A stretch of DNA of 64,000 bases from a virus (lineage: Duplodnaviria; Caudoviricetes): positions 26,682-90,681 of the IMG/VR virus record IMGVR_UViG_3300028888_000097. The stretch is one strand, 5' to 3'. Below are positions 1-64,000 of this stretch, piece by piece. The position numbers and the translations under genes are program-made. The notes beneath the pieces were generated by a model. The model saw only the letters and a program-made list of their open reading frames with translations, was not told the DNA's origin and did no database searches. Each line of letters starts with the position of its first letter. Position 1 is the stretch's first letter.

Positions 1-1479
1 GCGGGATATGGTCCCGTATTCCGAAACGACCGGTACAATCTGGCTGCCGTTCAAATCGAGGGGAGCTTTACGGGGCTATCCTTGGTTCTGGAAGGGCGGA
101 CGGACGTTGACGCGGGTCCGTGGGAGGCTGTCGCGGGGTGGTCTGTATCGGATCCGAATACGAAAACGGAGACAGTTTCTTCCGCCGGGATTTATGAATG
201 GCGCATCGAGGGCATCCGGGAATTTCGGTTCCGGATTCTCGCCATTTCGGGCGGGGCGGTGAACGCTTCCGGCGTACTCTACAATTCGGCGGACAACTCG
301 ACCTATCCGTATACTTCGGCTCCCGGCTCCATTACGTTCGGGGATCCCGCGCTCTTTGTGAAGGGGATTTGTGAGCAGATCTTCTTCGACCCGTCCACGG
401 GGAACATTGTGGGCTACGACAACACGGCGACGGACGGTTCAGTGACGATTTCCGTGAATCTCGCGGAGATTGCGGGAGGCATGGGAAACCGGCTCATCGG
501 GGTGCTTCCGGACACGGCGCGGATTTCGGGCGGGTACACGTCCTCGGCGTTCTCGCTCGAGACCCGTGAGAAGATCATGGGCGGGCAGATTGCGTACAAC
601 GCGGTCGCCCAGGTCTGCGAAACGGTAACGGCGGAATCCGAAACCCTCGTTGTCAGCCGGGAACCCGCTCCGTCCCTTGCGGAGAATCCGGGAGACGGGA
701 CCTTCTGGGCGTATGTGAAGCGCGTGGGAGACGGAGCGCAGAAAGGAATGAACGTCGGGGTTAATCCTTCGACGCGGGAGATTGTGAACTTCACGGCGGA
801 GACGGGAGAGAAATACGAGGTGACTTATTTCGCTCACAACGTCTCGGCGCAGATGCTTCCGATTCCGTCCATTTGGAATCCCGTTATGATGACGGTACAG
901 GAGCGGTACGGGGTTTACGCGAAGCAGAATGGGTCCGCCGAAAAGGGCGTTCTGAAGGGATGGCTTTACTTCATCGTTCCCCGCGCGATTCTAAACGCGG
1001 ACGCCGGTGAATCCGCCTCCGAAACGGCGAACGCCACGACGGACGGAAGCTGGATTGCGATTCCGGAAAAGCCGGAGAACATGCCGTTCTGCGATTGCGA
1101 CGAGAGTGCGCATCCGGTGGCTTACTATGTTTACGTCCCCTGCTCCGGCGAGAACGACGCGGTGACGGAAGTGGTTTCCGTCGGAAGCGGATTGACGCTG
1201 AAAGCGGGGAAGACGGCGCAGCTTCCGATCAAGCTGGTCATGCCGGATGACAGCCTCGTTCAGCCGGACTTCACGCGGATGGGATATTACTCCGAGGACG
1301 AAGCGGTGGCGACGGTGGACAACCGTGGAATTGTGACGGCGGTTTCCGAAGGGCAGACGGTGGTTCATGCGTTTGTTTCCAAATCGGACGGTTCCTCCCT
1401 TGACAGCCGGACGATTGTGGCGGTGGAAGGAACGCGAAAAACGCTGACGGCGAACCGGAACAATATCTTGGTTGGTTAA
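1..1479 (+). CDS. Tail tube-like protein, paralog 1, with C-terminal Ig-like (Big_2) domain; 5' end lies outside the window
   Basis: Frame 1 is open from base 1. Residues from ITFGDPALFVKGICEQIFFDPSTGNIVGYD onward align colinearly with the 5966-7081 protein. C-terminal YYSEDEAVATVDNRGIVTAVSEGQTVV is an Ig-like signature. Confidence 0.75.
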   Translation, partial: AGYGPVFRNDRYNLAAVQIEGSFTGLSLVLEGRTDVDAGPWEAVAGWSVSDPNTKTETVSSAGIYEWRIEGIREFRFRILAISGGAVNASGVLYNSADNSTYPYTSAPGSITFGDPALFVKGICEQIFFDPSTGNIVGYDNTATDGSVTISVNLAEIAGGMGNRLIGVLPDTARISGGYTSSAFSLETREKIMGGQIAYNAVAQVCETVTAESETLVVSREPAPSLAENPGDGTFWAYVKRVGDGAQKGMNVGVNPSTREIVNFTAETGEKYEVTYFAHNVSAQMLPIPSIWNPVMMTVQERYGVYAKQNGSAEKGVLKGWLYFIVPRAILNADAGESASETANATTDGSWIAIPEKPENMPFCDCDESAHPVAYYVYVPCSGENDAVTEVVSVGSGLTLKAGKTAQLPIKLVMPDDSLVQPDFTRMGYYSEDEAVATVDNRGIVTAVSEGQTVVHAFVSKSDGSSLDSRTIVAVEGTRKTLTANRNNILVG

Positions 1480-1516
1480 AATTCAAAATTCCATAGGATC
1501 TGAAAGGACGACAAAC

Positions 1517-2149
1517 ATGGAATACTTTGAGCTTACAAAGGACATGATGGCGGGGGCGAAAACCTACATGCCTCTGTACACGAAAAAGACGCTGGCGGAG
1601 GCGGTGGCGTTCCGGTGCGTGAAGCCCATGACCCGGCTGAAGTGGGACGGAATCCACCTTTCGGAGCGGGCGGACGGGGAAGAGGTTCGGGACGAGCCAA
1701 CCTCCCTGCCTGATCTGATGGAGGAAGATGTGGCACTGAAGATGTGCCTCCTCCAGAATGTCCTTCTTTCGTGGTATTTCGATGTGGAGATGGACGAGGA
1801 GAACATCGGATACGAGCAGTACGACTTCTACGCGGGCGGACACCTGATGAATCAGATTGAACGGTTCAAGGCGGACCGGGACGTGAAGAACAAGGCGTTC
1901 GATCTGATGGAGGACTGGCGGGAATTCAAGAAGATGGTGGACACGATCATCTACAATTACAAAATGAACGCCAACGATCCCCTCAAACGGTTCGACGCGA
2001 TGCTGACGGTCTTCTCCTCTCCCGAGAACATTCAAGCTCTGGTGAACGAGCTTCAGAAGAGCTCGGATGAGGTGGAAGAGAAGGTGAATGGCGCGAAGAA
2101 GGGACGGAAGAAGTCCGATAAGGTTTTGGAACCGATTCCGGAGGCATGA
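1517..2149 (+). CDS. Hypothetical protein of the tail module
   Basis: ATG at 1517 after AAAGGA RBS; long ORF co-directional with structural genes. Confidence 0.7.
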   Translation: MEYFELTKDMMAGAKTYMPLYTKKTLAEAVAFRCVKPMTRLKWDGIHLSERADGEEVRDEPTSLPDLMEEDVALKMCLLQNVLLSWYFDVEMDEENIGYEQYDFYAGGHLMNQIERFKADRDVKNKAFDLMEDWREFKKMVDTIIYNYKMNANDPLKRFDAMLTVFSSPENIQALVNELQKSSDEVEEKVNGAKKGRKKSDKVLEPIPEA

Positions 2150-2150
2150 C

Positions 2151-2870
2151 ATGGCGGTTGACATTCGGAACCCCTATTGGCCGTATGTGAAAGCGCAGGA
2201 GAGTTACTACGACCTGTCCGATTCGGTTTCGCTCCCCCGGAAGATTGCGGACTATCTGATTGACGCTCCGCAGGGGGAATACACGCCGATGGACGATAAC
2301 AGCTATCCGCGCTGTCGGCTTTGGAAATACCTCTACTACGACGGGGCGAGACCGCTTGACAATCCACTCCCTTCCATCCGGGAGAAGATGAGCGTGGTAT
2401 ACAATCCGGACATGCCGCAGAATCCGCCGACGGAGAAGGGATACCGGCTGATCCCGCAGATATTCACGCGTCAATCTCAGGAGACGGCGCAGACGCGGCT
2501 TTACGTCTACATGGGGCGGACGGTTCCCATGAACGAGGAGATGCGGATTGCGCTTGCGGTGACGTTCCGGATCTGGACGCACTACACCTACGAGCTGAAC
2601 ACGCGCTCGGACGAATATTCTCGGGCGTTCGCCATTGAACAGGCTCTTATCGAATCCCTGCACGGGGTGAACATGAACGGTGTCGGCACTTTCTTCTTCT
2701 CGAAGTCGGTTCATCCGGACTGCGGGTCGGGGGTGATGTACGACGGCGAGACAAATGTGGGGCGGGAGCTGACGATTGCGCTCCAGGTGGCGACGACGGT
2801 TCCGAATGATTTCGGCTCCATCCTGAACAAGCCGCTCGGGAATCCGTCCGGGACGATTCGGTGGGGGTGA
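2151..2870 (+). CDS. Putative tail completion/terminator-type structural protein
   Basis: ATG at 2151 after GGAGG, directly after the previous stop. Function inferred from position only. Confidence 0.6.
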   Translation: MAVDIRNPYWPYVKAQESYYDLSDSVSLPRKIADYLIDAPQGEYTPMDDNSYPRCRLWKYLYYDGARPLDNPLPSIREKMSVVYNPDMPQNPPTEKGYRLIPQIFTRQSQETAQTRLYVYMGRTVPMNEEMRIALAVTFRIWTHYTYELNTRSDEYSRAFAIEQALIESLHGVNMNGVGTFFFSKSVHPDCGSGVMYDGETNVGRELTIALQVATTVPNDFGSILNKPLGNPSGTIRWG

Positions 2871-2880
2871 CTTTGACGCT

Positions 2881-3075
2881 GTGAAAAGAGCGAAAAGGAA
2901 GCGGAGAAGTGAACCAAAGGAATTTACGCCGGAGGTCAAAGCAAAGGTGGATGAAGCCATTCGGATCCGGACCCGGATGCTCATTCGGGATCATCAGGGG
3001 AACGAGAGGATTTTCCGCTCGACGGTACTGGAAGAAGGAACGGAAAACGAAGAAACGGAGGGAGACAGCGGATGA
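2881..3075 (+). CDS. Small hypothetical protein
   Basis: 64-aa ORF whose stop overlaps the next start (ATGA); weak RBS. Confidence 0.4.
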   Translation: MKRAKRKRRSEPKEFTPEVKAKVDEAIRIRTRMLIRDHQGNERIFRSTVLEEGTENEETEGDSG

Positions 3076-4391
3076 ATCAGAGTCAGAAGTTCATTAAGTC
3101 GGTCTCCCATCCCCATGTGACGGCGGTGAAGTCAAACACTCCGGCGCAGTACAAGGACCGGCGGCATCAATACCTTGCGGACCGGCGGACGCTCTTTGAC
3201 GAGCAGAGGGATTATCTGGCGACGGATTATGTCAAGGCGCGGGTACAGGGGCTGAACCCGGACAACTTCTACGAATGGGTTGAGACGGAGATCCGGTTAT
3301 CGGACGTTTCCACGCAGTCGGTGACGGCGTTTGACTCGAAGGAATACGACAACTTCAAGGAAATCCTGTTCCGGTCGCGGGCTATCGATTACATTCCGGT
3401 GGGGGCGTATGTGGAGACGATGGGGTCTTACTGGATGGTGGTCAACCCCGGCAATATGTCTTCCCCCACGACGAACGCGGTCATTGCGCGGTGTCGGGCG
3501 CACTGGACGTTCTACGACGAATACGGGAACATCCGGTGGGAACCGCTTGTGATTGACCGGCGGACGATGCTTTCCAACCGGAACGAATCGCCGGAGAATC
3601 TGGTGCTGATGGAGGGCTACTTCAACGTGAAGTGTCAGAAGAACGCGAACACGGTGAAGCTGCGGGACAATCAGCGGATGATTCTCGGGTCCTACGCCTA
3701 CCACATCACAGGTTTCACGGATTTCTTCGAGGAGTTCACGGGGGACGACGAATCCGCGCACGTTATCAATCTGACGGTGCGGAGAGAGGAACCGGAAGAG
3801 CACGACGACCTTGTGAACCACATCGCGGACGGATTACTCTTCACATGGGGAGCGGAAATCACCGGCCCCGGTTCGGTTTCGATTGACAAAGAAACGGGAT
3901 TGACGGCGCACATGCTCAAAAACGGCGAGAACGTACCTGAAAGCGCGGTTCTGCCGATTACGTGGAACTGGTCCTCCTCTGATGAATTGGTTGCCACGGT
4001 GGACACTGACGGCATTGTGCGCGGTGTTTCGGAGGGGGAGGCTGTTATCACGGCAAATCTGAGCCAGAATCCTGATTTAGCCGCGACCTTTACGATTTCG
4101 GTGAACGCGGGGAGCGAGGCGGTGCGGTTCGTCGGTACGGTTCCTCCGTTTATCGCGCAGTATTCGGAGATCACGCTTACTGCTGTGCATGAGGTGAACG
4201 GGGAAGCGACGGAAGATCCTCTGGAATGGAGCTTTGCGGGTGCGGATTCCGAAGACTGGACGGCGTTCACCAATCCGAACGGAATGCAATGCGAAATCGC
4301 CTGTAACTCTCCGGCGGCTGAACCTCTGATTGTAACGGTTTCGTATGGCGGGGAATCCGCTTCGGTTTCGATCAAGCTGTTGGGATACTGA
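3072..4391 (+). CDS. Head-tail/structural protein with Ig-like (Big_2) domain
   Basis: 439-aa ORF containing WSSSDELVATVDTDGIVRGVSEGEAVITA, an Ig-like motif. Confidence 0.7.
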   Translation: MNQSQKFIKSVSHPHVTAVKSNTPAQYKDRRHQYLADRRTLFDEQRDYLATDYVKARVQGLNPDNFYEWVETEIRLSDVSTQSVTAFDSKEYDNFKEILFRSRAIDYIPVGAYVETMGSYWMVVNPGNMSSPTTNAVIARCRAHWTFYDEYGNIRWEPLVIDRRTMLSNRNESPENLVLMEGYFNVKCQKNANTVKLRDNQRMILGSYAYHITGFTDFFEEFTGDDESAHVINLTVRREEPEEHDDLVNHIADGLLFTWGAEITGPGSVSIDKETGLTAHMLKNGENVPESAVLPITWNWSSSDELVATVDTDGIVRGVSEGEAVITANLSQNPDLAATFTISVNAGSEAVRFVGTVPPFIAQYSEITLTAVHEVNGEATEDPLEWSFAGADSEDWTAFTNPNGMQCEIACNSPAAEPLIVTVSYGGESASVSIKLLGY

Positions 4392-4490
4392 AAAACAAAC
4401 GCCTCCGCGAGAGGGCGGAGGTAAGGTCAAGCGGGACCGGGCGGGGCGGTATGCTCTCCGGTCCCTTTACTTTGAAAGGAAGTGAAAGCG

Positions 4491-4847
4491 ATGTGCGGTT
4501 ATCACTGTCCGTTTGCGGAGCGGAAGCCCTGCGCGGGATTTCTGCTGTGCCGGGATATGTACCAAGAGGGCGTGAACTACAACATCCGGACGAACGCGAT
4601 GAACGTGATCTGCGCGTTCCAGAAGCAGTGCATGAGGACGGGACGGATGGAAAACACAGACTCGGCGCGGGACTGCTATACATGGCGGGTACAGGCGATG
4701 GCGGAGGCGAAAAAGGCGGTCATCGAGGACGATTCCGCTTTCATCGGGGAAAATGTCGTTGAGAACGACGAGAGTCCCGCCGATAAGATGACCGTCACGA
4801 CGGCGGTTTCCGGGAAGAGTTCCGGAAAGAAGAAAAAGAAGAATTGA
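4491..4847 (+). CDS. Hypothetical Cys-rich protein
   Basis: ORF after AAAGGAAG RBS; several Cys residues, basic tail. Confidence 0.6.
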   Translation: MCGYHCPFAERKPCAGFLLCRDMYQEGVNYNIRTNAMNVICAFQKQCMRTGRMENTDSARDCYTWRVQAMAEAKKAVIEDDSAFIGENVVENDESPADKMTVTTAVSGKSSGKKKKKN

Positions 4848-4902
4848 CGATCATTCTGCCGAAAGGCTGATGATAAAGCAAGGAAAGTAAGGAAAAACAA
4901 AC

Positions 4903-5772
4903 ATGGCCTACGGACTTGCGACAATGCAGCGGGAGAGGCGGCTTCACATCCGGCGGGGAGAACCCATCCGGGAATGCGGGGTTGACCTGTATCCCATCAC
5001 AATGGACCACTACGAGGATTTCATCCAGTGCAAGGACGCCTTATGTCTCAGGCTTTCGTCGCTCCCTGTGCGATACGTGAGCCTTGACTATCTGTCGGCG
5101 GTCTTTGCGCTGGAGCTGGACGCGCTTTCGGAAGGGAAAGAACCCTCCATGGCGACCGGCGGATTATTCTTTCGTTTGATGCGGCTCTTTGGTTTATCTC
5201 TGCGGATTGAGATGACGGCGGAGCGGCTGAACGAATGCATATTCTACCGTGCGTCGGAGGGAAACATCTCCATCGAATACATGGAGCTGACCCAGACGGG
5301 CGCGGACGGAAATCCGAACACGGTCAGGATCACGCCGTTTCAGTTTTCGTCGATTTTACGGCCTCTCATTGCGGCGCAGAATCAGATTGAGCTTCCCGAT
5401 GAGAGTGAAAACGCGGAGCTTGTGGACGCATATCAAAAGAAGAAGCAGATTCAGGACAGGGGCGTCGCCCTGAAGACGGACCTTGACGATCTGGTTTCCT
5501 CCGTGGCGTACCACTCCGGCGTTTCGGACGCGGAGATCATGGACTGGAATGTGCGCGATTTTGAAAACCGACGCCGGGCGATTGAGCGGGACAAGCGGTA
5601 CATGCTTTACGCACAGGCGGAGATGAGCGGGATGGTCACGTTCAAGAACGGCAATCCCTATCCGTCGTGGTGCTTTGACGCGCTCGATGACACGCTCGGC
5701 ACGATGGAATACGCGGAGCTGGCAAAGACGCTCTCCGGCGCGGCGGCTCCCGGTTCCGGGCTTGGGGTGTAA
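4903..5772 (+). CDS. Putative tail assembly chaperone-like protein
   Basis: 289-aa ORF with AAGGA RBS next to the tail tube gene; function by position. Confidence 0.55.
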   Translation: MAYGLATMQRERRLHIRRGEPIRECGVDLYPITMDHYEDFIQCKDALCLRLSSLPVRYVSLDYLSAVFALELDALSEGKEPSMATGGLFFRLMRLFGLSLRIEMTAERLNECIFYRASEGNISIEYMELTQTGADGNPNTVRITPFQFSSILRPLIAAQNQIELPDESENAELVDAYQKKKQIQDRGVALKTDLDDLVSSVAYHSGVSDAEIMDWNVRDFENRRRAIERDKRYMLYAQAEMSGMVTFKNGNPYPSWCFDALDDTLGTMEYAELAKTLSGAAAPGSGLGV

Positions 5773-5965
5773 AAGAACGAAGGAAAACGAGGGGAACGCG
5801 GCTTCTTGAAAGAAGCCTGGCAAGAACTTTGAAAAGCACCTTGTTAGGCGTCCTCTCGTCAGTAAAGCACGGGGTAACGTGCAGTTCCGGATTTGCCCCA
5901 ATTTCACGTTGGGAGGCGGGGAACCGTCTCCCGGAACGAAGATTCAATCTGAAAGGATTTTCACT

Positions 5966-7081
5966 ATGAACGCTATTACTCTCGGCACTCCCAATCTCTT
6001 TCTGAAGGGCATTGCGGAGCAAACATTCTACGATCCGGCGACGGGCAACATCGTCGGCTTTGACAACGTGGCTTCCGAAGCCGCCATTCAGACCTCCGTG
6101 AACCTTCAGGAAGTGGTTGGCGGTCTCGGCAACGCTCTTGTGGGCGTCTTCCCGGACACGGTGCGTCTGACCGGCACTTACACGTCTCAGGCGTTCTCCC
6201 TTGAGACCAGACGCCTCATCACCGGCGGCGTTCTCGCCTACAACGCGACGGCTCCCATTTGCGAGACCATCACGGCGACCGGCACGACCCTTACGGTTTC
6301 CCGGACTCCCGCGAAGCACTACGGGCAGCCCGCCTCCGACACCAACGCATGGTGCTTCGTGAAGCCCCAGGGCGCGGCCTCCTATCCCGGAACGAACTAT
6401 CAGATCAACCCGGCGAACGGTCAGGTTGTGAACTTTGCGGCGGTCTCCGGTACGACCTACGAGGTGTACTACTTCGCCGAGAACGCCTCCGCGCAGTCTC
6501 TCGCGATTCCGGACGTGTTCAATCCCACGAACGTGACGGTTTCCACGAAGTACGGCGTGTACGCCAAGCAGAACAACGCGGTCACAGGCGGTACGCTTCA
6601 GGGCTGGCTCTACGTCATCGTTCCCGTTGCGATCCTCTCCGGTGACGCGGGCATCTCCGCCAACCAGACGACCAACGCGACGACCGACGGCTCCTGGATG
6701 GCTCTGTCTCCCGATTCCGTGGGTCTGTCCTGTGCTGACTGCGCCATGAGCGGCAATCCTATCGCCTACTACATCTACGTTCCCTGCGGAGACGCGGCGG
6801 CTGAGGTTCAGGCTCTGGCGATTCCGGGCGGCGGCGTGACCGTTGCGGTCGGTTCCACCGTTCAGATCCCCGTGAAGTATGTGATGCCCAACGATACGCT
6901 GGTTCAGCCCACCTACACGGATCTGACCTACGCCTCCGCCGCCACCGGCACGGCTACGGTCTCCAACGCGGGCGTGGTGACGGGCGTTGCCGCCGGTTCC
7001 ACTACGGTTACGGTGACGCTGACCAAGGCGGACGGCTCCACGCTGACGGCTCCCTGCGCGGTCACGGTCACTTCCGCCTGA
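5966..7081 (+). CDS. Major tail tube protein, paralog 2, with C-terminal Ig-like (Big_2) domain
   Basis: ATG at 5966 after GAAAGGA. Ala/Thr/Val-rich; codon usage strongly biased to C-ending codons, suggesting high expression. C-terminal TYASAATGTATVSNAGVVTGVAAGSTTVTVT. Confidence 0.8.
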   Translation: MNAITLGTPNLFLKGIAEQTFYDPATGNIVGFDNVASEAAIQTSVNLQEVVGGLGNALVGVFPDTVRLTGTYTSQAFSLETRRLITGGVLAYNATAPICETITATGTTLTVSRTPAKHYGQPASDTNAWCFVKPQGAASYPGTNYQINPANGQVVNFAAVSGTTYEVYYFAENASAQSLAIPDVFNPTNVTVSTKYGVYAKQNNAVTGGTLQGWLYVIVPVAILSGDAGISANQTTNATTDGSWMALSPDSVGLSCADCAMSGNPIAYYIYVPCGDAAAEVQALAIPGGGVTVAVGSTVQIPVKYVMPNDTLVQPTYTDLTYASAATGTATVSNAGVVTGVAAGSTTVTVTLTKADGSTLTAPCAVTVTSA

Positions 7082-7102
7082 CGGATTTTGAAAACGAGGA
7101 CG

Positions 7103-7167
7103 GCGGGGGAGAAATCCCCCGCTCCCCTCTGCATGACGGGGGGATTCCGGATTTGGAGTTCCCCCGA
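7103..7167 (+). terminator. Two GC-rich hairpins after the major tail gene
   Basis: GCGGGGGA-GAAA-TCCCCCGC at 7103-7122, then a GGGGGA...TCCCCC hairpin followed by a T-rich tract. Confidence 0.55.
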
Positions 7168-7239
7168 TTGTTTTTGTTCGACTGTTGACGGATGCGCGGG
7201 GCGGGGCGTGTCCGTGAGCAATTGAAGGGAGGGCGAGGA

Positions 7240-7833
7240 ATGGGACTGTTCAAGGTAACGGTTTCGGGGTTTGAAACGGTTGAGAATGACCTTGAAAAAG
7301 AGCAGAAGCAGATTGAGAAAGCATCTGTCGAAGGGCTGCGCGTGGTGGAGAGCCAGTTTTACGCGGATCTGGAACGGCACATTCAAAAGGACTGGTACGA
7401 GGCATGGGGTGAACCGAAGCAATACGAACGGAGAACGGACGACCCTTCTCTCGGCCCTCCGCTGGGCGATTTCAGCAACATGCACTCTGAGATCAAGGGG
7501 CTGACCCTTACGTTTGATTATTTCCCGTCCGGGAAGCACAGCAACGGGGAATGGAACAACCACAACGGGGACGAGATCATCAAGATCGTTCAAATGAACG
7601 AAGGATGGAGTTATCCGGTGAACGAGGACCAGCGAAAACGCATGATTATGCCCCGTCCGTTCTGGAACAATTTCGTGGAGGAAGAATTTAACGGACAGGC
7701 ATTCGCCGTATTTGACTACGGCTTTTCCGGACGCGGGTACGACCTGATTTCGGAGGGCGTCGGAAAAGACCTTGAATACACGGGCGGAGAAAGTCTACTC
7801 GAAGCCGCAGAAGATTACGATTTACCGCTATGA
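7240..7833 (+). CDS. Hypothetical neck/tail protein
   Basis: ATG at 7240 after GAGG; lies directly upstream of the tape measure gene. Confidence 0.65.
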   Translation: MGLFKVTVSGFETVENDLEKEQKQIEKASVEGLRVVESQFYADLERHIQKDWYEAWGEPKQYERRTDDPSLGPPLGDFSNMHSEIKGLTLTFDYFPSGKHSNGEWNNHNGDEIIKIVQMNEGWSYPVNEDQRKRMIMPRPFWNNFVEEEFNGQAFAVFDYGFSGRGYDLISEGVGKDLEYTGGESLLEAAEDYDLPL

Positions 7834-7841
7834 GGTGAAGC

Positions 7842-10800
7842 ATGGCAAAAATTTTACTAAACGTCGATCTGAACCTTGACACGGCAAAAGGGAGCATTGA
7901 AACTCTCAAAAAGTCGCTTTCCACGATTGCCGATTCGCTGAACAGGGTCAAGCCGAATAAGGATCTGACGGAACAGGTCAAGGCTCTTTCAGAGTATTAC
8001 AAAAGTCTGGCAACGGCGGCGAAGAGCGCGGCGGAGGCTGACTCCAAAGCGGCTATCTCTGCGGCGAAGGTGACAAAAGCCGAGCAGGACGCGGCAAAGG
8101 CGGCGGCGCAGAGGCAGAAAGCGGAGACGGACGCGGCGGCGGCTCTTGCCCGGAGGTCGGCGGCAGAAGCGCGGGCTTTCGATATGATTGAAAAGACCAA
8201 AGCCGCGATGGAGAAGCGGGCAAAGGCGGCAGAGGGGGACGAAAAGGCTCTCTGGAATCTGGAAAAGGCTTTTGCTTCGCTTTCCAAACGGCAGGAAGAA
8301 GCCGCCTCCAAGACGAACGTCATGGATCAGGCTCTCCGGGACGTGGCGGAAGAGACGGAGGAGACATGGAAAGAAATCCGGGCGTTCAACGAGAACGGGG
8401 AGGCTCTGAGTTCCACCGTCGATGAACTGCGGGAGCGGTACGACCGGCTTGCTGCGCAGACTGCCTCCTACGAAAAGGAACTGAACGAACAGGTCAAGGC
8501 GGAAATCGAGGCGGAGAGAGAGGCGCAGCGGTTAGCGGATAGTTTCCAAAAGTCGGAAGAAAACCTCGACGGGCTGACGCTGAAGCTGAACAATATGCTG
8601 ACGGCGATTTCCAACGTGGAGGGCCGTTATCCCGCGGGGACGTTCGATCAGTTAAAGGCGGACATTCAGGCGCAGATTGCCGCCGTGGAAGGGCTGAAAG
8701 AATCTGTTTCGTCCTCCGGCGGGAATATGCAGGAGTTCATCGAAAAGGAACAGGCGGCGGAGCAGTCCACGAAGGATCTAAACGGGCGGTTTGCTGAGCT
8801 GAAAGCCTCCACGGAACACGCGGCTCCGGCGGTGGCGACGCTGGGGGAGAAGTTCGGGAATCTGGTTGAGCGGTACGCGAAGTTCTACGCCTCCTCCCTT
8901 CTGGTGCGGAAGCCGCTTCAGTTGATTCAGAGTGCGCTGTCCGACGTAGGGGAGACGCTTGTCAAGACGGAGGACGCGGTTATCGAGCTGAACCGGGTTC
9001 TGGACGACCCGCAGCCGACGCAGGAAGTGGCGAACCGACTCTACGACATCGCCTACGCCTACGGTTCGACTTTTGAAAGCGCGTCCACGATTGCGTCCAA
9101 CTTCGCTCGCGCCGGTAAGAGCTGGAACGAATCCCTTCAGGCGACGGAAGCGGCTCTTCTGGCTATGAACGTGGCTGAACTCAACGCGACCGAGGCTTCC
9201 GACGGCTTGCTCTCCATCATCGCGCAGTTCGACATGGAGACGTCAGACCTGATTGACGTGGTGGACAAGCTGAACAAGACCGCTGACAAAAACCCCGTCT
9301 CGACGCAGAAGCTCTTACAGGCGATTCAGCGGGCCGGTTCCGCCGCGAAAAACGCGAACGTATCCTTCGACCAGACGCTCGGTTTAATTACGGCGATTTC
9401 CGAGGCGACGAACCGTTCCGGCCAGAACATCGGTACTGCCGTCAACTCCCTGATTCAGTATTCGACGAAGAATGTGGACGTTTTCGCCACTTTGTCGAAG
9501 GAATCCGAGGAGATGGTGGAGAAGTTCAAGCTCGGGCTTGTCTCCATCGTGGACGTCTGGAATCAGGTTGCGGCGGATATCAAGAGCGACAAGAAAGCGC
9601 GGGACGACATCATCACGGCTCTCGGGACGGACGGTCTGGAGGAGCTGTCCTCGACGCTTCACGACGAGCTGGGCGATCTGGTTTCGGAAATCGACGGCGT
9701 TTACAACGTAGCGAACACTTACCGGAAGAACTATTTCATCGCGCTCCTTGACAACATGGACCGGTTCATGAAGGTTCAGGAGCAGTTGACTGATTACCAG
9801 GGGTACTCTCAGGAAGAAAATGAGAAGTACATGGAGACCTACACGGCGAAGGTCAATCAGTTAAACGACGCATGGCAGAAGCTGGCGAACGATGAGCAGG
9901 GGATTCTGAAATTCAAAAAGGACCTCGTTGATCTCGGGATTGATCTGGTTGGATTTGTTGAGCAAACCGGCGGCATTGTCGATACGGTTCAGAGCGCGGC
10001 GGGAATCATTGGCGGACTGGCTTTAATTTCCAAAGCCGAAGCCCTGAAAGTGGCGATTGCCGACATTGGGACGGTATTAAAAGCGACTTTCACAGGAGCC
10101 GCCGGAGCGTTTCAAACGACAATTGGATGGATTGGCGCGGTCATTGCCGTTTCAGCACTACTCAATACTACCATCAACGCTATCCGTGCTTCTCAGGCAG
10201 AACGGCGCAAGGAAACGCTTCTGGAATTTGAAGCGAACAAAGACAACATTACTGCCCTTTCCGAGTTAAAAAAGAAGTACGACGAAGGGAATCTTTCGCT
10301 GAAGGAAGAGTGGGAGTTAGAAGATAAAATCGTTCCGCTTCTCGGAGACAAAGGAATTGCCCTTGACGGACTGGCCCAACACACGGAAGCCTATACGAAA
10401 AAAGTATGGGAACTGGTAGAGGGACTGCGTGAAGAGCAAAAGCTAACGGCACAGGTCGCGCAGGACGCGGCAAAGGACGATTATATCGAAGCCGCAAGAC
10501 AAGCGGTTGAGGGGTCCGCAAGAGCACAAGCGAAAAGGGACGGCGGAGTTCAATCGTTTATTCTAAATTCAGATCTGGGCAAGTTCTTTAGTTCCGCTTT
10601 CAGCGGGGCGATGAACGACGCCGACCAAGCTGCCGAATATCTTGACAAACTGCGCACACGGCTTGACGAAGCGAAACAGGCATATCTTGAGGCGCGTGGA
10701 CAGGTTTCCGACGCGGAAGAGAAGAAGCTCCGTGAATACTATCAGGATCTTCTTGAAATATACAACAATCTCAGCGCGGCAAGGGATAATTACGAGAAAC

Positions 10801-13800
10801 AGAGACGCGAAGGGCTGATTGCGGAACTTGAAGCAACGGACAATCTGACGGAAGCGCAGAAAAGTCAGCTGGCTACACTAAAGGCCCTTAACGAAGAACA
10901 CATTATCGGTCGGGCCGGTGTTGTTCCTCCGATTCAAGAAGAAACGGCGGCTCTTGAAGAGGCAGCGGAAGCGGCGGAGGAAGCCGGTTCAAAGTACGAC
11001 AAGGCGGCGATGGGGGCGGACGCCTTTGCGGAGAAGCTGTCCGAGGACACGGCGGCACTTAAGGCGGACGCGAACGCGATCTCTGCGGTCCGGGCGGCGC
11101 AGGAGGAATTCAACGAGAGCGGCGGTCTATCGATTGAGACGATTTCCAAACTGGCTTCTCTTGGTTCCGATTGGGTGGACGTTCTGTTCGATGAGAACGG
11201 GGCGGTGGACGTCAATTCCAACGCGATCTACTATCTGCTGGCGGCGAAGAACGAACTGCTGACTCAAAACGGCGTTCTGATTGATTCGACGGAGGAAGAG
11301 ACCGCCGCGATTGAGAAGGTCACGGAGCAGTTAAAGGACTATTCCGCGCAGATTGACGACGTGCAGAACGCCCTGTCGGTTCTGGACGCGGTACAGGCGG
11401 AATATGACGAGACGGGATCCCTGTCCATTGACACGATTCAGAAACTATTGGAGCTGGGCGGGGAATACCTCGACCTGGTTATCGACGAGGAAGGGCAGAT
11501 TCGGCTGAATCAGGGAGCGGTGGATGACCTTGTAGAGTCCAAGAAGACGCTTCTTGAGAAGCTGATTGACGAACAGACCGTTCAATACGCCGTTACGCTT
11601 GTCAACGAGAAGATGGCCGAATCGGAGGAATCGGTCGGTTCTCAGGCGGAGGCGGCGGCGAAGCGGGTCGCCTTCATGGTGGCACAGGTGCGGGAGCTGG
11701 CGGGAGATTCCCAAGGCGCGGCTCTGGCACTGGAAGGGCTGAAAACGGCACTCGCGCAGATTGGAGACGCAAGCGGCGTTTCCCTTTCGGACGCGGATCT
11801 TGACGAGATTGCGGGGAAGACGCTGAACTACAATCAGAGTCTGCGAAATCTTCTGGCGAGTTCGGTCAACACGTCCTCCTCCGGGTGGCGGTCTTCGTCC
11901 GGTTCGTCCTCTTCCTCTTCGTCGAAGTCGCAGAAGGACGAATACCTTGAAGATCTGAAGGCGGTGGTTTCGCTCCGGGAATCCGAGCTGACGCTGATGG
12001 AGCATCAGGGGGCGTCTCAGGACGAGCAGATTGAGAAGATCCATCAGATTCAGGAAGCGATTCACACCGAGGCGGACTATCTGCGATCCATCGGGGCGTC
12101 GCAGGAGGACATCAACAAGCTCTCCTCCGACTGGTGGAAGTGGCAGGAGAAGATCGTCTCCATGCAAGAGAAATCTGCGGAGGCGGCGAAAAAGGCGGCG
12201 GAGGAGGCGAAGAAAGCCGCTGAAGAAGCCGAGAAAGCGGAGACTGCCCGTCTGAAACAGGTTCTTGCGGACGACAAGGCCCGACTCACTTTGATGGAGA
12301 AACAGGGCAAATCCGTTTCCGACCGGGTTGAGAAGATGAAGAACATTCAGGCTCATCTTCACGACGAGGCGGAATGGCTCCGGAAAATCGGGGCGGAGCA
12401 GTCCGAAATCGACGCTTTATCGGCGGAATGGTGGGACTGGCAGGAGAAAATCTTAAAACTCTACAAGGAAACCCTCGACGCGGCGCGGGATCTGGAACTC
12501 GAAGCGCAGCAGAAGATCATCGACGGAATCCTGAACGAGATCAAGTTAGAGGAAGAAGCTCTTGAAATCTCCGAAAAGCGGCTTGCTATTGACGAGAAGC
12601 GGGCTGATCTGGAGGACGCGATTGCACAGGCGAAGATTGATTATGTGCAGTCCGTTTTATCCGACTACATCACGGCTCTCGACGACGCGGAAACGCTTGA
12701 ATCGAAGCGGATGGCGGTCATTGAAGCGCGGGAAAAGCTGGTTCAGGCGGAGCGGGAAGCACAGGCGAAGTCGATCATTGAAACGTTCAAGGCGGAGAAG
12801 GACGTCAAGAACGACACGCTGTCTCTTGAAGAAAAACGGCTTGCGGTAGAGAAGGCGCGTCAGGCTCTGATTGACGCTGAGAACAACCGGACGACCAGAG
12901 TTTTCAACGAAGCAACGGGTCAATGGGAATATCAGGCGGACGCGAAGGCGGTTCAGTCGGCGAAGGACAACCTGAAATCTGCCGTGGACGCTCTGAACGC
13001 CTATGTGGAGGAGGCGGCGTGGAACGAAGTCGCGGAGGCGGTGGAAAACGGGTCCGTTTCCGAAGCGGAAGTTCTCGAAATCCTTTCCAAATGGGCGAAG
13101 GAAGCCTACGGGAACGGGTCTCCGGAGTTTGTCGGTAAGATTCAGGCGGCGTTCCGCAAGGCGATGGGGTCGGCGGCGTCTCCGGATTCGGTAGCCGGTC
13201 AGATTTCTGCGGTGGATTCGGCGGTCAAGTCGCTGAACGGCTATCTGAAGGCCGAAGCGGTGAAGGAGCTGAAAGCCTACATCGCGGCGGGGAACACGGA
13301 TGCCTCCGGGATGCGCTCCATCCTCGACAAGTGGCTGTCTATGGGCGAGGGCGGAGAGCTTTACGAATGGCGGGACGGGCTTCTTGACGCGGTGAACGGG
13401 GCGATTGAATCCGGGTATTATGACGACAGCAAGGTACAGTCGCAGATTCAGGCGGTTGAGAACGCCATTGAATCCCTCCACGACTTTCTAAGAAGCCGTT
13501 TTATTTCGGAGATCACGGATCTTGTGAAGAACGGGACGGCGGAGGAGATCCGGGCGGCGATTGAAAAATGGTCAAGTGAATTTGACCTTTCGGAGACCGA
13601 CCGGGACTGGGCTTCCCGATTAGCGGAGGCAAAGGGAAGTTACGAGCAGACGGAGGGATTCTGGAACGGGATCACGGCGAAGGATCACACGGCGGAGGAA
13701 ATCGCGGCGGTCATTGAGCGGATGAAGGCCAATTCCCGGGCATGGTGGCTGGCAGAACCCGGAAGTCAGGAACAGAAAGATCTTGCTGATCTCAACCTCG

Positions 13801-14192
13801 CGCTCGGGGCTTCGATGGGATGGACGCGCCGGGACAACGGACATTGGTACGACGAATATGGAAATCAGGTGTACGACCGGGGCGGCATTCTGACGGGGCA
13901 GGGCGGAATCAAGGCGACTGGCCGGGCGGAAGCGGTTCTCGATCCGAAGCTGACGGCGAAACTGATGAATCCGACGACGAACGAGCAATTCGAGCGGTTT
14001 GCGAAGTCTCTCCATCTGATGTTTGAGACGGGGGAGAGGACGGCGCGGAGCAGTTATGTGACCACGCGCGGAAACACGGTGGATTCGCACAACACGAGCT
14101 ACACGGTGAACGGGATCCCGATTTCCTCCGGTTCAGCGGAGCGGTACACGATTGCGGAACTCTTCCGGACGCTTCCGATGGTTCGCTCTTGA
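7842..14192 (+). CDS. Tail tape measure protein
   Basis: 2116 aa, Ala/Glu/Lys-rich helical sequence. Typical core (ASNFARAG...ATEAALLAMNVAELNATEASDGLLSIIAQF...VDKLNK) and a hydrophobic central segment. Confidence 0.92.
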   Translation: MAKILLNVDLNLDTAKGSIETLKKSLSTIADSLNRVKPNKDLTEQVKALSEYYKSLATAAKSAAEADSKAAISAAKVTKAEQDAAKAAAQRQKAETDAAAALARRSAAEARAFDMIEKTKAAMEKRAKAAEGDEKALWNLEKAFASLSKRQEEAASKTNVMDQALRDVAEETEETWKEIRAFNENGEALSSTVDELRERYDRLAAQTASYEKELNEQVKAEIEAEREAQRLADSFQKSEENLDGLTLKLNNMLTAISNVEGRYPAGTFDQLKADIQAQIAAVEGLKESVSSSGGNMQEFIEKEQAAEQSTKDLNGRFAELKASTEHAAPAVATLGEKFGNLVERYAKFYASSLLVRKPLQLIQSALSDVGETLVKTEDAVIELNRVLDDPQPTQEVANRLYDIAYAYGSTFESASTIASNFARAGKSWNESLQATEAALLAMNVAELNATEASDGLLSIIAQFDMETSDLIDVVDKLNKTADKNPVSTQKLLQAIQRAGSAAKNANVSFDQTLGLITAISEATNRSGQNIGTAVNSLIQYSTKNVDVFATLSKESEEMVEKFKLGLVSIVDVWNQVAADIKSDKKARDDIITALGTDGLEELSSTLHDELGDLVSEIDGVYNVANTYRKNYFIALLDNMDRFMKVQEQLTDYQGYSQEENEKYMETYTAKVNQLNDAWQKLANDEQGILKFKKDLVDLGIDLVGFVEQTGGIVDTVQSAAGIIGGLALISKAEALKVAIADIGTVLKATFTGAAGAFQTTIGWIGAVIAVSALLNTTINAIRASQAERRKETLLEFEANKDNITALSELKKKYDEGNLSLKEEWELEDKIVPLLGDKGIALDGLAQHTEAYTKKVWELVEGLREEQKLTAQVAQDAAKDDYIEAARQAVEGSARAQAKRDGGVQSFILNSDLGKFFSSAFSGAMNDADQAAEYLDKLRTRLDEAKQAYLEARGQVSDAEEKKLREYYQDLLEIYNNLSAARDNYEKQRREGLIAELEATDNLTEAQKSQLATLKALNEEHIIGRAGVVPPIQEETAALEEAAEAAEEAGSKYDKAAMGADAFAEKLSEDTAALKADANAISAVRAAQEEFNESGGLSIETISKLASLGSDWVDVLFDENGAVDVNSNAIYYLLAAKNELLTQNGVLIDSTEEETAAIEKVTEQLKDYSAQIDDVQNALSVLDAVQAEYDETGSLSIDTIQKLLELGGEYLDLVIDEEGQIRLNQGAVDDLVESKKTLLEKLIDEQTVQYAVTLVNEKMAESEESVGSQAEAAAKRVAFMVAQVRELAGDSQGAALALEGLKTALAQIGDASGVSLSDADLDEIAGKTLNYNQSLRNLLASSVNTSSSGWRSSSGSSSSSSSKSQKDEYLEDLKAVVSLRESELTLMEHQGASQDEQIEKIHQIQEAIHTEADYLRSIGASQEDINKLSSDWWKWQEKIVSMQEKSAEAAKKAAEEAKKAAEEAEKAETARLKQVLADDKARLTLMEKQGKSVSDRVEKMKNIQAHLHDEAEWLRKIGAEQSEIDALSAEWWDWQEKILKLYKETLDAARDLELEAQQKIIDGILNEIKLEEEALEISEKRLAIDEKRADLEDAIAQAKIDYVQSVLSDYITALDDAETLESKRMAVIEAREKLVQAEREAQAKSIIETFKAEKDVKNDTLSLEEKRLAVEKARQALIDAENNRTTRVFNEATGQWEYQADAKAVQSAKDNLKSAVDALNAYVEEAAWNEVAEAVENGSVSEAEVLEILSKWAKEAYGNGSPEFVGKIQAAFRKAMGSAASPDSVAGQISAVDSAVKSLNGYLKAEAVKELKAYIAAGNTDASGMRSILDKWLSMGEGGELYEWRDGLLDAVNGAIESGYYDDSKVQSQIQAVENAIESLHDFLRSRFISEITDLVKNGTAEEIRAAIEKWSSEFDLSETDRDWASRLAEAKGSYEQTEGFWNGITAKDHTAEEIAAVIERMKANSRAWWLAEPGSQEQKDLADLNLALGASMGWTRRDNGHWYDEYGNQVYDRGGILTGQGGIKATGRAEAVLDPKLTAKLMNPTTNEQFERFAKSLHLMFETGERTARSSYVTTRGNTVDSHNTSYTVNGIPISSGSAERYTIAELFRTLPMVRS

Positions 14193-14254
14193 TTGACGAA
14201 ATACAATTTTCCGGGCGGGTTATTCCGTCCGGGGGAATCTGGAAAGGATTTGAC

Positions 14255-17200
14255 ATGGCGTTATATCAGCCTTCAAACATTACTCCCTCCACGTTCGCGG
14301 GAATCGGCGGATCCGTTGTGGATGTGAACGACTATGTTGTGGTTTCATGGCAAGTCAACGGGACATCCGGCATGATCGGATTTGATTTCGACATTTACGA
14401 AAACACGCCGGAATCCGCACTGGTCAAGCACAAAGAATATACGCGCATGGGTCCTGGCCTCGGCGGCCCTTTCTACGGAACGGATGCGCGGGGGAATGTG
14501 AAGATGTATGTATTGGACGACACTACTCCCGAAACGTGGGCTTCATGGGGCTTGACGAACGGTAATTCCTACAAACTGAAAATCACACAGAAATGGAAGA
14601 ACGATCCGTATGATACGGACGAACCGGTAAAATCCGTAGTGCAGAATTCCGAATCGGTTTTCATCACGCGGGCGGCTCCTTCGCTTTCGGTTTCTCCCGC
14701 TTCCGGAACGCTGACTTCTGTTTCGCAGACATTTACCGGCGTATATTCGCAAGAGCAGGGCGACACGGTGTCGTGGGTACGGTGGGTGCTCTCCAATGCA
14801 ACGGGAGATGTGCTTGACGACACCGGGACGGTCTACACGGGCGTTTTATCCTACTCCTACGACGGATTCTTCAGCGGGGAGACGTACACGCTCGCCTGTA
14901 CGGTTCAGACGTCCTCCGGGGCGGAGGTGACGGTGACGAACAACTATGCCGTTTCCTACGACATGGCGGAACAGGCGGGCGGGATCTCGCTTTCGTGCAA
15001 TCCGGACGATTCGGTGACAGTTTCATGGTCGGCGGGCGCGGACATTCCGGGGACTCCCTCGGCGGAGGATTACGGGACGATTTCGAGCGGGGTTTTACAT
15101 CTTGCGGCGGAACGCTCGATCACATGGGACACGGTGAACGGGGAGGACATGGCGTTCTCGTCCCCGTACTGTTTCGCATGGCGGGGGAGGATTGCGGAGA
15201 GCACGACGGTGACGGAGACGGTGAATTCGGGGACGTGGCAGCTGGTGAAGACGTATCCGGTGAAGCGGTCAACAACGGTGAGCCACACGACTCTGCCGTC
15301 CGAATGGGTCAGGAACCCGAATGCCTCTGACAAAGGCACGCGAAATATTCATACATCAATCGATGTTTCCACGCCATATGCAAGGACAAATCCGTATATA
15401 TCAACAGAATCTCCGTTATCTGTGACGCCTGCCGGTGATTACGCATACAAAACAAGCGCAATCACGCCGCCGAGGATAACCCTTTCGAAAGATATACTCG
15501 CTTACTCGATTACTCAGGTCGGCTATGTGGACGAGGCGGGAATCCGGGAACCGCTGGTCGATGCGTATGTGGAAACCGTTCAGGACGGGAGAACGCTGAC
15601 GTTTACGGTATATTCAAACACGACCGCCGCCTATAATCGCGGCATTTACGTTTATGCCGACGTTACCTATGCGGATTATTATTATGGCGCAAAAACGGAA
15701 TCTCCTGTTTCGGGCGACACCGGCATTTCGAATCCCGTGATTACAAACGGCAGTTCCGGTCTGTCGGAGAAGCGAATCAGTTATTCCGGCAGCAGATTCA
15801 CGATTTATGCGGAATCCAATTTGCCGGACACTTATTCGATTTCTTATCAATATGAGTACGCGGTTTCTCCCGCCAATCTATATCGTGCGACGTGGAGCGG
15901 GACACAGGCGACGGGGGTTCTGAATTCCGCTTCGATCCAATCCACGACGGCGGGGGGCGGCGCGACCGCCTCGATCAGCGGGAACACCTACACGGTTACG
16001 GAATACAACCCGAACAACACGGCGTCGGCGCAGACGGTTGTCGCGCTGAATTACACGACGAACGACGGAATCGGGAACGATTCTTACCGTTCGATTGTGA
16101 CCGGAACGGAGGCGGGAGCGGTTTCCGCAGCGGTTCAGTCCACGACGGCGAAGAGCGCGACGGTGACGATGGCGAAGGACGGGGCGTACACGGTGACGAT
16201 GTACGATTCCTCCAACGCCTCGCGGACGGCGGTGATCCGGTTTGATGTGCCGACAGGCATTCCCAATACCAATCTTGCGTCAATTTCGGCGGGAGGTTTG
16301 AATTTTGCGACCCTGGCCGTCACAAGATATCACGAAGCGATTTTGAATATAGGCGGTATTAATCAGTTGGCGATTGCGGGGCCGGGGGAAGCATGGAACA
16401 TGCTTGCGGTTGTTCGTCCTGGGTTGTTTGAGGTATTCTGGTTTACCGCGTCGAACGAACTCATTGCCTCCGCCGATGCGTCTTTTCCGACCGAGCTTCC
16501 GTCGCCGATTGCGCAAGTGACTTTATCCGGGGAACAATGGTGCGATTATGTTTATCTGTCTCAAAACAGTTCCTATGCTTTCCCCCTGTCCGCCGAAACG
16601 GGAGGGCGTCCGGCGGAACCGGGATGGGACGGAAACACGCTGTTTTACGCGGCGTTTGCTTCCGATTTACAGGCCGGGACGGTGACGTCGGATTCGTCGC
16701 TTTTCGTTGCGCTCTACCGGGCGGAGGGAAACGCATTTGCGCCGGTAGGCATATTCGACGGAACGGTGAACGCCATCCGGGACTATGGGATCAAATCGGG
16801 CGGAGAATATGTTTACGAGATGTTTTATATTTCGAACGGGACGTACTCGGCGGGCGCGGAATCCGCTCCGATGTGCCGCCGGTTCCGTCAACACACGCTG
16901 ATTGAAGCAGAGGAGGACGCCTCTCTTCCGGGCGTTTATCATCCGGTGAACGTCTGGCGGTTCCGGGACAACGTGGACGCGGGGGCTTACACGAATCAGA
17001 ATCAGCCCGTTTTGCTCGAGAACTTCACGAAATATCCGCTCTGGCAGCCTTCTTCTCCGGCGGCGAAGACGGGAACGCTGACCGCGCTTCTCGGAAGGTT
17101 TGAAAACGGGGCATACTCCGGGGACGACGCGGCGGCGATGGAAGCCTTATTCGCTCTGTCCGGTTCGGTGAATCCCTTATTCTATCGGGACATGAAGGGG

Positions 17201-17344
17201 AATCTCTACATGGTTCGTCTGGCGGGGCCGATTTCCCAGACGGTGGACAACCGGACGGGGGAGCTTGCCGTTTCCGTTTCTGTTCCGTGGGTGGAGGTCG
17301 GAAACGCAAACGGGGCGAAGATCTATACAATTGCGGAGGGGTGA
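14255..17344 (+). CDS. Large tail/baseplate or receptor-binding protein
   Basis: ATG at 14255 after GAAAGGA. Ser/Thr/Tyr-rich beta-type sequence downstream of the tape measure, with internal repeats of the type QSTTA...YTVT. Confidence 0.75.
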   Translation: MALYQPSNITPSTFAGIGGSVVDVNDYVVVSWQVNGTSGMIGFDFDIYENTPESALVKHKEYTRMGPGLGGPFYGTDARGNVKMYVLDDTTPETWASWGLTNGNSYKLKITQKWKNDPYDTDEPVKSVVQNSESVFITRAAPSLSVSPASGTLTSVSQTFTGVYSQEQGDTVSWVRWVLSNATGDVLDDTGTVYTGVLSYSYDGFFSGETYTLACTVQTSSGAEVTVTNNYAVSYDMAEQAGGISLSCNPDDSVTVSWSAGADIPGTPSAEDYGTISSGVLHLAAERSITWDTVNGEDMAFSSPYCFAWRGRIAESTTVTETVNSGTWQLVKTYPVKRSTTVSHTTLPSEWVRNPNASDKGTRNIHTSIDVSTPYARTNPYISTESPLSVTPAGDYAYKTSAITPPRITLSKDILAYSITQVGYVDEAGIREPLVDAYVETVQDGRTLTFTVYSNTTAAYNRGIYVYADVTYADYYYGAKTESPVSGDTGISNPVITNGSSGLSEKRISYSGSRFTIYAESNLPDTYSISYQYEYAVSPANLYRATWSGTQATGVLNSASIQSTTAGGGATASISGNTYTVTEYNPNNTASAQTVVALNYTTNDGIGNDSYRSIVTGTEAGAVSAAVQSTTAKSATVTMAKDGAYTVTMYDSSNASRTAVIRFDVPTGIPNTNLASISAGGLNFATLAVTRYHEAILNIGGINQLAIAGPGEAWNMLAVVRPGLFEVFWFTASNELIASADASFPTELPSPIAQVTLSGEQWCDYVYLSQNSSYAFPLSAETGGRPAEPGWDGNTLFYAAFASDLQAGTVTSDSSLFVALYRAEGNAFAPVGIFDGTVNAIRDYGIKSGGEYVYEMFYISNGTYSAGAESAPMCRRFRQHTLIEAEEDASLPGVYHPVNVWRFRDNVDAGAYTNQNQPVLLENFTKYPLWQPSSPAAKTGTLTALLGRFENGAYSGDDAAAMEALFALSGSVNPLFYRDMKGNLYMVRLAGPISQTVDNRTGELAVSVSVPWVEVGNANGAKIYTIAEG

Positions 17345-17345
17345 G

Positions 17346-18662
17346 ATGGCCGAATCATGGATTTTGTCGGAGCAGTACAACGCCTATCTGGACGGTTTGC
17401 TCCGACCGTTCAAAAAGGTTTCGCGGATTGAATTCCTTCAGCCGGATGACACGGTGGCGTTTGCGCTCGGCGGCGTGGGGCAGAGGTTTCCGATTCCGGG
17501 GCGGGACACGCGGACGTTCCTTCAATCCGGATCCGTTTCGGTTTCCCTTGCGAACGGGGCGCGGAGGCGGGCTTCGGTGGTGCTCGGGAACCGGGACGGG
17601 GCATTCGACTATGCGGTGAACAAGCTCTGGTTCGGTCAGCGGGTACGGATCTCGATGGGGATGCGGCTCCCGAACGGGGAAGATTTTTACTTTCCGATGG
17701 GGGTATTCTACATCGAGAATCCTTCCGTTCTGTTCTCTCCGGGGGAGAAGACGACGACCTTAAACCTGACGGACAAATGGGCGTATCTTGACGGAACTTT
17801 GTTTGGGAATCTGGAAGCGGCGTATTCCGTTTCGTCAGGGACGAACATTTTCTTGGCGATTGATTCGCTAATTCACATGAACCGGCTCACGCAGGGGGTG
17901 ACGACGGACGCGGGGGCGATGATTGATCCGGAGACGGCGGTTTACACGACCTACTTCAACGGGAAGACCTATCTGGCGTCCAATTCGGACGGTTCCATCA
18001 CGCAGAACATTGCGATGACCTCTGCGCCGTACACGATCACGGAGAATCGCGGATCCACGATGGGGGCTTTGATTCTGAAGCTGAACGAGATGCTGGCAGG
18101 GTGGATTGGGTACGACGCGACGGGTGCGCTCCGTCTGGAACCTTCTCAGGATGACATTGACGACGCCGACAAGCCCGTTTTATTCGCGTTTACGCCGGAG
18201 AACAGTATGTTGCTCTCCCACTCCTCCGTTTCGCAGAATACGGCGGTCTACAACGATGTGACGATTGCGGGGCAGGGGCTGACCAACGCGGCGGTCTGGG
18301 CGAGGGCGGTGAACGCAGACCTGGCTTCGGACACGAACATCAATCTGATCGGTCGGCGGGTATTCGTTGAGGAAAAATCCGACTACTGGAATACGGAGCA
18401 ATGCGCGGCACTGGCCCGGTGGTATCTGAAGCGGAAGACGGTTCTTCAAAAGTCCGTTACGATTGAGTGCGGACAAATGTTCCATCTGGTGGAGAATCGT
18501 CTGGTTTCGGTAAAGCGGGTGGACAAGGAAGGCTCCCCTGTCGAGAAGCACCTGATACAGGGGTTCACAATTCCGATTGGAGAAACGGGTTCGATGTCGA
18601 TTACGGCGACGAGCGTGACGGACATTCCGGATTTTACGATTACGACGTCAACTTCATCATGA
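17346..18662 (+). CDS. Tail/baseplate hub-like protein
   Basis: ATG at 17346 after GGAGGG; position in the tail module. Confidence 0.65.
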   Translation: MAESWILSEQYNAYLDGLLRPFKKVSRIEFLQPDDTVAFALGGVGQRFPIPGRDTRTFLQSGSVSVSLANGARRRASVVLGNRDGAFDYAVNKLWFGQRVRISMGMRLPNGEDFYFPMGVFYIENPSVLFSPGEKTTTLNLTDKWAYLDGTLFGNLEAAYSVSSGTNIFLAIDSLIHMNRLTQGVTTDAGAMIDPETAVYTTYFNGKTYLASNSDGSITQNIAMTSAPYTITENRGSTMGALILKLNEMLAGWIGYDATGALRLEPSQDDIDDADKPVLFAFTPENSMLLSHSSVSQNTAVYNDVTIAGQGLTNAAVWARAVNADLASDTNINLIGRRVFVEEKSDYWNTEQCAALARWYLKRKTVLQKSVTIECGQMFHLVENRLVSVKRVDKEGSPVEKHLIQGFTIPIGETGSMSITATSVTDIPDFTITTSTSS

Positions 18663-18672
18663 GGAGGTTCAT

Positions 18673-18966
18673 ATGGCTTTATTGGATGACGCGAAGGAGG
18701 TTCGGGCAGCTCTGGCGGAGGTGATCCGACAGGAAGTGAACGGGCTGACGCAGGACTGCTTCCGGGTGAAAAAGGCGATTGTGCAGACGGCTCCGAATTC
18801 GACCACAGGGAAGTGTTCGGTACAGCTCATTGGAGACGATACGGTACTGTCGATTCCGTACAGTTCGGAGGTTTCATCCGTTTCAGCTGGGGCGGTGGTA
18901 TGGGTCGCGTATTGGGGCGGGTCCATGCGGAACGCGATTGTGTGGCAGACGGCAGACTTCAAGTGA
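18673..18966 (+). CDS. Small tail-associated hypothetical protein
   Basis: GAGGAGG RBS; 97 aa. Confidence 0.65.
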   Translation: MALLDDAKEVRAALAEVIRQEVNGLTQDCFRVKKAIVQTAPNSTTGKCSVQLIGDDTVLSIPYSSEVSSVSAGAVVWVAYWGGSMRNAIVWQTADFK

Positions 18967-19172
18967 GATTAAGCAAAAAGTCATTGTGAGTTCGTTTGAT
19001 TCGTCGGATTGCACAAATGAAGAGGGATTTCGTTTGAGTCGGGGATGAATATTTATGCAAGTCCGCGAAAATGTGGAAAATGAGCGGGATTTCCCGCGGA
19101 AAAATGTGAAAAGGGCGGATTTGAAGGGGAATCCGCTTGATTTCGGGGCATTGAGAAAGAGAGGATAGCAAT

Positions 19173-19922
19173 ATGCCGAGGGGCAGGCCGAAACGCAAAA
19201 AGGCAGAGGAAGAGGGTATCGAAGAAGTTGAGCCCGTTTCGTCCGGGTCGATGAGCGTGGAAGAGACGCTGGACCAATTGAGCCGGGAAATGGAGGAGGC
19301 GAAGGCGGAGATCGAAAAGAGACAAAAGAGGGCGGAGGCGAACAAGTCATCCCGGAGGAACGGGCGCGTCTTTGAAGATATGATCGAGCGGGCGTGTAAG
19401 TTCTATGAAGACGCTGGACTGGCGCGGATCACAAAGGTCCCGGAGGCGCGGAGAGTCGTGGGGAGAACCGGCGGTCGGACATCCCTTATGATCTGCGCCA
19501 ACGCTGCCAAGGCGGACCCGGACTTCATGGGATCCGTTTCACCGGACGGGAAGTGCATGATCTTCGATGCGAAGCACACGGACAAGGGAAAGATTCTTCT
19601 GAACGCCCTGACGAAGAATCAGCGGGACATACTGGACAAGCACATGGCTTGCGGGGCGGACTGCTATGTGGCGGTTTCGTTTGGTTTCGAGAAGTATTAC
19701 ATGATTCCCTACGCGATGTGGAAGAACATGAAGGAGGAGTTCGGGAGGCAGTACATTCTTCCGGATGACGAGAAGATCCGGGCGTATTCCGTTCCGTTTG
19801 AGGTGACGGGTCAGACCAAGAAGGGCGAGGAGCTGGTGACGGTTTGGTTCCTCGGTCAGCGGGTGGATGTGCCGGTGTTCGAGGCGGAGAAGACGGAGGA
19901 AGAGGTCGTTTCATTCGAGTAA
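19173..19922 (+). CDS. recU: Holliday junction resolvase, RecU family
   Basis: GRVFEDMIERACKFY...ITKVP...PDFMG...IFDAKHT...NQ matches the RecU motif pattern. Confidence 0.8.
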   Translation: MPRGRPKRKKAEEEGIEEVEPVSSGSMSVEETLDQLSREMEEAKAEIEKRQKRAEANKSSRRNGRVFEDMIERACKFYEDAGLARITKVPEARRVVGRTGGRTSLMICANAAKADPDFMGSVSPDGKCMIFDAKHTDKGKILLNALTKNQRDILDKHMACGADCYVAVSFGFEKYYMIPYAMWKNMKEEFGRQYILPDDEKIRAYSVPFEVTGQTKKGEELVTVWFLGQRVDVPVFEAEKTEEEVVSFE

Positions 19923-19972
19923 AACAAAAAAAGAGGGGCGGGTCATTGCGATCCGTCCCTTATATTATTTTC
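19921..19972. terminator. Probable bidirectional intrinsic terminator between recU and the mini-array
   Basis: Stem AGGGGCGGG / TCCGTCCCT (19934-19960) with an A-tract on the left and a T-rich tract on the right. The stem pairs better on + (G-U wobbles) than on -. Confidence 0.65.
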
Positions 19973-19988
19973 CGTATATGGCGGTTTT

Positions 19989-20227
19989 CCGTCTCCTCGC
20001 ACGTCCGCGCGAGTTGCGTCAATCAGAAACGCGGTGCGCTCAATCCTGATGGTCCGTCTCTTCGCACGTCTGCGCGGGTTGCGTCGCTATCCGTGTACAA
20101 AAAGGCTTTTCATTCCGGTTGACGCCCCCGTCAACTCGCACATGCACGCGGGATGCATCGTTTGGGAAGACCATTCTGGTGAGGTCAACAAAATGCCGTC
20201 AACTCGCACATGCACACGGGATGCATC
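19989..20227 (-). CRISPR. Degenerate mini CRISPR array: four 32-nt repeats, three intervening sequences of 33, 42 and 36 nt
   Basis: + strand repeats: 19989-20020 CCGTCTCCTCGCACGTCCGCGCGAGTTGCGTC; 20054-20085 CCGTCTCTTCGCACGTCTGCGCGGGTTGCGTC; 20128-20159 CCGTCAACTCGCACATGCACGCGGGATGCATC; 20196-20227 CCGTCAACTCGCACATGCACACGGGATGCATC. Minus orientation is inferred from the adjacent effector and the ...GTTGACGG 3' end. Confidence 0.85.
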
Positions 20228-20491
20228 GGCGAAATATCCATTTTTCAAGGTGCATCTTTGGTTATAATGTGCAAGGCTTTCCGCGTATTGAGGTCTTTTC
20301 CGCTTCGGTTGACAGATTGCTCTGTATGGGCGAAACGGCGCTGAACCCCTTTCCGCAAAGCATTTCCCGTCTTGCAAACCGGATAAACCGATTCGTCTTT
20401 ATCGACGGAGGGACCATGACCGGGACCCTTTTCAACTCATTTTGGGAGTGCGAATCTCCCGACTTATTCTGTGGGCTTGGGTTTCGCGGGA
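20228..20491 (-). ncRNA. Putative tracrRNA/scaffold RNA
   Basis: Non-coding gap between effector stop and array. Minus-strand segments CTGTCAAC and TTGCACAT are complementary (with G-U) to the last 16 nt of repeats R3/R4. Inference only. Confidence 0.5.
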
Positions 20492-21991
20492 TTAACGAAT
20501 CCCCATACTGCTCAGGTGTGGTTTGCTTTCTGAATTGAGCCGATCCATTTCGGCATCGTGTAAGGATGCGAATTGAGGGTAGGTTTTCTTGCAGAGTTTT
20601 TTATCGGGTTCTTCTAACGACGGAGAAGAATTCATCAGAAGAAATGCTGAATACAAATCTCTTTGTATCTTGTCCCCGTTTTTCAGGTGATTCCAGCGCT
20701 GTTCCAGAGTCTTCTTTCTGTATTCGTCTGCGGTGTGATCGTACTGACTTGCCCTAAAGGTCCACTTGGCAACTTCATGGTATTCTCCGCCGACCCGTTG
20801 ACCTTTTTGTTCAAGCAGAAGCATGAACATTCCGGGGGCGCGGTTGGCAATAGACTTTCCGAATCGTTTCTTCCGGGCGAAATTCCCGTTTTTGTCTTTC
20901 TTGGTTTCTTTCGCCCGGCGCGCCAGTCCGCTCCATTCCATCGGCTCTATGTAGATTTCCCTGCCGAGCGACAGGATGTGATTCGCCATCCGGCAATGCT
21001 CCTGCTTCCGAATATCGGCGTTCTTTCGTTCCAATTCGCGGACGCGGCCTTCCATACGGAGGTAATGCTTGGATTTCGCCCACCGCAACTTGATGCCGCG
21101 TCTGATGGTTCCGTCCGGATTGAAGTTGTCCGGGTTCGTCGCTCTGCGGCTTCGGTCCATCTTCCGCTGAAGCGCAACCTTCTCCGCGTGATTCCGTTTC
21201 ACTCCCGCCGCCAACTCCGCAAGCCGGACTTCGGTCGGAGAAGACCACGCTATCGTCTGCGTACCAATGTCGATTCCGACGCGGCCTTTTCCGACGGGGC
21301 GGTATTTGGAAGCGGGTTCGCCCTGGTAGGTAATCTGGAGATAATACTTGTATCTCGTTTTGATCCACTTCCGGACGACGCGCATATTGCGGACTTCCTT
21401 CTGCATCATTTCCCGTTCGTAGGCGTTCTTGGGACGGCGGATGCGGATTTTCATAATCACACAATCGTCACAGCGTCCGCCTTTCCATGTGAAAACGTCT
21501 CCGTCAATGGTCATGCCGTCTCCGCGCGGGTACTTGCAAGCGATGCTGTCCAGCGAACCACGCTTGTGGAAATGAACCGCTTTCCCGTTTGAAAACAGAT
21601 ACTTTTCAAAGGAACGCCATACATCCTGCCCGGATCTTTGCGCGACGTTTGCGCTGATATGAGGGGCAAAATGCTTGTGAACAGCCAAATCGGTGGTGTC
21701 TTTGGAGAACCGAAAGTCTTTGAACCCGGCTTCTTTCAGCATCGCGTTCCGCTCCTTGAACAGAACTTTCTTCTGCTTTTCGTCAGAGCATTCGCGGATG
21801 GATTTTGCGAGGCGTTTCCACGCCCTCGTCCGTTCAAGCTGTTTCAGTTTGCGGAGTTCAAACCCGATGAGGGTATTCTTGAACTTTTCCACAATATCGA
21901 ACCGGGTTTCGATGATTCTGTCCTGCCAGGGTTCGGTGAGCAGAGGAAGCGTCAGCACACAGCAGACGGATTCCTCGTTTGATTTCGCCAT
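20492..21991 (-). CDS. Compact TnpB/Cas12-superfamily RNA-guided nuclease, CRISPR-associated (type V-like effector)
   Basis: RuvC-I GRVGIDIG, RuvC-II EIYIE and RuvC-III IQRDLYSAFL are all intact; no CxxC zinc ribbon; GAAAGGA RBS; TATAAT at 22027-22032 (minus); no tnpA nearby. Confidence 0.85.
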   Translation of the reverse strand: MAKSNEESVCCVLTLPLLTEPWQDRIIETRFDIVEKFKNTLIGFELRKLKQLERTRAWKRLAKSIRECSDEKQKKVLFKERNAMLKEAGFKDFRFSKDTTDLAVHKHFAPHISANVAQRSGQDVWRSFEKYLFSNGKAVHFHKRGSLDSIACKYPRGDGMTIDGDVFTWKGGRCDDCVIMKIRIRRPKNAYEREMMQKEVRNMRVVRKWIKTRYKYYLQITYQGEPASKYRPVGKGRVGIDIGTQTIAWSSPTEVRLAELAAGVKRNHAEKVALQRKMDRSRRATNPDNFNPDGTIRRGIKLRWAKSKHYLRMEGRVRELERKNADIRKQEHCRMANHILSLGREIYIEPMEWSGLARRAKETKKDKNGNFARKKRFGKSIANRAPGMFMLLLEQKGQRVGGEYHEVAKWTFRASQYDHTADEYRKKTLEQRWNHLKNGDKIQRDLYSAFLLMNSSPSLEEPDKKLCKKTYPQFASLHDAEMDRLNSESKPHLSSMGIR

Positions 21992-22099
21992 AATTGACGC
22001 TTCCTTTCGTTTGGATTGATGGTATCATTATACCGAAACCGGGATTTTCGATTAACCGGTAGTGATGAAACTTCCGTAAATATCGTTCGGACAATGTAA

Positions 22100-22126
22100 A
22101 AACCGCCGGAGATTGGTCGGCGGTTT
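22100..22126 (-). terminator. Terminator ending the leftward accessory operon
   Basis: Perfect 9-bp stem AAACCGCCG / CGGCGGTTT, continuing into a T-run on the minus strand. Confidence 0.65.
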
Positions 22127-22152
22127 GGGGTATTCCTTTCGTTTCGTTCAGG

Positions 22153-23157
22153 TCAGAGGGTAAACGCGGAGAACTTCTCGGCGATATTCTTCGCGGCCTT
22201 CGCTTTATTGAGAATGTGGGTATAGACTTTCTCTGTGGTGCGGAGGCTGGAATGGCCGAGGGCAAGCTGAACATCGCGGATGTCGGCTCCGCCGTCGGCC
22301 CAGAGGGACGTCGCGCAATGGCGGAGAAGGTGGGGATAGATGTCGCGTCCGATGACACGCTTTCCATATCGTTTGACGAGGCGGTCTAAGGTGGAGGCGT
22401 GGAACTTATGCCAGAGTTCGGCGCGGTTCGGTTCGTTCCCTTCGGGTTCATCAGTTTCTTCTTCCGATTCTATTTTGCCATCGTGCTGATGGGTTCCGAA
22501 GAGGAAGTCTTCATCGGTTGCCCATGCGGGGCGAATGCCGGAGTTCAGGTAATTCCGGAGGACGATTTGCGCGGCGGGCATGAAGGGGACGTTTCGTTCC
22601 TTCGATCCCTTGCCGTTCCGGACGGTGATGGTTTTTTCGTCCCAATGGAGATCTGAAGGGCGGAGTTCGCGCAGTTCGTCCGATCTGAGGCCGGTTAAGA
22701 TGATGGTGGCAACGATGGCGTAGTTGCGCTTCGGGAGTTTGCCCTTGATGGAAACCGGGATATTGGCGGGGTCGAGCAGCCGTTTGATTTCGTCTTCCGA
22801 GGGGATTTCCTTTTTGGTGAAGGTGAAAGCGGGGCGGCTGGATTCGGGGATGGGGGATTCGGAGACGAGCTTCATTTTCTTCGCCCACGTGAAGAAGCGT
22901 TCGACCGCGCCGTAATACTGATTGGCGGAATTCTGCGAGACGGTTGACATGAGAGAATCGCTCCACTCCTGAACGGTTAAGGGGGTGATTTCATCGGGGT
23001 TCGTTTCGTTCAGGTAATCCCGGAATTTGCGTAATCCGAGGTCATAGGCGCGGACGGTATGTTCGGACTTCTTCTGGGCGCGTTCGGAGGCGAGGTATCG
23101 GGGGTACAGTTCGTTATATTCGGCGGGGGTGAGGGATTCCGGGATCTGGTGGGACAT
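22153..23157 (-). CDS. XerC/D-like tyrosine recombinase
   Basis: N-terminal TVRAYDLGLRKF (SAM-like domain); catalytic TGLRSDEL, GKGSKER, HLLRH, LGHSSLRTTEKVY. Confidence 0.9.
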   Translation of the reverse strand: MSHQIPESLTPAEYNELYPRYLASERAQKKSEHTVRAYDLGLRKFRDYLNETNPDEITPLTVQEWSDSLMSTVSQNSANQYYGAVERFFTWAKKMKLVSESPIPESSRPAFTFTKKEIPSEDEIKRLLDPANIPVSIKGKLPKRNYAIVATIILTGLRSDELRELRPSDLHWDEKTITVRNGKGSKERNVPFMPAAQIVLRNYLNSGIRPAWATDEDFLFGTHQHDGKIESEEETDEPEGNEPNRAELWHKFHASTLDRLVKRYGKRVIGRDIYPHLLRHCATSLWADGGADIRDVQLALGHSSLRTTEKVYTHILNKAKAAKNIAEKFSAFTL

Positions 23158-23174
23158 GGTGGATCTCCTTTCGG

Positions 23175-26100
23175 TTAGTTTTCCGGTTCGTTTGGTTCGG
23201 TGGCAAATAGAATATTGGAAACAGATACAATGACCCGTTCGACATACTCTTCGCAGTTATTGAGGCCCGATCCGACGAGAATTTCAGCGTTCGGCGGGCA
23301 GTGGGACAGGATTTTAATCAAATCCCGGACGGTAAAGACGCTGTTTTCGTCGGGGCGGATTGTTTTGTGATTGAATTCGGTGGAGATTTTCACGGTTGAT
23401 TCCTTTCATTTGGATGGTCAAAATACGATTTCCTGTGTAGTTTTGCCGGGGGTGACGGTGATCCCGAAACGGGAGAGTTTCGTCTGAATCTCATTTTGCA
23501 GGACATACAGTTCGGCGGGAGAGGCGATGAAAGTGATTTCGTTTATTTCATCGAGGCGGAGAAAAGCGGAACGCATCTGTTCCAGATCCCGGCAAATGGA
23601 AGCGGCGTAATTAAATTTGTCGCGGAGTTCATCCAGTTCGGATTCGTCCGCATAGAGCATGACGCCGATCACAGCCTGAAGAAAACGGTTCATAACGGAA
23701 TACAGATCATCAAAGTCATCGTCGATCAATCTGTCTGCGATCCGGGACAGGGGACGGCGCTCCATTCGGACAGTTACATATTGGCCAAAGCCGTGCATGG
23801 AAGGAAGTGCAGCGGTCTCGGCGAAAGACCGGTCGAGCATTTCCCGCGCCTGTTCCAGAACGATAGATTCTTTTACATCCCGCCGTGCTGATGCGGCGAG
23901 AGGTAATGCGTCAACCACCGTCAGCAGGGATCGCATGGCAAACCACTCGTTATATTCCCGGTCGTTGTGTTCGTTTGCATTGAGGCGGTCGGTAACGAGG
24001 TCGAAAAGGTTTTTGTACATGATGGGACTCCTTTCAGTTCAGATTTCGATTTCGAGGATTTCGGCAGCGCGGTTTACGACGGATTCAAAGGAATCTCCGT
24101 CCGCTTTGCTCCATTCAAGGGAGAGTCCGGCGCGTTCGCACAGTTCACAGAGCGTCTCGAGATCCCATTCGTCACAGGTGCGGATGGCTTCGGCAAGCTG
24201 GCTATCGGTCATGGCAGCGGGGGAGATCTCATTGAGCTGCAATTCAAGTTCGTCTCCATCCCTGTCCCATTTACGGGAGAGGCGGGAGAGTTCTTTGCCG
24301 TTGACGATAGTCTCGGTGGTGACGGTGGTGTCGTATGTCCAAATGGGAAGGTATTCTTCACGGATGGTGTAGTATTTCATTTGATTTGTCCTTTCTGCCC
24401 GATCGGGCGTTATTCATTCTCCGGTGCGCTCATCGCGTCCCGGACCATTTCGGCGATCATGGATGCAATTTTCTCGATCTCATCGTCCGTCAGATCGGCG
24501 AGTTCGGTGTCTGCATCGGTGCGGAGGTCTTTGTTTTTGAGCCATGCGGAAACTTCTGCGGGATCCGTATGAAAGGCGGTAGGGCCGTCGGAGGTCCAGA
24601 TGTCATAGTATGCAGAGGCGATTTTGGCGAGTTGGAGGTATGATTTCATTTGATTCATTCCTTTCAGTCCCACAGATGGGACATAGCGGCGTTTTTCCAC
24701 TCGTTTTCCATCTCGGCGATAACGGTTTCATGCGGTTCGCCGTTGATGATCCGTTCAAGGGCTTTGGCTCCTGCGCTTGCTTTTTCGTCGTTTTCGGAGA
24801 GTGAATAGCTTTCGGCGCGGAGGTAAGCGGCTGCGCGGGGGTGAGCGGCGCGGAGCGCGTCGAGGTCGATGTCCGGTCTCACGGGTAGGATGCCGTATCC
24901 GTTTTCGACCGCCTCGTTATAGCGGTCATAGTAATCTTTCAGTTCGCGGATTGCCGATTTCAGTTCGGTCAGCCCTTCGATAGCGTCAATTTTGTCCTGG
25001 CGTTCCCAGGCTTTTCGTTCCGTTTCGCGTTTTTCGGCGAGGAGGATTTCGAGGATGGCGGGCTTGTTGGAGACGATGAGCTGTTCGTCTCGTTTCGTTT
25101 TGACCCGTGAGCGGGTGACGCTGATGTGGGATTCGTCGTGGAGGGTGATACCGTATTTTTTGATGATTTCGCGGGGATCCATGATTTCTTCCTTTCTGCC
25201 AGGTCAGGCATTATACTTGTTTATAAAAGCGGCGGTGGATTCGATTTCGTCGTCATCCATGTTGTCCCGGCAAAGATCGAGATATTCATGAATTACGTTT
25301 ATCATGTCGTCTTCACGGTAGAAGTCGGAATACTTTGCGGAATCCACGATGTCTTGAAGGTCGGCGCATTCGTTCTGAATCATGGATTCGACGGCGTAGG
25401 CGGCGTTTTGAGAACTATCGATTGTTCTGGCGATAAGGCGGAGAACTTTCGATTCGGGGTTTTTCATTTCGTTTCCTTTCTGCCTGTAGGCAATAGCTTC
25501 GTTTGGTTTCGTGATTATTATACCACATTTCGGACGTTATTACGCGTTTTCGATGTGTTGTTTACACAAAGTTTACAAACCGACCCGACGTTCTGTGAGG
25601 CGCGAGAGCGGGGGATTTCGTTTGATTCGATCCGGAAGGCATTCTGATTCGTCCGGGTTCAATTCGCCCGAATTTACCCCACTCCTGCGCGTCCTGCGGG
25701 GTGCTATGCGATCTTAGCGGTGACTTCTTCGTCGGTTCCGGGTTCCGTCAAGTTCGTTTCGTTCAGCGGGGGGATCACGAGGCCGAACGCGAGTTTCAGA
25801 AGGGCTGCGAGGACGGTGTACTGCGATTCGCGGTTGGCATCGGAGGCGTAGTTGGAGGAGAAGACGATCTGGGGGCCGTCCGGGGAGGGGACTTCGGCGG
25901 CAAAGGTTCCGTTCGGGAGGTGGTGGAGGGTTAATGTCATTTTGTTTTGTCCTTTCTTTTGATTTCAGCGAGTTTTGATTTTATCATGTATGCGGAATAG
26001 TCCAGCTCCCGCCCGCAGGAGGGGCAGGAGGCGGGAAGATTCGGCGGGAGAGGGGAGCGGCATTTTCCGCAGAGCGGGAAGCCGGTCGGGGTGGTTATGA

Positions 26101-29100
26101 CAAGGGCGGGGCGTTTCATTTGGGTTGATCCTCCGGTTCGTCTGATTCGGTTGTGATACGGATAAATTCCGTCCAGTCCAGTTCACGTCCGCATTCAGGG
26201 CAGTAATTCGGCATTTGACCGTATTTATCGCAGAGCAGTTCGGCTTTGCATTTTTCGCAGTAGGTGATACCGTCGTCGGTCATTTTGACGGTGGATTTCC
26301 CGCGGGTTGGTTTCATTTGATTCGCTCCTTTCATGTAAACGCGAGGGTTCCGTTTTCTTTGAAGGTTTGATTCCAAATGTAAGCGGTTGTATCGGCTTCC
26401 CGTTTGGTTTCGCAGAGCTGAATGACGGTAACTCTACTGTAGCCGCCGTGTTCGGAGTGATAAGCTCCGCCGAACTGGTTGATTTGTTTGAGAAGGTTTT
26501 GGTCGGACGTATAATAGTTTGTTCCCGAACATTCCTTCCCATCGGGGAATCTGCACTGATAGGCGTAGTAAAAGCGTTTCATGATATACATTCCTTTTCG
26601 TTTCATTCGGCGGATTTCGATTCGATCCAGGCGGTGAGGGATTTGAGGATGTCGGCGCGGGGTGTGGACGTGCGCTGAAGGCTTGTATAAAACTTTCCGT
26701 TTCGCTTCTGATGGAAGGAATGGATATTCGAGGTGTAGGGTTCGGAGACGTAGAAGCCGCCGCTGAACCATCCGAGCGGGGGAAGGACGTCGAGGGCATA
26801 ATCGTACTGTTCTTCGGTTTCTTCCTTCCATTCGCCGCAGAGGGCGTCTTCTGCGGCGGTGAGGATGGTGTGAAACTCTTCTTCGGTCAAGATCGTGTAC
26901 CCTTCGGATCGGTAGTCTTCGACGGTCTTGCCGGAATAGGGATCCGTTCCGTTCGGTGCGGTAATGACGGCATACCATGCGGACAGGCCGCGCTTTTTGA
27001 AGTCGTCCAAGTCGCGGACGATGTAAGTCCAGTCAGCAGACATTTTATTTCGTTCCTTTCGTTTGCAGATATTTTTGAATCAGCGGAAACACTGCGTCAA
27101 TTCCGTTCCATCTGATTACGCCCAGGATGTTCCAGAATAAGCGGGTATAATCTTCTTTGCCGAGGATTATTTCAAATTCCAGAAGACGCGCTTTTTCTTC
27201 TTCGGACAGTTCATATTCTTCGATGATTTGCCCGTTCGATTCGATGCGAGAAGTGATTTTCATTTGATTTGTTCCTTCTTTCCGTACAGTAACGAATAAA
27301 CGCCATATGAATATAGTTTGTCAAACCAGTGCCAGATTTCATCCCGTTCGGTCCCGGCCTTGAAGTGATACCAGTCTTCGGCAAGGATCAGTTCGCCGGA
27401 TTCGTTTTCGTCAAATGGAACGTCTTCCAGCTCGTTCCATATGGATTCAAGGTATATATCAACGCCTTCGCGGGAAAGTCCTTTGAAATTCGGTGCAGAT
27501 TCCATTTCGTTCAGATCCTTTCGTTTCGTTCAGTGGAACGCGATGATTTTTCCGTTCGGGCCGTTGTGTTCGCAGTAGCAGCGATGATTTCCGTTCCGAT
27601 CGATCCGGTTTGAAAACCAGCGCGTTTCGTTCGATTCGCATTCCCGGACGGGGACAACAGTTTTCGGCATATAGTAACAGGCGCAGAGGGAAAAAGCGTT
27701 TACAAAGCTCGTCGATGTACAGACGGAGGGATTCTTTTGACCGACCATGTAGATTTTCCGTTCCATTTCATTCAGTCCTTTCGTTCGATCCGGGGGATTG
27801 CTCCCCCGGTTTGTTTCGTTCGGTTCAGCCGATGTTGTCGGCATAATCGCACCAGCCGGAATAGTGAACGGCAAGGATCACGTCGTCGGTGATTCGTTCG
27901 GTTCCGTTCTTCCAGACGATGGCGGAGACGAAATCCCCTTCGCAGTAGTCTTCGCAGCCGTAAAACTGATACTGATAGCCAGAAGCGGTTTCGATGGTAA
28001 CGACGTCGGCAGGGCGGTCGAGGTCAACGATTTTCGCGGTCATGGAATAGAGGCCGAGAGCGGCGATGAGGGCGGAGAGATAGGCGATGATGGTTTTCAT
28101 TTAATTTTATCCTTTCTGTATTCTTGATTCTATTATAGCGGATGGTCGGAAGTTTTCAAGGGGAATCAGGCAAGCAGTTCATTCAGTTCCGGTTCACCCA
28201 TGAGGAAACGGGAGGGGAGTTCAAAGGCGGCGTATTCGTCGGCGATGTGCTCCAGGCGGCGGGAGAGGTGGTTCTGTTCGATATAAGCGGCCAGACGTTC
28301 CCGTCCGGTTGATTCCGTTCCGGTCGGCTCCGCTGAGAGGATCAGGGAGCCGGTGGCGGTTTCGTTCAGGGTGACAGTGTGGAAGTGAAGGCTTTCGTTC
28401 AGTTCGTCGCATTCGTTCCAGAGGGCGGCGGCGGTGGTATAGTCGTAGTCGGTCGGTAGGCCGTTCATGCCGTAGGTGGTGAGGTTGAGGATGTAGGATT
28501 TCATTTCGTTCAGTTCCTTTCATTCGAGAATATAGAATCAATTATGGTTTCAGATTCTTCTTTTTCGGCGACTGCTACACAAGGCCAGAAGGCGCGGCGT
28601 TTTGTCGCAGCTTTTTCGGCGGCTCTTTTTGTTTTGAAGGTTTGAATAATCGTGGGGGATTCAGGTTTATATCCGGACAAAACGATATAGATTTTCATTT
28701 CATTCGTCCCTTTCGATTTCGGAGAATTTTTTCAGTTCGTTTGCGATTCCTTCCGGTGTGTTTGCGTATTTTTCAAGCCATTCGGTGAAACACCAGGACA
28801 GATAGGATTCGAGGTTATCCAGGGCGGCGGGGGATTCGTTCAGAGCGCGGATTGCGTTCACGAATACGGCGGCGGCGCGTTCGGTTTCGGGCGTTTTCAT
28901 TTCGGTCAGGCTCCTTTCATTTTGCGGAATAATAGATGCTTGCGGGGACGTTATAAATCCATGCGCCGCAACGGACAAGAAGAGCGTCGTTTCCATAGTA
29001 AAGTTTTCTCATGCCGGTTACGGAACCGGTAACGGAGAAGTTGGGATAGCGTTCAAGATGGTATATTTTCCCTTGCGTTTCGTTCATGGTTCGGACACGA

Positions 29101-30796
29101 GGCGGACGTTTCATTTCAAGCTCCTTTCATTTCATTCGTTCCTTCAATAGATTTCTTGAATAGAATAGTATTTTCTAACTTCTCCGTCAAAATAGCCGGG
29201 ACCTCTCCAGGCGCACAGTGAAGAGTTTTCCCATTTGCGCGGAATTTCATTGCATTTCATGAGTGCGGCGAATACTTCCGATTCGGCCCCTTTCGTCATT
29301 CCAGGCCGGTAAACGGTATGCGCAATCTGCTGAAAAGTTCCGTTTTTCAGTTTGTATATACGGAGAATCCGATCTCCTTTCCGGCTCCGTTCGTCTCTTC
29401 TGTCGGTGAAATAGAATCGTTTCATTTTAATCTCCTTTCATTCAGAACGCGCCGGATTCGATGTCGGCGAGAAGGGCGGCGGCGTTCGATTCGGTCATTT
29501 CGATTTCAAGGTTGATTTGCACGTCGGTCATGAAGTTTTCAAGCATATCAGTGCGGCAATCGTCACGGAGAAGGTCAATCACAAAATCCCGGCCAAGTTC
29601 GCGCAGCCGTTCGGTCGTTATGTCCTGTTCTTCGTGTGCGTCGGCGGCTTCTGCATAGCCGAGGCAGTTCAGCTCTTCGATGTCGCGGTGGGAGAAGTAC
29701 CATTCGAGGCGTTCGCAGAATTCTTCGTAAGTCATAGCTTCCATTCCTTTCGGTTGATTTGATTTTTATGAGGAAGTCAAGCGGGAAGAGCTTCAAGCGT
29801 TCATCCCGTTTGATTCCCCCATAAAGGGGGAAAATCAGGCTATTTCATAATCATAACGGACTGTTGTGTGTTTCTCTGTCGGAATCCATAAAGTCACATC
29901 GGCGGCTGTTGTTTCCTTGTCTCCGAAGTACCGGGCGAGATATTCCTTGCATTCGTCCTCTGTTGCATATGGGATCGGAATATAATCCCATGATCCTTCG
30001 ATTTCATCCGGATCGGTCGGCTCATCCTCTCCATCATGCACATATACTTCCCGGCCCGTCCCGAAGTATAACGCTTCGACAAACCGGCAGTATTCCTGTT
30101 CATTCCGGACGTCTTCGGACGAGGGGAAGAAGATTTCGGCATAATCGCCTTGACAACTTCCGCGAATCGCATACCGGGAATATCTCTTTCCGGTAAACAG
30201 TTCCAGCAGAACGCGGGCCGGTTCTCCGTCAAATCCGTTTGAATCGGCGTCGAAAATCGCTTCCTTCCATGCGTGAATCAGGCGGGAAGAGCGTTTCTTT
30301 TCGTTCTCCCATCCGGGGAGATAATCATCAAGGACTTCCGAAACCGTCCGATATAACGTCCCGTCCGTATTCTTCGGATCAAGGTTTCGGAGATAATATG
30401 CAACGGTGTCAAGGTTTTCTTTCAGCTTCTTCCAGTCCTCCGTGAGAAAAGAGGCGCAATGGTCAAAGCCGACGACGTTCAGACCGATTTCATCACATTC
30501 GGTCATAAAATCGAAGTAAACAGAAATGTCAGTATATTCATCCCACGGCGTGAGACGTGCAAAGATTTTTTTCATTGTTCTTTCCTCCCTTATGCGACGA
30601 TTTTTCCGTCTTTTGTGATTTCAATGTATGCGGTCGGCTTTTCTCTCTCAATCAGTTTTTTCGTTTCGCTTGCTAATCCTAACGTCGGGAAATCTTCGGT
30701 ATAATCCGGCGTATTCCTGTACCAATAGGACCGGCCCGTGTATTTTGTGAGAGTGTACGGCGTTTCATTTCGGACCGTGAAAGGATATTCGATCAT
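23175..30796 (-). other. Run of about 20 short leftward hypothetical genes (approx. 23175-23393, 23418-24020, 24039-24380, 24410-24649, 24664-25182, 25204-25467, 25704-25940, 25937-26119, 26116-26316, 26331-26582, 26603-27043, 27045-27263, 27260-27505, 27530-27766, 27825-28100, 28166-28504, 28510-28698, 28700-28900, 28917-29114, 29144-29425, 29442-29744, 29835-30575, 30590-30796)
   Basis: Tightly tiled co-directional ORFs, most preceded by GAAAGGA-type RBS. The ORFs at 25937-26119 and 26116-26316 carry CxxC...CxxC zinc ribbons. Confidence 0.75.
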
Positions 30797-30857
30797 GTTC
30801 TTTCCTTTCTCCCCGTTTGGCCGATAGGTCAGCCGGATTTCAGTTCGTTCGGTTTGT

Positions 30858-32636
30858 TTACCTCTGGAAGGTATCAATCAGGGGTTCATATCCGTGCGCC
30901 CTGTGCCATTCGATCACGGTTTTCAGGAATTCTTTTGAATTCATTCCGGCGAACAGGGCTTCACTCATGTTTTCATTGATTCGGCGATATTTCAGCGTGT
31001 CCGGGATTTCGGGGAGGATCCCTTTATAGATCAGGGTTTCGCCGTTCGGCGTGAAATGCAAGCGGCGGCCGTTCCGTTTTCCCTTTGGAATGAAATCCAA
31101 TTCTGCCGCGTCTTCATACTGCGCATACCGCTGCGCGGTCAGTTTCAGCAGTTTCCCGGAAGTCTGTGCGGCTCCCATTGTCCAGGGATCAACGCGGAGA
31201 ATTGTGATTTCGTCTCCTTCGTTCAGGTTCGCCGCTTCAATCTGTTCTTTCAGCGGCGCGGGGATATAGATTTCCGGTTTTTCGAGGCTTTCCGCTTCAA
31301 TTTTTCCTTCATATACCGGCGCGGGGATCCGTTCCGTTTCGTCTGATTCGACGTAAACATAACGGGCATAGGTATAACCTTCAGGATCGACGATATATTT
31401 CAGCGTTTCGCCGTCATAGATTCCGACACAGTCCGCCATATAAATTGATACGCTTTCCCTCTGTTCGGCGGTCAGCAGGTGGAAGTCTTCGGACGATTTC
31501 AGCCGCGCGTCATTCATGCGCGTCCCTCCCTTCCCGGCGAGGAACGACCAGTCTTCAAGGAAATTCCGTTCAAAATACCGGAGCATTTCGGAATCCGTAA
31601 ACGTGACTTTCCGGGACACAATCGCATCATGCTTTTTGATGTTCTCAGGATCTTCGATCCGATCCCGGAGCGATTCGGCGGAATCCTCTTTTCCGTATCC
31701 GCCGCGCAGGTTTGTGAAAGCGATTTGTTCCGATTCGTTCAAATCTTCCACAACAACGGCGGATTCGATTTCGTGACAGTATTCGGCATGCGCGCGGGAA
31801 AAGATTTCCCGTTCATCCTGTTCCGCGTTTATCTGCCGGACGGCGGCCGCGCTTTCCTGTTCAAGCCGATCCTCTTTTGCCCGTTCTTCATCGGCAAGCA
31901 TGCGGCGGAAGTTCATGATTTCGGCGACGGTGTTTTCATCCTGTTCCGTTTCCTTGTATTCATAGGACAGTTCCACGCCGCCGTAAAGCTCATGCCGTGC
32001 GCCATAGTCCGCATAATAGTCCCCGTCGTCGGCGTCCGCCGCTTTATACAGTTTGTCAGCATAATTCAGGACGGCGGCCAATTCGGGAGAAGGTTCTTTT
32101 TTGTCCTGTCTGTCTCTCCAGTCCCAAGCGTCCGGATCACCCTTGACGGTTTCCATCGAATACGGCCCGGCCTGAATTTTCACGTTTACATGATCCAGAT
32201 ATCCGGCCCCGCCGGAAGTGACGGAAAATTTCATTTCGGGAAAACGAGCTTTCAGGACCTTGCGGAAATAGTCGGCGGCAGCGCGTTCATATCGCCAGCC
32301 CTTTTCCTTGCATTCCGTGCGGATTTCGCTTTTCACGGCGTTTTCCGTGCCGTATGCCGGAATTTTATCCGTCCGCGTCCGATCCCACAGGGACGGGAGA
32401 ACGAGAGCAGGGGACGCCTTGACGGTTTCGGATTTCTCCGCGCTCTCCGCGCTATTTGTGAGAGCATGCGCGAGAGCAAGACGGGCCGGATTCTCTTTTG
32501 CGTACCATATCCGCTTGACGTTATGCCAGCGGAAACCGGCAGATTTCAGATTTTCGCGGATTTCTTCGGACGGTTTTCCGGGGAAAGTGATTTCGATTCC
32601 GGAAAATTCGGGATTGATGGTAAAAGTGGCGTTCAT
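30858..32636 (-). CDS. Polyvalent-protein-like product with an LPD29-like domain
   Basis: N-terminal GIEITFPGKPSEEIRENLKSAGFRWH...WYAK and AADYFRKVLKARFPEMKFSVTS...VNVKIQAGP resemble domains of MGE polyvalent proteins (recognised by eye). Confidence 0.6.
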   Translation of the reverse strand: MNATFTINPEFSGIEITFPGKPSEEIRENLKSAGFRWHNVKRIWYAKENPARLALAHALTNSAESAEKSETVKASPALVLPSLWDRTRTDKIPAYGTENAVKSEIRTECKEKGWRYERAAADYFRKVLKARFPEMKFSVTSGGAGYLDHVNVKIQAGPYSMETVKGDPDAWDWRDRQDKKEPSPELAAVLNYADKLYKAADADDGDYYADYGARHELYGGVELSYEYKETEQDENTVAEIMNFRRMLADEERAKEDRLEQESAAAVRQINAEQDEREIFSRAHAEYCHEIESAVVVEDLNESEQIAFTNLRGGYGKEDSAESLRDRIEDPENIKKHDAIVSRKVTFTDSEMLRYFERNFLEDWSFLAGKGGTRMNDARLKSSEDFHLLTAEQRESVSIYMADCVGIYDGETLKYIVDPEGYTYARYVYVESDETERIPAPVYEGKIEAESLEKPEIYIPAPLKEQIEAANLNEGDEITILRVDPWTMGAAQTSGKLLKLTAQRYAQYEDAAELDFIPKGKRNGRRLHFTPNGETLIYKGILPEIPDTLKYRRINENMSEALFAGMNSKEFLKTVIEWHRAHGYEPLIDTFQR

Positions 32637-32718
32637 GGTAAAATCTCCTTTATGATATGATTTTATGGTTTAATAGCAGACGGAAAGGCCGGGACGCGTC
32701 CGGCCCTTGCGTCCGGCA

Positions 32719-33737
32719 TTAAGCCGGAAGATGATCGAGAATGATGCAGGGACCGAAACGATTTTCCGCCCGTCTGATTGCATCCTCCCGGGAGGCGGCC
32801 AGATCGAAACCGGCCCACGGTTTAGAAACGTCCCACCAGTAGGAAATATGGCCGTTCCAGAGCTTGAGCGTGATAACTTTCTTTTTCATGCCGTGATACC
32901 TTCTTTCTTAATTGAGTGATAGATTTCGAGGAATTCACAATAAGCGGAGCCGTTCAGCCGATAGAATTCGGAATTATATACCGGATCCATAGAATGAAAC
33001 AAGCGAACATGTCCGGAAAAATAGCTGTCATCGATTCCGGATTCCCGCAGGAAATGAAAACGGCGTGAAGAGCTTTCAAACGCGTTCAGGAAAGCCCGCG
33101 TAAAGTGGGACGTCTTGCAATGACGGCGCAGCAGTTCCGACTTGATTTTTTGATACATGGTAAAACCTCCTTTATTCGTAGATGTGAACTTGATCGTTAA
33201 TCACAAGCGCATTGTCGTGAACGTCGGCGTTATAAATTACATAATAGTAACCGATCCAGAATCCGACGGAAGCGGAGAGGATCAGAAAAGAAACGGCGAT
33301 GAGAAATGAAAGAAAACGGTTTTTCATGGATAAACCTCCAGATTTTGGAATGATTTGATTTTTTTCGGGAAATTTCGCCGGATGAAATTCCGTCATCCGG
33401 TCAAATCCCCCGAAAAAAGGGGGGGGAGAGGTTAAACGCGAACCGCGAAGAATGAACCGGGGACAGCATCGGCAAAACAGCCGTTTTCCTCTTCCATTTC
33501 GACGCCGACAAGCTCACCGGAAAAACCGATCCGCGCCAGAGCGTCAAGGACAGCGGAAACGTCGCAGGGAGCGACATAAGCAACGGAAACGAGATCGGAA
33601 AGAACTCTTTCCATTTGGCCGACTTTTTTTGTCCCGGAATAGATTCCGCGATAGCAACGGGAGCCGATGAAAGCGGACGCTTTTTCAGCGTTTGCAAGGC
33701 CGTCAAGGTAGACGGTATAATAGCGTTTAGTTTCCAT
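32719..33737 (-). other. First four genes of the leftward operon (32719-32889, 32886-33158, 33172-33327, 33432-33737), hypothetical
   Basis: Short ORFs with GGAGG/GAGG-type RBS; 33172-33327 has one TM helix. Confidence 0.65.
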
Positions 33738-34081
33738 GTTAAACCTCTTTTTGTGTTTATTGGTTTGTTTATCGTCGGAACCGTTCGACGTTCCCGAATC
33801 GGGAAAAATGGGAAAATGGTTTATTTTACGTCGGAACCGTTCGACGCCCCCAAAAGGGAAGGTTTTATATATTCGCGCCGCCTGTTTTACTTCTCTTTCG
33901 TCGGTCCGGACAAGTCAACGGACGGGAGCGGAGAATCACACTTTATCCGCGCAGCGCGTTTGAATTTTCAATGAACTATGTCCCTTTTCGGACTATTTCA
34001 GCGGTTTACCGGACCGCATCCAGGTTTTCAACCTCTTTCCGTCCGCGCGTCCCGCGCGCGTTCTTTTTATCTGTTGGCATA

Positions 34082-34110
34082 ATTATACCACCATTAGCGT
34101 TAAATGTCAA
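34082..34110 (-). promoter_or_regulatory. Consensus SigA promoter driving the leftward operon
   Basis: Minus strand TTGACA-17 nt-TATAAT with extended TGn -10. Confidence 0.85.
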
Positions 34111-34205
34111 TCCCTTTTTCAAAACTTTAGCGTTAAATATCGCACAACAATTCAGGCCGTTTATAGCCGCCTTTAGTGCTATATGCTGAAAAATCAAAAT
34201 CATTA

Positions 34206-34234
34206 TTGACAGCGGTTTTATTATCGTGTATAAT
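34206..34234 (+). promoter_or_regulatory. Consensus SigA promoter for the RHH gene
   Basis: TTGACA (34206-34211)-17 nt-TATAAT (34229-34234). Confidence 0.85.
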
Positions 34235-34256
34235 ACGCAAAAACGGAGATTGAAAC

Positions 34257-34511
34257 ATGGAACAAAAAGAAATCAATCGCTATAGCATGGAGTATAACAA
34301 AAACGCATATGACAGGTTAACGCTATACATCCCAAAAGGCACCCGCGCCCAGCTTAAAGCGGAAGCCGCCCGCCGTGGCTTGCAATCCGTCAACGCCCTA
34401 CTCAATCAGCTAATCGCTCAGATTCTCCCGCCCGATCTCACGGAGCCGTCCGGACAAATCCCCGAGAACGCAGAGCGGGAGACAGCCGCGCCCACGGAGC
34501 CGGAGGATTAA
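34257..34511 (+). CDS. Ribbon-helix-helix (Arc-like) DNA-binding protein
   Basis: YDRLTLYIPKGTRAQLKAEAARRGLQSVNALLNQLI fits the RHH pattern; own promoter and GGAG RBS. Confidence 0.75.
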   Translation: MEQKEINRYSMEYNKNAYDRLTLYIPKGTRAQLKAEAARRGLQSVNALLNQLIAQILPPDLTEPSGQIPENAERETAAPTEPED

Positions 34512-35039
34512 CGCCCACGGGACCGGCCCCCGCCCCCCTGTACAAGCTCCGCCGCATCCGCATTCCGATCCCGTCCCCGTCCGCGCTAATCCTCTCCGGC
34601 CAGCCGATCCCATCGGCACCCGCGACCCGCTCCCGATCCGCGCAGAATCAGCAGGACGCCCCACAGCCGCCGACCGCCGACAGCAGGACGCACACCGACC
34701 GCGCCCACCATCCCCGACCGTCAGCCGCGCCCGCAAAATGCACCAGCCGCGACAGCCCCCGACCATACGCACAGCCCCGCGCCGTCACTACCGGCACCAC
34801 CGGCACCGCCCGCGCCAGCCCCCCGCGCAGAAAACCGACGGAGAGCGGAAAAGCCGAAGGACAGCCGCGCCCGGAATCAGAGCGGAATGGAATTAAAGCA
34901 AATCCCCCGCCCGTCCCCACGAATTCCCGATAATTCCCCCCGTTTTCATCCGTTCCCGCCCGTTCCACGGAGGAAGTCCGGACAAATTGCACAGAAAAAA
35001 AGACAGAAGGGGGAGGGACTTTCTACGGGGGGAAATTTC

Positions 35040-35106
35040 CGTAAATTATAGATTAACTATAATGGAGAGAATTTATTCTCTCCCATACGTTAATCTATAA
35101 TTTACG
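35040..35106. repeat. 67-bp AT-rich near-perfect palindrome
   Basis: 18-bp perfect arms CGTAAATTATAGATTAAC (35040-35057) / GTTAATCTATAATTTACG (35089-35106), plus inner 9-bp arms GGAGAGAAT / ATTCTCTCC. Confidence 0.9.
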
Positions 35107-35715
35107 TGATCTTCTCCCCCGCCCAAATTCCCCGCTTTTTCTGCGATTTTGCGCACGTCCGACAGCCCGGAGAACGCCAGGAGCGCGCAATAATGGGATA
35201 TAATCGCGCGTTTTAAGGTTGACGGGGGTATTTTTTAACTCACTCCGCCCCATTTCCCGGCTCCCAGCCTCTTAGCACTTCCTCTCCCCCTCTATTTCTC
35301 TTCGCGCTGACTTAGCGTTGAGATGTGGAGGGTAGCGAAGGGTAGGGGAGGCATGGGTCGTGAGCTGTAGGGGGAGTGGTATGGCTGCGTATGGGGAAGG
35401 GATGGCGTAGGCGGGAGTGCATAGTCCGGTAGCGTTTGCGTGGAGTGAATGTCTCGCGTGTAATGGGTGTCTCGCGTGGAGCGATCGTCTTCGAGTGGAT
35501 GTGCGAACCGGAACTGACGGGGGAGAGACCCGGCGGAATCTGACAGATGGTGCGGAAACAAAAAAGAGCGGAGACTACCGAAGATGGCAGCTCCGCGTTG
35601 TTGCGTTGGTGGGTATTGTTGAGGTGTGAAGCGGGTACAGTTCAGCGTAGGATCGTTTAGGCCGCACCTGACCGGCATTAGGGGACCGGGGATAATATAG
35701 TTTAACGCGTAAATT

Positions 35716-36048
35716 AGACAACGGATTCGTTGTCTCGGCGTTGTCTTTTCGTTGTCTCGATGTTTGTGTAGCGAGTCCAGAATACTGGATTTGTTTGTCT
35801 GTAATGTTTCAAATATTGGACGGATTGGAGAAATATTCGGTGGGACTAATATTCGGCTGTGGAAAAGCGACAAAAAAGCCCCTCGGAACTTCGTGAAAAG
35901 TATCCAAAGGGCAATTACCGGGTAAGCGGATGGGGGGAATCGAACCTCTGCGGTTTATAGCTCTGAATCTGTTGTTTTCTTTGTTTTTCTCGTTTTTACT
36001 CGTTTGTTTGAGCGTTCGGGATGAAATTCGTTGTCTTTTTCGTTGTCT
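35716..36048. other. attP site: tRNA-3'-end core plus integrase arm-type repeats
   Basis: Minus strand 35946-35925 reads GGTTCGATTCCCCCCATCCGCT (T-loop to acceptor, tRNA-Gly-like). CGTTGTCT occurs at 35728, 35739, 35750, 36029 and 36041, and inverted at 35716. Lies just downstream of the integrase. Confidence 0.75.
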
Positions 36049-36082
36049 CGGGGTTGTATTGGGGATTGTCTGTGGTGGGGGT

Positions 36083-37129
36083 TTATTGGTTATTATTGGC
36101 AGAGGGGTTAAGGTTGTCGAGTGCGGTCATGAGGTCTTGGTTGACTTCGGATTCTTTGGAAGCGAGGTACTCTTGGTATCTCTTGAGCATGTGGTTTGTG
36201 GCGTGACCCATGCGCTCCATCTGGTACTGCTCCGGGATGTTGAGGGCGGACATGACGGAAGCGTAGTAGTGGCGGAGGCCGTGGAAGGTGCAGTTGACTC
36301 CGCACTGCTTGGCAATGGGGGTGAAGCTGGTTGTAATGGTGTTTGGTTTATAGGGCTGGTAGTTGGGGTTGTCGCGGGCTTCGGCGAGTTTGTCAAGGAC
36401 CCAGACGGGGCAGGGTACGGTACGTTCTCCGGCGGTGGTTTTGGTGTCCTTCAGGACGTAGGCGTTGTCCGGACCAATGACGAGGGCTTTGTCGATGTGG
36501 ATGAGGCCCTTGTGGTAGTCGATGTCCTCGGCGAGGTTGAGGGCGCAGATTTCGGATCTTCTGAGTCCGCAAGTGGCGGCGAGGAGGACGGGAATTTCGA
36601 GGGGGGTATTTTCTATCTCCTTGAAGAGGCGGAAAAGGGAGTCCTGTTCGGGCATATCCAGACGCTTGCGCTTGACGGAGGGGAGGCGGACGTAGATCTT
36701 GACGTTGCGCTTTGCCTCCTTGACGGCGGCGTAGAGGAGGTTCCAGCGGTTGGCGACGGTTTTGGGCTTGACGGATTCGGCGTAGGCGTCGATGGACTGC
36801 TGGCAGATCTCATCGGTGAGTTCGCCGATGGTGAGGTTCATCAGCTCGGGGAAAGCGGACCGGGCGTGTTTTTTGTAATCCTGAAGGGTTGAGGGCGAGA
36901 GATCCTTTTCCCGGCGGGCGATGTACTGCTCTACTGCCTCCCGGACGGTAAGGGACATGGCGGAGATAGTTTTCGGGTTTTCGCCCTCCAGTGCCTTGAC
37001 CTTCTCGTGGAGCTTGGCTTTGGTTGGGGCTGTCAGGTGCTTGTAGGTCTTTTTCCCGGTAGTGGGATCGACGCCGATGAAAACGGTGATCTCCCATGAT
37101 CCGGATGCGGTTTTCTTGGCGGTAGCCAT
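36083..37129 (-). CDS. int: Phage integrase (tyrosine recombinase)
   Basis: N-terminal arm-binding-type domain; CGLRRSEI, TKT, FHGLRHYYAS, MGH, RYQ catalytic motifs. Confidence 0.92.
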   Translation of the reverse strand: MATAKKTASGSWEITVFIGVDPTTGKKTYKHLTAPTKAKLHEKVKALEGENPKTISAMSLTVREAVEQYIARREKDLSPSTLQDYKKHARSAFPELMNLTIGELTDEICQQSIDAYAESVKPKTVANRWNLLYAAVKEAKRNVKIYVRLPSVKRKRLDMPEQDSLFRLFKEIENTPLEIPVLLAATCGLRRSEICALNLAEDIDYHKGLIHIDKALVIGPDNAYVLKDTKTTAGERTVPCPVWVLDKLAEARDNPNYQPYKPNTITTSFTPIAKQCGVNCTFHGLRHYYASVMSALNIPEQYQMERMGHATNHMLKRYQEYLASKESEVNQDLMTALDNLNPSANNNQ

Positions 37130-37265
37130 AAAATCCTCCTTTCTGAGTTAGGGGGTTGCTTGACAGGCGGAGGATTTCATGATAAAATCAATTCGTCCTC
37201 CGGTGACGGCGGGACATATAGGCGCGTTCAGTTCTCTTGGCGGGGGACGGACGCGCTTTTTGTTT

Positions 37266-38111
37266 TTAATAATACATTGAATCGACGATCTTAAAATCTC
37301 CGGCTTTATCGACCATGAAAAAGACGATGAAGGTGGTGCGGATTTCCGCTCCGAAACCGTTTTGAGAATCCACATAGGCGAGGATGCTGACATTGAAACC
37401 ACCCGTTTCCACATCGTCGGCTTTGGCTTTGATGAACTGAACGTCGTCAGAGTAATATTTCTCAAACTTAGCTGTGCTTGGAGATTTCAGATTCTTTTTC
37501 ACCTCTTCCTTCGCGGCGTCCCACATTTTGCTCATTAGGCTGTCCGAGAGGCTTTGGGGGATGTACGGCGAGTTTGACGATGACGCGGGGGTGGAATAAG
37601 AATACGAGGGGGTGCTGTGAACGGTCGAATTGTTTGAACTGGAAACAGACTGTGTTCGAGGGATTTCGATGTTTGTGTTTTTTCCGGAATTTGTAATTGC
37701 GTCGGTGATTACGTCGATTATGTAGAACGTAAGAAATGTCGCCAGACAGATACAGATAGTCTTTGCTGCGGTTATCATAACCGTCTTCCATTTCGGCGAT
37801 GGGTTCTCCTCGGAGACAGATTCCAAAAATGGTTTCGGAATATCCTCCTCCTCGGTTTCTTCCTCTTCCGATTCCTTGAAATCATAGTCGTCAAGCGGGT
37901 CCGGTTCTTCAGGTTCTGCTGTCGGAACGGCTCCGAGAATCAGATTGACCGGATACAATTCATGGGCTGAAGCGACGATCCGGACTTCGGCCAGTTTTGC
38001 GGCGGCGCGTAAACAGGGTTCGCAAAGATAGGCGTTGACGATTTCCGTCCCGTCGTTGATTTTGGCGGCGACCACGGCTTGTTTGCCGCAAATTGAACAC
38101 TGTCGGGCCAT
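37266..38111 (-). CDS. Membrane protein with N-terminal zinc finger (possible superinfection exclusion)
   Basis: CSIC...CEPC, acidic linker, one TM helix and a Ser-rich linker; lies between CI and int. Confidence 0.6.
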   Translation of the reverse strand: MARQCSICGKQAVVAAKINDGTEIVNAYLCEPCLRAAAKLAEVRIVASAHELYPVNLILGAVPTAEPEEPDPLDDYDFKESEEEETEEEDIPKPFLESVSEENPSPKWKTVMITAAKTICICLATFLTFYIIDVITDAITNSGKNTNIEIPRTQSVSSSNNSTVHSTPSYSYSTPASSSNSPYIPQSLSDSLMSKMWDAAKEEVKKNLKSPSTAKFEKYYSDDVQFIKAKADDVETGGFNVSILAYVDSQNGFGAEIRTTFIVFFMVDKAGDFKIVDSMYY

Positions 38112-38123
38112 AGTGATTCTCCT

Positions 38124-39032
38124 TTACGGTTCTCCCCGGATTTCGACCACTCTTCCGAGGATGCGGACGGGGAGCTTCTGGATCTGTTCGGCGGTGAAGT
38201 AGCGCGGGGGATAGGCGGGATTGTTGGACATGAGGATCATACCGCCCTGCTCGTCCCAGATGACCTTCTTGCAGGTGGCGGTATCCCCGTTGATGGCGAC
38301 GACGGCGGTCTGACCGGATTCGACGGTCTCCTGATACCGGACAATTACGCGGTCGCCGTTCTGGATGCGGGTCGCCATGCTGTCGCCCTTGATCCGGAGA
38401 GCGAAGTAGGTCCCGTTTTTGGCGGTGGAGCGGTTGATCTCCTCCCATGAGCTTTCATCGTCCGGGTCGAAGTTGTCGATCTGCTTGATGGGGATACCGG
38501 CTGCGACCTCGCCGAAGAGCTTGATCTTTACCCCGGTGCGGTCGTCGAGCGGTATTTCGGGGTTGTCGGTGAGGCCCATGAGGTAATCGTAGGTTGTTTC
38601 GAGGAGGACGGCGAGTTTATTGATGAGCTGGGTGTCCGGGTTTTCGTAACCGTCCCGGACGTCCTCCCAATAGTCCTCCGGAAGATTTAACTGAGCTTCC
38701 ACATAGTCGGGGGTCAGATGGCGGGCGATGCGGCGTTCGTTGAAGCGGTCGTAGTCGAAATTAGGTTTTGCATTATTAACGGTGGCTTTAATTGAAATGG
38801 TTCCGCCGTTCTGGAAGGTTTTTCGGTAAACGTAATCGGTTTGGTTGGTCAGGTATTCGTATGAAGTGTCGAGAAAATCAGCCACCGCGCGTATCTGATT
38901 GTCGTCCATCTTCCGTAATCCGCGTTCCACTTTTCCGAGATAGTTGGATTTTTCTCCCAACAGCTCACAGATTTTTCCCAACTTAACACCTTTCAGGGCG
39001 GCGGCATTTCGTATTCTGTTAATATTAACCAT
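38124..39032 (-). CDS. cI: CI/LexA-like repressor with two tandem HTH domains and an S24 autopeptidase
   Basis: ATG at 39032 after GAGGGGG. Two XRE-like HTHs; VAAG cleavage site; FALRIKGDSM (Ser) and ATCKKV (Lys). Confidence 0.88.
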   Translation of the reverse strand: MVNINRIRNAAALKGVKLGKICELLGEKSNYLGKVERGLRKMDDNQIRAVADFLDTSYEYLTNQTDYVYRKTFQNGGTISIKATVNNAKPNFDYDRFNERRIARHLTPDYVEAQLNLPEDYWEDVRDGYENPDTQLINKLAVLLETTYDYLMGLTDNPEIPLDDRTGVKIKLFGEVAAGIPIKQIDNFDPDDESSWEEINRSTAKNGTYFALRIKGDSMATRIQNGDRVIVRYQETVESGQTAVVAINGDTATCKKVIWDEQGGMILMSNNPAYPPRYFTAEQIQKLPVRILGRVVEIRGEP

Positions 39033-39075
39033 AATGTTCCCCCTCTGAATGTTTTGATCTTGTGGGAATAGTAGA

Positions 39076-39130
39076 AACTCCAATTTTGGACCCATCGGCT
39101 CTTGACAAGGTCCAGATTTGGAGTTATAAT
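39076..39130 (+). promoter_or_regulatory. Rightward lytic promoter with two operator-like palindromes
   Basis: TTGACA 39102-39107, 17 nt, TATAAT 39125-39130. AACTCCAATTTTGGAC (39076-39091) and GTCCAGATTTGGAGTT (39110-39125) are inverted copies (14/16), each with a TCCA-N4-TGGA core. Confidence 0.8.
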
Positions 39131-39741
39131 AGTGGCGTACCAAACAAAGCCCCCCGAGATTGGTACTTCAATCGTCGTGATAAGCGGCGAAAGACATCCT
39201 ATCGGGCGGGTGGCGCGAGGTGCATCTTCCTCCTCCCCGGAGGGGCGGGCGGTGCGAACGCTCGTCTCTTCGTGGATCTTCGGAATTGCCGAATCAAGCA
39301 GAACCGGACGGAGGGGCCGCTTCGGGGTCTGTGTGTGGAACGTCGATATATGCAAAGACATTGTACACTAAACCCCGAGCGGTTGTCAACGGACAGAATG
39401 ACGGTTTTCGGACCGGAAATCTGTGGAAGGTTGACAAAGCCGCTCATTGAAAACCAAATCTTCCGACTTTCCCGAAGGGCGCGTCGTTTCTGGCAGAGCT
39501 GGAACGACAGGCGGTTGGGCTATATGTCTTGCCGTAAACTTGAAAAAAGCGGCGCGAGGATAGGGAAAGGACAGGATGGATGAGATTTAATCAAACAGGG
39601 GCGGACGTCTCTGCAAGGGTTGCCACGAACTACGGGGAAGGGGCCGGTGAGACTGTTTATAGGCTCGCACAGCAACGGTCCCTTCTTCGCGGGCGTGAAG
39701 CTCTGCGGGTGTCCGCTTAACATAGAGGAGTAAGACAACAA

Positions 39742-40152
39742 ATGTTAAGTTCGTTGGTTGAAGCCGCGAATCGAAAAGGATATTCCGGTTACGCGCTCTG
39801 CGAATACGTCAATCAGCGGGGAATGCGGGTGCATATCAACACCTTCCGAACCGCCGTGAAGGACGGAATCAACCGGACCGCCTATCAGGAAACGATCTAC
39901 AATCTGGCCAAAGAGGTTCTTGACGAACTGCCCGCCGTGAAGCCGAAACCGAACGACATCTCCGGACGTGCGCGAGAAGCCGGTTTAACGATTAAAAGTA
40001 TCTGGGAGTATTACAATGCCACCCATGAGAAAAACTACGGTTACAGCTCGTTCTTGGTTGCTCTCCGTCGATGCCAGACGCCGTACGAGCGGGAGCTGGT
40101 GAAAGAAGCCGGAAAAATCATCGAGATTCTGCGGAAGGAAAAAGACGGCTGA
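39742..40152 (+). CDS. Cro-like regulator with two similar helical units
   Basis: First ORF after the lytic promoter; GAGGAG RBS; two loosely repeated HTH-like halves. Confidence 0.55.
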   Translation: MLSSLVEAANRKGYSGYALCEYVNQRGMRVHINTFRTAVKDGINRTAYQETIYNLAKEVLDELPAVKPKPNDISGRAREAGLTIKSIWEYYNATHEKNYGYSSFLVALRRCQTPYERELVKEAGKIIEILRKEKDG

Positions 40153-40172
40153 GGAACCGTCAGGAGGAAGAC

Positions 40173-40454
40173 ATGAAGAAAGCCGATACTCACGCGGCTG
40201 CGCGGGTCATGGTCAACAACATCGGCTATGTGGCCGGGGTTCTGGACCTTGACAACACGGAGCTGGCGCGGATCATGGGGATCTCGAAAAGTTCCCTGTA
40301 TCAGCGGAAAGCGAAGCCCTGGACGTTCCGGTTCGGGGAAATCGAAAAGCTGACGGACTACGCCGGGCGGCACGGGATGGTGCTCACAGCGGCGCAGTTT
40401 TTTGTTCCCTTCGGACCGGGCGCGGTCGAGCGGTACGGGGAGGCGGCGGGATGA
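40173..40454 (+). CDS. HTH DNA-binding protein
   Basis: LDNTELARIMGISKSSLYQRKAKP HTH; GGAGG RBS. Confidence 0.75.
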   Translation: MKKADTHAAARVMVNNIGYVAGVLDLDNTELARIMGISKSSLYQRKAKPWTFRFGEIEKLTDYAGRHGMVLTAAQFFVPFGPGAVERYGEAAG

Positions 40455-40681
40455 TTTCACGACTGTCAATCACGACCGCCGTCGCTATGGGAAAATCCGC
40501 CACCTCGGTTTTCCGGGGTGAAGGGATTCCGGACGAGGACGCGCACAAGGTCAAGAGCGGTCATCACTCCGTTCAGACCTACAAGAACGCGGAGGTTTGT
40601 CTGACCTGTACGAAAGCCGAATGCACCGGAGGCGAAGATTGTTTCCGGGCGCGGAAGAAAAGGATGAAAGGCGGAGGCTGA
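40451..40681 (+). CDS. Small Cys-containing hypothetical protein
   Basis: Overlapping start/stop coupling on both sides. Confidence 0.6.
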   Translation: MISRLSITTAVAMGKSATSVFRGEGIPDEDAHKVKSGHHSVQTYKNAEVCLTCTKAECTGGEDCFRARKKRMKGGG

Positions 40682-41514
40682 TGCGGGAGAGGAAGACGGT
40701 GGTTCTGCCAGTGGAAGTGCTGGATGATCCTCGGCTTACTCTGTCCGATATTGGATTGTTAGGGGAAATTTTACGGAATCAATTCCGACTTTCCAAAATC
40801 ACGACCGCGAATCTTAGCGCAATTTTGAAAGAGACGGAGAAGACCATCCGGAAGGGGCTTGTCAGACTGACGGAAAGCGGTTATCTGATAAAGGATTCCC
40901 GCAACAACGGATGGTTAATCGATTCCGGGAAAATTTACGGAAACGAACGGGAAAATTTACCGGTACAAACGGTAGAATTTCCCGAAACGAACGGTAAAAT
41001 TTCCCTCTGCAAAAAAGAAGAAGAAAGTACCAAAGAAGAAGATAAAAATAATAAACAGGAGTATATATATAATAATATAATACTAAAAGAGACAGAGAAC
41101 GAGAAAGAGAGAGAGATAAAAGAGAGAGAGAAAGACGATGCGGCTCCCAAACCTGAGAAACCGACTGCGGCTGAGAAGCCAGAGCGGTTCACGGCGGAAT
41201 ACCGGGAGATTATCGGATATCTCAACGAGAAGACGGGCAAACGGTTCTCTGCCACGAGCCGGGTCAATCAGGGGCATATGTCCGCCCGCTTGAAAGAGGG
41301 GTTCACGGTGGAGGACTTCAAACACGTTATCGACGTGAAGTGCTTCCAGTGGAAGGACGACGCGAAGATGGCGAAGTTTCTCCGGCCCGAGACGCTGTTC
41401 GGAACGAAGTTCGACCGGTATCTGAACGAGGAGAAGGTTCAGACCAAAGTAGGGAATCATGGAGTTTTGTACACCGTGACGGAAGAAGATCTGAACTCCA
41501 AAGTTCCGTTCTAA
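40681..41514 (+). CDS. Phage replication initiator
   Basis: N-terminal wHTH-like region; conserved phage C-terminal domain EIIGYLNEKTGKRF...FLRPETLFGTKFDRYLNE; internal iterons. Confidence 0.82.
   Translation: MRERKTVVLPVEVLDDPRLTLSDIGLLGEILRNQFRLSKITTANLSAILKETEKTIRKGLVRLTESGYLIKDSRNNGWLIDSGKIYGNERENLPVQTVEFPETNGKISLCKKEEESTKEEDKNNKQEYIYNNIILKETENEKEREIKEREKDDAAPKPEKPTAAEKPERFTAEYREIIGYLNEKTGKRFSATSRVNQGHMSARLKEGFTVEDFKHVIDVKCFQWKDDAKMAKFLRPETLFGTKFDRYLNEEKVQTKVGNHGVLYTVTEEDLNSKVPF
40926..41013 (+). repeat. Four 22-bp iterons (replication origin) inside the initiator gene
   Basis: Units start at 40926, 40948, 40970 and 40992 (consensus CGG(G/T)A(A/G)AATTT(A/C)C...AA), followed by an A-rich stretch. 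Confidence 0.75.
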
Positions 41515-41559
41515 ACCAGAAGGGGAGGAAGCAGTATCAAAACAATTGCGGATGCGCTT

Positions 41560-42408
41560 ATGAGCGTTTATGAGAATGCGCAAGAGGCCAGCAAGCCGGT
41601 TGCGGATGATTACCTTGACACTGAAGACGGGTTCTACCATTGCGGGGTTTGTGGTGAACCGAAACAGGCGTGGTGGGATTTCCTCGGAAGACAGGTTGTC
41701 AGACCTCGAATGTGCCGTTGCCGAAGAGAAGCAGAAGCGGAAAAGCAAGAATATCAAAACGATCAGCGGAGATCTCTGATGCGGGATGATTGTTTCAGTG
41801 AACCTTCTTTTGTTCAGAATCGTTTTGACAAAGATTCCTACCCTGACAGTGAGTTGGGGATTTCCTCGCGGAACTATGTGGACAACTTCGACCATTTCTA
41901 CAAGACAGGGCGCGGGTTAATCTTTACCGGAACCGTTGGAACTGGTAAAACATTTTACTCCGCCTGTATAGCCAACGCTTTGATTGACCGAATGCACACC
42001 ATTAAAATGACTTCGATCAGTCAGTGCGTCAGCGATATACTGGCGAACCGGTTAAGCGAGAACGAGTATATTGATTATCTCCGAAAGTACGACCTGGTTA
42101 TCTTCGATGACCTCGGCGTCGAGCGCAATACGCCGGTCATGAACGAGAAGCTGTACAGGATCATCAACGCAAGGTATTCAAGCCAAAAGCCGATGATTAT
42201 AACGACAAACATCACCATGAACGAGCTGAAGCGCACCGAGGGAGTCGGAGTTGACTGTACGCGCGTTTATGACCGGATTTTGGCGGCGTGTCTGCCGATT
42301 GGCTGCGATGGAGATAATGTGCGCCGTCAACAGGCGAGAGAGGCGTACATCGCGGATATGAAAATTCTGAGGGGGGAGAGAAATGCTACTGACCTTCCCA
42401 ATGGATGA
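41560..42408 (+). CDS. DnaC/IstB-like helicase loader ATPase
   Basis: Zn-binding CGVC...CRC, Walker A GTVGTGKT, Walker B LVIFDDLG, IITTN. Confidence 0.88.
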   Translation: MSVYENAQEASKPVADDYLDTEDGFYHCGVCGEPKQAWWDFLGRQVVRPRMCRCRREAEAEKQEYQNDQRRSLMRDDCFSEPSFVQNRFDKDSYPDSELGISSRNYVDNFDHFYKTGRGLIFTGTVGTGKTFYSACIANALIDRMHTIKMTSISQCVSDILANRLSENEYIDYLRKYDLVIFDDLGVERNTPVMNEKLYRIINARYSSQKPMIITTNITMNELKRTEGVGVDCTRVYDRILAACLPIGCDGDNVRRQQAREAYIADMKILRGERNATDLPNG

Positions 42409-43230
42409 ACACTCTACCGGGTGCATCGCGTGGGGGAAGGTGACGTCAACCGACTACCGTCCTTATGTTCCCGCTGTTCACACGACTGAGTTCCGGACGG
42501 GGACGGTGCGTTACAGTCTGACCGTGACCGTTATCATCCATGCGACCGGAAGAGGGGAAAAGGCGCAGTACACCTACGAGACCGCCAATGTGGTCGCGTT
42601 CGCAAAACCGAACGATCCCGCCAAACAGAAGCTCGGCGAGGTGCTAAACGGACTGAAGCGGGGAGATCCCGTCATCGTCTTCGGGCGGTATCGGGAAGGA
42701 AAGACGCGGGAGCGGAACGGAGTTGAAGTCCTGACGCGAACGATTGACGCCTTTGCGGTTCTGCCGGTCAATCAGGTGTACGACGCTTTTCTTGCGGAAG
42801 AGAACGCAAGGATTGAGATGGCGAAGGAACGGGCGATGCCGGAGATTTCAAACGACGTTTCCCCGGCGGTTTCTCAAAAGCGGACGGCGGTTCCGCAGAT
42901 TTCGCATCCGGTTGTAATCGAAAACGAGGGAGGGTGGTTTGAGTGAGCGTTACCGATCATCTGGTCAGCTACTATCAGCACAACGATATTACGGATCCGA
43001 CGCCGTATGAAGAAGATAACAGGATCCTTCCCGATGAGTGCTGCGCCATCTGCGGAGAGGAATTTTTTAAGGGACAGAAGGTTATCTTGATTGATACTCC
43101 CCTCCACTTCTACCGACTTCTGATTCACGAAGATTGTTACAATTCGCTGTTCAAATCCGTCGAAGAGCGCACCCGGTTCGAGGAAATTATGAGCCGGTTG
43201 GGGTTTGATACGGGTGAGGCGGAAGAATAG
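42383..43230 (+). CDS. Two hypothetical proteins (42383-42946, possibly OB-fold; 42943-43230 with CxxC)
   Basis: Coupled ORFs in the replication cluster. Confidence 0.55.
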
Positions 43231-43237
43231 GAGGAAC

Positions 43238-44026
43238 ATGACACTTGCAGAATACCACGCGCACCCGGCTTTGTCGCGGTCGCGGCTGTGGAAATTACAC
43301 GAAAGTCCGCAGAAGTTCAAGTATGCGGAGGAACATCCGGAAGATCCGACTCCGGCGTTTCGGCTCGGGGCGGCGTTCCACAAGTTCACGCTGGAACCGG
43401 AGACGTTCGACGACGAATACGTCCATATGCCGAAGGTGGACAGGCGGACGAAGGAAGGGAAAGCGGTTTACGAAGCCCTTCTTGAAAAAGCCGGGAACCG
43501 GACGATTCTGACCTACGACGAGATTGAGACGGTGGTTGGAATGCGGAATGCGGTGATGGCGAATCCGACGGCGAAGGTTCTTATTGAGAAGGGGATTAAA
43601 GAGCATTCGATCTTCTGGAAGGACGAGGAAACGGGTGTAGACCTGAAATGCCGTCCGGACATCTTCATTCCGGACGACGATCTGAAGGTGATTGTGGACC
43701 TGAAATCCACCACCTCGTCGGACACAAAGAACTTTACGTCGGAATGTCTTCGGTACGGATATGACGTGCAGAGCGCATGGTACAAAAAAGGAGTACAGAC
43801 GGAATATCCGGGAGAGTACGCCTTTATTTTTATCGCCGTAGAGAAGACACCGCCGTATGCCGTCAACGTCATGGAGATGGACAAGCTCATGATTGAATAC
43901 GGCAATATCCGGTTCCGGGAACTGCTCGAGACCTATGTGGAATGTCAGAGAACCGGGAACTGGTACGGATACATGGGGAACCAGAACAACATGAACAAAA
44001 TCGAGCTGCCCGCATGGGTGGAATGA
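43238..44026 (+). CDS. RecE/exonuclease VIII-like PD-(D/E)XK nuclease (DUF3799-like)
   Basis: LSRSRL, GAAFHKFTLEP, LKCRPDI, IVDLKST, YDVQSAWY, FIFIAVEK. Confidence 0.82.
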   Translation: MTLAEYHAHPALSRSRLWKLHESPQKFKYAEEHPEDPTPAFRLGAAFHKFTLEPETFDDEYVHMPKVDRRTKEGKAVYEALLEKAGNRTILTYDEIETVVGMRNAVMANPTAKVLIEKGIKEHSIFWKDEETGVDLKCRPDIFIPDDDLKVIVDLKSTTSSDTKNFTSECLRYGYDVQSAWYKKGVQTEYPGEYAFIFIAVEKTPPYAVNVMEMDKLMIEYGNIRFRELLETYVECQRTGNWYGYMGNQNNMNKIELPAWVE

Positions 44027-44032
44027 AGCATT

Positions 44033-44395
44033 ATGATTGAAAATGTAAAGATTGAAAGCGTATCGCTTACTATGGCCGATCATGCTTGTCTGACATTTTG
44101 GCTGACTGTCAAAGGAAACGGATGGGGCGTCAGTATTGGAGGATATTGCATCGGTCATGGATCTTTGGGGGCCGATGATGAAAACTTCATTGTTGAACGC
44201 GGAGATGGCCTTGAAGCTATGATGCGGATTATGAATGTGGTCGGCGTTGAACGCTGGGAAGATCTCAAAGGGAAATACTGTCGCGTTGAAAAAGTCGGAT
44301 GGGGAGAACCAATAAAAAAGATTGGCAATTTGATTGAAGATAAGTGGTTCGATTTGAGAGAGTTTTTTGCAAGCAAACAAAAGGAGGATAAATGA
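44033..44395 (+). CDS. Hypothetical protein
   Basis: 120-aa ORF, AT-richer than its neighbours. Confidence 0.65.
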   Translation: MIENVKIESVSLTMADHACLTFWLTVKGNGWGVSIGGYCIGHGSLGADDENFIVERGDGLEAMMRIMNVVGVERWEDLKGKYCRVEKVGWGEPIKKIGNLIEDKWFDLREFFASKQKEDK

Positions 44396-45270
44396 GAGTG
44401 AACGAAAAAAATCTTCCAGTCGAGAGCGAAGTCTCCACTGTGACCGGGCCGGTTCAGATAGATTATCCGGACACGCGGACGGCGCAGGACAAAATCAATC
44501 AGGGGACGATTGCGATTGAGAGCCAGAGAGCCGTTGCGGAGGCGCAGGGTAAACTGGTCATCGCAAAGCGGTTCCCCCGAGACCGGGTTGCGGCGCATCA
44601 AGCGATCATTGAGAGCTGTCAGAGACCGGATTTCGCCAACGACGCTTTCTTCTCCTATCCGAGAGGGCGGGAAAAGGTGGAGGGCGTGACGATCCGGTTC
44701 GCCGAAGAGCTTGCCCGGTGCTGGGGGAACATCGAATACGGGATCAAGGAGCTGTCGCAGGACGACGGGAAATCTGAGATGCAAGCCTACGCCTGGGACA
44801 TGGAGACGAACACCATGAGTGTTCAGAACTTCACCAATCCCCATATGCGCGAGGCGAACAAGAGCATGGTCCGGCTGACCTCTCAGCGCGACATCTACGA
44901 GAACAACGCAAACATGGGCGCGAGACGGCTGCGTTCCCGGATTCTGGCGGTGCTTCCCTCCTATCTCGTGGAGGACGCCATTGCGGAATGCCGGAAGACG
45001 CTGGCCGGGAAGAACGACAAGCCGCTGATTGACCGCGTGAACGCGATGGTGGCACAGTTCGGAAAGTTCGGCGTCACGCCCGGACAGATTGAGAAGCGTC
45101 TTGGCCGGAAGGTGGAAACGATGACCACGGAGGATTTCGTGGATTACGTCGGGATCTTCAATTCCCTGAAAGACGGAGCGTCGAAGCCCTCTGAGTGGTT
45201 TGACGCGGCTCCGGAGGCGTCGGAACTGGACGGCAAGCTGAAGGATCTGGCGGCGAAGGATGAAAAGTGA
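44392..45270 (+). CDS. Putative single-strand annealing recombinase
   Basis: AKRFPRD...YPRG...IRFAEELARCWGNIEYG...AWDMETN; located next to the RecE-like nuclease. Confidence 0.6.
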   Translation: MRVNEKNLPVESEVSTVTGPVQIDYPDTRTAQDKINQGTIAIESQRAVAEAQGKLVIAKRFPRDRVAAHQAIIESCQRPDFANDAFFSYPRGREKVEGVTIRFAEELARCWGNIEYGIKELSQDDGKSEMQAYAWDMETNTMSVQNFTNPHMREANKSMVRLTSQRDIYENNANMGARRLRSRILAVLPSYLVEDAIAECRKTLAGKNDKPLIDRVNAMVAQFGKFGVTPGQIEKRLGRKVETMTTEDFVDYVGIFNSLKDGASKPSEWFDAAPEASELDGKLKDLAAKDEK

Positions 45271-47478
45271 AGAACGCTATCCGGTTCGATGCCGGGAATG
45301 CGGACAGGTGCTGGCGGTGCGGGAGGGGAACCTTGTGATCTCCTCCCTGAAGCACAGGAACCGGAAGAAAGAGGTCAGGGTGAAACTGGAATCCGGACAG
45401 AGCATGTGGATTGACTGCGATCACTGCGGTCAGAGCAATCAGTTAAAGGGAAACTAAATATCGAAGCGGGGAACCGGTGAGGACGGCTCCCCGAATTTAT
45501 TTGAGGAGGAAGACATGGCAGCGATTTCGTTTACAAACTTAACCGTTTCGGGAAACATGAGTTTCGAGGGAATTCCCTTCGATGCTTTCCGGAGGATTTT
45601 GGATTTCGTTGAATCGCAGACGCACGGGGCGATTCCGACAGGGACGGATCTGAACGATCTCAGCGAGGGTACACAGAAGGAAGCGGAGGTCACTGTACAG
45701 GGCAACGCGGCAGAGGTTGTTGTACCCGATGAGAAACCGGATGCGGCGAAGGAAGATCCGCCGAAAATTGATCCCTATCTTCTTGTGGGGAATTATGCGG
45801 GGAAGGACAGCGTGGTTCGGATCCTGAAAGATTATACTGGGAATCCGGAAGGTTACACGCAGGAATGGATGACGACAAGGCAGTGGATGGAAAAGGTGGA
45901 TCTCGGTTCTTCTGTCACATTGTTCAACGTCGCTCATATTCTTTCCGACTGCGCGAAGGCCGGGCTTCTGGAACGGAGGGCGGATTACAACCCGGAAGAG
46001 CACAAGAATGAAGTCCGGTTTCTGCTCCCGGCTCCGGTCCCGGTCAAGAAGGACACCATCGGAAGCCGGATCCATAAGGCGCGGAAGGAAAACGGATTTC
46101 TGGCCACGGAGCTGGCAGATCTGCTCGGGTACAGCGACGCGCTTCTCCTGAAATGGGAAAAGGACGAACTGGTTCCGTCGTCCGAGGCGATGGAAAATTT
46201 GAAGAAAGCCCTCGGGGACGATCTGTTTGACGGGTTGGGGGTATGAAAAATGAATAATAGATATGACACGCCGCAGTATCAGTGGGAGCAGATGATCTCA
46301 AGGATTACAGATGCGGCTGAAAGCGTGGCTTCCGCTTATGAATGCCTGATTAAAGCAATGTCGTATGGGGCGGGCAAGTACGACGACAACAACCAAAGTG
46401 CGTTCATAAAGAGCAGCATAACGGATAGCATGGACGCGCTTTACGATGTGATTCGTGGCGCCGCCGTTTTTTCAAGAACGATGGCGGCAGAGGAAAAGAA
46501 AGGAGAATCGGATGGAAGCGAAGAAGAAAACTGAGATTACGGTTGGCAGCGTGGTCAGGGTCGTTAAGGTTAAACAACCATTTGAGAAGCGGTTCCTCGG
46601 AAGGATCGGTGTGGTGGTATCTGTCGTAAAAGGGGTTGCGTTGGATTGTGGCGCAGATTCGCTTGTGCAGGAACGCATTAGGGTGCAGATCGACCGCGAT
46701 TTCTTCTGGTGCGACGAGGCTCAGGTTCAGCTTGTCACTTCGGAGAAGCAGAAAGTTCTCGAACAGGAAGCAACCGCGCACAAGTATAAGGTCGGGGATA
46801 TGGTTCGCGTGACAAATAACCATCCAGCGCATCTGTCAAGATCTTCGGACGATGTTTTGTTTTCCGAAGAGTGGTTGGAACTGGCGTCCACTGACAAGCC
46901 GAAACCCTCTCCGAAGCGGACTGTCGTTATCGAGATAACGAACGACGGCGCGGATGCGAAGTACATCGTCGGGAAGAATATCGAGAAGACGGCTTCGGTG
47001 AAGAGGCACAAGGACGACAAGCCGGATGACCGGCTGGCGGCACATTATGTCGTCGGGAAGCTGTTCGGGCAGAAAGTTATGAAGGATAATGTTGACATGG
47101 ACGCATTGAAGAACGCAAAGTATGACTGCATGATTGCCCGGTATCATCTCGATGAGATCAGCAAGGTTCTGGACCCGTTTGGGGAACCGGATTTCGGGAA
47201 AGTGGATTTTAAGTTCTGAAATCAGAATATTTTTGGCGGCGGGGTTTCGAGGGAGACTCCGCCGTCTTCCATAGGAGGAAGATATGATTAAGCGGAAATA
47301 CAAGCTGGTTTTCAAGGTCGGCGGGGGAATCACCCGGACCTTCCGGATCAAGTGCGCACAAGCGGATTTGCAGAGGCACATCCGGGACTGTGGGGAGATG
47401 CTGTCGGAGAGCTATCAGGATGTAACGTGCGTTTCAGCGGACGAATGCGATTGGGAGGAATACGAAAATGAAGCGTAA
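45260..47478 (+). other. Hypothetical genes 45260-45457 (CxxC...CxxC), 45515-46246 (C-terminal XRE HTH), 46250-46534, 46512-47219, 47284-47478
   Basis: Tiled co-directional ORFs with RBS; HTH IGSRIHKARKENGFLATELADLLGYSDALLLKWEK in 45515-46246. Confidence 0.65.
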
Positions 47479-48334
47479 CGACAAGCCGTCCCTCTGGCGG
47501 GATATGGCGGAGATCATCGCGGTGGTCGCGGTTTTCGGGCTTCTGCTCTGGCTGTTCCTTGCGGCGGTTCGGACGATAGCCGGGTATGCGCGGGAAGGAA
47601 GAGAAGACGGTCGGATGGCGGCGGACACGGTGAACGAGGAAGATGGCGTAGGACGCGCCACGGCTTCCCTGAACGGCGTTTTGCTCCTCGGAGGGGAAAC
47701 GGACGAACCGGAGAGAAACACGGCTCTGAGGGTCTACACGGAGGGTGTGGACAACCCTTTGCCGGAGTGGTGGGACCTGGATGGAGCGATCCTGATGTGG
47801 GAGGACCATTCTGGTGAAGGCAACAAAATGGTCGATGATGACCTTTTTACCGAAGCCAGGAATATGGTTGAAGCCGAACCACATCCGCCGGTCGGCGTGG
47901 ATCCCGGCGGGATTGATTACAACCTCTGCACAACGCTTTGGGGCTGGGACGGGCATTCGATGGAAGCCTGGGAGATGGACCTGTTCAGCATGATATTTTA
48001 CCGTGAGTTCTGGCAGCCGAATCTGACGCTGTGCGAAGCGGGATGTGATGCGATACTGCAACTGTGGGACCTGAACGGGAGGACGATGTTTGAGACGCTT
48101 TCCCACGTCAACGAGGACGGGTCCTATGCGTTCAGCACATATCCGGGCGTGTGGGAGGCCGAATACGATCCGGACGGGCTTGCGTGGTGCAGGGCATACT
48201 GCGAAGAGCGGTTTTGCGAAGGTCCGTCATGGCCCGCGCAGTATTTCCGGAAGGGACAGTATCATGATTGGGATGAATGGAGTCCCATACCGGCGTATGA
48301 GATTGATGGGATTTATTTTAGCATCGGGAGGTGA
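47468..48334 (+). CDS. Membrane-anchored protein with a divergent SleB/Hydrolase_2-like C-terminal domain; contains the near-match to CRISPR spacer 3
   Basis: N-terminal TM helix. EMDLFSMIFYRE...AILQL...TMFETL...YAFST...YFR...EIDGIYFS follows the SleB-like spacing (weak, by eye). Confidence 0.55.
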   Translation: MKRNDKPSLWRDMAEIIAVVAVFGLLLWLFLAAVRTIAGYAREGREDGRMAADTVNEEDGVGRATASLNGVLLLGGETDEPERNTALRVYTEGVDNPLPEWWDLDGAILMWEDHSGEGNKMVDDDLFTEARNMVEAEPHPPVGVDPGGIDYNLCTTLWGWDGHSMEAWEMDLFSMIFYREFWQPNLTLCEAGCDAILQLWDLNGRTMFETLSHVNEDGSYAFSTYPGVWEAEYDPDGLAWCRAYCEERFCEGPSWPAQYFRKGQYHDWDEWSPIPAYEIDGIYFSIGR

Positions 48335-48339
48335 GGTTT

Positions 48340-48651
48340 ATGGATCTGAAAATTCGTGGATTGGAGGATGTCTGGACCGGCTTCACCGACCGGAACGGCG
48401 TTGAGGTATATGAGGGAGACATTCTGAAGGTCCGGGAAATGACTGGCGCGGACTGCTATGAAGATGTGCTGATGGAGCCGGTGCAGTTTGTCGAGGGGTG
48501 TTTCGTCTGCGGAAACTATGTTGCTGAATGGACGCTTCTCCGCCGATGGCTCCGGTACGGGAAGCTGGACGCGGAGGTGGTCGGGAACCGGAGGGACAAT
48601 CCGGAGATTATGGAGATGTTTGCGCACAGGAGAAAGGAGGAAGGGGAATGA
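48340..48651 (+). CDS. YopX-family protein
   Basis: TGFTDRNGVEVYEGDIL...EVVGNRRDNPE. Confidence 0.75.
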   Translation: MDLKIRGLEDVWTGFTDRNGVEVYEGDILKVREMTGADCYEDVLMEPVQFVEGCFVCGNYVAEWTLLRRWLRYGKLDAEVVGNRRDNPEIMEMFAHRRKEEGE

Positions 48652-50219
48652 GTGAGTCGAAGAAGGTTTACGTCATTACAAAAGGCGCGTATTCCGATTA
48701 TCACATCTGCGCGGTAGCTGCTACGAAAGAAATCGCGGAAAAATTGCGGAAAATCTATTCGGATGAATATTCCTGGGCAGATGTGAGAATCGAAGAATAT
48801 GATTTGAATGAAGCAAAAGACGATGTGAGGGTGTTTTACGATGTCACGTTTGCAGATGGCAAGGTTTCGGCGTATTTTAACGAATATGGCGAAAGAGAAA
48901 GCATCCACTTCTTTAAGGGAAACAAATGGCAGTCGGACCGTCTGATTGTCTCTGTGAGAGCGCGTGATGAAGACCACGCCGTTAAAATCGCGCAGGACAG
49001 GAGAGCGGAATATCTGGCGAAGAAGGAAGGGGTGGTGTGATGAGCGGCGGACGGTTCAATTACATGGATTCGTCCCTGATGGACGAGATCTTCGGTTACA
49101 GCGAAAAGCCGAGGGATGTATTCGAGGACATGGAGATTTCGCAGTTGGTATGGGATGTTCTGGAACTCATTCACGATTTCGACTGGTACGCCAGCGGTGA
49201 TTCGGGCGAGGACGACTGGCTGAAAGCAAAGGCGCGTTTCCGGAAGAAGTGGTTTGAGACTGTGCGAAAGGACCGGCTGAAGAAGATCATTGACGAAAAG
49301 GTGGAACAGACCCGGCAGGAGTTATACAAGACCATCGGGGTTAAGGTAGATGCTGGAGGGGACGGATCGTGAAGATTTACAAAAACCTTTGGGCCGGTCG
49401 TGAAACCTACTTTGTCAGGATGCGGCAGGATGAGCGATTTGCCTATGGATGCGGGATTACCAACAACGAAGGAAAATGGGGATTCAGAAAGAACATGACG
49501 TTTTATCTGGATGACCTGAATCACGACAGCAAGCATTTTCCTGTGGTCGGTGAAATCAATCTTAACGAGATTATCCGTCGGGCGATCATGGAGGCGGTTG
49601 GAGTCTGCGATAAGGGGGCGTGGGATGAAGAATCTTGATCTGTTCGGTAACGAGGTTGAAGTTCCGGATCCGCCAAGAGGCAGACGGAAAACGCCGACGA
49701 TGCAGGAGATGTACGGGGTGACGGAAGGGCGGACGTGCGGGGAGTGCGTTCACTGCTATGGGTACAGGCAGTCCCGCGTGTGGTACAAGTGCGAACTGTG
49801 GCTGAAGTTCTTTCCGGGCCACGGGCATTCGGCGGCGTCGGATATACGAAAGCGTGGGACGGCTTGCGGGAGGTTTGAGGAATATGGATGAATTAGACTT
49901 GCGCTATAACCCTAAGTTTTTCCCCGGCGATATTTTGAGTGTTGAAGGAATTCCGGGAGTCGGCATGGTAATGGGTACACGAGAGTGCAATGCGGTACAG
50001 GAAATTCTCGAAGGTAAGCGGTATCGGCTTTATCAGTTGCTTTACTTCACACAAGATGACGGATTTGTTTACGGCGAGTTTGACGACATGGAACTTGAAC
50101 GGAAAGCGAAAAAGGTGAAACACATCAACTTCGGGGAAATGACGTATGCGATGCGTGACGTTGCCGAGGTTTTCCGTGAGAATGTGGAGCTGAAACTTCT
50201 TGTGAACAGTTTGAGGTGA
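48648..50219 (+). other. Hypothetical genes 48648-49040, 49037-49372, 49369-49638, 49625-49891, 49884-50219
   Basis: Overlap-coupled ORFs with GGAGG-type RBS. Confidence 0.65.
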
Positions 50220-50298
50220 GTATGGATAAAAGTGAGGATAAACCGCTTCGGTACAGTGATTACTGGTTGAAGCGAAGCGGGACGGAGGATAAACAGGA

Positions 50299-50817
50299 GT
50301 GAAGGTCATTTTTCTTGACGTGGACGGGGTGTTGAACTGCATGAGTACCCGGGAGCGGATTTGCGGTCTTGTAGGAATCGAAGACCGGCTTGTGAAGCGG
50401 CTGGCGCAGATTGCGGCGTTCACGGGTGCGAAGATCTGGCTTATATCCTCATGGAAAAACTGTTGGGTCTGTCACGACGAACTCGGGACCTATCTTGATG
50501 GCAAGCTGGCCGGGTATGGGCTGAAAATCGCCGGGATGATTGACTATGACGTGGATCCGGAAAAGCGAGGGTATGAAGTGATGCTTTGGCTTGACGATTG
50601 GAGCCGTGACAACTGGAAAGGAGAGGACATTGAGAGTTTCGTGATTCTCGATGATGAATGGTTCGATTATTCGGATTGGTCTCTGCTCAAAGGGAGAGTT
50701 GTCAAGACGGAGTTTTACGAGAAGGACGGCGGCTTGAAAGATCTGCATGTTGAACAGGCGGTAAAGATTCTGAATGTCGGATGGGACAAAGAGTCGATCA
50801 AAGGATGGAGGACATAA
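50299..50817 (+). CDS. HAD-superfamily phosphatase (Swiss-army-knife RNA-repair HAD type)
   Basis: MKVIFLDVDGVLN, IWLISSWK, RGYEV, FVILDD. Confidence 0.8.
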   Translation: MKVIFLDVDGVLNCMSTRERICGLVGIEDRLVKRLAQIAAFTGAKIWLISSWKNCWVCHDELGTYLDGKLAGYGLKIAGMIDYDVDPEKRGYEVMLWLDDWSRDNWKGEDIESFVILDDEWFDYSDWSLLKGRVVKTEFYEKDGGLKDLHVEQAVKILNVGWDKESIKGWRT

Positions 50818-52514
50818 TGCGGGATAAGAAACGAATCCGGGCGTTCTGCAACCGGCTGGCGGATGCCTGGGAGCAATGCCCGGATCTGAGGTTCGGGCAG
50901 TTGATGATGAACGTGTTCGGGAGAATGGGGAAGGATCCGTTTTTCCCGGAGGACGATGAGATGATTCGGTACATCGAACAATTTGTCGAAGAAAACTATC
51001 GTGTGATTCTTCGGACGCACTGGAAAAGGGGGGACGGGAGTGACTGATGCTGAGAAGCGCGAGAAGGTGATCCGGGGACTGGAGATCTGTACTAATCCGG
51101 GATCTTGTTCTGAGCGTTGTCCGTATTATCATATCGAGATTACAGAAGGCTCTTGCGATTATTTTTTACTCACTGACGCTCTCGCCCTGCTGAAGGATCA
51201 GGAGCCGAGGGTGATGACGAAAAAGGAGGTTGAATGCGATTGCCCGGACTGTGTTTATTTTGAGACGCGGACTGGATGGTTGGAATGCGCCATAAAGGAC
51301 GAGGGCAAATCGGATCGTTATTTCGGCGTTTTCGTCTATGGTTGTAATGAGTGGTTCATGCGCAGCTATGAAGAATACGGTAAAACATGGCGGTGCTGGA
51401 CTTCCCGCCCCAAGCCGGAACAGACGCGGGACACGAAATGGGAGGAACATAATGGTTAAACTTATTTGTGATAAGTGCGGCTCCGATTGTGACAGAATAG
51501 GTTATGATGTTTCGGTAAGAGCACTTCATAATTTTATTCCGTACACAAAGAACGACATAGGGGAACCGCAGATTACTTGTGATAATTCGCACGTCCGCTT
51601 TGTTCTTTGTCAGGAATGTTACATAAAGATGGGGCTTCCATATCTTTGTATGCAGGAAGGGGCAAAGGAGGTTGTGTGGAAAGAGACACCGAAGGAGGAA
51701 TAAGATGCCGGATAAAAGAAAGCCATTCCCAAAAATGTGCATCACCTGTCAGCATTACGAACCGTATCACTGCAATCTGAATGACGGGTACATCGGGTAT
51801 GTGGACTGCGAAATAATTACGAAATGCCGCGCTTGGAGATTGAGCGACAATTACAAGAAGGGCGGGAAGTTTTACGGTTTGAAAGAGCCTGTGAAGGAGG
51901 ACAGTGATGCCGAAGTACATTGACGCAGACGCGCTGAAAGAAATTTTCGCGATTGAATGTAAGGATGTTTGTGATGGCACAGATGAATTCGATACGAAAT
52001 GGGGGGCAAGTCAAGAGTTAATCGAAAAAGTCATAGATTCTGCTCCCGCCGCCAATGTAGAGGGCAAGAGGATGACGGGCGTTTGGTTGGAACAGGATGA
52101 AACGCCGAATGTCAGCAGTGACAAAATATACCGTTGCTCTGTATGCGGTTATATGGACGAGCAAAGTCCAAGCGCGGAGGTTCCGTATTGCTGGCATTGC
52201 GGATCAAAGATGAAGAAGATGTTTCGAGGAGGCAGCGAATGATCTGGATTGACTATGTACTGCTTGCGTTTCTTGCGGCGATGATCTTCGTGATTGGATT
52301 CTTCTGCGGGTATGTCAAGGACAAGAAGGAGGTGGCTGACGATCTTCGGGTGGCGAAGGAATATTCCGAAGAAGCGGAAAAGAGACTGAACGAAGCGCAG
52401 GGACTTCTTGACAAGGCGCACAACTACTACGCAGAGACAAACGCGGAGTTGAAAAGGCTGAAAGAAGAGGGGGGAATGGCGGCAACGGAGGGAGAAGATG
52501 AAGCACTACGGTGA
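50817..52514 (+). other. Hypothetical genes 50817-51047, 51040-51459, 51452-51703, 51705-51923, 51907-52242, 52239-52514 (several Cys-rich or zinc-ribbon)
   Basis: Overlap-coupled ORFs; CxxC pairs in several. Confidence 0.62.
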
Positions 52515-53253
52515 TATATGCCAGATGAATGGCGCGGAGGTTGAGCGCGTCGAATGCGTGATCGGAGGAAGTCCATGTCAGGATCTTTCGGTTGCGGGAA
52601 AGAGAGCCGGACTTGCGGGAGAGCGGTCCGGTTTGTTTATGGAACAAATCAGGTTGATAAAGGAGATGAGGGCGAGAGATGAAGCCGATGGCCGAACAGG
52701 TATCAATGTTTTCCCCCGATTCATGGTCTGGGAAAACGTCATTGGGGCTTTCAGTTCCAATGGAGGCGAAGACTTCCGGGCAGTCTTGGAAGAAACTTGC
52801 CGGGTTGCAGAACCGACCGCTTCTGTTCCTCGATATGAGGGGGGGCGGTGGACAAACGCGGGAACTATTATCGGAGACGGATATTCCATTGCTTGGCGAA
52901 CTCACGACGCGCAATATTGGGGAGTACCCCAGCGGAGGCGTCGCATCTCTTTGGTCGCCGACTTCAACGGGATGCTTGCCCCGGAAATCTTGTTTGAGCG
53001 CGATTCTGGAAACGAATCCGAATCCGAAATACAATCTGTCTCAAACGGCGTGTCTTGGGATTTTGCGGAGGGCGGTTCGGCGCGGGAAGATCTCGACCAT
53101 GCCGGAAATTTTAATTCGTGCGCTGGAACGACAGGCGGGTGTATCACTTTCCGAAATCACTATGACGGAAGAATCGTCAACGATCAATCTCTAACGCTCG
53201 ACACTTGTGGGGGGGGGGGTAATAGACAACCAATCATCTTCAAGCGAGGATGA
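52498..53253 (+). CDS. C5 cytosine DNA methyltransferase, piece carrying motifs III/IV-VIII
   Basis: Starts KHYGDI; GGSPCQDLS (IV), VWENV (VI), YWGVPQRRRR (VIII); no FxGxG motif I. Confidence 0.85.
   Translation: MKHYGDICQMNGAEVERVECVIGGSPCQDLSVAGKRAGLAGERSGLFMEQIRLIKEMRARDEADGRTGINVFPRFMVWENVIGAFSSNGGEDFRAVLEETCRVAEPTASVPRYEGGRWTNAGTIIGDGYSIAWRTHDAQYWGVPQRRRRISLVADFNGMLAPEILFERDSGNESESEIQSVSNGVSWDFAEGGSAREDLDHAGNFNSCAGTTGGCITFRNHYDGRIVNDQSLTLDTCGGGGNRQPIIFKRG
52679..53194 (+). CDS. Alternative-frame overlapping ORF resembling the M.EcoHK31I beta polypeptide
   Basis: SMFSPDS...CLSAILETNPNPKYNLSQTACLGILRRAVRRGK...LIRALERQAG, nested in another frame of the MTase gene. Confidence 0.65.
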   Translation: MKPMAEQVSMFSPDSWSGKTSLGLSVPMEAKTSGQSWKKLAGLQNRPLLFLDMRGGGGQTRELLSETDIPLLGELTTRNIGEYPSGGVASLWSPTSTGCLPRKSCLSAILETNPNPKYNLSQTACLGILRRAVRRGKISTMPEILIRALERQAGVSLSEITMTEESSTINL

Positions 53254-53631
53254 TGAAGATTCGGATAATCCGGACATATACGGATTTCCTCTTGGATTTC
53301 GCCCTGAAAACGTTAAATGTTATAAAGATACAGCGACGACGTTATGCAACGGTACAAGACCCGGATTTACCTCCGGGGTTGTGTTCGACATAAATAAAGT
53401 GGGGGGGGTACTCACGATAAACCGTCAGTTAAATGTCGTGTTGAATGCTGTGGGAGCATTGATGGCTTCGGATTTCAAAGGGCCTCCCGCCATGATGGAG
53501 GTATTGTGATTGGATTCCGCGCAGAAAGTGGTTCTGATTCGCGTTCAATTGGGCTTGCGATAGAATGCGCCCCTACATTTGGGGTAAGCGTTGGACACAG
53601 TGCTGCGATATTGGACGCAAGGGAGGGTTAA
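53207..53631 (+). CDS. Two target-recognition-domain-like fragments (53207-53509 and 53506-53631)
   Basis: GFPLGFRPEN...TATTLCNG, VGALMASDFKG and IGFRAESG...ECAPT resemble TRD repeats. G11 tract at 53209-53219 and G8 at 53401-53408. Confidence 0.55.
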
Positions 53632-53632
53632 T

Positions 53633-54370
53633 TTGATAGACAAAAATAGAAATTGGGGGGGGTATGGTGCAATCTCTATTCAGGGAAATTGCATCGACCG
53701 CTCCGACCATGCAGGATGCAACGGTGCGGGATTCAATACGGAGGATGTAATGTACACGTTGAACACAATTGACAGACCGGCGGTTTATGACGCAAGAGGA
53801 AACGGAGACGGCGAAACTGTCCCGACGATCACTGGAGATCACGGAAACCGCGTCACGGATTATACGGCGGTATGCGTAAAACAATCCACCTATCAGGATG
53901 TGTGTGGCACTTTAAGTCCGGGAGCGCATCCGGGAGGCTATAATGGTCAGGATGCCAACAACGATATGCTTATTGCGAATACTTCTCTTATACGCCGTCT
54001 GACTCCGCTTGAAGCGACGCGTTGTCAGGGATTCCCGGATGGATGGGTCGATCTCGGCGATTGGACGGACGAAAATGGGAAGAAGCACAAGGAATCTGAT
54101 TCGCCGAAATATAAGGCTTTGGGAAACAGTATCGCGCTTCCCTTCTGGTACTGGCTGCTGAAACGGATTTCGGATCGATGCACAGAAAAGACGATAGGGA
54201 GTTTGTTCGACGGCATAGGGGGATTCCCGCTGTGCTGGCAGATGATTAACGGGGACGGTTCGTGCCGGTGGAGTTCGGAAATCGAACCGTTTTGCATTGC
54301 GGTTACGACAAAACACTTTGGAGACGAAGAGAAAGGAATCAAGGGAGACTGGATGGATTATGTCAACTAA
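53633..54370 (+). CDS. C5 methyltransferase piece carrying TRD, motifs IX-X, then I-II (permuted)
   Basis: Likely TTG start at 53633 after GGAGGG; G8 at 53655-53662. RRLTPLEATRCQGFPDGW, YKALGNSI, SLFDGIGGF, WSSEIEPF, KHFGD. Confidence 0.82.
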   Translation: MIDKNRNWGGYGAISIQGNCIDRSDHAGCNGAGFNTEDVMYTLNTIDRPAVYDARGNGDGETVPTITGDHGNRVTDYTAVCVKQSTYQDVCGTLSPGAHPGGYNGQDANNDMLIANTSLIRRLTPLEATRCQGFPDGWVDLGDWTDENGKKHKESDSPKYKALGNSIALPFWYWLLKRISDRCTEKTIGSLFDGIGGFPLCWQMINGDGSCRWSSEIEPFCIAVTTKHFGDEEKGIKGDWMDYVN

Positions 54371-54716
54371 AGAACTGCGGCGACGAAGGAAGGAACTCGG
54401 TCTTTGTACGGAATGCGGGAAACCGGCGCGGGAGGGCAAGACCACCTGTGCGGAGTGCGCGGCAAAACACAGCGCGGCGGACCGTAGGCGGCTTGAAGAG
54501 CGGAAGAACGGCGAACCAGTTCAGAAGCGCGGATTCAAGCCGAAATACATCTATACCGCATGGCGCGGTAGGTCGATTGTGAAGCAGGGGACTTCGCGGG
54601 AGGTTGCGGAGTTCTTCGGGATGACGCAGAAGAATCTCGATTTGTGGATCAAAAAAGGATTCAGAAGAAGAAAGGATGATGTGTTCTTTGAAAGAGAGCT
54701 TATTCAAAATCGGTGA
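54360..54716 (+). CDS. Zinc-finger/HTH hypothetical protein
   Basis: CTEC...CAEC and a C-terminal SREVAEFFG. Confidence 0.6.
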   Translation: MSTKELRRRRKELGLCTECGKPAREGKTTCAECAAKHSAADRRRLEERKNGEPVQKRGFKPKYIYTAWRGRSIVKQGTSREVAEFFGMTQKNLDLWIKKGFRRRKDDVFFERELIQNR

Positions 54717-55323
54717 CAAGGTTGTCATCAAAGTCGGGGTTCACAAGGATCAGGAAGGTTTGATTAAGGACATTGCGTATAATAGCGTGTGGAGCGTCTG
54801 GCAGTACAATGTCAACATTGTTGACCCCCTCGATGGAGCGGAGAGCGATGTGGTGTTCGCGGAAGAACATCTGATGCCTTTGGAGGCAGAAACGCGAAAG
54901 CCAAAGGCAACACAGATTAAGGATTCCGGAGAACGGACGGAGTTTTCGAGCGGAGCCGTCCGTGACCTTCACTCCGGCAAGGGCGATATGCTTTCCGTCC
55001 CCTGGGCGGCTATGCTCCGGGTGTCTAAGCACTATGAAAACGGCGCGGCGAAATATGGTCGGTACAATTACCTCAAAGGGATCCCGGTTTCGTCGTTCAT
55101 TGATTCCGCGCTTCGCCATCTTGCGAAGTATATTGCCGGTTGGGATGACGAGGACCATCTGGCTGCGGCGGCGTTCAACGTGTTAGGGGCCATTCAAATG
55201 GAAGAACACAATCCGGATATGTGCGACCTTCCGTGGCGGGAGGGGAAAAGGAGTTTTCACTATGAAGACAACAAATCCGAAGAAGGAAACTCCGAAAAAG
55301 TTTCTTCTGATCTTTCGGACTGA
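54676..55323 (+). CDS. dATP/dGTP diphosphohydrolase-domain protein (DUF5664-like)
   Basis: KDSGERTEFSSGAVRD...GAAKYGRYNYLKGIP...SALRHL...EDHLAAAAFN. Confidence 0.78.
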   Translation: MMCSLKESLFKIGDKVVIKVGVHKDQEGLIKDIAYNSVWSVWQYNVNIVDPLDGAESDVVFAEEHLMPLEAETRKPKATQIKDSGERTEFSSGAVRDLHSGKGDMLSVPWAAMLRVSKHYENGAAKYGRYNYLKGIPVSSFIDSALRHLAKYIAGWDDEDHLAAAAFNVLGAIQMEEHNPDMCDLPWREGKRSFHYEDNKSEEGNSEKVSSDLSD

Positions 55324-58300
55324 GGGATACCACAAAAAGAAAATTTACGTCACTTGTACGGAATCGGAGCTTCAAGGCGAGAAGGAGCGATGGGCGATAC
55401 TTCTGGAAGAGCAGACGGGGAGAGGACCGTGGGTCTGCACCGAGGTACAGGACGTGACGGGAAAGACCGTCAGGACAATTGGAAAGGAAGTGGTCGATTG
55501 AGCTGGGGGATGAGAGAAAGTCCGCCTGTATCGATTGTTGAGGTAAGCCGGGGATTTCTCGATACGCTGTCCCTTGACGGCGGGGAGACGGAATGCTTCG
55601 GCTTGTTTGTCTGCCGGATTGAGGAGGAGCGGTACACGGCGATCAACAACCGATGGGGACAGAGATGGAGAGAGGATTTTCGGACGCGGCAGACGGCCTG
55701 TCTGTGGCTTCAGGGGCATATGTGTCTGAACCTTCATAATGAGTTATGCAACGGCGAGACCGGCGAAAAGGTTCTTGATGTTGCGGAAAGGGTCAGGAAA
55801 GAAATTGAGTCAGGAAAAGTACGATGGAGAATCTTTAAGCGTCTTTGACCAGGCTTATGAGCGCGGGTATAAGCAGGGATACCGGCACGGCGCGACAGAC
55901 GAAAAGAACGCGGAGATCTGGCATTTACCGCAAGTTCCTCCGAAAGATGGGGAGCTGGTTCAGGTGATTCATTTACCGTACAACTGGCGGACCCGACGGC
56001 TGTGCAGAAAAAGAAAAATCCAGTGGCTGATGACCAACGGGATCTTCTTATCCGGGCGGAAGCTATGGGAAGACAACCACGAACCGGACGAGCCGTGGGA
56101 TGAGGAGGAATGGCCGGACGCGCTGATTATCACGCCGAGGGTGGTCATCGGATGGAAGGACGCGGTTCTGCTGTGGCATTCGGCGGAGGTTCCGGAGTGG
56201 TTTGTGGAGAAATACAAAGAGGAGGGTGACGCATGACGGACTGGATGGATCAGAGCGAGGAAGCCTATAAGAACGGATTCAGACAGGGCTACACCGAAGG
56301 GCTGGGCGACCGGGCGTCGGAGCTTTTAGACGGGGCGATCCGGTGGCACAAGCGATTCCCGAGCGGAGATGTGAACCATTGCTTCGTTGTCTGCCGGGAT
56401 GAGGATGGGGTAACGCGGGTTTATCTTGCTCGGTATTACGTTCTGGCAAAAGCATTCTCGGTTGACGAAGGATGGACTTATATGCACGAGGGCGATCCCC
56501 GCTTCGTGATGTGGGGCGAATACAGGCCGGTGGAGTTTACTTCGCCGGGAATGGACGGTTAAGGGGGACAGGATGGCGAATTACATACGATACCACCCCC
56601 GTTACATTAACGGACGCCCTCGGAACGAGCCGATCAAGCTGACGGAGGACGAACTTCAGGCGATGGCATCCGCGCTGAAAACGGAGAGACGTGCGGACGG
56701 GCTTTCGCGGAAGGAGAGGAGGGCCGCGTATGTCGCAGAACGAAAAGCGGTACAGGACGCTCTGGGGCGGGACCGTAAGCGGCGATAAGGTCGTCGGGTA
56801 CTGCCGTCTGCACAAGGTTCATCTGACGGCGCGGCAAGCAGAGACTAAGCGGTGTTCCGCCAAGGGCTGCGGGGCGTTCAAGAAGTGGGACTGCCAATAT
56901 TGGAGACATAAAGAACGGCTCAAAGAAGTCAAGCGGATCAAAAAGGAACAGGGGATCCCGACCTGGCAGAAGGTGGAGATCCGGACGGACCACAATGGGG
57001 AGCTTGTGCCAACGATGCGAACGAAGAAATTGAAGAAGAGGTGACTGGATGGGATATAGCCTGATTGATGGCAACATTGTGTTCATAATGGAAGACGGAG
57101 AGATCATAGGATTCCAAAACGGCATAGTGGATGCGCCGAATATGACTTTATCAAACATCGATACGTCGAATGCATACATACCGGAAAAATGGGATTGGAA
57201 CGCGACAATGAGCGGGTCGATCAACTGGACGGCATTCAGGAAATATGTCCTTCCAAGAATTTCGGAAAAACAAAAAAGATGTAAGGCCCAAATCAATAAA
57301 TGCATACATCGGATGGAGTTTGGGAAGACGCGGAAGGTGAGAAAGAAAAATATGAAACGCTGTCTCAGGTTAACAGAGAAATACTCGCGTCGTTGGGGCG
57401 AAAAGTAAAGGAGGTGATGAAACGATGTATATCTACCCGGACGGGAGTACGAGTGCGGATGGTATGAACGTGATTTCGGAGTTGATTGACTGTAAGTACG
57501 GAACGGTTCTCTGGGCGGCGGTGAAATATGCGCTGTGCCTGGAGGAAGGGGACGTGGTGGAGGCGGTCATGAAGATTCTGAAGCCGCGCGTCGGTTACAT
57601 GAGCAACGAGACGCTTTCCAAGATGCGGACGGCGGTGGAGGAATATGTCTATCGGGGACGGCAGTATGAGTTTGACGCGCGGTATATCCCCGAATGGAGC
57701 GACGTTCTCGCGTGGATTACGGCGGAAATGAAGATCCGCTCGGAATACAGGCAGAAGCAGATTGAGAAGGCGATGCTGAAAGAGGGGGAGGACGGTGAAG
57801 GTTAATGTAGACCGGGCGCGGTTTGAAGCAAAGCGGGAGGGCATGAAGGAACAGCGGATGCAAATGATTACCTTTGCCATTGCGCTGGGGTGTACGATCT
57901 GCCGGGACAAGTGGAATTTCGGAAAGCGGAGGCTCGACCGGCTTGTACGGGGGGCTTACGAGGAGATCACGGAATGGTACGAGCACTTCGGCGGGAATCC
58001 TCCCGAAGAGGGGATGAACCCGGACAACGTGCCGACGCTTTACCACGGGATGCGGATTCAGGTGGACGCGCTCGGGGTTCCGCTGGACGAAATCGAGAAG
58101 GAATACGCGCTGTCTCCCGACTTCTCCGAGTGGCGGAGCCTGAACGACCGGAAGATGCGGAAGTACCGGTTTGAAGAGCTGGAATCCATGCGGATGATTA
58201 CGCGGGCATACTGGTACGCGATGCTTCTTCACCTCTGGCACACTTACGGGAACGGGGGAGAGGTTCTGACGTGGGTTTACCGGAGGATTCAGGAAGAATG

Positions 58301-58412
58301 GGCTCGGGTGATGCGGCTCTACCTCGAATGCGACGCGGGAAAAGACAGCATGGTTTATACGTCGATGCGCGGGAGGATCCGGGCTATTGAAAATTTAGGC
58401 GTAAAACTTTAA
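55262..58412 (+). other. Hypothetical genes (approx. 55262-55501, 55498-55848, 55822-56236, 56233-56562, 56573-56788, 56730-57044, 57049-57408, 57425-57805, 57795-58412)
   Basis: Tiled co-directional ORFs; starts are approximate. Confidence 0.55.
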
Positions 58413-58456
58413 TTACAGTCCAAAAAATCAGGAATAAATAAAGGAGATTTTACAAA

Positions 58457-58921
58457 ATGGCAAGTTTTAATGTGGCGAGAGCTTACATCGGCGGAAGAAT
58501 CACTCAGGACCCGGAGCTGAAGACCACCCCCTCGGGGATTTCCGTGTGTTCCTTTACGGTGGCGGTGAACCGCAGAGCCGGGAAGGATGGGGACAACAAG
58601 GCGGATTTCATTAACTGCACGGCATGGAGACAGACGGCGGAGTTCATCAGCCGGTACTTCAAAAAGGCGTCCTCGATTTTCGTGGAGGGAACGCTTCAGC
58701 AGCGGTCGTGGGAGACGCAGGACGGACAGAAGCGGACGGTACTGGAGGTTCAGGTGGACAACGCGCATTTCGTGGACTCCAAGAGTGAGATGGAAGAGCG
58801 GACGGGGTTCAGTCCAGCGGCGCAGAGCGGACCGGCGTATGTGCCGGATGCGTACAAGGCGACGGCGGAGAGTGCGCCGAAGTTTGAGGAGATTGACTCG
58901 GATTCCGAATTGCCGTTCTAA
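58457..58921 (+). CDS. ssb: Single-stranded DNA-binding protein
   Basis: GRITQDPELKTT...FTVAVNR...DFINCTAWRQTAE...VEGTLQ; acidic tail ending DSELPF. Confidence 0.93.
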   Translation: MASFNVARAYIGGRITQDPELKTTPSGISVCSFTVAVNRRAGKDGDNKADFINCTAWRQTAEFISRYFKKASSIFVEGTLQQRSWETQDGQKRTVLEVQVDNAHFVDSKSEMEERTGFSPAAQSGPAYVPDAYKATAESAPKFEEIDSDSELPF

Positions 58922-58942
58922 TTCTATAAGAGGAGAGAATCA

Positions 58943-59194
58943 ATGAGAAAAATCAAGGTTCTGTTCGCGGTAGTCCTTCTTGCAATATCGGTTTTCCTCG
59001 CCTCTTGCAATCGCGGAATGGTGGATTTCAACCAGAAGTTTGACTATGCCTATGTTTACTGCGGAAACAATCTGATTGCGGAGGGAATGGCCGAAAAGTG
59101 GTGGGACTATGAAAACAGCGACATGGTTCAGGTCAAAATTGACGGGAGGGTTTATCTGACGCACTCCGCAAACGTGATTTTTGTGGGAGGCTGA
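58943..59194 (+). CDS. Small lipoprotein
   Basis: Signal peptide with lipobox FLASC. Confidence 0.7.
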   Translation: MRKIKVLFAVVLLAISVFLASCNRGMVDFNQKFDYAYVYCGNNLIAEGMAEKWWDYENSDMVQVKIDGRVYLTHSANVIFVGG

Positions 59195-59198
59195 AACC

Positions 59199-59570
59199 AT
59201 GCGAGATTATAGGGTTATCGCCATTGATTTTGACGGGACGCTTTGGGAAACGGACTGGCCTCGGCTGGTCCATCCCATCCTCCCGGTGATTGAGATGGCG
59301 AAAGCGCGGAAAGCCGCCGGGGACAAGCTGATCCTCTGGACTTGCCGGGAAGGTGCGGAACTTGATGCGGCGGTTGAGGCTTGCCGGGAGTACGGGCTGG
59401 AATTCGATGCGGTGAACGACAATCTGCCGGAGCTGAAGGAACAGTGGGGGAACAACCCTCGGAAGGTTGCGGCGGATGAGTACTGGGACGACAAGAACCG
59501 GATTGTGGATTCTCCGAGTTTAAGTTTCTTCGAGATTATGAGAAAATTATTGGGAGAGTGGACGGCATGA
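59199..59570 (+). CDS. HAD-like hydrolase
   Basis: VIAIDFDGT, LILWTCR, KVAADEYWDDK. Confidence 0.78.
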   Translation: MRDYRVIAIDFDGTLWETDWPRLVHPILPVIEMAKARKAAGDKLILWTCREGAELDAAVEACREYGLEFDAVNDNLPELKEQWGNNPRKVAADEYWDDKNRIVDSPSLSFFEIMRKLLGEWTA

Positions 59571-60004
59571 TTTATTTTGAAGTTAATAAAGATCTGTTTG
59601 AAGTTCCTCCTTATTATTTTTTGGCCCATTGCATCAATGGGAATTATACTCTCGGGGCCGGTATTGCTAAAACATTTAGAGATAAGATGGATATGCAATT
59701 CCGGTTGGCTCAAAAATATCCGATTCGTGACGGAGAGCAATCAAGGTACATTGGGAAAGCTCTTCTTATTGGGAGAGTTTTTAACCTTGTAACGAAAGCG
59801 TTTCATTATAACAAGCCCACATATGAATCGCTGCGTTCCGCATTGAAGGATATGGACAATCAATGCGCGAAACTTGAAATCAAGTATCTTGCTATGCCGA
59901 AGATCGGATGTGGACTTGATAGGTTAGATTGGGATAAAGTTAGAGAAATGATTCAGAAGATTTTTTGCGATTTAGATATTGAAGTTCTTATATGTTACAT
60001 TTAA
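59567..60004 (+). CDS. Macrodomain protein (Poa1p/TARG1/DarG-like)
   Basis: LAHCINGNYTLGAGIAKTF, VFNLVTK, KPTYESLRSAL, LAMPKIGCGLDRLDW. Confidence 0.85.
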   Translation: MIYFEVNKDLFEVPPYYFLAHCINGNYTLGAGIAKTFRDKMDMQFRLAQKYPIRDGEQSRYIGKALLIGRVFNLVTKAFHYNKPTYESLRSALKDMDNQCAKLEIKYLAMPKIGCGLDRLDWDKVREMIQKIFCDLDIEVLICYI

Positions 60005-60014
60005 GGGAGGCGTT

Positions 60015-60275
60015 ATGCGATCCGAAATTACGGCAATCCTTGTCTGTCTCGGATTGGCGGTGGTTTGCGCGGTCTTCTGGTATTGCTGTCTCGTGGTTGC
60101 AGGAGACGCGGATCAAAAACAGGAAGAGGCGGCGAAGGAGCTTAAGAAGGAAAAGGAAGAGAAAAGCAAGTTGAGGCAGCACGCGGGATATTATTACTTA
60201 GAGAGTGGTGGTGAAATTAAGTTCTTAGGGACAATTCCCGCGAAGAAAGAGGGAGAAGATGAGCATAAAGATTGA
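60015..60275 (+). CDS. Small membrane protein
   Basis: N-terminal TM helix followed by a charged tail. Confidence 0.6.
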   Translation: MRSEITAILVCLGLAVVCAVFWYCCLVVAGDADQKQEEAAKELKKEKEEKSKLRQHAGYYYLESGGEIKFLGTIPAKKEGEDEHKD

Positions 60276-60999
60276 GCGGATTGTGGGACCGTCTATTCAT
60301 CAATGGGAGTCGGTTATCCGAGGAATGAGGAACCCGATGAATAGCTGGGCGAAGTCCGATACCACATGGGACATGATCGAGGATCCGGAACCGATCAATC
60401 CGGAAGATATGGTCTATGTCAAGATCGGTCCGAACGACATGGATCTGATGAGGCGGTTGGAAAAGGCGGGGAGCGATCACAGGAAGTTTCTCCGACAGCT
60501 ACCCGTGATTATGGATGTGACTGCGCCGCGCTACTGGTGGGCCGAAGCCGATCAATACAAGATTAGCACAGTCACGAACTCATGTAGCACCATGCACACG
60601 ATTCACAAGAAGGAATTCGTTCTTGACGATTTTAGTTGGGATAGATTGTTGAACTGCGAATGTGATTTGTTTACAGTTGAGAGTGACGGAGGACTATTCA
60701 ACAATACTGTTCAGCCTCTTGGATTCCTTGTGGACTATACCATCCCGGCATTAAATCGTTGCAGAGAATTATATCTTGAAACGGGTAATGAGGCATATTG
60801 GGATCAAATGATTCAGCTTCTCCCGCAATCGTACAATCAGAAACGAACGTGGAGCATGAATTACGAAGTCCTGTGGTCTATGTATCAGGCCCGGAAGAAC
60901 CACAAGCTGAAAGAGTGGCGGGAGTTCTGTTTAACCATTGTGAAAGAAGTCCCGTATTTCAAGGAGATATTCGAGTTTGACAATGATGGGAGCGTATGA
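60259..60999 (+). CDS. Divergent ThyX-like (flavin-dependent thymidylate synthase fold) phage protein
   Basis: GMRNPMNSW, HRKFLRQ, APRYWWAEADQYK, SCSTMH, LLPQSYNQKR, RKNHKLKEW. Confidence 0.6.
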   Translation: MSIKIERIVGPSIHQWESVIRGMRNPMNSWAKSDTTWDMIEDPEPINPEDMVYVKIGPNDMDLMRRLEKAGSDHRKFLRQLPVIMDVTAPRYWWAEADQYKISTVTNSCSTMHTIHKKEFVLDDFSWDRLLNCECDLFTVESDGGLFNNTVQPLGFLVDYTIPALNRCRELYLETGNEAYWDQMIQLLPQSYNQKRTWSMNYEVLWSMYQARKNHKLKEWREFCLTIVKEVPYFKEIFEFDNDGSV

Positions 61000-61528
61000 A
61001 TTCACGGAGGTTGTGAGGGGGAGGACGGAGATCCGGTTCTCCTCCCTCTTTCAGCGGGGGACGGAGTATGCTGTTGAGCACGTCATGGGGTACAGTATGT
61101 ATCCGTCTCCATACGCACCGCTGTGCGCCCACCTTCGGTACGATGTTTTCCGGGACGGGGAGTTCATCGGGCAGGAGACGGAGTACGAATGCGCTCTGCG
61201 GCTTGTGGCGGTGGACTTTGCGTATCGACTATGGCGGGGACCGCTCGGGGTGATTCTGCGGGACGAGGACAGGCTGGAAGAACTGGTCTGGTGGTTCGTG
61301 CGGGAGATCCCGGAGAAAAAAGGGAACGTCAACATAGCGACTGTTACGAATGCCTATCGTCCGACGGAGACGCCGAAGAGGAAGCCGGATCCGCCGAAGA
61401 GGGGGAGTTCGGTGGAGAAGGTGCGAAAGGGCGAACGAAAAACCGCCCGCAATCCCCCGCTTTTAGGCAGGGGGGCAAGGGCGGCTCCGGAGATTACCGA
61501 TTCGCAAAATAGTTTAGAAGAATCGTGA
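60986..61528 (+). CDS. Hypothetical protein
   Basis: ORF track 60977-61528; start uncertain. Confidence 0.5.
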   Translation: MGAYEFTEVVRGRTEIRFSSLFQRGTEYAVEHVMGYSMYPSPYAPLCAHLRYDVFRDGEFIGQETEYECALRLVAVDFAYRLWRGPLGVILRDEDRLEELVWWFVREIPEKKGNVNIATVTNAYRPTETPKRKPDPPKRGSSVEKVRKGERKTARNPPLLGRGARAAPEITDSQNSLEES

Positions 61529-61631
61529 TAATCAGATTGTTCAGACTTCGGTTTTGCTTTTCTGATTCTTCGAGAAGCAGTTTCTTCAACTTCTCCGGAA
61601 TTCGCAAAGTCAAACGAGTTTCGTTTTCCAT
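61494..61631 (-). CDS. Small ribbon-helix-helix (Arc-like) protein
   Basis: MENETRLTLRIPEKLKKLLLEESEKQNRSLNNLIITIL; GGAGGTG RBS. Confidence 0.78.
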   Translation of the reverse strand: MENETRLTLRIPEKLKKLLLEESEKQNRSLNNLIITILLNYFANR

Positions 61632-61650
61632 AATCTCACCTCCGCTGTCC

Positions 61651-61713
61651 ATTATACCATGACGGCGAAATGGTGTCAAGGTGGTTGACAAAATCTTCTG
61701 ACTGTGGTATAAT
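61651..61713. promoter_or_regulatory. Back-to-back consensus SigA promoters (RHH leftward, tnpB rightward)
   Basis: Minus: TTGACA at 61679-61674, 17 nt, TATAAT at 61656-61651. Plus: TTGACA 61685-61690, 17 nt, TATAAT 61708-61713. Confidence 0.85.
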
Positions 61714-61752
61714 GTCTTTAGGACACCAAAACGACACCGAACCGGAGATAAT

Positions 61753-62868
61753 ATGGAATATTCCTATAAGTTTCGTATATATCCTACATTTGAGCAAGAA
61801 AGATTGATTCAACGCACATTTGGCTGTTGTCGGTATGTTTTCAACTACTTTCTGGCTGATCGACAAGAGAAATATCGGACAACCGGCAAGTCACCAACAC
61901 GATTTCAGCAAGATAAAGACTGTACTATACTCCGGCAAAATATCGAATGGCTACAAGAAGTTGATTCAATCGCACTTAAATCTGAAATACAAAATCTTGA
62001 TTACGCTTTTCGTAATTTCTTCCGGCGCGTCCGTAGTGGGATTAAACCATACGGCTATCCGCAGTTCAAGCGGAAACACGACGACCGAAAGAGTTATAAA
62101 ACAAAGCGCGTTGGAACCAATATTTCAATTAACGCTTCTCAAATTAAGCTCCCAAAACTCGGATGGGTCAAGTGCAAAGTCTCAAAGCAAGTTAAAGGTC
62201 GAATCCTCTCCGCTACGGTATCGCAGAATGCGGCGGGGAAATATTTCGTCGCCGTTAACTGCACCGAGGTTGAGTTTGAACCACTTCCGAAGACCGGAGC
62301 GGTTGTTGGGGTCGATCTTGGAATCAAAGCCCTTGCAACCACTTCGGATGGGATGGAATACCCGAACCGGAAGTTCATCAAGCAATCCGATGCGAAGTTG
62401 CGCCGGGAATCCCGCCGTCTTTCCCGAAAGCAAAAGGGAAGCAAACGCCGGGAGAAACAGCGTATCCGCAAAGCCAGACTTGAAGAGCATATCGCCAATC
62501 AACGGCGGGACTACCTCCAGAAGACCACAACGGAATTGATTCGCAACTATGACGTGATCTGCATCGAAAACCTGAAAACCAAAGGCATGATGAAGAATCA
62601 CAAGTTAGCGCGGTCTCTGTCCGATGTGTCGTTCTATGAGTTCCGCCGGGAGTTGGAGTACAAAGCAGAATGGTATGGAAAGGCGGTGCAAGTGATTGAT
62701 ACCTTCTATCCTTCCAGTCAGCTTTGCCACTCCTGCGGCTATCGCAATCCCGAAACGAAGAAGTTGTCCGTCCGGGAATGGACTTGCCCGGAATGCGGAG
62801 AACATCATGACCGGGATGTGAATGCCGCAATCAATATTCTTAATGAAGGGCTTAGGCTCTTAGCTTAA
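61753..62868 (+). CDS. tnpB: Canonical IS200/IS605-family TnpB nuclease (solo, no tnpA)
   Basis: [30 protein letters not shown]...[15 protein letters not shown]. Confidence 0.93.
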
Positions 62869-63018
62869 TCTACATAAACGGTAGGGCGGGACGCGTCCGA
62901 ACCTAACGCTCGGGGAGACAACGTAAGACCTCCGAATTAGGGGGCAGAAGTCAGCGAACCGAGAATCCCCCCCCGGCTTTAGTCGTGGGGAGTATCAAAT
63001 GATACGGGGACCGCTTCA
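62850..63018 (+). ncRNA. TnpB omegaRNA/reRNA with IS605-type right end
   Basis: Typical right-end hairpin GAATCCCC...GTGGGGAG followed by TATCAA ending at 62998; guide would begin at 62999. Boundaries are approximate. Confidence 0.65.
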
Positions 63019-63041
63019 GCGGTCCTCTTTGGTGGAGGAAA

Positions 63042-64000
63042 ATGAGTTATCAGGAGTTTTTGGAGTCAAAGACGGTGGCCGCTCCGGTTTCCGGGTTTGA
63101 CATTGACTTATCGGAGCTGAATCCGGTATTGAAGGAACATCAGAAGATTTCGGTACAGTGGGCTTGTAAAGGCGGACGTCGGGCCTTATTTGAATCGTTT
63201 GGGTTAGGAAAGTCCAGTTGTCAGTTGGAATACTGCCGAATGGTGCTGCAACACGAGGACGGGACGGAGCCGGGGGTGAGACATCAGGCGTTGATTGTGT
63301 GTCCATTGGGCGTGAAGCAGGAGTTCACGAACGATGCGGAAAACCTTCTCGGATGGGACAGGATTCCGGAATATGTGCGGGACATGGCGGAAATCCGGGC
63401 GACGGACAATCCGATTCTTCTGACAAACTATGAGCGCGTGAGGGACGGGGACATCGATCCGACGTACTTCACGGCCTGTTGTCTGGACGAGGCGTCCGTT
63501 CTCCGGTCCTTCGGATCCAAAACCTATCAGACGTTCCTCGACAAGTTCAAGGGAGTACGGTACAAGTTGGTTGCGACGGCGACGCCGGATCCGAACAAGT
63601 ACAAAGAACTGATTCACTATGCGGGATTTCTGGAGGTGATGGACTCCGGACAGGCGTTGACGCGCTTTTTCCAGAGGGACAGCACGAAAGCGAACAATCT
63701 GACGATCTATCCGCACAAGGAAGAAGAATTCTGGCTTTGGGTTTCGACGTGGGCGTTTTTCCTCTCCACGCCGTCCGATCTGGGGCTTGACGCGGAGGGA
63801 TACGAACTGCCGCCGCTTGACATCCGGTATCACAAGCTGCCGGGGGCGAAATCGGTGGTTCAGAAGGACGGACAGATTGCGATGTTCAACGACGTTGCCG
63901 AGGGGTTATCGGCGGCGGCGCGGGAAAAGAGGGAATCGCTCGATGCGCGGGTCGCCTGTATGATGGAGATTGTGAAGTACGATCCGGAGGCGCACTTCAT
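63042..64000 (+). CDS. SNF2/DEAD-like helicase, truncated by the window end
   Basis: ATG at 63042 after GGAGG, open to the window end; HQ...FESFGLGKS, LIVCPL, CLDEAS, ATATP. Confidence 0.82.
   Translation, partial: MSYQEFLESKTVAAPVSGFDIDLSELNPVLKEHQKISVQWACKGGRRALFESFGLGKSSCQLEYCRMVLQHEDGTEPGVRHQALIVCPLGVKQEFTNDAENLLGWDRIPEYVRDMAEIRATDNPILLTNYERVRDGDIDPTYFTACCLDEASVLRSFGSKTYQTFLDKFKGVRYKLVATATPDPNKYKELIHYAGFLEVMDSGQALTRFFQRDSTKANNLTIYPHKEEEFWLWVSTWAFFLSTPSDLGLDAEGYELPPLDIRYHKLPGAKSVVQKDGQIAMFNDVAEGLSAAAREKRESLDARVACMMEIVKYDPEAHF

Follow-up and report, generated by a model that had tools for sequence, protein, structure and literature searches.

A spacer resembling a gene of its own phage in a putative TnpB-derived, type V-like CRISPR module

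The locus described here raises the question of why a phage would carry, in a short repeat array, a spacer that resembles one of its own genes without matching it exactly. The array lies in a stretch of 64,000 nucleotides, hereafter the window, which makes up the right-hand 64 kb of an IMG/VR virus record of 90,681 bp that CheckV rates complete. About 126 nt near the start of this record (G000:5-130) recur near its end (G000:90534-90659, window 63853-63978), followed by 22 differing bases, and this recurrence suggests a circularly permuted or terminally redundant genome, though IMG/VR lists the record as linear.

An initial annotation of the window noticed the near-match and proposed that the array is directed against sibling phages while the resident gene is spared, or that partial pairing represses the phage's own gene. 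The reading favored here, with fair confidence, is that spacer 3 of this phage-borne, TnpB-derived and type V-like module serves interference between phages, and that the resident allele would be spared by its mismatches to the guide.

The nuclease, its scaffold RNA and the array

The array (19989-20228) consists of four direct repeats of 33 nt each, spaced 65, 74 and 68 nt apart, which enclose unique spacers of 32, 41 and 35 nt, the regular arrangement of a CRISPR array (Table 1). The order of gene, scaffold and array, which is constant in every locus, the scaffold-side position of the newest spacer when array L014 is compared with array L016, and the terminal hairpin with its T-run together indicate that the array would be read out on the minus strand; the hairpin itself came out on the plus strand in the hairpin listing. 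L014 and L016, which belong to sister phages, have one spacer in common, and the extra spacer of L014 is scaffold-proximal, a polarity that fits a putative leader on the scaffold side. Array turnover with polarity was thus observed among sister phages, not in the lineage of the window itself. For spacer 1, no match was found in its own record at 80% identity or above or, in exact form, in IMG/VR, and BLAST comparison of the window array and the L018 array with 50,697 GenBank phages returned nothing meaningful.

Table 1. Window coordinates of the module, of the site resembled by spacer 3 and of neighboring features
Feature	Position	Strand	Basis or remark
Tyrosine integrase, directly upstream of nuclease gene	22153-23157	-	Pfam Phage_integrase, 1.9e-26
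TnpB-derived, Cas12-like RuvC nuclease P0001, 499 aa	20492-21991	-	PADLOC, PHROG, NCBIfam, AlphaFold/Foldseek
Conserved non-coding scaffold, tracrRNA/omega-RNA-like	20229-20491	-	Between nuclease stop codon and array
Repeat R4, A type, first in transcription order	20196-20228	-	Near-identical to repeats of chromosomal locus L124
Spacer 3, 35 nt, first spacer in transcription order	20161-20195	-	Between R4 and R3; 31/35 to 47796-47830
Repeat R3, A type	20128-20160	-	Repeat comparison, L124 type
'Spacer 2', 41 nt	20087-20127	-	Identical to a piece of the L209 scaffold
Repeat R2, B type	20054-20086	-	L209 type
Spacer 1, 32 nt, in B-type portion	20022-20053	-	Between R2 and R1
Repeat R1, B type	19989-20021	-	Equals first repeat of L209
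Hairpin then T-run, likely terminator of array transcript	19918-19961	-	Sequence; shared with convergent RecU gene
Target gene, 288-aa protein P0121	47468-48334	+	Holds site 47796-47830
Resident near-match, protospacer-like site	47796-47830	+	Inside gene 47468-48334

The synteny of integrase and nuclease recurs in the sister contig L209. Profile and structure comparisons place the nuclease, P0001, in the TnpB/Cas12 family. Its PADLOC profiles are Cas12u2 (5.6e-16) and Cas12f (3.9e-13), and it matches the 'transposase' family PHROG 506, which we take to be TnpB-like, at 1e-37. The NCBIfam models guided_TnpB (NF040570; 57.8 bits) and C2c8/V-U2 (NF038192; 54.5 bits, 1e-14) were matched below their curated cut-offs of 100 and 350 bits, respectively, and no Pfam family was matched, OrfB_Zn_ribbon and OrfB_IS605 included. 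The AlphaFold model (pLDDT 87) retrieved TnpB, Cas12p, Cas12m, Cas12f and LaTranC as top structures in Foldseek at 10-15% identity, with an E-value of 6e-14 against ISFba1 TnpB. The TnpB/Cas12 fold of P0001 carries the single RuvC D-E-D triad (D241, E349 and D445), which is invariant in alignment A3 of 32 family members, and the ORF is intact and retains every family-invariant residue. Residues 349-445, between RuvC-II and RuvC-III, contain no cysteine and hence no CxxC...CxxC zinc ribbon; the usual TnpB/Cas12 zinc ribbon is thus lost in P0001 though the triad is invariant.

The scaffold, which fills the 263 nt between the end of the P0001 ORF and the array, is conserved in L003, L004 and L005; of 25 array-bearing loci that were measured, 23 have 209-274 nt of scaffold ahead of their first repeat. 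It matched no Rfam family, and folding of the scaffold together with the first crRNA gave a z-score of only -1.35. A simple complement search revealed an 8-bp scaffold partner of the repeat 3' end (CTGTCAAC) that is clear only in the window and in L124, and scaffold-repeat pairing showed no consistent covariation across clades. A promoter scan yielded nothing above shuffled background. Neither cas1 nor cas2 was found when the phage was searched for them.

More than 4,000 homologues of P0001 were recovered, and those that are named are annotated as Clostridia or Ruminococcus 'transposase'. The layout of the module is common to more than 30 related loci in phages and in Ruminococcaceae/Oscillospiraceae genomes. 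In the relatives of at least 42% identity that were examined, a scaffold of ~210-270 nt past the stop codon is followed by 2-15 repeats of 32-33 nt, and 26 of the 29 chromosomal loci examined (Ruminococcus bromii, Ruminococcoides, Oscillospiraceae and Christensenellales) have arrays. Viral relatives at or below 40% identity to P0001 have no array. The boundary between array-bearing and array-less relatives lies at ~40-42% identity to P0001 and is not sharp, as 17 chromosomal loci within this range have arrays. A Cas1 was present anywhere in the genome in two of five array-bearing host genomes checked, and none was found in the other three.

Several further observations concern individual relatives. 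L131 (Ruminococcus bromii ATCC 27255) and other loci in the L129-L176 series have arrays of up to 15 repeats behind homologous nucleases, including in the three of five checked genomes that yielded no Cas1. The array-less relatives at 35-40% identity (L019-L091) occur in multiple copies per record, e.g., L057, L058 and L059 in one record, as expected if they are read as ordinary TnpB insertion sequences. At L017, two repeat families of one array are separated by a gap of ~198 nt (L017:4908-5106) that holds collinear scaffold pieces; this composite array thus contains a degenerate extra copy of the scaffold. About 7 kb from L124 (L124:12415-13504) there are holin and M23 peptidase genes, and this locus may therefore lie near a prophage remnant.

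The arrays and conserved scaffold of relatives at 42% identity or above, the array-less TnpB-like relatives at 40% or below, and the lack of cas1 and cas2 point to a TnpB-derived, type V-like CRISPR system of the TranC kind, with only a remote relationship to LaTranC. TranC systems are transposon-CRISPR intermediates marked by the use of both crRNA and reRNA guides. They include LaTranC/TranC11a and CauTranC9, the latter found in phage, and a role in superinfection exclusion has been put forward for a phage-borne representative (10.1101/2025.09.28.678669, 10.64898/2026.03.27.714800). The likeness extends to a compact TnpB-derived nuclease, an array with 32-36-bp repeats, a tracr-like RNA derived from an omega/reRNA, the lack of adaptation genes and the existence of close TnpB relatives without arrays; the window module likewise combines an array and a tracr-like remnant with array-less nearest TnpB relatives. 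In contrast to LaTranC, which ranked only 14th in Foldseek at 15% identity and was matched in a PDB profile search only through 9j09_A (E 6.5e-4), P0001 has 499 rather than 574 aa and no zinc-ribbon cysteines.

Cas12p, the 'Cas12 hacker', is a phage-encoded miniature Cas12 with a thioredoxin-binding domain and a GTN PAM, whose tracrRNA forms a pseudoknot with the repeat 3' end (10.1101/2025.01.20.633832). It resembles the window system as a phage-associated type V effector of 500-700 aa near TnpB (10.1101/2025.01.20.633832) and is the second-best structural match of P0001 (9jfs_A), but the identity is 12% and the window system has no sign of a thioredoxin-binding domain or GTN PAM. Type V-U2 (C2c8) and Cas12f (V-F) supply the best profile matches of P0001 outside TnpB, but these fall far below curated cut-offs (54.5 vs 350 bits) and cover only the WED/RuvC half.

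Spacer 3 and the alleles of its target gene

Spacer 3 and window positions 47796-47830 agree on the same strand at 31 of 35 nucleotides. No other match of 80% or better to one of the three spacers occurs outside the array across the 90,681-bp record, and the agreement lies far beyond chance, since 200 composition-preserving shuffles of spacer 3 gave at best 24/35 (mean 21.2). The near-match reported in the initial annotation therefore stands, but the boundary that had been drawn, a 36-nt spacer matching at 31/36, does not, because G20160 is the last base of repeat R3. Recomputed translations agreed with those given earlier: the spacer reads VWEDHSGEVNKM and the resident gene MWEDHSGEGNKM, with two synonymous GAA/GAG changes and two non-synonymous ones (M/V and G/V). 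In the transcribed (minus) orientation, the mismatches at the resident site fall at guide positions 11, 13, 28 and 34, positions 1-10 are paired and the guide-sense 5' flank reads ...CATCGAC, which reproduces the ten matched nucleotides, the mismatches at 11 and 13 and the TCGAC flank first described.

The target protein, P0121, has a membrane helix at its N terminus, a disordered, indel-variable linker in which the site falls, and a C-terminal domain that is conserved and contains Cys. Its AlphaFold model is of low confidence overall (pLDDT 40), with a helix at residues 9-46 and a linker at pLDDT 22-29, and no Pfam, PHROG, PADLOC or NCBIfam match was found. Neighboring genes are of recombination or early type and include a DUF3799 nuclease, HTH, YopX and HAD_SAK_2. 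The spacer-matched segment comprises codons 108-119 of the 288-codon gene and is an indel that many alleles lack (alignment A2, best 20 of 178 homologues). Among the 120 homologues listed, of 178, the segment is present in about 12 proteins and in four forms: the resident 'M...G' form, ...ILMWEDH[S/F]GEGNKM, in eight proteins including the resident one; the 'V...V' form, ...ELVWEDHSGEVN[K/I]M, in three (P0133-P0135); and GEANKM forms in two further proteins.

These alleles inform the origin of the spacer. Spacer 3 has the V...V state at both non-synonymous positions, and P0135 contains the exact 12-residue peptide encoded by the spacer, and it accordingly stems from an unsampled member of the V...V lineage and not from the resident allele. 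Acquisition from the phage's own allele, followed by escape mutation, was considered and rejected: the resident allele is common to seven other proteins, and the states in the spacer are those of another natural lineage. At the DNA level, the V...V alleles match spacer 3 at 31/35 (L008-L010) or 30/35 (L011, in which every difference is synonymous), with mismatches at guide positions 5, 13, 19 and 34 in the L008 type and 13, 16, 19, 25 and 34 in L011. The contigs that carry these alleles are similar to the window phage over only ~1 kb. The suggestion that the spacer derived from the homologous gene of a closely related phage thus held as regards a different allele lineage in other phages, but neither the close relationship nor an exact source was borne out.

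Perfect matches in viral and metagenomic sequences, which had been put forward as a check, were sought with spacer 3 in exact form and as a codon-degenerate pattern, and none occurred in IMG/VR or in JGI metagenomes. All sampled alleles, the resident one included, have four or five mismatches to the guide, position 13 is mismatched in every one, and at least two mismatches lie within the first 20 nt; consequently, no currently known phage is demonstrably targetable by spacer 3.

Whether flanking sequence could distinguish self from sibling alleles was also considered. The resident flank CATCGAC and the sibling flank CATCAAC differ only at -3 (G vs A). Other usable flanks are CCTTC, next to a 41/41 site described below; GGAA, next to the target of a spacer in the related phage G003, behind which stands a 51%-identical effector; and GGTA, next to the one plausible partial protospacer (24/25, spacer 4) that the L124 array yielded against 401 genomes of the order. 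No PAM consensus emerged from these few flanks (CCTTC, TCAAC, GGAA and GGTA). The ideas of a T-rich PAM and of PAM loss at the resident site accordingly gained no support.

Sparing of the resident site would rest on its mismatches to the guide. TnpB and small Cas12 enzymes work with guides of ~16-20 nt and tolerate mismatches poorly in the PAM-proximal and central portions, and among type V effectors two mid-guide mismatches within a ~20-nt guide strongly reduce cleavage. Given this general sensitivity, the mismatches at positions 11 and 13 lead us to expect that cutting of the resident site would be strongly reduced.

A guide that pairs perfectly over ten PAM-proximal nucleotides, then meets mismatches, and matches at 31/35 overall might instead bind the resident gene uncut and lower its expression, in the manner of cr-like RNAs or TldR. 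Partial-match regulatory guides and nuclease-dead, TnpB-derived repressors in prophages provide precedents for such self-regulation (10.1101/2023.03.03.530964, 10.1101/2023.11.30.569447). Several findings nevertheless make this explanation highly improbable. RNA-guided repressors have an inactivated nuclease or a partial guide aimed at a promoter, whereas the RuvC triad of P0001 is invariant, which argues against a dead repressor, and the site, at codons 108-119, lies mid-gene in a variable linker rather than at a promoter. The mismatches are explained by allele history, as the non-synonymous states belong to another natural allele. Moreover, when the 29 internal spacers of eight complete or partial module-bearing phage records were compared with all of those records, only one, spacer 3 of the window, came close to matching the record that carries it. 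The family therefore has no habit of near-self matching that would point to regulation.

Mosaic origin of the locus

A sliding comparison of the window locus, with nucleotides numbered from the ATG and the gene ending at nt 1500, revealed changes in closest relative. From nt 1 to ~1000, the gene is closest to phage contig L209 (94-100%), which has the same integrase-nuclease synteny, and from ~1000 to 1260 it is closest to L003 (88-96%). The closest relative is ambiguous at nt ~1260-1560, and from ~60 nt past the stop codon to the first repeat it is L124 (88-94%), a chromosomal locus of a Clostridia MAG with an eight-repeat array. Breakpoints thus lie at gene nt ~1000, ~1260 and shortly past the stop codon. 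The repeats are divided in the same manner, with R4 and R3 of the L124 type (A) and R2 and R1 of the L209 type (B). The nuclease gene and RNA region (window 20196-21991) are thus a recombinant mosaic of at least three lineages.

The mosaic bears on 'spacer 2' as well. This 41-nt sequence matches L209:3830-3870 at 41/41, with a 5' flank of CCTTC, and the window's own scaffold at only 23/41. The stretch that it forms with R2, spacer 1 and R1 runs in the same order as the scaffold end, degenerate R0, spacer and R1 in both L209 and L003. This collinearity favors the view that 'spacer 2' is what remains of a B-type scaffold that was replaced, and makes its capture as a spacer less likely. A comparable inner partial scaffold lies between the two repeat families of L017. 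Spacer 3, then, stands alone among the ordinary spacers in having on either side a repeat that is cognate to the present scaffold. The sequence after R3 would still serve as a guide against intact sister modules.

Since the locus is mosaic, spacer 3 probably arrived with a foreign scaffold-repeat segment. The segment most likely comprised the 3' end of the gene, the scaffold and the first two repeats, and the spacer was probably not acquired in place; it may accordingly stem from a genome in which the target was plainly non-self. Such an arrival invites the explanation that spacer 3 is a passive hitch-hiker, acquired elsewhere, in a chromosome like L124 or another phage, and carried in by recombination with no selected role, its near-self match being a tolerated relic of that past. 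The 88-94% identity of the scaffold to chromosomal L124, next to a gene that is 94-100% identical to L209 and then 88-96% to L003, speaks for this explanation, as do the L124-type R4 and R3 beside L209-type R2 and R1, and the isolation of the near-self match among the phage-borne spacers fits it too. Passive carriage is, however, compatible with a current function, as the triad, scaffold, two cognate repeats and terminator are intact, and spacer 3 is not among the eight spacers of L124. We regard a purely passive role as rather unlikely.

A chimeric module could also be a recombination by-product of uncertain activity, since its nuclease gene combines three lineages and two of its four repeats are of another lineage than the scaffold. 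One explanation along these lines is that the module is unexpressed or non-functional in its chimeric form; a related one is that it actively targets its own genome, e.g., as an induction switch or at a cost that selects for silencing. The nuclease is indeed a chimera of at least three lineages, half of the repeats come from another lineage than the scaffold, and the promoter scan did no better than shuffled background. Against this stand the intact ORF with all family-invariant residues in a record that CheckV rates complete, the strong counter-selection that efficient self-cutting would incur, and the general reduction of type V cleavage by two mid-guide mismatches. Both forms of this explanation, taken together, appear very unlikely.

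The three-way mosaic and the 41/41 match to intact B-type sister modules permit yet another, homing-like reading, without demonstrating it. In the TnpB homing of IS200/IS605 elements, the TnpB guide matches the element-free site (Meers et al. 2023, in PMC11656645). The window locus is similar in that the guide after R3 reads flanking DNA and matches the uninterrupted scaffold of a sister module at 41/41. By analogy, an A-type segment (nuclease 3' end, scaffold, repeat, spacer 3 and repeat) would have entered an L209-like module through gene conversion stimulated by the nuclease, so that the guide after the last A repeat reads the old B-type scaffold; given its perfect match, the hybrid could then cut and convert rival modules. 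Array-bearing descendants of TnpB would, on these terms, still spread by guide-directed gene conversion, with spacer 3 as cargo that attacks V...V phages. The window module differs from such elements in having no transposase or defined element ends, its cleavage activity is only predicted, and the replaced tract starts inside the nuclease gene rather than as a clean insertion. Spread by homing of this kind seems distinctly unlikely.

Targeting between phages

Evidence that these systems are directed at other phages comes from a sister system. The newest, scaffold-proximal spacer of the L014 array in phage G003 matches G001:43872, G002:53940 and G004:44866 at 35/35, in each case a relative that carries the same system. 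The target gene has no copy in G003, and the spacer is absent from the G003 genome outside the array. The target is an acidic linker, with the 5' flank GAGGAA. At the level of sequence, this is a clean case of inter-phage targeting, in which a spacer matches relatives of its carrier and not the carrier; spacer 3 of the window matches self at 31/35 and other phages at 30-31/35. The proposal that the system attacks sibling phages is thus upheld by G003, whereas for spacer 3 itself no exact target was found. Elsewhere, 136 spacers from 26 chromosomal arrays, together with those of L124 and L128, gave only chance-level matches of 14-19 nt against ~1 Mb of related phage DNA.

Virus-borne arrays of this general kind have a precedent in the viral mini-arrays of SPV1 and SPV2, for which the concept of targeting the carrier's relatives is reported to be experimentally validated. 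The systems are alike in having a short virus-borne array whose spacers derive from the carrier's relatives, and in its interpretation as competition between viruses. They differ in that the mini-arrays rely on host Cas proteins and host-type repeats, whereas the window phage brings its own nuclease and scaffold RNA, and in that the one informative spacer of the window is a 31/35 near-match to its carrier, with no perfect target sampled.

Under the favored reading of inter-phage interference, the nuclease, a ~260-nt scaffold RNA and a short array would be transcribed on the minus strand beside the integrase. The spacer would have been copied from a V...V allele of the variable linker, of a gene that is also present here in the M...G form; given the diversity of alleles, an imperfect match of a spacer to the phage's own gene is indeed what this model leads one to expect. 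The crRNA, composed of a repeat handle and the spacer (5' CATTTTGTTG...), would pair with the plus (coding) strand and direct cutting of incoming or co-resident phages with a matching allele. The resident copy would probably remain uncut, as only guide positions 1-10 pair before the mismatches at 11, 13, 28 and 34. In this way a temperate phage would compete with other phages or exclude superinfecting ones.

Because viral arrays that target related viruses are already established, the spacer match is confirmatory rather than new, and the locus adds one more example, whose nuclease lineage is its own and structurally uncharacterized. Less ordinary are the three-way mosaic and the perfect post-repeat match to sister modules. 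Natural guide-target pairs for PAM and mismatch tests are provided by spacer 3 and two allele lineages, by the 41/41 scaffold match and by the G003 spacer and its three phages. The mosaic also shows that such modules are reshuffled by recombination between phages and bacterial chromosomes. Should the nuclease prove active, the locus would be a natural case in which a temperate gut phage with Ruminococcaceae-type hosts wields its own 499-aa, zinc-finger-less RNA-guided nuclease against other phages, with an allele-level record of what is attacked and what is spared.
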